From contig JBIKWH010000001.1 of NCBI GenBank assembly GCA_044356435.1, positions 1-30,708 on the forward strand: a stretch of 30,708 nucleotides of DNA, in the 5' to 3' direction. Below, in pieces: positions 1 through 30,708 of the stretch. The notes beneath the pieces were generated by a model, which searched no databases, had not been told where the DNA came from, and worked only from the letters and a program-made list of their open reading frames with translations. The DNA is from Vicinamibacterales bacterium (GTDB taxonomy: Bacteria > Acidobacteriota > Vicinamibacteria > Vicinamibacterales > UBA2999). Within the stretch, counting starts at the first letter, position 1. The number at the start of each line of letters is the position of its first letter. The position numbers and the translations under genes are program-made.

Positions 1-1500
1 GTCGCCAGCAGATGCTGACGAAGCGTGGCCACCAGGGTGTCTGTGTCAGTCGCATCCACGCCACCGCGTGACACGACGGCGGCCATCAATCTCGGTCCGA
101 GCGGCGACTGCTGCAGCACGACGGCCGCGGCGGCCACCTGCGGATGCCCGAGCAGCGCGTTCTCGATCTCGCCGACCTCGATGCGGAAGCCACGCAGCTT
201 GATCTGGTCGTCGAAGCGCCCGAGGAACTCGAGATCACCCTCGGCCCGTCGCGCCACACGGTCGCCCGTGCGGTACATTCGCGCGCCCAGCCGGGCCGCG
301 AAGGGATCGGGGATGAAGCGGTCCGCCGTCAGCGCGGGCAGGCCCACATAGCCGCGCGCCAGACCGTCGCCGCCGATGAAGAGCTCGCCCGCCACACCGA
401 CGGGCACGGGCTGGAGGGCGGCATCGAGCACATGCAATGTGGTGTTCGCAATCGGGTGGCCGATGGCGACGGCTGCGCCCGGGTTGCCCGCCACGCGGTC
501 CACGGCGGCACTCGCGTCGGCGACGCTGGACCAGATGGTCGTCTCCGTCGGTCCGTAGAGATTCCACACGCGACGGCACACCCGCGCGAGCCGGCTCGCG
601 AGCTCGAACGGTAGCGCCTCGCCGCCGCACAGCACCGTCAACGCCGGGTCGCCCGGCCAGCCGGATTCCAGCAGCATCTGCCAGGTGGCCGGCGTGGCCT
701 GCATCACCGTTGCGCCGGATTCGCGCAGCAGCGCCTGGAGGCGCACTCCGTCGCTGGCGGCCTCGCGTGTGGCGATCACGACCTGCGCGCCACACACCAG
801 CGGCAGGAAGAGTTCCAGACCCGCGATGTCGAACGAGAGCGTGGTCACGGCGAGCAGCACGTCGCCCGCGCCGAGGCCCGGCTCCCGCCGCATGGCCGTC
901 AGGAAGTTCACGAGCGCACGATGCTCGATCGCCACGCCCTTCGGCTTGCCGGTGGAGCCGGAGGTATAGAGCAGATAGGCCAGATCGCCCGACTGCGCCG
1001 CGCGCGCACTGCCGGAGTGAGCCGCGCCCGGCGGCGCGGCGCCGGGCCGCACTGCCGCGGCAGGCACCGCGTTCGGAGACGCCGCCACGGGAGCGCCCGT
1101 GCCGGAAGACACCGCACCGGAAGGCGCCGCGTCAGCAGAGAGCGCGTCGAGTGGCAGGAGTCGCGTGTCCGGGCCCGTGCGCGCCTCCCAGTCTGCCGCG
1201 AGCGTCGCCGTCGTCAGGATCATCCGTGCGCCCGAGTCTTCGACCATGTAGCGCAGCCGGTCCGCCGGAAACGCCGGATCGAGCGGCACGTAGGCCGCGC
1301 CCACGCCGTGAATCCCCAGGAGCACCGGGAGCAGCTCGATTGCGCGATCGAGATGGACGCCGACGACATCGCCAACCACAATGCCGCGGGCCGAGAGCGC
1401 GGCGGCCCATGCCGAGGCGCGGGTGAAGAGCGCCTCGTACGTCAGGCTCGCGCCGTCACAGCGGCAGGCCGCGCGGTCCGGAGATTCGGCGGCGACCGCG
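1..1500 (-). other. Adenylation domain, predicted Gly (truncated by window edge)
   Basis: Motifs AAYVPLDP, LAYLLYTSGSTGKPKG, SFDIAGLEL, MQATP, LCGGE, NLYGPTETTIWS, YRTGD, QIKLRGFRIE. Hand-extracted code DILQLGLIWK is the standard Gly signature. No insertion is seen after A8 up to the window edge. Confidence 0.88.
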
Positions 1501-4500
1501 CGCGCCAGGCTGAGCACCGTCGCGGACGACGGGTAGGGCGTGGCTGTTGCGTTCCATGTGGCGAGCGCCGTGGTTTCATCGGGCGTCAGCAGCGGCAGCG
1601 CGCCAATCGTCTGGTGCGGGTCCTCGGTCACGGCGTCGAGGATCCGCAGCAGGTGTCCGCCCATGCGGGCGATGCGTGCCTCCGCGAAGAGGTCCGTGTT
1701 GAACTCGATCCCGATGGCGAGCCCCCGCGCGGACTCCTTGAAGTTGAACGTCAGGTCCGCCTTGCTCGTGCCGTTGTGATCGAAGCAGGGCTGGCTCTCG
1801 AGGCCCTCGAGCGCCAGCGCGGACTCCTGCTGGTTCTGCAGGATCACGATCACGTCGAACACGGGCGAGCGCGAGAGGTCGCGGGGCAGATCCAGCTCAT
1901 CGACGAGGCGATCGAACGGGTAGGCCTGGTGGTCGTAGGCGGAGGTGGCCGTCGTCCGCACGGCGTCGAGCAGCCGCGTGAACGTGTCGCCGGGCCGCAC
2001 CGTGTCGCGCAGCGCCAGCATGTTCAGGTAGAAGCCGGCCTGCCCGTCCAGATCCGGATGCACGCGCCCGGCCACCGGCGTGCCCACGACGATGTCCTGC
2101 TCGCCGGTGTACCGATGGAGCAGCACCTTCACGCAGGCGCCGAGCAGCATGAAGAGCGAGACGTTGGCCGCGCGGGCCGCCGCCGACACGCGTTGCGCGG
2201 CGTCCGGTTCGAGGTGCCACGCAGCCTCGCGGCCGCGGAAGGTCTGGACGGCGGGTCTGGGCGCGTCCAGTGGAAGATCGAGCACCGGGGCGGCTCCGAG
2301 TTGCGCGAGCCAGTAGTCGCGCTGCGCACTGAGCCCGCCGGACTCCAACTGCGCCTGCTGCCAGCCCGCGTAGTCGCGATACTGCACGCGCAGTGCGGGC
2401 AGCGGCGGGGCCGCTCCGTTGCGGGCGGCCAGATAGAGCGCGGCGAGGTCGCTCCCGAGGATGCCGATGCTCACGCCGTCGCAGGCGATGTGATGCACGG
2501 TGAACAGCAGCACGTGCCGATCCGCCGCGAGACGGACGAGCGACACGCGAAGGGGCGACGCCGTGAGGTCGAACGCCGCTGCGGCGTCCTCCCGGGCCAG
2601 TTGCTGCGCGGCGGCTTCGCGATCGGGATCGGCCGTCAGGTCGATCACGCGCAGCGACACCGCGGCTGGCGGGTCCACCTGCTGCCGGGGTTCCCCGTCG
2701 ATGGTCACGATCCGTGTGCGGAGCACCTCGTGCCGCTGCACGAGCGCCGAGAGAGCGCGCTCCAGTGCCGGCACATCCAGGGGCCCGGTGAGCCGCTGGT
2801 GCAGCGGGATGTTGTAGGCCGCGGAGCCTTCAAGTTGCGTGAGCACCCAGAGCCGTCGCTGCGCGTGCGAGAGCGGGTAGCTCGCCGCGTCCGGCAGCGT
2901 CGGGATCGGGGCGTCGCTCCTGGCGTCGTGCGTGAGCGTCTCGATCAGCCGGGCCTGTGCGCGGACCGTCGGCGCCTCGAAGAGCGCCCGGAACGGCATG
3001 CGGTGACCGAAGCGCCGCTCGACCCGCGCGATGAGCTGCGTGCCAAGCAGCGAGTCGCCACCGAGGTCGGCGAAGGCGTCCGTCACGCCGATCGGGTGGA
3101 TGCCGAGCAGCGCCTCCCAGATGCCCGCGATGGCGCGTTCCGCCTCGGACTCCGGCGCCTCGAAGGCGGAGCCGGTCTCCGGCCGCGCGTGGGCGGCCGC
3201 CTGGGCGTTGTCCGCGCTGGCGGCGTCCAGCGATGGCGCGGTCGCGGATTCACCGGGCGTCGACGAGGCGTCTGCCGCGGGTTGGACCCAGCGCCGGAGT
3301 CGCGTCTGGAGGTCGCCCGCCGAGACGACGACCTGCGGCACGCCCGCGCTGAGCACGCGCTCGAAGGCGTCGCGGCATTCGGCGAGCGACATCGCGTAGC
3401 GATCGATGCTCGTCTGGAAGCCGGAATCGAAACCGCCCTCCGACTCGTTCGGCCAGCCGTCCCAGTTCGAGCTGATCCAGCGCCGGTCGCCCGTGCGCCG
3501 CCGCGCGGCGGCATAGGCGTCGAGATACCGGCTGGCCGCGGCGTACGCCGAGAGGCCGAGACCGCCGAGGATCGAGGCGTTCGAGGAGATCAGCAGGATG
3601 AAGTCGAGCGGCTCGTCCGCCAGGAGCGTGGCGAGCACCGTCGCGCCGCCTGCTTTGGGACGGAGGAGCGCGTCTACCTGCGCGGGCTCGGTGGCCTCGA
3701 TCGGATTGATGACGATCTCGCGCGCCGTCACGCCCGCCGCATGAATCACGCCATCGATGCGGCCGAAGCGCGTGCGCGCGGTGTCGAGCGCCGTGCGCAT
3801 CGCCGGCTCGTCCGCGACGTCCGCTTCGAGGACGAGCACCTCGGTGCCAGCGGCCCGCAGGCGGCGCACGGTCCGCACGGCATGCGGTTCCGCCCCGCCG
3901 ACTTGACCGACGACCAGACCGAAGTCGCCCGTGGCGGTGCCGTCGGGAGCGGGCCACGCCGCCACGTGCGCGAAGCCCGCCTGCCGGAACGCGTCGCGCC
4001 ACTCGGCCGCCCGCAGCAGTGGCGACTGCCGCGTCCGGAGGCCATCGCGGAACGCCCACCAGCCTTCGGCCAGTCCCCAGATGAAGTCCACCCAGCGCGG
4101 CGCCTGCATCGTCTCGACGATGGCGGCCACGCCGCCCGGCGCGAGCAACCGGCGCGCGTGGGTCAGCGTCTCCGGCAGGTCCGCCGTGGCGTGGAGGACG
4201 TCCAGCGCGAGCACGACATCGAACGATCCGGGCGCGAATCCCTGCGAAGCGGGATCGCGGCTGATGTCGAGCGTGCCGAAGCGCATGATCGGCGAGAGTC
4301 CCGCCGCGGCCGCGGATTGCTCGGCGCGTTGCACGAAGGTGCGGCCGATGTCGGTCGCGTGGTACTCGACGGGCAGATCCCTGAGCGCCGGCGCGAGCAC
4401 GCCCGCCAGGAGGCCGTCGCCGACGCCGATCTCGAGGACACGGAGCGTCCGGCCCCCACGCGCGCGCAGCTCGGCGAGCAGCAGCTCGCGCACCGCGCGG

Positions 4501-7500
4501 ATGTAGATGTCGCGCGTGCTGTGCGCCGCCGTGTTCGCCGCCGCCTGCTCCAGCCGCGTGGCCTCACCGTCCGGGTAGAGCACGCTGATCGCGGGAATCC
4601 GGCCCGAGAGCGCGTCCGGATAGTGGGCGACACAGTGTTCGAGCAGCTCGAACATGCCGGTGAACCGCGGGTACGCGGCGACGGCGGCGCGGTGCAGCTC
4701 CGCTGGCGGCGGAATGCTTCCGGCCGCGGCTGTGAACACCAGCCCGGTGCCCTCGCGTGCGAGCAGGCCGTCGTCCTCCAGCACCTGCCGGAAGTAGTCG
4801 CCCATGCGCGCCAGCGGCGCCACGATGCCGAGGTGCGACTTCAGCTCCGCGACGTCGAAGGTGGCCCCCGGCTGGACGCGCAGACCCGCCCTCCCCGCCA
4901 GCGCGAGGACGTGGCTCGCGCAGAGCCGGTCGATGGCCGATCCGAGCCCCGGGTAGGCGTCGATGCCCTTGATCGCGAGTGCACGCCTGGCCTCGGCGAT
5001 CGCGCCGGCAAGCCGCGCTTCCCGTGCGGCGAATGCCGTGGCGCCCGCCTTCTCCGCGTCGATGCCCGGATCGGACGCGAGCGCCGTCTCCACGGCCGAC
5101 GCGGACCGGCCGGTGAGCGCGACCTTCGCGCCATACCGGGTCGCCAGGTGCTCGGCCAGGATCAGGCCGACACCGCCGAGGCCGCCGGTGATGAGGTAAC
5201 TGCCGCCCTGCCGGATCGGTGCCCGCTGTTCCGCAGCCACGGTCACCGGCTCGAGGGCGCGGACCCAGCGGTGCCCGTGGCGCCACGCCACGGCACGCTC
5301 GCTGCCGCCGCCGATCTCGTCAACGAGCAGGCGCGTCAGGAATGCCGGGTCGTCCGCGCGCCATCCGGTGATGTCGAGCGTCCGGCACGTGACACCGGGG
5401 CGTTCCTGCGGGAGGACCATCAGCGGGCCCGCCATGGCAGCCTTGGCGGGATCGATCGGCTCCGCGCCGGTGACGTCCTCGATGAGATCCGTCACGACGA
5501 CGAGCGCGATGTCCCGCGTGGCGGCGGCGATCGCGCGACAGACTTCGAACTGACGCTGGATATCCGCGGGCGCGTCGAGTGTCGAGCAGTCGATGATGCG
5601 GACGGTGTCATCGGCGACCAGGCCAGCCGCGTCCGAGGCACTCGCGTCGACCACATCGTGGCCCTGGTCGCGCAGCGCCGCGATAAGCCGTGCGCCGACG
5701 CCGTGCGCGTCCGGCACGACGACCGTCCGCCCGGCGAAGGCGTCCGCGTCGGCGTGTGGCGGCAGGGCCCGCGTCCACGACGGGACGTAGAGCCACTGGC
5801 CGACGTCGCTCTTTCGAGCGGCTGTGATCGCGGAGGTGGGGTGCGCCGCGTCCGGCTTCGCCGGCTCCACCCAGTAGCGCTGGCGGGCGAACGGATAGCC
5901 CGGCAGCGGCACGCGTCGCCGTCGCTCGCCGCGATGCACGGCCGCCCAGTCCACCTTCGCGCCAGCCGTCCAGAGCCGCGCGAGGCCGTCGGCGAGCATG
6001 GCAGTGTCTTCCGTGGCTTCGTCCGCGTGGCGCAGCGAGCGCGCGAACACCCGGCCCGTTCCGCCGGGCTGCATGCGCACCAGCGTCGTCAGCGTGCGGC
6101 CGGGACCGGCCTCGAGGAACACCATGCCCGGGTCCTGCAGCAGTTGCTGCGCGGCGTGCGCGAACCGCACCGGCTCGCGCAGGTGCGAGGCCCAGTACGC
6201 GGGGTCGACGGCCTGCGCCGCCGTGACGGTCACTCCCGTCAGGTTCGACATCCAGAGTCGCTCGGGGGCGTGACGGGCCACACGCGAGACGCGCTCCGCG
6301 AACGCGTCGCGGATGGCGTCCATGGATCGTGAGTGGAATGCATGCGACGTCTCGAGCCGCCGCGTCTCGATGCCGCGAGCCGCCAAGGCGGTGCTCAGCC
6401 GGTCGACCGCCTCGACGGGGCCTGAGACCACCGTCCGCGCGGGCGCGTTGATCGCGGCAATCGAGAGGTCGTCGCCGAGCAGCGGCTCGAGCTCGGTGGC
6501 CCCGAGCGGCACCGCCGCCATCGCGCCGGCAGGCAGCGCGTGCATGAGCGCCGCGCGTGCCGCGACCAGCGCGAGCGCGTCTTCAAGCGCGAACACGCCG
6601 GCCAGCGTGGCCGCGACCAGCTCGCCCAGGCTGTGGCCGAGCATCGCGTACGGCTCGATGCCCCACGACATCCACAGGCGTGCCGTCGCGTATTCGATGG
6701 CAAAGAGCGCGGGCTGCGCGTAGCGCGTCGATGTCAGCGACCCGGGCGCGCCGCCGTGCAGCAGCCCTCTGATGTCGAGGCCGAGTGCCGGTTGCAGCAG
6801 CGAGGCGCAGCGGTCGATGTCCGCGCGGAAGAGCGGCTCGCGGTCGTAGAGGCCGCGCCCCATGCCCACGAACTGTGTGCCCTGCCCGGGAAACAGGAAC
6901 GCCACGCGCGGCGGCGCCCCGGTGGACCGTCCCGAGATGGACGTCGCCACGTCGGCGGACTCCAGCCGCGCCACGGCGTCGAGGCGATCGGTGGCCACGA
7001 TCACGCGCCGGTGATCGAAGGCGCGCCGGCCCTGCTGCAGCGTCCAGGCGACGTCGGCCAGTGGCACATCGGGATGCGCGCGCAGATGCGCCGCGAGGTT
7101 GATGGCCTGCTGCGCGAGCGCCTCCGCGGAGCGCGCGGAGAGCGCCAGCACCTGCGGACCGTCTGCCTCGCTCTCCGGATTGGCCGCCGGGGCTTGTTCG
7201 AGCACGACGTGCGCGTTGGTGCCTCCGATGCCGAACGCGCTCACGCCCGCGCGCCGCGGACCATCCGACTCCCACGGCCGTGCCGAGGCGTTGACGACAA
7301 ACGGCGTGGAGCTGAAATCGATCTCGGGGTTCGGCGCCGTGAAGTGCAGGCTCGGTGGGATCGCGCCGTGCTCCAGCGCGAGCACCGTCTTGATCAGCCC
7401 CGCGACGCCGGCCGCTTCGTCGAGGTGGCCGACGTTGCTCTTCACCGAGCCGATCGCGCAGAAGCCGCTGCGCGCCGTGCGCAGCCGGAAGGCCTGCGTG

Positions 7501-8527
7501 AGCGCGGCGATCTCGATCGGATCACCGACCGGCGTGCCCGTCCCGTGCGTCTCGATGTACTGAATCGAGTCCGGTTCCACGGCGGCCACCGCGAGCGCTT
7601 CGGCGATGACCTCCGCCTGACCGTCGACACTCGGCGCCGTGTAGCCCACCTTCGCCGCGCCGTCGTTGTTCACGGCCGAGCCGCGGATGATGGCGTGGAT
7701 CGTGTCGCCGCTCTCGAGCGCGTCGGTCAGCCGCTTCAGCACGACCACGCCGACGCCGTTGCCGCTCACCGTGCCCTGGGCGCGCGCGTCGAACGGGCGG
7801 CAGTGGCCGTCCGGCGAGGCGATGCCACCGGTCTCGTAGCGATAGCCGACGTGCTGCGGCACCTGGATGCCGACACCGCCGGCCAGCACCATGTCGGCGT
7901 GGTAGTCGAGCAGGCTCTGGCACGCGAGGTGAACGGCCACCAGGGACGAGGAACACGCCGTGTTGACGTTGATGCTCGGGCCCTTCAGGTCCAGCTTGTA
8001 GGAGACGCGCGTGGGCACGTAGTCCTTGTTGTTCGCAATCGAGAGCTGCACCGGCGCGACGCGCGCGAGGATGTCGGGTCGCGCGAGCAGGTTGTGCAGC
8101 AGGTAGGTGCTGAACCCGGCGCCGGCGAACACGCCGATCCGTCCCTCGAAGCCGTGCGGGTGATAGCCGGCGTGTTCGAGCGCGTGCCACGCGCACTCCA
8201 GAAAGAGCCGGTGCTGCGGGTCGGTGATCTCGGCTTCGAGCGGCGGCATGCCGAAGAAGCCGGCGTCGAACCGGTCGATGCCGTCGAGCACGCCGTTGGC
8301 TCGGACGTAGGCCGAGTCGGCGAGCGTCGCCGCGTCCACGCCTGCCGCGCGCAGGGCCTCGTCCGTGAAGCGCGTGATGCCCTCGCGTCCCTCGATCAGG
8401 AGACGCCAGTACGCGTCGAGGTCGGGCGCGCCGGGAAAGCGGCCTGCCATCCCGACGATCGCGACCGCGCGCGCGTCATCCAGCACAGCGCCATCCGGAG
8501 CGGTGTGCGCAGACCGGTGGGCGTCGC

Positions 8528-8531
<4 letters not shown>
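1..8531 (-). CDS. Hybrid PKS-NRPS, C-terminal end outside window: KS-AT-KR[cMT]-ACP-C-A(Gly)...
   Basis: Not in the ORF track because it has no stop inside the window. GTG at 8531 overlaps the TGA of the upstream NRPS (GTGA) and follows GGAAGGA at 8538-8544. Hand translation begins MSDAHRSAHTAPDGAVLDDARAVAIVGMAGRFPGAPDLDAYW. KS, AT, KR, MT, C and A motifs all fall in the same frame, and no track ORF terminates in this frame. 2843 codons to the edge, ending ...LRQHLLA in the A subdomain. Confidence 0.96.
1005..1139 (-). repeat. Degenerate in-frame 15-nt (5-aa) tandem repeat, about 9 units, in the A2-A3 loop of the Gly A domain
   Basis: Units read SADAA/PSGAV/SSGTG/APVAA/SPNAV/PAAAV/RPGAA/PPGAA/HSGSA. 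The first six each begin with an NCT codon (TCT, CCT, TCT, GCT, TCT, CCT), which is unusual for this codon bias. Confidence 0.6.
1590..2880 (-). other. Condensation domain following the PKS ACP
   Basis: YPLSHAQRRLWVL...YNIP, HHIACDGVS (H at 2495), AGFYLNMLALR, YPFDRLVDEL, SKADLTFNF. Confidence 0.9.
2950..3150 (-). other. Carrier domain (ACP) of PKS module 2
   Basis: IWEALLGIHPIGVTDAFADLGGDSLLGTQL; Ppant Ser codon at 3051-3053. Confidence 0.88.
3330..5210 (-). other. Ketoreductase catalytic subdomain, split by an inserted methyltransferase
   Basis: N-part SYLITGGLGGVG...ALTGR at about 5105-5205. C-part VLVLEADVAD...GVIHAAG...RPK...ISSNAS...SAYAAAS at about 3530-3890. Confidence 0.88.
3890..5100 (-). 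other. PKS-type C-methyltransferase domain nested in KR
   Basis: YPRFTGMFELLEHC...SVLYPDG, VLEIGVGDG (4413-4439), YHATDI, LDISRDP...FDVVLALDVLHAT, LLAPGG...IVET, WGLAEGWW. These are hallmarks of cis-AT PKS cMT domains, including the HAT histidine and the downstream Glu. Confidence 0.88.
6000..6910 (-). other. Acyltransferase, malonyl-CoA type (PKS module 2)
   Basis: FPGQG, YAQPALF, LGHSLGE (about 6624-6641), TSHAFHS (H at 6344). Confidence 0.9.
7195..8470 (-). other. Ketosynthase, NRPS-accepting hybrid type (PKS module 2)
   Basis: DPQHRLFLE, NNKDY...VSYKLDLKGPS, VNTACSSS (Cys 7953-7955), ETHGTGT, KSNVGHL, SAFGIGGTNAH. The C-H-H triad is intact. Confidence 0.93.
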
Positions 8532-23850
<15,319 letters not shown>

Positions 23851-23854
<4 letters not shown>

Positions 23855-24003
23855 GCGAGGGTGCCGGATCTGGAATGGGTGACGAATGCGGGACAGCTCC
23901 CCCCGAACCCGCCGGCAACAGAGGTTTCTGCGGTGTGAGGGGACTGCGGCAACGATATCACCTCAGCCGAAACGCGTTCAACGCGCGGACACGCCGGGAT
24001 CAC
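23851..24003 (-). CDS. Putative 50-aa bridging mini-ORF (possible translational-coupling element, may be non-functional)
   Basis: GTG at 24003 overlaps the PKS TGA (24002-24000), and TGA at 23853-23851 overlaps the NRPS GTG (23854). GGAG lies 7 nt upstream. Peptide MIPACPRVERVSAEVISLPQSPHTAETSVAGGFGGSCPAFVTHSRSGTLA. GC3 is only 35/50 and no family is recognised. Confidence 0.3.
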
Positions 24004-27000
24004 GCGGTCTCTCCCGTCTTGTCGTCGTCTGCCGCCGCGAGCAGCAGCGCGGCTTCTTCATCCGTCAGGTCTCCGACGTCGGCCAGCACGGCTTCGAGCT
24101 GCTGCCGCGCGACGGCGGCACCGAGCGCGCCGATCGTCGGCGTCTCGAAGAAGGTCGTCAGCGTCACGCGCACACCGAGCTGGTCGCGCACGCGCGAGAG
24201 CACCTGTGTCGCCAGCAGTGAATGTCCGCCGAGTTCGAAGAAATCGTCGTGAATGCCGACCTCCGCGATGCCCAGGAGCGTCTGCCAGATGCGGCAGAGC
24301 GCCTCTTCCTGTGGCGTGCCTGGCGGTGCGAACGCCACGGCGAGCGCCGGTCGCGCATGGCCGGGCCCGCGGCGATCGATCTCGGTAACGGCCTGCGCGG
24401 CCACGTCCGCGTCGCGGCGCGCGCGTGCCACCGGATCGCGCGTCGAGACGACCACCTGAGTCAGGTCGCTCGCGAGCACGCGCGCCAGCACGGCCACCGC
24501 CTCGGCGTTGCGGATGCCGGACCGCAGACTCTCCTCGCGGAGGCGCTGAAGTGCACCGGGCAGCCGCACGTCGACCGCCATGCCGGCTTCCTGCCACGTG
24601 TCCCAGTCGATGCTGACGACCCGCTTCCCCGAGGCGCGCTGCTCGTGCGCGAGCGCATCGAGCACGGCGCCGGCGGCGCAATAGTCGACCTGCCCGGCGT
24701 CGCCGAGGATCCCGGTCAGCGACGACACGAACACCATGACGTCCAGATCCGTCGAATCGAACACGCGCAGAAGGTTCAGGGCGCCCTGCACCTTCGGACG
24801 CAGGACGGCCTCGATGTCCTCGCGCGTCTTGCGCTGGAGCATGCCGCCCGCGGGGACGCCCGCCGCGTGAATCACGCCGTGCACGGGCCCGAAGCGCTGC
24901 TCCGCTTCGCGAACCGCCGTGCGGAGCGCGTCGAGATCTCCGACGTCGGCGGCCAGCATGCACACCTGCCCGCCCGCGGCCTCGATGGCCTGGATCTGCC
25001 GGATCTGCCCGGCGACCGTCGAGCCGGTGCCACCCGCCAGCGCCGCCGGCCAGGTGTCACGCGCGGGGAAGGGCGTGCGGCCAAGCAGGGAGAGGCGCGC
25101 GCCGCAGTTGGCGGCCAGGTGCGCGGCGATCACAAGGCCGACGCCCCCGAGGCCGCCGGTCACGAGATAGTGCCCGCCCGTCCGTAACGAGGTCGCGGGC
25201 GAAACGTCCGGCAGCGCCACCCGCTCGAGCGTGCGCTCGAGCCGCTGATGATTGCGATACGCGACCCACGGCGTGTCCGCGGCGGACCGCAGTTCGCGAT
25301 AGAGCCGGTCGACGAGCGCGTCGCCCGCGTGGACGGAGGCGCCGTCGTAGTCGATGCTGCGGCAGCGGATCGCGGGCAGCTCCTTCGGGACGACCAGCAC
25401 CGGGCCGGCCACCGCGGCCCGCAGCGGCACGAGACGCGGGTCGCCCGGCACGGCCTGCATGCGCGAGGACAGGACGTCGATCCGGATCTCGCCCTCGACA
25501 TCGGCCAGCGCGCGCGCCAGCCACGTCACGCTCAAGAAGCCGCACTCGAGCGCATCGCGGTCGTTGGCGTCGGGACTGTCGACGGACCACGCATGCAGCA
25601 CGCGCGTCGGCACCTGCCCAACGCGCCGGAGTTCCGCGATGAGCGCGTCGTAGTCCTCTCGGCAACCGGGCCGGAGCGCGTACTGCCGATCGCCACGACG
25701 TAGAAACGCCGCGCCGGGCGTGACGAGGACGGGCTCCGCGCCGTCGCGACGTAGGCGCGCGAGCAGCCCGGCCGCCACGGTCTCGCCGTCCAGGGCGCAG
25801 ACGAGCCACGTCTCGCCGGCAGTCTCGGTCGTGGCGTCGGCGGCGCGAGCCGGCGCGGGCGCGCTTTTCCAGACGGGCACGTGGAACCACTCGTCGAGCG
25901 GCCGTTTCGTCACGCCGTCATCGACGGTGGGCACCGCGTGGCGATCGCCGGCGGTCCCGGCGTTCGCACTCCCCGCGGCGGCTGACGAGCCCGGCACGGG
26001 CGGCTCGACCCAGTACCGCTGCCGCTCGAATGGATACGTCGGCAGCGCGAGGCGTCGCCGCTCGCGACCCGTGTCGATCGCATCCCACGCGATCTCCACA
26101 CCGGCTGCCCACAGGCGGCCGAGCGTCCGCATGAGGACGTCCTGGTCGCGCGCGCGTTCACGGGCGTGCGTCAGCGTGGGAAGGACGATCGCGTCGCCAG
26201 CAGCAGGCTGCCCGCGCGTCGCCTCGATGTCCGGCTCGGGCGCCGCCGCAAGAGCCAGCGTGCCGAGCGTGCGCCCCGGGCCGACTTCCAGCAGCACCGG
26301 GTGCGGCAACTGACGTGCGCAGGCCACACCGGCCGAGAAGAGCACGGCATGCCGCAGGTGGCGCACCCAGTACGCCGGATCGACGGCATCGGCGGCGCTG
26401 ATCCAGGTGCCGGTGACGTTCGAGATCCACGGCGTCGAGGGCGGCGTCAGCGTCACGCGCGCGACGGCCGCGCCGAACGCGCTGAGGACGGGATCCATGG
26501 ACGGCGAATGGAACGCATGCGACGTGTGGAGGTCGTGGCACTCGATCCCCCGCGACGCGCACAGGCGTTCGAGCGCCGCCACCGCCTCAGGCGGTCCGGA
26601 TGCGACGCACAACCCCGGCGCGTTGATGGCGGCAATGGTCACGCCGTCCGGCAGCAGCGCGGCCGTCTCGTCGGGCGTCGCCCGCACGGCGACCATCCGC
26701 CCGCCGGGAAGCTGCTGCATCAGCCGGCCCCGCTCCACAACGAGCGCGAGCGCGTCCTCCATCGTGAGCGTGCCAGCGACGCAGGCGGCGACGAACTCGC
26801 CGAGGCTGTGGCCGATGAGGCCGGCGGGCGTGAGGCCCCACGCGCGAAGCTGTTGGGCGAGCGCGTACTCGACGATGAAGAGCGCCGGCTGCGCGACGGC
26901 CGTCTGCGTGAGGCGCGCCGAGGCCTCGGGCGTGACGGCCTCCGCGCGCAGCAGCGCGCGCAGCTCCCCGCCGAACGAGCCGAGCCGCGCGCAGCAGGCG

Positions 27001-28649
27001 TCGACGATCGCCCGGAACTCCGGCGCGACGCCGTAGAGCCCGGCGGCCATGCCCGGCGTCTGCGCGCCCTGACCGGGGAACATGAACACGACCGACCGCG
27101 CGCGGGCGACATCGCGATCGCCGTCCCCGCGCAGCAGCGTGGCCGATGCCGCGTCGGTGCCCGGGGCCGTCACCGCGAGGCGGTAGGCAAACGCATGACG
27201 GCCGTTCTGGAGCGACCACGTCGCATCGGCGAGGTCGGTTTCAGGCGCGTCCGCGAGCGCCTGCCCGACGGCCCGTGCGTGTGCGTCGAGCGCGGCCTCG
27301 CTGCGGGCCGAAAGCACGAGCGGCGTGATCAGCCGCGCGGCCGGCCGCGCTTCCACGGGCGGTGCCTCTTCCAGGATCACGTGCGCGTTGGTGCCGCCGA
27401 TGCCGAAGGAGCTGACGCCCGCGCGGGCCGGCTTGTCACCCGCCGGCCACGCTTCCACCCGCGCGCTCACGCGGAACGGGCTGCGCGCGAGATCGAGCTG
27501 CGGGTTGGCGGCGGTGAAGTGCAGCGTCGGTGGAATCTCGCGGTGCTTCAGCGCGAGCACCGCCTTGATGAACCCGGCGACGCCCGCGGCGGTATCGAGA
27601 TGGCCGACATTGGTCTTGAGCGCGCCGAGCACGCAGGAACCAGGGACCAGGTCCGACCCCGCGAACGCCTGCGTGAGCGCGGCCACCTCGATCGGATCGC
27701 CCAGCGGCGTGCCCGTGCCGTGCGCCTCGACGTACCCGATCGACGCCGGATCCACGCCCGCGACGGCCAGGGCCTCGCTGATCACCGCGCGCTGGCCGTC
27801 GACGCTCGGCGCCGTGTAGCCGACCTTCAACGCGCCGTCGTTGTTGATGGCGGAGCCGAGCACGACCGCGTCGATCCGATCACCGTCGGCGAGCGCATCC
27901 TCGAGCCGCTTGAGGACGACGATCCCCGCGCCGCTGCCGGGCACGGTGCCCGCGGCCTGCGCGTCGAAGGCGCGGCAGTGGCCGTCGGGCGAGAGGATCA
28001 TCCCCTCTTCGTACAGGTAGCCCGCATGCTGCGGCACGCGCACGGAGACGCCGCCGGCCAGGGCGATGTCGCACTCGCCCCCGAGCAGCGCGTTGCAGGC
28101 CAGGTGCACGGCGACCAGCGATGTCGAGCACGCGGTCTGCACGGTCACACTCGGCCCGCGCAGGTTCAGCTTGTAGGAGACGCGCGTCGGCAGAAAGTCC
28201 TTGTCGTTACTGATGAGCGCCTGGAAGCCGCCGGCCGAGGCCAGCGCCTCGCGTTGCGGGATCAGGTTTGCCAGCAGATACGCGTTCATCCCCGCACCGG
28301 CGTACACGCCGATCGCGCCGCCGTAGCGCTGGGGATCGCATGCGGCATCCTCGAGCGCCTGCCACGCGCACTCCAGGAAGAGGCGATGCTGCACGTCGAG
28401 GATCTCGGCCTCCCGCGGGCTGAAGCCGAAGAGCGCCGCGTCGAACTGCTCGATGTCGTCGAGCACGGCCGCCGCCTTCACATAGTGCGGATGGCTCAGC
28501 AGTTCGGAGGCGACGCCCGCCGCGCGCAGTTGCGCGTCGCTCAGCGTGGTGATCGACTCGACCCCAGCGCGCAGGTTGCGCCAGAACACCTCCGGTGTGC
28601 GGGCACCGGGTACGCGGCAGGCGAGGCCGATGACGGCGATGCCGCTCAT
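24000..28649 (-). CDS. Type I cis-AT PKS module, 1549 aa: KS-AT(malonyl)-KR-ACP
   Basis: KS (about 27365-28640) SNDKDF, VQTACSTS (Cys 28128-28130), EAHGTGT, NVGHL. AT (about 26250-27090) GHSLGE, HAFH. KR TGGLGGVG, HAAG, VDYCAAG. Carrier DFFELGGHSLL (about 24120-24310). No DH, ER or MT. ATG overlaps the upstream TGA (ATGA). Confidence 0.96.
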   Translation of the reverse strand: MSGIAVIGLACRVPGARTPEVFWRNLRAGVESITTLSDAQLRAAGVASELLSHPHYVKAAAVLDDIEQFDAALFGFSPREAEILDVQHRLFLECAWQALEDAACDPQRYGGAIGVYAGAGMNAYLLANLIPQREALASAGGFQALISNDKDFLPTRVSYKLNLRGPSVTVQTACSTSLVAVHLACNALLGGECDIALAGGVSVRVPQHAGYLYEEGMILSPDGHCRAFDAQAAGTVPGSGAGIVVLKRLEDALADGDRIDAVVLGSAINNDGALKVGYTAPSVDGQRAVISEALAVAGVDPASIGYVEAHGTGTPLGDPIEVAALTQAFAGSDLVPGSCVLGALKTNVGHLDTAAGVAGFIKAVLALKHREIPPTLHFTAANPQLDLARSPFRVSARVEAWPAGDKPARAGVSSFGIGGTNAHVILEEAPPVEARPAARLITPLVLSARSEAALDAHARAVGQALADAPETDLADATWSLQNGRHAFAYRLAVTAPGTDAASATLLRGDGDRDVARARSVVFMFPGQGAQTPGMAAGLYGVAPEFRAIVDACCARLGSFGGELRALLRAEAVTPEASARLTQTAVAQPALFIVEYALAQQLRAWGLTPAGLIGHSLGEFVAACVAGTLTMEDALALVVERGRLMQQLPGGRMVAVRATPDETAALLPDGVTIAAINAPGLCVASGPPEAVAALERLCASRGIECHDLHTSHAFHSPSMDPVLSAFGAAVARVTLTPPSTPWISNVTGTWISAADAVDPAYWVRHLRHAVLFSAGVACARQLPHPVLLEVGPGRTLGTLALAAAPEPDIEATRGQPAAGDAIVLPTLTHARERARDQDVLMRTLGRLWAAGVEIAWDAIDTGRERRRLALPTYPFERQRYWVEPPVPGSSAAAGSANAGTAGDRHAVPTVDDGVTKRPLDEWFHVPVWKSAPAPARAADATTETAGETWLVCALDGETVAAGLLARLRRDGAEPVLVTPGAAFLRRGDRQYALRPGCREDYDALIAELRRVGQVPTRVLHAWSVDSPDANDRDALECGFLSVTWLARALADVEGEIRIDVLSSRMQAVPGDPRLVPLRAAVAGPVLVVPKELPAIRCRSIDYDGASVHAGDALVDRLYRELRSAADTPWVAYRNHQRLERTLERVALPDVSPATSLRTGGHYLVTGGLGGVGLVIAAHLAANCGARLSLLGRTPFPARDTWPAALAGGTGSTVAGQIRQIQAIEAAGGQVCMLAADVGDLDALRTAVREAEQRFGPVHGVIHAAGVPAGGMLQRKTREDIEAVLRPKVQGALNLLRVFDSTDLDVMVFVSSLTGILGDAGQVDYCAAGAVLDALAHEQRASGKRVVSIDWDTWQEAGMAVDVRLPGALQRLREESLRSGIRNAEAVAVLARVLASDLTQVVVSTRDPVARARRDADVAAQAVTEIDRRGPGHARPALAVAFAPPGTPQEEALCRIWQTLLGIAEVGIHDDFFELGGHSLLATQVLSRVRDQLGVRVTLTTFFETPTIGALGAAVARQQLEAVLADVGDLTDEEAALLLAAADDDKTGETA
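24010..24015 (-). promoter_or_regulatory. Shine-Dalgarno-like GGGAGA upstream of the GTG at 24003
   Basis: Inside the PKS terminal codons (ACG GGA GAG ACC GCG TGA), with spacing like the 8531 junction. Confidence 0.4.
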
Positions 28650-30708
28650 GACTTCTGCGGCGCTCCGTGCCGATGTTCGAGGCGGGCGCGTCGCCGATCG
28701 GCCTGGGCCGACGCGTCCAGCCGCCGTGTCGCGCGGCGATCGTCCTGCGGCGCATCCGTGGCCGGTGCGTCCTGCCCGAGATGACGGGCGAGCAGATGCA
28801 CCGTCGGATGCTGGAACAGGTCGACGAGTGTCAGGTGCGGGGCGCCGGACTTCTGCAGGCGCGCGTGGACCTGCGCGAGCATCAGCGACTGCCCGCCGAG
28901 CTCGAAGAAGTTGTCGTGCACGCCGACCCGCTCGAGGCCGAGCACCTCTTGCCAGACGGCTGCGACCCGCTGCTCATCCGCGGTCGAGGGCGCCGCGAAC
29001 GCGCTGTCCAGCCGGGGACGCTCGGTCGGCGGATCCGGCAGCGCCCTGCGATCGAGCTTGCCGTTCGGCGAAAGCGGCAGCGCCGGCAGCCACACGAAGA
29101 CCGCGGGGACCATGTAGTCCGGCAGCGTCTGTCGCAGAAAGCGGTGCAGCTCGGTGGTCGAGGGTGGCGTCCCGGTCGCGACCGCGTAGGCGATGAGACG
29201 CGCGTCGCCGCCCGTCTGCTGCGCCGGCACGACCGCCGCCTCGCGGATGCCCTCGTGCTCGGCCAAGCGGGCTTCAATCTCGCCCAGCTCGATGCGGAAC
29301 CCGCGGATCTTGACCTGATTGTCGAAGCGGCCCAGATAGACGACGTCGCCGCTGGCGCGCCAGCGCGCGCGGTCGCCGGTGCGGTACATCCGGCTTCCGG
29401 GGGGACCGAACGGATCCGGCACGAAGCGATCGGCCGTGAGGTCGGGCCGGCGGTGATAGCCGCGGCCGACGTTGACGCCGCCGATGCACAGCTCGCCGGA
29501 GACGCCGATCGGGCACGCGTGCCACGCGGCATCCACGATGTGGATCTGCGTGTTGGCGATCGGCGCGCCGATCGGCACGACGTCGAGATCCTCCGCGCTG
29601 CACGGCCACCACGTCACGTCGATGGCGGCCTCGGTGGGCCCGTAGAGGTTGTGCACGTCGGCGCCGAGTGTCGCCAGTGCCTGACGCGAGAGATCCGGCG
29701 GCAGCGCCTCGCCGCTGCAGATGACGCGGCGGAGCGACGGGAAGGCGCCCAGCTCCAGCTGCTCGAGGAACGCCCGCAGCATCGACGGCACGAAGTGCAG
29801 CGTCGTGACGCCCTCGGCGCGCATGATCCCGGCCAGATACGCCGGATCCTGATGTCCGCCCGGCTTGCAGACGACGAGCCGCGCGCCCGTCATCAGCGGC
29901 CACACGAACTCCCACACCGAGACATCGAAGCTGAACGGCGTCTTCTGCAGCACCACGTCCGAGGCGTCAAGCCGATAGGCCTTCTGCATCCAGGTGATGC
30001 GGTTGCACAGCCCGCGGTGGGTGTTCATCGCGCCCTTTGGACGGCCCGTCGAGCCGGACGTGTAGATCATGTAGGCGAGGTTCGCGGGTCCCGGCTCGCT
30101 GGCCGCCGCGCCTGCTGCCGGTGCGGCCTTCCGCCGTTCGGGCGGCGCGTTCGCCGTCAGCAGGATCGCGACGTCCGCGTCGACGAGCATGAATTCCAGG
30201 CGCTCGCGCGGATAGTCGGGGTCGAGCGGCACGTACGCGGCACCCGCCTTGAGCACGGCGAGGATGGAGACGACGAGCTCGGGCGAACGGTGCATGCAGA
30301 TGCCGACGAGCACCTCGGGTCCGGCACCGAGCGCCTGCAGCTCACGCGCGAGCGCGTCCGCGCGGTCGTGCACCTCGCGGTACGTCCACCGCGATCCCTC
30401 GAACACGACGGCGACGGCGTCAGGCGTGCGCCGCGCCTGCTCGTCGATCAGCGTGTGGATGCAGACATCCTCCGGAAACGGCGCCGCCGTGGCGTTCCAC
30501 TGCGCGAGCTGGGCGGCTTCCGCGGCCGGGAGCGGCACAAGGGAATCGACGCGGGCGGCCGGGTCGGCGCACACGGCCCGCAGGAGCGCCACGAACTGCC
30601 CCGCGATGCGTCCCGCGCTCGCCCGCTCGAAGAGCCCGGTGCTGTAGCGCAGCACGCCGCTGAGCGGATCAGCGTCGGTGATCTCGAGCGTCAGATCGAA
30701 CTGGCCTT
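28646..30708 (-). CDS. NRPS 3' portion, N-terminus outside window: [C]-A(Ser)-T
   Basis: The frame is open to the right edge (GQFDLTLEI...VLRYSTGLF is the end of a C domain), so the track start at 30655 is an internal Val. FDVSVWEF, TLHFVP, VICSGE, NLYGPTEAAIDV give code DVWHISLIDK (Ser). T domain NFFELGGQSL. Confidence 0.94.
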   Translation of the reverse strand, partial: GQFDLTLEITDADPLSGVLRYSTGLFERASAGRIAGQFVALLRAVCADPAARVDSLVPLPAAEAAQLAQWNATAAPFPEDVCIHTLIDEQARRTPDAVAVVFEGSRWTYREVHDRADALARELQALGAGPEVLVGICMHRSPELVVSILAVLKAGAAYVPLDPDYPRERLEFMLVDADVAILLTANAPPERRKAAPAAGAAASEPGPANLAYMIYTSGSTGRPKGAMNTHRGLCNRITWMQKAYRLDASDVVLQKTPFSFDVSVWEFVWPLMTGARLVVCKPGGHQDPAYLAGIMRAEGVTTLHFVPSMLRAFLEQLELGAFPSLRRVICSGEALPPDLSRQALATLGADVHNLYGPTEAAIDVTWWPCSAEDLDVVPIGAPIANTQIHIVDAAWHACPIGVSGELCIGGVNVGRGYHRRPDLTADRFVPDPFGPPGSRMYRTGDRARWRASGDVVYLGRFDNQVKIRGFRIELGEIEARLAEHEGIREAAVVPAQQTGGDARLIAYAVATGTPPSTTELHRFLRQTLPDYMVPAVFVWLPALPLSPNGKLDRRALPDPPTERPRLDSAFAAPSTADEQRVAAVWQEVLGLERVGVHDNFFELGGQSLMLAQVHARLQKSGAPHLTLVDLFQHPTVHLLARHLGQDAPATDAPQDDRRATRRLDASAQADRRRARLEHRHGAPQKS

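What the first reader, a model, noticed from the sequence alone, without database searches (positions are those of the whole stretch)
1..30708. Apparently uncharacterised hybrid assembly line predicting a heavily methylated peptide with two statine-like units
Seen: four collinear megasynthase genes giving A(Ser)-PKS(KR)-A(Tyr)-A(Thr)+OMT-A(Dab-like)+NMT-A(Thr)-PKS(cMT,KR)-A(Gly), with no E domain. Established: KS-AT-KR modules without DH placed after an aminoacyl module make gamma-amino-beta-hydroxy acids (statine class, e.g. the alpha-methyl unit made by the bleomycin PKS BlmVIII). Inference: the product segment is Ser-CH(OH)CH2-Tyr-OMeThr-NMeDab-Thr-CH(OH)CH(CH3)-Gly. I do not recognise this order from known clusters. 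Two hydroxyethylene isosteres four residues apart would suit a protease-inhibitor-like scaffold, but that activity is speculation.
Basis: partly seen in the sequence, partly recalled or inferred. Interest (0 to 1): 0.85.

Follow-up and report, generated by a model that had tools for sequence, protein, structure and literature searches.

The report
Middle of an orphan acidobacterial PKS-NRPS line

Summary
Four collinear minus-strand genes encode (C)-A(Ser)-T | KS-AT-KR-ACP | C-A(Tyr)-T-C-A(Thr)/O-MT-T-C-A(Dab-like)/N-MT-T-C-A(Thr)-T | KS-AT-cMT-KR-ACP-C-A(Gly). There is no E domain in the window.

The window is a whole contig of a 67%-complete Vicinamibacterales (Acidobacteriota) MAG, and it is only part of the line. 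Other contigs of the MAG, joined by independent public contigs, add:
- Upstream: FAAL-ACP plus five PKS modules, and a P-loop kinase-like gene.
- Downstream: Val, Ile/Val plus an E domain, a second Dab, then A(Val, MT-interrupted)-T-TE.
- After the TE gene: an ectB-type Dab transaminase, a methyltransferase and a PPTase.

The predicted product is therefore a cationic, methylated lipo-polyketide decapeptide with two gamma-amino-beta-hydroxy acid units, not an eight-unit peptide.

No named protein is a close full-length match (largely 37-63% identical, usually over about half the query). Syntenic relatives occur only on two metagenome contigs, at roughly 54-74% identity. One of them carries DH and ER in the second PKS module, so that hydroxyl is not conserved across the family.

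Near-identical DNA occurs in at least 17 lake and river runs. Three river metatranscriptomes also hold pieces of it.

Verdict: a new member of a known kind, of moderate interest. MIBiG could not be run. The scan's other notes on this genome come from this same window; nothing comparable was noted on other DNA.

The parts
28646..30706 (-). Gene G, 3' part (686 of 1111 aa): end of C, A(Ser), T
   Evidence: Pfam. Code DVWHISLIDK. The full gene of 1111 aa is on the 116-kb JGI contig. Its first 421 aa lie on MAG contig C272.
29057..30445 (-). A domain, Ser code
   Evidence: AMP-binding plus AMP-binding_C at residues 88-550; code.
24000..28649 (-). Gene H (1549 aa): KS-AT-psiKR-KR-ACP, no DH or ER
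   Evidence: Pfam. Motifs TACSTS, HGTGT, GHSLG, HAFH and TGGLGGVG.
24588..25175 (-). KR of gene H (makes the beta-hydroxyl of the Ser-derived unit)
   Evidence: PF08659 at residues 1159-1354, E 8e-51. Rossmann, HAAG and SS..Y motifs.
8528..23854 (-). Gene I (5108 aa): four NRPS modules, C-A-T x4, no E domain
   Evidence: Pfam; motif positions.
20810..22240 (-). A domain, Tyr code DASTIAAVCK
16685..19057 (-). A domain, Thr code DFWNIGMVHK, interrupted between A8 and A9
   Evidence: A8 at residue 1996 and A9 at 2360, against about 70 aa in uninterrupted domains.
16820..17677 (-). FkbM-type O-methyltransferase insertion (type II, Ser/Thr side chain)
   Evidence: PF05050. TIGR01444 at 93.7 bits, cut-off 37.7. 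All six type II motifs of PMC8341866 found at residues 2095-2286, two of them with slightly loosened patterns.
12155..14944 (-). A domain, code DIWEMTADDK (Dab-like), interrupted between A8 and A9
   Evidence: A8 at 3370 and A9 at 3875.
12275..13567 (-). Backbone N-methyltransferase insertion (type I)
   Evidence: PF08242. Five type I motifs at residues 3502-3691, including SVVQYFP and NEMTRFRY, one with a loosened pattern (motifs from PMC8341866).
8954..10423 (-). A domain, Thr code DFWNVGMVHK
3..8531 (-). Gene J, first 2843 of 2992 aa: KS-AT-(KR start)-cMT-(KR rest)-ACP-C-A(Gly)
   Evidence: Pfam. The full-length protein P0157 is identical over the shared part and bridges to MAG contig C359.
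6084..6899 (-). AT of gene J, HAFH (malonyl type), so the alpha-methyl comes from the cMT
3963..4481 (-). C-methyltransferase
   Evidence: PF08242 and PF13489 at residues 1351-1523; VLEIGVGDG at residue 1365.
5097..5219 (-). KR Rossmann start (TGGLGGVG...ALTGR), separated from the rest of the KR by the cMT
   Evidence: 479 aa from TGGLGGVG to GVIHAAG, against 94 aa in gene H.
3453..3908 (-). Remainder of the KR (HAAG, K, SS..Y)
   Evidence: PF08659 at residues 1542-1693, profile positions 32-178 of 180.
1563..2882 (-). C domain after the PKS ACP
   Evidence: PF00668, E 5e-111; HHIACDG.
3..1499 (-). A domain, Gly code DILQLGLIWK, cut in A9/A10 by the contig end
   Evidence: The 12 missing residues, TLPDYMVPGAFA, are supplied by P0157.

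Best explanation
The window holds modules 6 to 12 of one collinear, 17-module hybrid type I PKS / NRPS assembly line. The line spans about 79 kb and 12 megasynthase genes plus accessory genes, and belongs to an uncultured freshwater Vicinamibacterales bacterium (Acidobacteriota).

Inferred course of synthesis:
1. A FAAL loads a fatty acid.
2. Five PKS modules extend it: KR; DH-cMT-KR; cMT-KR; KR; DH-KR.
3. Ser is added and extended by malonate with ketoreduction, giving a 4-amino-3,5-dihydroxypentanoate unit.
4. Tyr, O-methyl-Thr, N-methyl-Dab and Thr follow.
5. The Thr is extended by malonate with C-methylation and ketoreduction, giving a 4-amino-3,5-dihydroxy-2-methylhexanoate unit.
6. Gly, Val, D-Ile/Val, Dab and (probably N-methyl) Val follow.
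7. A TE releases the chain, by hydrolysis or macrocyclisation.

Dab is supplied by an ectB-type transaminase encoded next to the TE gene.

What is shown: domain order, domain integrity at motif level, gene linkage, conservation in relatives, and occurrence in nature. What is inferred: substrate identities, collinear use of every module, stereochemistry, release mode and biological activity. My best guess for activity is a membrane-active cationic lipopeptide; protease inhibition is not excluded.
For: Domain order and motifs. Specificity codes.

Linkage of MAG contigs:
- C96 -> C407 -> C272 through Logan contig L096.
- C359 -> C147 -> C173 -> C4 through JGI, ENA and Logan contigs L097-L099, at 99.8-100% identity.
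- C272 -> window, from the gene table of the 116-kb contig: 421 + about 4 + 686 = 1111 aa.
- Window -> C359, from the full-length 2992-aa protein.

Neighbouring content:
- Upstream and downstream domains.
- The 4118-aa gene rebuilt.
- ectB equivalog at 622.7 bits, cut-off 552.2.
- TEII and MbtH upstream; HetI-type PPTase downstream.

Conservation: syntenic relatives with conserved codes, including DLWEMTADDK with N-MT, DFWNVGMVHK and DILQLGLIWK.

Occurrence: the same sequence is found in at least 17 DNA runs of at least 12 studies, and pieces of it in 3 RNA libraries.

Chemistry: the NRPS-then-PKS(KR) route to 3-hydroxy-4-amino acids is the accepted proposal for didemnin, thalassospiramide, hapalosin, burkholdac and nosperin (PMC12081711).
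Against: - Nothing chemical was observed.
- The Dab assignment rests on my recollection of DIWELTADDK-type codes plus the ectB neighbour. I found no paper in the library that holds that code.
- The KR of the second PKS module is split by the cMT, so its activity is not certain, although the arrangement is conserved in a 60% identical relative.
- Two upstream modules lack an AT, and no trans-AT was seen.
- PMC12081711 notes that the KR route to statine units has not been verified experimentally, and that pepstatin uses another route.
- The RNA-library pieces may be DNA carry-over.
- Membership of the contig in this MAG rests on binning, plus linkage to C4.
Confidence: 0.75

Rival explanations
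1. One reading: the eight units in the window are essentially the whole product, a methylated peptide whose two hydroxy units make it a protease inhibitor.
For: The segment prediction itself is sound. Statine-type units do occur in protease inhibitors such as pepstatin, and thalassospiramides carry the same Ser-derived unit (PMC12081711, PMC3705361).
Against: The first gene starts inside a C domain and the last ends inside an A domain. Ten further modules, an E domain and the TE lie on linked contigs. A sister cluster has DH and ER in the second PKS module. Two Dab residues and a long acyl-polyketide tail point at least as much to a membrane-active lipopeptide.
Confidence: 0.05
2. The line is real but not strictly collinear, or some domains are dead, so the product departs from the prediction. 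Possibilities: the split KR of gene J is inactive (beta-keto instead of hydroxyl), the AT-less modules are skipped or used iteratively, or the Dab-like domains load Dap or Orn.
For: Split KR. AT-less and AT-stub modules with no trans-AT found. The Dab code is not documented in the papers searched. Pass-back and module multitasking are documented for thalassospiramide (PMC12081711).
Against: All catalytic motifs checked are present. The split-KR layout is conserved at 60% identity. Codes are conserved in relatives. ectB sits in the cluster.
Confidence: 0.17
3. It is a cluster for an already known compound that these tools cannot recognise, since no MIBiG comparison was possible.
For: No MIBiG or antiSMASH comparison could be run. 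Each structural element (Ser-derived gamma-amino acid, O-Me-Thr, N-methyl residues, Dab) is known in some natural product.
Against: No named protein comes close over full length; named hits are largely 37-63% identical, usually over about half the query. No ortholog was found in 40 relatives or in 400 genomes of the phylum. Literature searches gave nothing. In a published survey, acidobacterial NRPS/PKS families held no MIBiG clusters (PMC8692599).
Confidence: 0.05

Closest known systems
NRPS-then-PKS(KR) pairs that build 3-hydroxy-4-amino (statine-type) acids: didemnin, thalassospiramide, hapalosin, burkholdac, nosperin (PMC12081711). Thalassospiramides carry 4-amino-3,5-dihydroxypentanoic acid (PMC3705361).
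   Same: An aminoacyl module is followed by KS-AT-KR-ACP without DH or ER, then a C domain. The first pair here (Ser + malonate + KR) predicts exactly the ADPA unit of the thalassospiramides.
   Different: There are two such pairs in one line, in a much larger FAAL-primed assembly line from Acidobacteriota. No sequence relationship closer than generic PKS similarity was seen. No sign of the pass-back logic was tested.
Bleomycin BlmVIII-type module KS-AT-cMT-KR-ACP after an aminoacyl module
   Same: The same domain set, and the same predicted outcome: an alpha-methyl-beta-hydroxy-gamma-amino acid made from malonate plus SAM.
   Different: Here the cMT sits inside the KR, between the Rossmann start and the rest. 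The upstream amino acid is Thr. BlmVIII itself was not compared.
Family 2a interrupted A domains, A8-Ms(O,Ser/Thr)-A9, type II M domain; representative KtzH of kutzneride. FrsG acts on Thr (PMC8341866).
   Same: Insertion between A8 and A9. All six published type II motifs are present (two matched with slightly loosened patterns), as is the FkbM family signature.
   Different: The substrate code is Thr rather than Ser. The phylum (Acidobacteriota) is not among the five phyla that the survey lists as common hosts. Activity was not tested.
Family 1 interrupted A domains, A8-Mb-A9, backbone N-methyltransferase type I (PMC8341866).
   Same: Insertion site and five type I motifs.
   Different: It sits on a Dab-like A domain. 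Whether it methylates the alpha-amine or the side-chain amine cannot be told from sequence.
Orphan giant NRPS/PKS clusters of uncultured Acidobacteriota, including Vicinamibacterales (PMC8692599).
   Same: Same phylum and order, and the same kind of very large hybrid megasynthase locus known only from metagenomes with no MIBiG relative.
   Different: This one comes from lake and river plankton rather than soil, and from a small genome (about 3.7 Mb estimated). The published clusters were not compared by sequence.

Membership tests
Modular type I PKS / NRPS hybrid assembly line | KS with Cys-His-His, AT with GHSxG, KR with Rossmann motif and Ser/Tyr/Lys, and carrier domains with the phosphopantetheine Ser | tested here: met
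   Pfam; motifs.
Modular type I PKS / NRPS hybrid assembly line | C domains with HHxxxD, and A domains with the A3-A10 core motifs | tested here: met
   Two C domains have HHVVCDQ / HHIVSDD variants, with the catalytic His pair present (read).
Modular type I PKS / NRPS hybrid assembly line | Loading and release functions plus accessory genes (PPTase, MbtH, TEII) in one locus | tested here: met
   FAAL-ACP at the start, TE at the end, and TEII, MbtH and PPTase in the flanks. Linkage.
Statine-type unit-forming NRPS-PKS pair | A T domain of an aminoacyl module directly followed by KS-AT-KR-ACP without DH or ER, then a C domain | tested here: met
   Both pairs (gene G to H, and gene I module 4 to gene J).
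Statine-type unit-forming NRPS-PKS pair | A product that carries a 3-hydroxy-4-amino acid | not testable with these tools
   No chemistry is available. PMC12081711 notes that the KR route is proposed but not verified.
Interrupted A domain family 2a (O-methylation of Ser/Thr) | M domain between A8 and A9 with type II motifs i-vi | tested here: met
   A8 at residue 1996 and A9 at 2360. Six motifs at 2095-2286, two of them with one or two substitutions. TIGR01444 above its cut-off.
Interrupted A domain family 1 (backbone N-methylation) | M domain between A8 and A9 with type I motifs | tested here: met
   A8 at residue 3370 and A9 at 3875. Five motifs at 3502-3691, one with Pro in place of Asn/Ser.
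Dab-incorporating NRPS module | An A-domain code of the Dab type, and a Dab supply gene in the cluster | tested here: inconclusive
   The code DIWEMTADDK occurs twice. An ectB equivalog above cut-off lies next to the TE gene. However, the reference code is from memory, no paper holding it was found, and there is no assay.
A characterised (MIBiG) gene cluster | Same module order and high identity to a cluster with a known product | not testable with these tools
   No MIBiG is available here. By proxy, no named protein is a close full-length relative, and the literature searches gave nothing.

The most novel reading that the evidence does not exclude
The line, conserved in at least three diverged uncultured lineages and carried by a cosmopolitan small-genome lake and river Vicinamibacterales, makes the first member of a structurally new family. 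The members would be Dab-containing lipo-polyketide peptides, methylated on O, N and C, with one or two statine-type units. They may be further modified by the P-loop kinase-like protein embedded in the PKS operon. No characterised compound or cluster corresponds to it.
Probability: 0.55. Interest if true: 0.5.

Novelty: new member of a known kind. Interest (0 to 1): 0.4.

Why it matters
No assembly-line product of a Vicinamibacterales bacterium turned up in my literature searches, and very few metabolites of Acidobacteriota have been confirmed experimentally. A complete, linkable, about 80-kb line would be a concrete target for synthetic refactoring or for mass-spectrometric search in lake water. 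It recurs nearly unchanged in many lakes and rivers and may be transcribed there. It also offers test cases for enzymology:
- A Thr-specific O-methylating interrupted A domain.
- An N-methylating Dab module.
- A ketoreductase split by a nested C-methyltransferase.
- A kinase-like gene inside a PKS operon.

It does not change any concept. Orphan hybrid clusters of this size in uncultured Acidobacteriota are already documented (PMC8692599).

Tried and rejected
- Exact end-overlaps between the window and other MAG contigs: none found. Linkage had to come from public contigs and full-length proteins instead.
- Scan of JGI metagenome contigs with the Gly A domain: only relatives of at most 53% identity, because records of the window's own genome are left out. 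It did not extend the contig.
- DNA of the 116-kb, 62-kb and 44-kb contigs could not be fetched (sample files too large). Only their gene tables were usable.
- The 321-aa gene as a possible trans-AT for the AT-less modules: rejected. It has a P-loop kinase-like fold and no acyltransferase signal.
- Search of 40 relatives with the first PKS gene, and of 400 phylum genomes with the O-MT-interrupted A-domain segment (A8 to T): no ortholog. Only 42-51% identical domains of the same type in 12 genomes.
- Literature searches for a compound with O-methylthreonine plus Dab plus polyketide, for characterised acidobacterial NRPS/PKS products, and for Vicinamibacterales clusters: nothing corresponding.
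- Literature and supplement look-up of the Dab-type code: not found.
- Expression: pieces at 99-100% identity in three river metatranscriptome assemblies.
- KR stereochemistry (LDD / Trp rules): the motifs are ambiguous in both KRs, so no call was made.
Full report
**What is in the window**

The window is 71-73% G+C. It carries four long ORFs, all on the minus strand: 28646-30706 (open at its 5' end), 24000-28649, 8528-23854 and 3-8531 (open at its 3' end). Two junctions are 4-nt stop/start overlaps and one is a 145-nt gap.

Pfam gives the following domain order, with E-values between 1e-40 and 1e-130:
- Gene G: end of C, A, T.
- Gene H: KS-AT-psiKR-KR-ACP.
- Gene I: C-A-T, C-A(FkbM MT)-T, C-A(Methyltransf_12)-T, C-A-T.
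- Gene J: KS-AT-cMT-KR-ACP-C-A.

I aligned the A-domain cores and read the ten specificity positions from the A4, A5 and A10 landmarks. The codes, with residue assignments from my knowledge of Stachelhaus codes, are:
- DVWHISLIDK (Ser)
- DASTIAAVCK (Tyr)
- DFWNIGMVHK (Thr)
- DIWEMTADDK (Dab-like)
- DFWNVGMVHK (Thr)
- DILQLGLIWK (Gly)

PMC12283262 lists DFWNIGMVHK among Thr codes, including those for N-Me and N,O-diMe-Thr.

Both ATs have GHSLG and HAFH, the malonyl type. The alpha-methyl group of the second ketide must therefore come from the cMT. Neither an E-domain motif nor a dual C/E motif occurs in the window's genes.

**The methyltransferase insertions**

In the first Thr module, A8 and A9 lie 364 aa apart, against about 70 aa in uninterrupted domains. 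The insert carries all six motifs that PMC8341866 gives for type II M domains, which O-methylate Ser/Thr side chains (family 2a; representative KtzH). Two of the motifs have one or two substitutions. The insert also scores above the cut-off for the FkbM family.

In the Dab-like module, A8 and A9 are 505 aa apart. That insert carries five type I motifs, which mark backbone N-methylation (family 1). O-methyl-Thr and an N-methylated diamino acid are therefore well-founded predictions, although neither activity was tested.

**The window is not the whole system**

The window is an entire contig (C360) of a 2.5-Mb, 480-contig MAG that is 67% complete. The exact sequence of gene H also lies on a 116-kb JGI contig. 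Other contigs of the MAG carry NRPS/PKS pieces. Independent public contigs join them at 99.8-100% identity:
- C96 -> C407 -> C272, through a Logan contig.
- C359(-) -> C147(-) -> C173(-) -> C4, through JGI, ENA and Logan contigs.

C272 ends in the C domain that the window's first gene continues. The arithmetic fits the 116-kb contig's gene table: 421 + about 4 + 686 residues equals the 1111-aa gene listed there. The full-length form of gene J (2992 aa) is identical over the shared 2842 residues. It supplies the 12 residues missing between the window and C359.

The locus reads as follows:
- Divergent upstream genes: TEII, MbtH, a 119-aa ORF and a ParA-like ATPase.
- FAAL-ACP-KS-AT-KR-ACP (2202 aa).
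- KS-DH-cMT-KR-ACP without AT (1855 aa).
- KS-AT stub-cMT-KR-ACP (1841 aa).
- KS-AT-KR-ACP (1566 aa).
- A 321-aa ORF.
- KS-DH-KR-ACP without AT (1388 aa).
- The four window genes.
- C-A-T-C-A-T-E-C-A-T-C (4118 aa).
- A(MT between A2 and A3)-T-TE (1145 aa).
- An ectB-type diaminobutyrate-2-oxoglutarate transaminase (TIGR02407, 622.7 bits against a cut-off of 552.2).
- A free-standing methyltransferase.
- A HetI-type PPTase.

The downstream codes are DALWLGGTFK (Val), DAFFMGVTFK (Ile/Val, followed by the E domain), DIWEMTADDK again, and DAFWLGGTFK (Val).

The window therefore covers modules 6 to 12 of 17. The statement 'no E domain' holds only inside it.

**Most likely mechanism**

Read collinearly, the line primes with a fatty acid and adds five ketide units bearing hydroxyls, two C-methyl groups and two double bonds. 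It then builds Ser-(C2, OH)-Tyr-OMeThr-NMeDab-Thr-(C2, alpha-Me, OH)-Gly-Val-D-Ile/Val-Dab-(Me)Val, and releases the chain through the TE.

The two aminoacyl-then-KS-AT-KR-ACP pairs are of the kind proposed to make 3-hydroxy-4-amino acids in didemnin, thalassospiramide, hapalosin, burkholdac and nosperin (PMC12081711). The first pair predicts the 4-amino-3,5-dihydroxypentanoate known from thalassospiramides (PMC3705361). The same paper cautions that this KR route has not been verified experimentally, and that pepstatin makes statine differently.

The Dab assignment is supported by the ectB gene and by the two acidic pocket residues. My reference code is from memory, and I could not find it in the papers searched.

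Two Dab residues and a long acyl-polyketide tail make a cationic, amphiphilic lipopeptide. Neither can be tested here.

**Relatives and occurrence**

- No named protein comes close over full length. The best named hits are generic PKS/NRPS proteins of Paenibacillus, Thermoanaerobaculia, Longimicrobium, Gemmatimonadota, Streptomyces and myxobacteria. They are largely 37-63% identical, usually over only part of the query.
- Two syntenic relatives exist, both on metagenome contigs.
  - One is a 44-kb ENA contig, 54%, 65% and 60% identical for genes H, I (module-2 segment) and J. It has the same gene order, including a 312-aa counterpart of the 321-aa ORF.
  - The other is a 98-kb JGI contig, about 64-74% identical for genes I and K. 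Gene J aligns only piecewise, at 33-69%. Its A-domain codes are conserved, but its second PKS module carries DH and ER between KR and ACP. The unit there should be reduced, so the second hydroxyl is not invariant in the family.
- Four species of the same genus and 36 other relatives have no ortholog.
- Of 400 other genomes sampled across the phylum, 12 have an A domain interrupted in the same way, at 42-51% identity. None of these is in the same family.
- RpoB is 98% identical to a Vicinamibacterales MAG and 85-91% identical to others.
- Near-identical DNA is held by at least 17 lake, river and freshwater metagenome runs of at least 12 studies. Three river metatranscriptome assemblies hold scattered pieces of 200-600 nt at 99-100% identity. 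That suggests transcription in situ but does not prove it.

**Comparison with what is known, and verdict**

Every element is of a known kind:
- Hybrid PKS/NRPS logic.
- Statine-type pairs.
- Interrupted A domains, of families 1 and 2a inside the window and probably family 4 just outside it.
- A cMT-bearing PKS module.
- FAAL priming.
- A Dab supply gene.

Very large orphan NRPS/PKS loci in uncultured Vicinamibacterales, without MIBiG relatives, are on record (PMC8692599). What is new is the particular order, the host lineage and the habitat. I file it as a new member of a known kind, with moderate interest. It is a credible discovery target, not a conceptual surprise.

The main gap is that MIBiG / BiG-FAM could not be queried. 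The main uncertainties about the product are whether the cMT-split KR is active, how the AT-less modules are used, and whether the Dab-like domains really load Dab.

The earlier notes of this scan on this genome all come from the same window. No comparable finding on other DNA was returned.

Noticed in passing
MAG contig C272 (locus L090) 6494-7459, plus strand; outside the window: A 321-aa gene is wedged between two PKS genes with overlapping stops. It has no Pfam family above cut-off. It shows weak P-loop kinase signals (AAA_33, thymidylate kinase), and its predicted structure is nearest to KTI12, APS, shikimate and dTMP kinases. A 312-aa counterpart sits at the same place in the ENA relative cluster. 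A kinase-like protein inside a PKS operon is unusual, and its substrate is unknown.
   Followed up: partly
window 3453-5219, minus strand (gene J residues about 1105-1693): The KR is split. The Rossmann start (TGGLGGVG...ALTGR) lies 479 aa before GVIHAAG, with the whole cMT between them; in gene H the distance is 94 aa. The same layout occurs in the 60% identical ENA relative. The JGI relative instead has the cMT in front of an intact KR, plus DH and ER.
   Followed up: partly
MAG contigs C407 and C272 (loci L089 and L090); outside the window: Two upstream PKS modules (the 1855-aa and 1388-aa genes) have no AT domain, and a third has only a 110-aa AT stub. No trans-AT gene was seen in the flanks listed.
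   Followed up: no
MAG contig C173 (locus L093) 404-3838, minus strand; outside the window: The last module is split between two genes (C | A-T-TE). Its A domain (Val code DAFWLGGTFK) has a methyltransferase between A2 and A3. PMC8341866 classes this site as family 3 (S-methylation) or family 4 (backbone N-methylation). With a Val code, N-methylation is the likely reading.
   Followed up: partly
locus L097 7271-8101, minus strand; outside the window: A free-standing 277-aa methyltransferase follows the Dab transaminase gene. Its best family match is the daptide-type amine methyltransferase, but the score is below the cut-off (112.7 against 175 bits). Its target in this pathway is unknown.
   Followed up: no
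I did not examine it.
   Followed up: no
whole window; public runs: Near-identical sequence occurs in lake, river and freshwater metagenomes from at least 12 studies, while four other species of the same genus lack the cluster. That suggests a widespread single lineage carrying an accessory cluster that amounts to about 2% of an estimated 3.7-Mb genome.
   Followed up: partly

What the first reader, a model, noticed from the sequence alone, without database searches (positions are those of the whole stretch)
3330..5210. C-methyltransferase inserted inside the Rossmann fold of the catalytic KR subdomain
Seen: the KR NADPH motif (YLITGGLGGVG...LTGR) is followed by about 400 aa of complete cMT (about 5100-3890) before the KR resumes (LRAAG-EVLVLEADV...HAAG...K...S...Y). 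The other PKS in this window is an internal control: there the same two points (LLGR...IEAAGGQVCMLAADV) are only about 25 aa apart. Established: in well-studied cis-AT modules such as CurJ the cMT is inserted near the start of the structural (psi-KR) subdomain, upstream of the NADPH-binding motif. Inference: this is a different insertion site that splits the cofactor-binding fold, possibly an independent MT acquisition and a natural domain-insertion site. Similar split KRs may already exist in databases.
Basis: partly seen in the sequence, partly recalled or inferred. Interest (0 to 1): 0.72.

Follow-up and report, generated by a model that had tools for sequence, protein, structure and literature searches.

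The report
Methyltransferase nested inside a ketoreductase fold
In this antibiotic-type assembly-line enzyme, a complete methyl-adding domain is spliced into a surface loop of the neighbouring reducing domain; the layout is real and occurs in many bacteria, including the published tubulysin enzyme TubF, but I found no paper describing it.

Summary
The minus-strand hybrid PKS-NRPS gene (window 3-8531) reads KS-AT-psiKR-KR(b1-aA-b2)-cMT-KR(rest)-ACP-C-A. About 406 residues carrying a complete CurJ-like C-methyltransferase lie between strand b2 (..LTGRS) and the helix before b3 of the catalytic ketoreductase. In the window's other KR the same two points are 21 residues apart.

An AlphaFold model (pLDDT 91.6) rebuilds a complete psiKR+KR from the two segments (Z about 36 against EryKR1 and TylKR1). 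The MT forms a separate lobe (Z 38.9 against CurJ cMT). No second glycine motif follows the MT. The cofactor and catalytic motifs of both enzymes are intact.

The layout is not unique:
- 122 homologous modules gathered here share the same entry and exit points.
- 55 of the 150 nearest 50%-identity MT cluster representatives have it.
- One is tubulysin TubF, whose product needs both activities.

It is confined to one KR family and one MT clade. On the KR tree the split members do not form one clade (AU p 6.5e-5). Yersiniabactin HMWP1 and a second PKS in this genome have the conventional MT-psiKR-KR order. Ten literature searches found no description. Earlier reports of this scan noted the same layout in other genomes.

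Verdict: a real, widespread, little-documented topological variant of moderate interest.

The parts
3..8531 (-). Hybrid PKS-NRPS gene (P0001, 3' end runs off the window): KS-AT-psiKR-KR(N)-cMT-KR(C)-ACP-C-A
   Evidence: ORF list, translation, Pfam scan. The full protein in the database is 2992 aa (P0005).
7341..8471 (-). Ketosynthase (residues 21-397)
   Evidence: Pfam ketoacyl-synt and Ketoacyl-synt_C, E 8.6e-74 and 3.4e-43.
6084..6899 (-). Acyltransferase (residues 545-816) with GHSLGE and HAFH motifs. By established AT fingerprints this predicts malonyl specificity.
   Evidence: Pfam Acyl_transf_1, E 5.7e-58; motif positions. The specificity is an inference.
5232..5819 (-). Structural KR subdomain (psiKR, about residues 905-1100)
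   Evidence: It aligns with the psiKR region of P0003. Model residues 13-205 are part of the region that superposes on solved psiKR+KR structures.
5103..5210 (-). KR catalytic subdomain, N-terminal segment (residues 1108-1143): strand b1, TGGLGGVG NADPH loop, helix aA, strand b2 ending in LTGRS
   Evidence: The profile built from 72 homologues hits residues 1105-1143. BLASTP to P0003 runs up to LLGRT. The model has strands at 216-220 and 241-246 and a helix at 225-238, with pLDDT of 95 or more.
3885..5102 (-). Nested insertion (residues 1144-1549): a linker of about 20 aa, a complete C-methyltransferase (lid helices plus class I SAM core, motif I at 1366-1373, H1447 and E1473), and a short exit linker
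   Evidence: Pfam Methyltransf_12 and Methyltransf_23. CurJ cMT 5THY scores 177 bits by sequence. By structure it gives Z 38.9, rmsd 2.7 A and 369 aligned residues over model 271-651. H552 and E578 of alignment A1 are invariant in 72 sequences.
3273..3884 (-). KR catalytic subdomain, C-terminal segment (residues 1550-1753): helix before b3, b3 with EADVAD, HAAG, K1625, S1649/S1650, Y1663
   Evidence: Pfam KR positions 32-178 at residues 1542-1693. Profile hit at 1551-1755, 240.7 bits. Motif coordinates.
2943..3134 (-). Acyl carrier protein (residues 1800-1863, GGDSL at 1824)
   Evidence: Pfam PP-binding, E 1.4e-14.
3..2882 (-). Downstream NRPS module, condensation (residues 1884-2323) and adenylation (2345 to the window edge)
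   Evidence: Pfam Condensation E 5.2e-111 and AMP-binding E 1.5e-81.
24393..25190 (-). Internal control: the unsplit KR of the other PKS in the window (P0003 residues 1154-1419), with 21 aa between the points that are 406 aa apart in P0001

Best explanation
This is a cis-AT PKS extension module inside a PKS-NRPS hybrid. A complete SAM-dependent C-methyltransferase is nested in the loop between strand b2 and the following helix of the catalytic ketoreductase Rossmann fold.

Shown by sequence and by the predicted structure:
- The two KR segments fold together into a normal psiKR+KR.
- The MT hangs off as a separate lobe, joined by two short variable linkers.
- The catalytic motifs of both enzymes are intact.

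Inferred: the malonyl-specific AT supplies an unbranched extender. The KS makes a beta-ketoacyl-ACP. The nested cMT methylates the alpha carbon once or twice. The split KR then reduces the beta-keto group. Because there is no DH, this gives an alpha-methyl-beta-hydroxy unit, which passes to the downstream condensation domain.

The layout belongs to a widespread class. It is restricted to one KR family in which psiKR and KR follow the AT directly, and any DH and ER come after the KR. Tubulysin TubF is a member of this class.
For: Topology:
- Pfam KR is split into positions 1-31 and 32-178 around Methyltransf_12.
- BLASTP to the in-window control KR gives two collinear blocks.
- The gap is 406 aa here, 21 aa in the control, and a median of 4 aa in 252 unsplit KRs.
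- No glycine motif follows the MT.

Fold:
- The AlphaFold2 model built on 72 homologues has mean pLDDT 91.6 and pTM 0.83.
- VIA-align puts model 264-653 on the CurJ, DszA and PksCT C-methyltransferases, with Z 37.6-38.9.
- It puts model 13-858 on TylKR1, EryKR1 and AmphKR2. Of about 455 target residues, 414-432 align at 2.8-3.4 A, with Z about 36.

Catalytic residues:
- The SAM motif I, H1447 and E1473 are invariant in alignment A1. They are spaced 26 residues apart, as I recall for the CurJ and PksCT His-Glu dyads.
- The KR G-loop and the SS and Y positions are at least 90% conserved.

Recurrence:
- 122 modules share the same entry and exit points, with a median insert of 419 aa (range 346-482).
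- 55 of the 150 best MT-only representatives have the split.

Function: TubF (P0030) reads KS-AT-psiKR-KR(N)-MT-KR(C)-DH-ER-ACP-TE. From my own knowledge, its product unit, tubuphenylalanine, is alpha-methylated and fully reduced. That requires both the nested MT and the split KR to work.
Against: - No biochemical data exist for this protein, and the gene is truncated at the window edge.
I could not measure how the two active sites face each other, or confirm residue by residue that b1-b2 sits in the sheet. This rests on 414-432 of about 455 KR residues aligning.
- The insertion begins right after the GRS residues, which in SDR-type KRs help bind the NADPH 2'-phosphate. Altered cofactor affinity is therefore possible.
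- The KR has YAAAS where most relatives have YxAAN.
- Mono- versus gem-dimethylation and KR stereochemistry are not predicted.
- The malonyl call for the AT rests on a motif rule.
Confidence: 0.82

Rival explanations
1. The glycine-rich segment before the MT belongs to the structural psiKR. The real catalytic KR, with its own NADPH motif, starts after the MT, so this would be a conventional MT-KR order.
For: In conventional modules the MT does sit N-terminal to KR material. This holds for HMWP1, for a second PKS in this genome, and for BlmVIII as described in PMC2613160.
Against: - No [TS]GGxGxx[GA] motif lies within 600 aa after the MT.
- After the MT, Pfam KR starts at profile position 32.
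- The pre-MT segment aligns with b1-aA-b2 of the control catalytic KR.
- A separate psiKR of about 200 aa lies upstream.
Confidence: 0.02
2. The KR is a dead scaffold. The insertion broke NADPH binding, and the KR remnants serve only to hold the MT, so the module would deliver an alpha-methyl-beta-keto unit.
For: The insertion begins right after the GRS residues involved in 2'-phosphate recognition. The P0001 KR reads YAAAS instead of the family's YxAAN. Some MT relatives sit in modules with no recognisable KR at all, for example P0152 with KS-AT-MT-ACP-TE.
Against: - The G-loop, EADVAD, HAAG, K, SS and Y are all present in P0001. Most of them are at least 90% conserved across 72 split homologues, which points to purifying selection on catalysis.
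- The model keeps the full KR fold.
- TubF's fully reduced product requires its split KR to act (plus my own knowledge).
Confidence: 0.1
3. The inserted domain is an O-methyltransferase (StiD, StiE or CurL type) that methylates the beta-hydroxyl produced by the KR. It would not be a C-methyltransferase acting before reduction.
For: PKS O-MTs share the class I fold and are also embedded next to KRs. Sequence alone does not prove regiochemistry.
Against: - The best sequence and structure matches are all C-methyltransferases: CurJ, DszA/DisA, PksCT, LovB and AprA MT2.
- The His and Glu at the positions of the C-MT dyad are invariant.
- The TubF homologue makes a C-methyl group (my own knowledge).
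Confidence: 0.05
4. The arrangement is an assembly or gene-fusion artefact of this metagenome-assembled genome.
For: The genome is a fragmented MAG: 480 contigs, 67% complete.
Against: The gene is one uninterrupted 2843-codon frame. The same arrangement, with the same junctions, occurs in 122 independent proteins from isolates and metagenomes.
Confidence: 0.01

Closest known systems
TubF of the tubulysin assembly line (Archangium disciforme, UniRef Q5ZPA6; P0030)
   Same: It has the same nested topology, KS-AT-psiKR-KR(N)-cMT-KR(C), with the same entry and exit points. It belongs to the same KR family and the same MT clade. The 601-aa query is 41% identical over 98% of its length.
   Different: TubF continues with DH-ER-ACP-TE and ends the line. 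The window's module has no DH or ER and feeds an NRPS module. I could not read the tubulysin papers to see how they drew the KR and MT boundary.
Conventional MT-containing cis-AT modules: CurJ (PDB 5THY), yersiniabactin HMWP1, bleomycin BlmVIII
   Same: Same chemistry and domain set: a SAM-dependent C-MT with a His-Glu dyad together with psiKR, KR and ACP. CurJ cMT is the best solved match to the insert (177 bits; Z 38.9).
   Different: In these modules the MT lies N-terminal to psiKR and the catalytic KR is continuous. HMWP1 has MT at 903-1253, psiKR at 1442-1540 and KR-C at 1601-1762. BlmVIII is described this way in PMC2613160. Cyanobacterial modules with the conventional MT-psiKR-KR order form a separate MT clade and a separate KR clade. 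HMWP1 and CurJ themselves were not placed in either tree.
Trans-AT PKS KR-MT-ACP modules (for example DszA/DisA MT, PDB 6CCA; bacillaene PksJ KR, PDB 4J1Q)
   Same: The KR-C segment's best solved sequence match is the trans-AT PksJ KR (98.6 bits), and DisA MT is the second-best MT match.
   Different: There the MT follows an intact KR. These MTs and KRs fall in other clades.
Interrupted NRPS adenylation domains (MT inserted between motifs A8 and A9)
   Same: The principle is the same: a whole methyltransferase nested in a loop of a host catalytic domain that still folds and works. The neighbouring NRPS gene in this window appears to carry such inserts.
   Different: The host fold and the MT families are different. 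That case is well described (PMC2613160, PMC8341866), whereas I found no description of the KR-nested case.
ER inserted between psiKR and KR in fully reducing modules and in mammalian FAS
   Same: It is also a large domain inserted within the KR region of a megasynthase (solved examples appear: 5BP4, 2VZ8).
   Different: The ER sits between the two KR subdomains and leaves each Rossmann-like fold continuous. Here the insertion cuts through the catalytic fold itself, after b2.

Membership tests
PKS C-methyltransferase (CurJ, PksCT or LovB type) | Class I SAM-binding motif I (ExGxGxG) and the acidic residue after strand 2 | tested here: met
   LEIGVGDG at 1366-1373 and D1394. E472, G474, G476 and D499 of alignment A1 are invariant. 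Pfam Methyltransf_12, E 7.7e-16.
PKS C-methyltransferase (CurJ, PksCT or LovB type) | Catalytic His-Glu dyad | tested here: met
   H1447 and E1473 are invariant in 72 homologues and lie 26 residues apart. That these are the dyad positions rests on my recollection of CurJ H916/E942 and PksCT H2067/E2093.
PKS C-methyltransferase (CurJ, PksCT or LovB type) | Fold with an N-terminal helical lid plus the MT core | tested here: met
   VIA-align gives Z 38.9 and rmsd 2.7 A, with 369 of 387 residues of 5THY aligned. It gives Z 37.6 to PksCT CMeT 5MPT.
PKS C-methyltransferase (CurJ, PksCT or LovB type) | Alpha-C-methylation of beta-ketoacyl-ACP | not testable with these tools
   This needs an enzyme assay. 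It is supported only by analogy with TubF chemistry.
Type I PKS ketoreductase (psiKR plus catalytic SDR subdomain) | TGGxGxxG NADPH loop and the K/S/Y catalytic residues | tested here: met
   TGGLGGVG at 1115-1122, K1625, S1649/S1650 and Y1663. Pfam KR E 2.6e-39, in two stretches.
Type I PKS ketoreductase (psiKR plus catalytic SDR subdomain) | Complete two-subdomain fold | tested here: met
   The model aligns 414-432 of about 455 residues of TylKR1, EryKR1 and AmphKR2 at 2.8-3.4 A, Z about 36, spanning model 13-858 across the insert. This is a predicted structure only.
Conventional MT-containing cis-AT module (CurJ, HMWP1, BlmVIII) | MT placed N-terminal to psiKR, with a continuous catalytic KR | tested here: not met
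   In P0001 psiKR and KR b1-b2 precede the MT. HMWP1, tested as a control, does show MT, then psiKR, then KR.
Trans-AT type KR-MT module | MT C-terminal to a complete KR | tested here: not met
   About 200 residues of KR, including all catalytic residues, follow the MT.
KR-nested cMT modules (TubF-like; a class defined here) | Insertion of 346-482 aa between the b2 GRS residues and the helix before b3, in the KR family where psiKR-KR follows the AT directly | tested here: met
   The insert in P0001 is 406 aa and its junctions align column for column with the 71 other rows of A1, and by profile ends with all 122 split modules. Both KR rows of the window fall in the 99*-supported KR family clade.

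The most novel reading that the evidence does not exclude
The b2-to-helix loop of this KR family is a recurrently used, portable docking site for one mobile lineage of C-methyltransferases. The MT has been gained, lost or recombined at exactly this point at least three times. It has also moved between this site and the pre-psiKR site. The nested geometry holds the MT and KR active sites side by side, so that methylation precedes reduction on one ACP visit. If this is right, the junctions would serve as a ready-made template for grafting C-methylation into KR-containing PKS modules.
Probability: 0.3. Interest if true: 0.65.

Novelty: new variant of a known kind. Interest (0 to 1): 0.5.

Why it matters
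1. Annotation. Domain callers see only the C-terminal 150 residues of such KRs. They report 'cMT-KR', which hides the true boundaries; cutting at the apparent MT/KR border would remove b1-b2 and the NADPH loop.

2. Engineering. Nature shows that a Rossmann-fold KR tolerates a 400-residue domain after b2, with short variable linkers. Closely related KRs exist with and without the insert, including a matched pair in this window. That gives concrete junctions for adding or removing C-methylation.

3. Evolution. One MT lineage occupies at least three contexts: nested in the KR, before psiKR, and with no KR. The split state is polyphyletic on the KR tree, which makes this a tractable case of domain mobility in megasynthases.

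4. The characterised tubulysin enzyme TubF belongs to the class, so functional tests are within reach.

Tried and rejected
- Literature. All ten allowed full-text searches found no paper describing an MT inside the catalytic KR. They used combinations of C-methyltransferase, ketoreductase, inserted, embedded, split, nested, Rossmann, CurJ, TubF, KRc/KRs and AlphaFold. Ansari et al. 2008 (PMC2613160) list TubF but place PKS MTs only in AT-KR, DH-ER or DH-KR linkers, with psiKR after the MT. The key subscription papers were not held: Skiba 2016 on CurJ, Keatinge-Clay Chem Rev 2017 and Sandmann 2004 on tubulysin. A prior description there cannot be excluded.
- Plasmid collection. No record covers 80% or more of the KR(N)-MT-KR(C) query, so no split example was found on plasmids.
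- Genome-contig scan. It cannot be used for prevalence.
- Single-sequence phmmer classification left many domains as 'other'. It was replaced by profiles built from A1.
- Model coordinates are not exposed, so active-site distances and the MT-KR interface could not be measured.
- The plus-strand ORF 921-6332 (1803 aa) overlaps the gene. I treat it as an antisense shadow frame of 72% GC DNA, because all family evidence is on the minus strand.
- A second NADPH motif after the MT was searched for and not found.

Full report
**What is in the window**

The window has 71-73% G+C. It carries four collinear minus-strand genes:
- an NRPS tail (28646-30706);
- a KS-AT-psiKR-KR-ACP PKS (24000-28649, P0003);
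- a 5108-aa NRPS (8528-23854, P0002);
- a PKS-NRPS hybrid that runs off the window (3-8531, P0001).

Pfam reads P0001 as KS, AT, KR, Methyltransf_12, PP-binding, Condensation and AMP-binding.

Pfam KR matches in two stretches. The main one (residues 1542-1693) covers only profile positions 32-178, and the MT (1366-1468) lies between the two stretches.

- the YLITGGLGGVG motif at 1112-1122 and LTGRS at 1139-1143;
- MT motif I at 1366;
- LRAAGTEVLVLEADV at 1558;
- then HAAG, K1625, S1649/S1650 and Y1663.

BLASTP against the in-window control KR gives two collinear blocks that abut in P0003 but lie about 380 residues apart in P0001. With profiles built from 72 homologues, the distance between the end of the KR-N profile and the start of the KR-C profile is:
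- 406 aa in P0001;
- 21 aa in P0003;
- a median of 4 aa in 252 unsplit KRs;
- a median of 419 aa (range 346-482) in 122 split KRs.

No second glycine-rich dinucleotide motif follows the MT. A separate psiKR of about 200 aa lies upstream.

**Structure**

I built an AlphaFold2 model of residues 896-1765 on alignment A1 (72 sequences). It has mean pLDDT 91.6 and pTM 0.83. Its secondary structure shows:
- b1 at model 216-220, helix aA at 225-238 and b2 at 241-246;
- then helices that lead into the MT;
- the last MT strand at 642-648;
- then the KR helix at 655-665 and b3 at 670-674.

VIA-align gives two clean, non-overlapping sets of matches:
- Model 264-653 matches the solved C-methyltransferases: CurJ Z 38.9 at 2.7 A, DszA Z 38.2 and PksCT Z 37.6.
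- Model 13-858 matches whole psiKR+KR structures: TylKR1, EryKR1, AmphKR2 and others. Z is about 36, with 414-432 of about 455 target residues aligned at about 3 A.

Foldseek agrees. So the predicted KR is complete and is assembled from two sequence segments, and the MT is a separate lobe. I could not obtain coordinates, so the MT-KR interface was not analysed.

**Are both enzymes likely active?**

- MT: motif I, H1447 and E1473 are invariant across the 72 aligned homologues. The His and Glu are 26 residues apart, the spacing I recall for the CurJ and PksCT dyads.
- KR: the G-loop, the SS pair and the Tyr are at least 90% conserved. P0001 reads YAAAS where the family has YxAAN.
- AT: it has GHSLGE and HAFH. 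By the usual fingerprint rule this means malonyl, so any alpha-methyl group must come from the MT.
- Solved relatives: by sequence the closest are CurJ cMT (177 bits) and DisA MT for the insert, and the trans-AT PksJ KR for KR-C.

**How common is it?**

A word-indexed search with residues 1100-1700 returned 1208 hits, and many of the best covered 98-99% of the query. Classification with KR-N, MT and KR-C probes found the split in about 70 of those proteins.

An unbiased HMMER search of 1.84 billion cluster representatives, using the MT alone, gave 9309 hits at E up to 0.001. Among the best 150 proteins, 55 clearly have the nested layout and a handful more are truncated versions of it. Over everything gathered, 122 MT domains are nested, all with the same entry and exit points.

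Named carriers include:
- TubF of Archangium disciforme;
- Archangium violaceum, Cystobacter ferrugineus and Sorangium;
- Hahella chejuensis;
- Variovorax;
- Vicinamibacterales and gammaproteobacterial MAGs.

Pfam reads TubF as KS-AT-...-KR(positions 37-178, split)-DH-ER-ACP-TE, with the MT before the KR-C part. From my own knowledge, its product unit, tubuphenylalanine, is C-2 methylated and fully reduced. That requires both the nested MT and the split KR to work.

**Controls with the conventional order**

- Yersiniabactin HMWP1, fetched from a Klebsiella plasmid, has MT at 903-1253, then psiKR at 1442-1540, then KR-C at 1601-1762.
- A second PKS in the same genome (contig C407) has MT, then psiKR, then an unsplit KR.
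- Ansari et al. 2008 describe BlmVIII the same way.

**Evolution**

On a quick maximum-likelihood tree of 134 MT domains, the nested MTs fall in one clade (SH-aLRT 99). The clade also holds some MTs from modules without a KR and ten MTs that sit before psiKR. It is separate from the clade of cyanobacterial MT-psiKR-KR and trans-AT KR-MT domains.

On a tree of 130 KR-C segments:
- All split KRs lie inside one KR family (support 99), together with many unsplit KRs, including P0003.
- In this family psiKR-KR follows the AT directly, and any DH and ER come afterwards.
- Within the family the split state needs at least three changes on well-supported branches.
- The window's KR sits in a subclade (support 98) dominated by unsplit KRs.

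An AU test rejects a tree with all 45 split KRs held together (delta lnL 140.6, p 6.5e-5). One caveat is that I named the group after seeing the first tree. Another is that recombination inside the KR could produce the same signal. Without a root I cannot say whether these changes are repeated insertions, repeated precise losses or cassette exchange.

**Prior knowledge**

Ten full-text searches found no description of an MT nested in the catalytic KR. The most relevant subscription papers were not available. Earlier reports of this scan noted the same layout in other genomes and likewise found no description. I treated these as leads and re-tested the claims here.

**Verdict**

The finding is real and correctly interpreted. 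It is not unique to this window. It is one member of a widespread, apparently undocumented topological variant of C-methylating PKS modules, and that variant already includes a characterised enzyme. It is of moderate interest, mainly for annotation and for PKS engineering.

Noticed in passing
own genome, contig C407 (L088:1132-6708, + strand): The same genome encodes a second MT-containing PKS with the conventional order: MT ending at about aa 1258 of the ORF, psiKR at 1330-1465, KR-N at 1475-1510 and KR-C at 1518-1699. One organism therefore uses both MT positions. A third MT lies at the contig end (about 9354-10343).
   Followed up: partly
window 8528-23854 (-), P0002: The 5108-aa NRPS appears to carry two other nested methyltransferases inside adenylation domains. 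One is FkbM-like (VDVGANIGLF...) and one is N-MT-like (RVLEIGCGTGL...). Both are visible in the translation and were also noted by first readers. I did not analyse them.
   Followed up: no
P0030 (TubF), P0032, P0037, P0038, P0043, P0047: In this KR family the reductive domains run KR, then DH, then ER after the AT, rather than the textbook DH-ER-KR order. P0032 has the same order but with the MT before psiKR and an unsplit KR.
   Followed up: partly
P0152, P0149, P0136 (relatives): Close relatives of the nested MT occur in KS-AT-MT-ACP-TE modules without any KR (P0152). They also occur in modules with about 350 aa before and about 215 aa after the MT that no longer score as KR (P0149). These may be decayed split KRs.
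   Followed up: partly
window 8528-8531 and 28646-28649: Adjacent megasynthase genes overlap by 4 nt at stop and start (ORF ends), which suggests translational coupling. The 24000/23854 junction instead has a gap of about 145 nt.
   Followed up: no
window 921-6332 (+): An 1803-codon open frame lies antisense to the PKS gene. I take it to be a shadow ORF of high-GC coding DNA, not a gene (all Pfam evidence is on the minus strand).
   Followed up: partly
whole genome G000: The source is a fragmented MAG: 2.5 Mb, 480 contigs, 67% complete. The closest named relatives of the protein come from Vicinamibacterales (Acidobacteriota) and Gemmatimonadaceae MAGs. The organism itself was not identified.
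   Followed up: no
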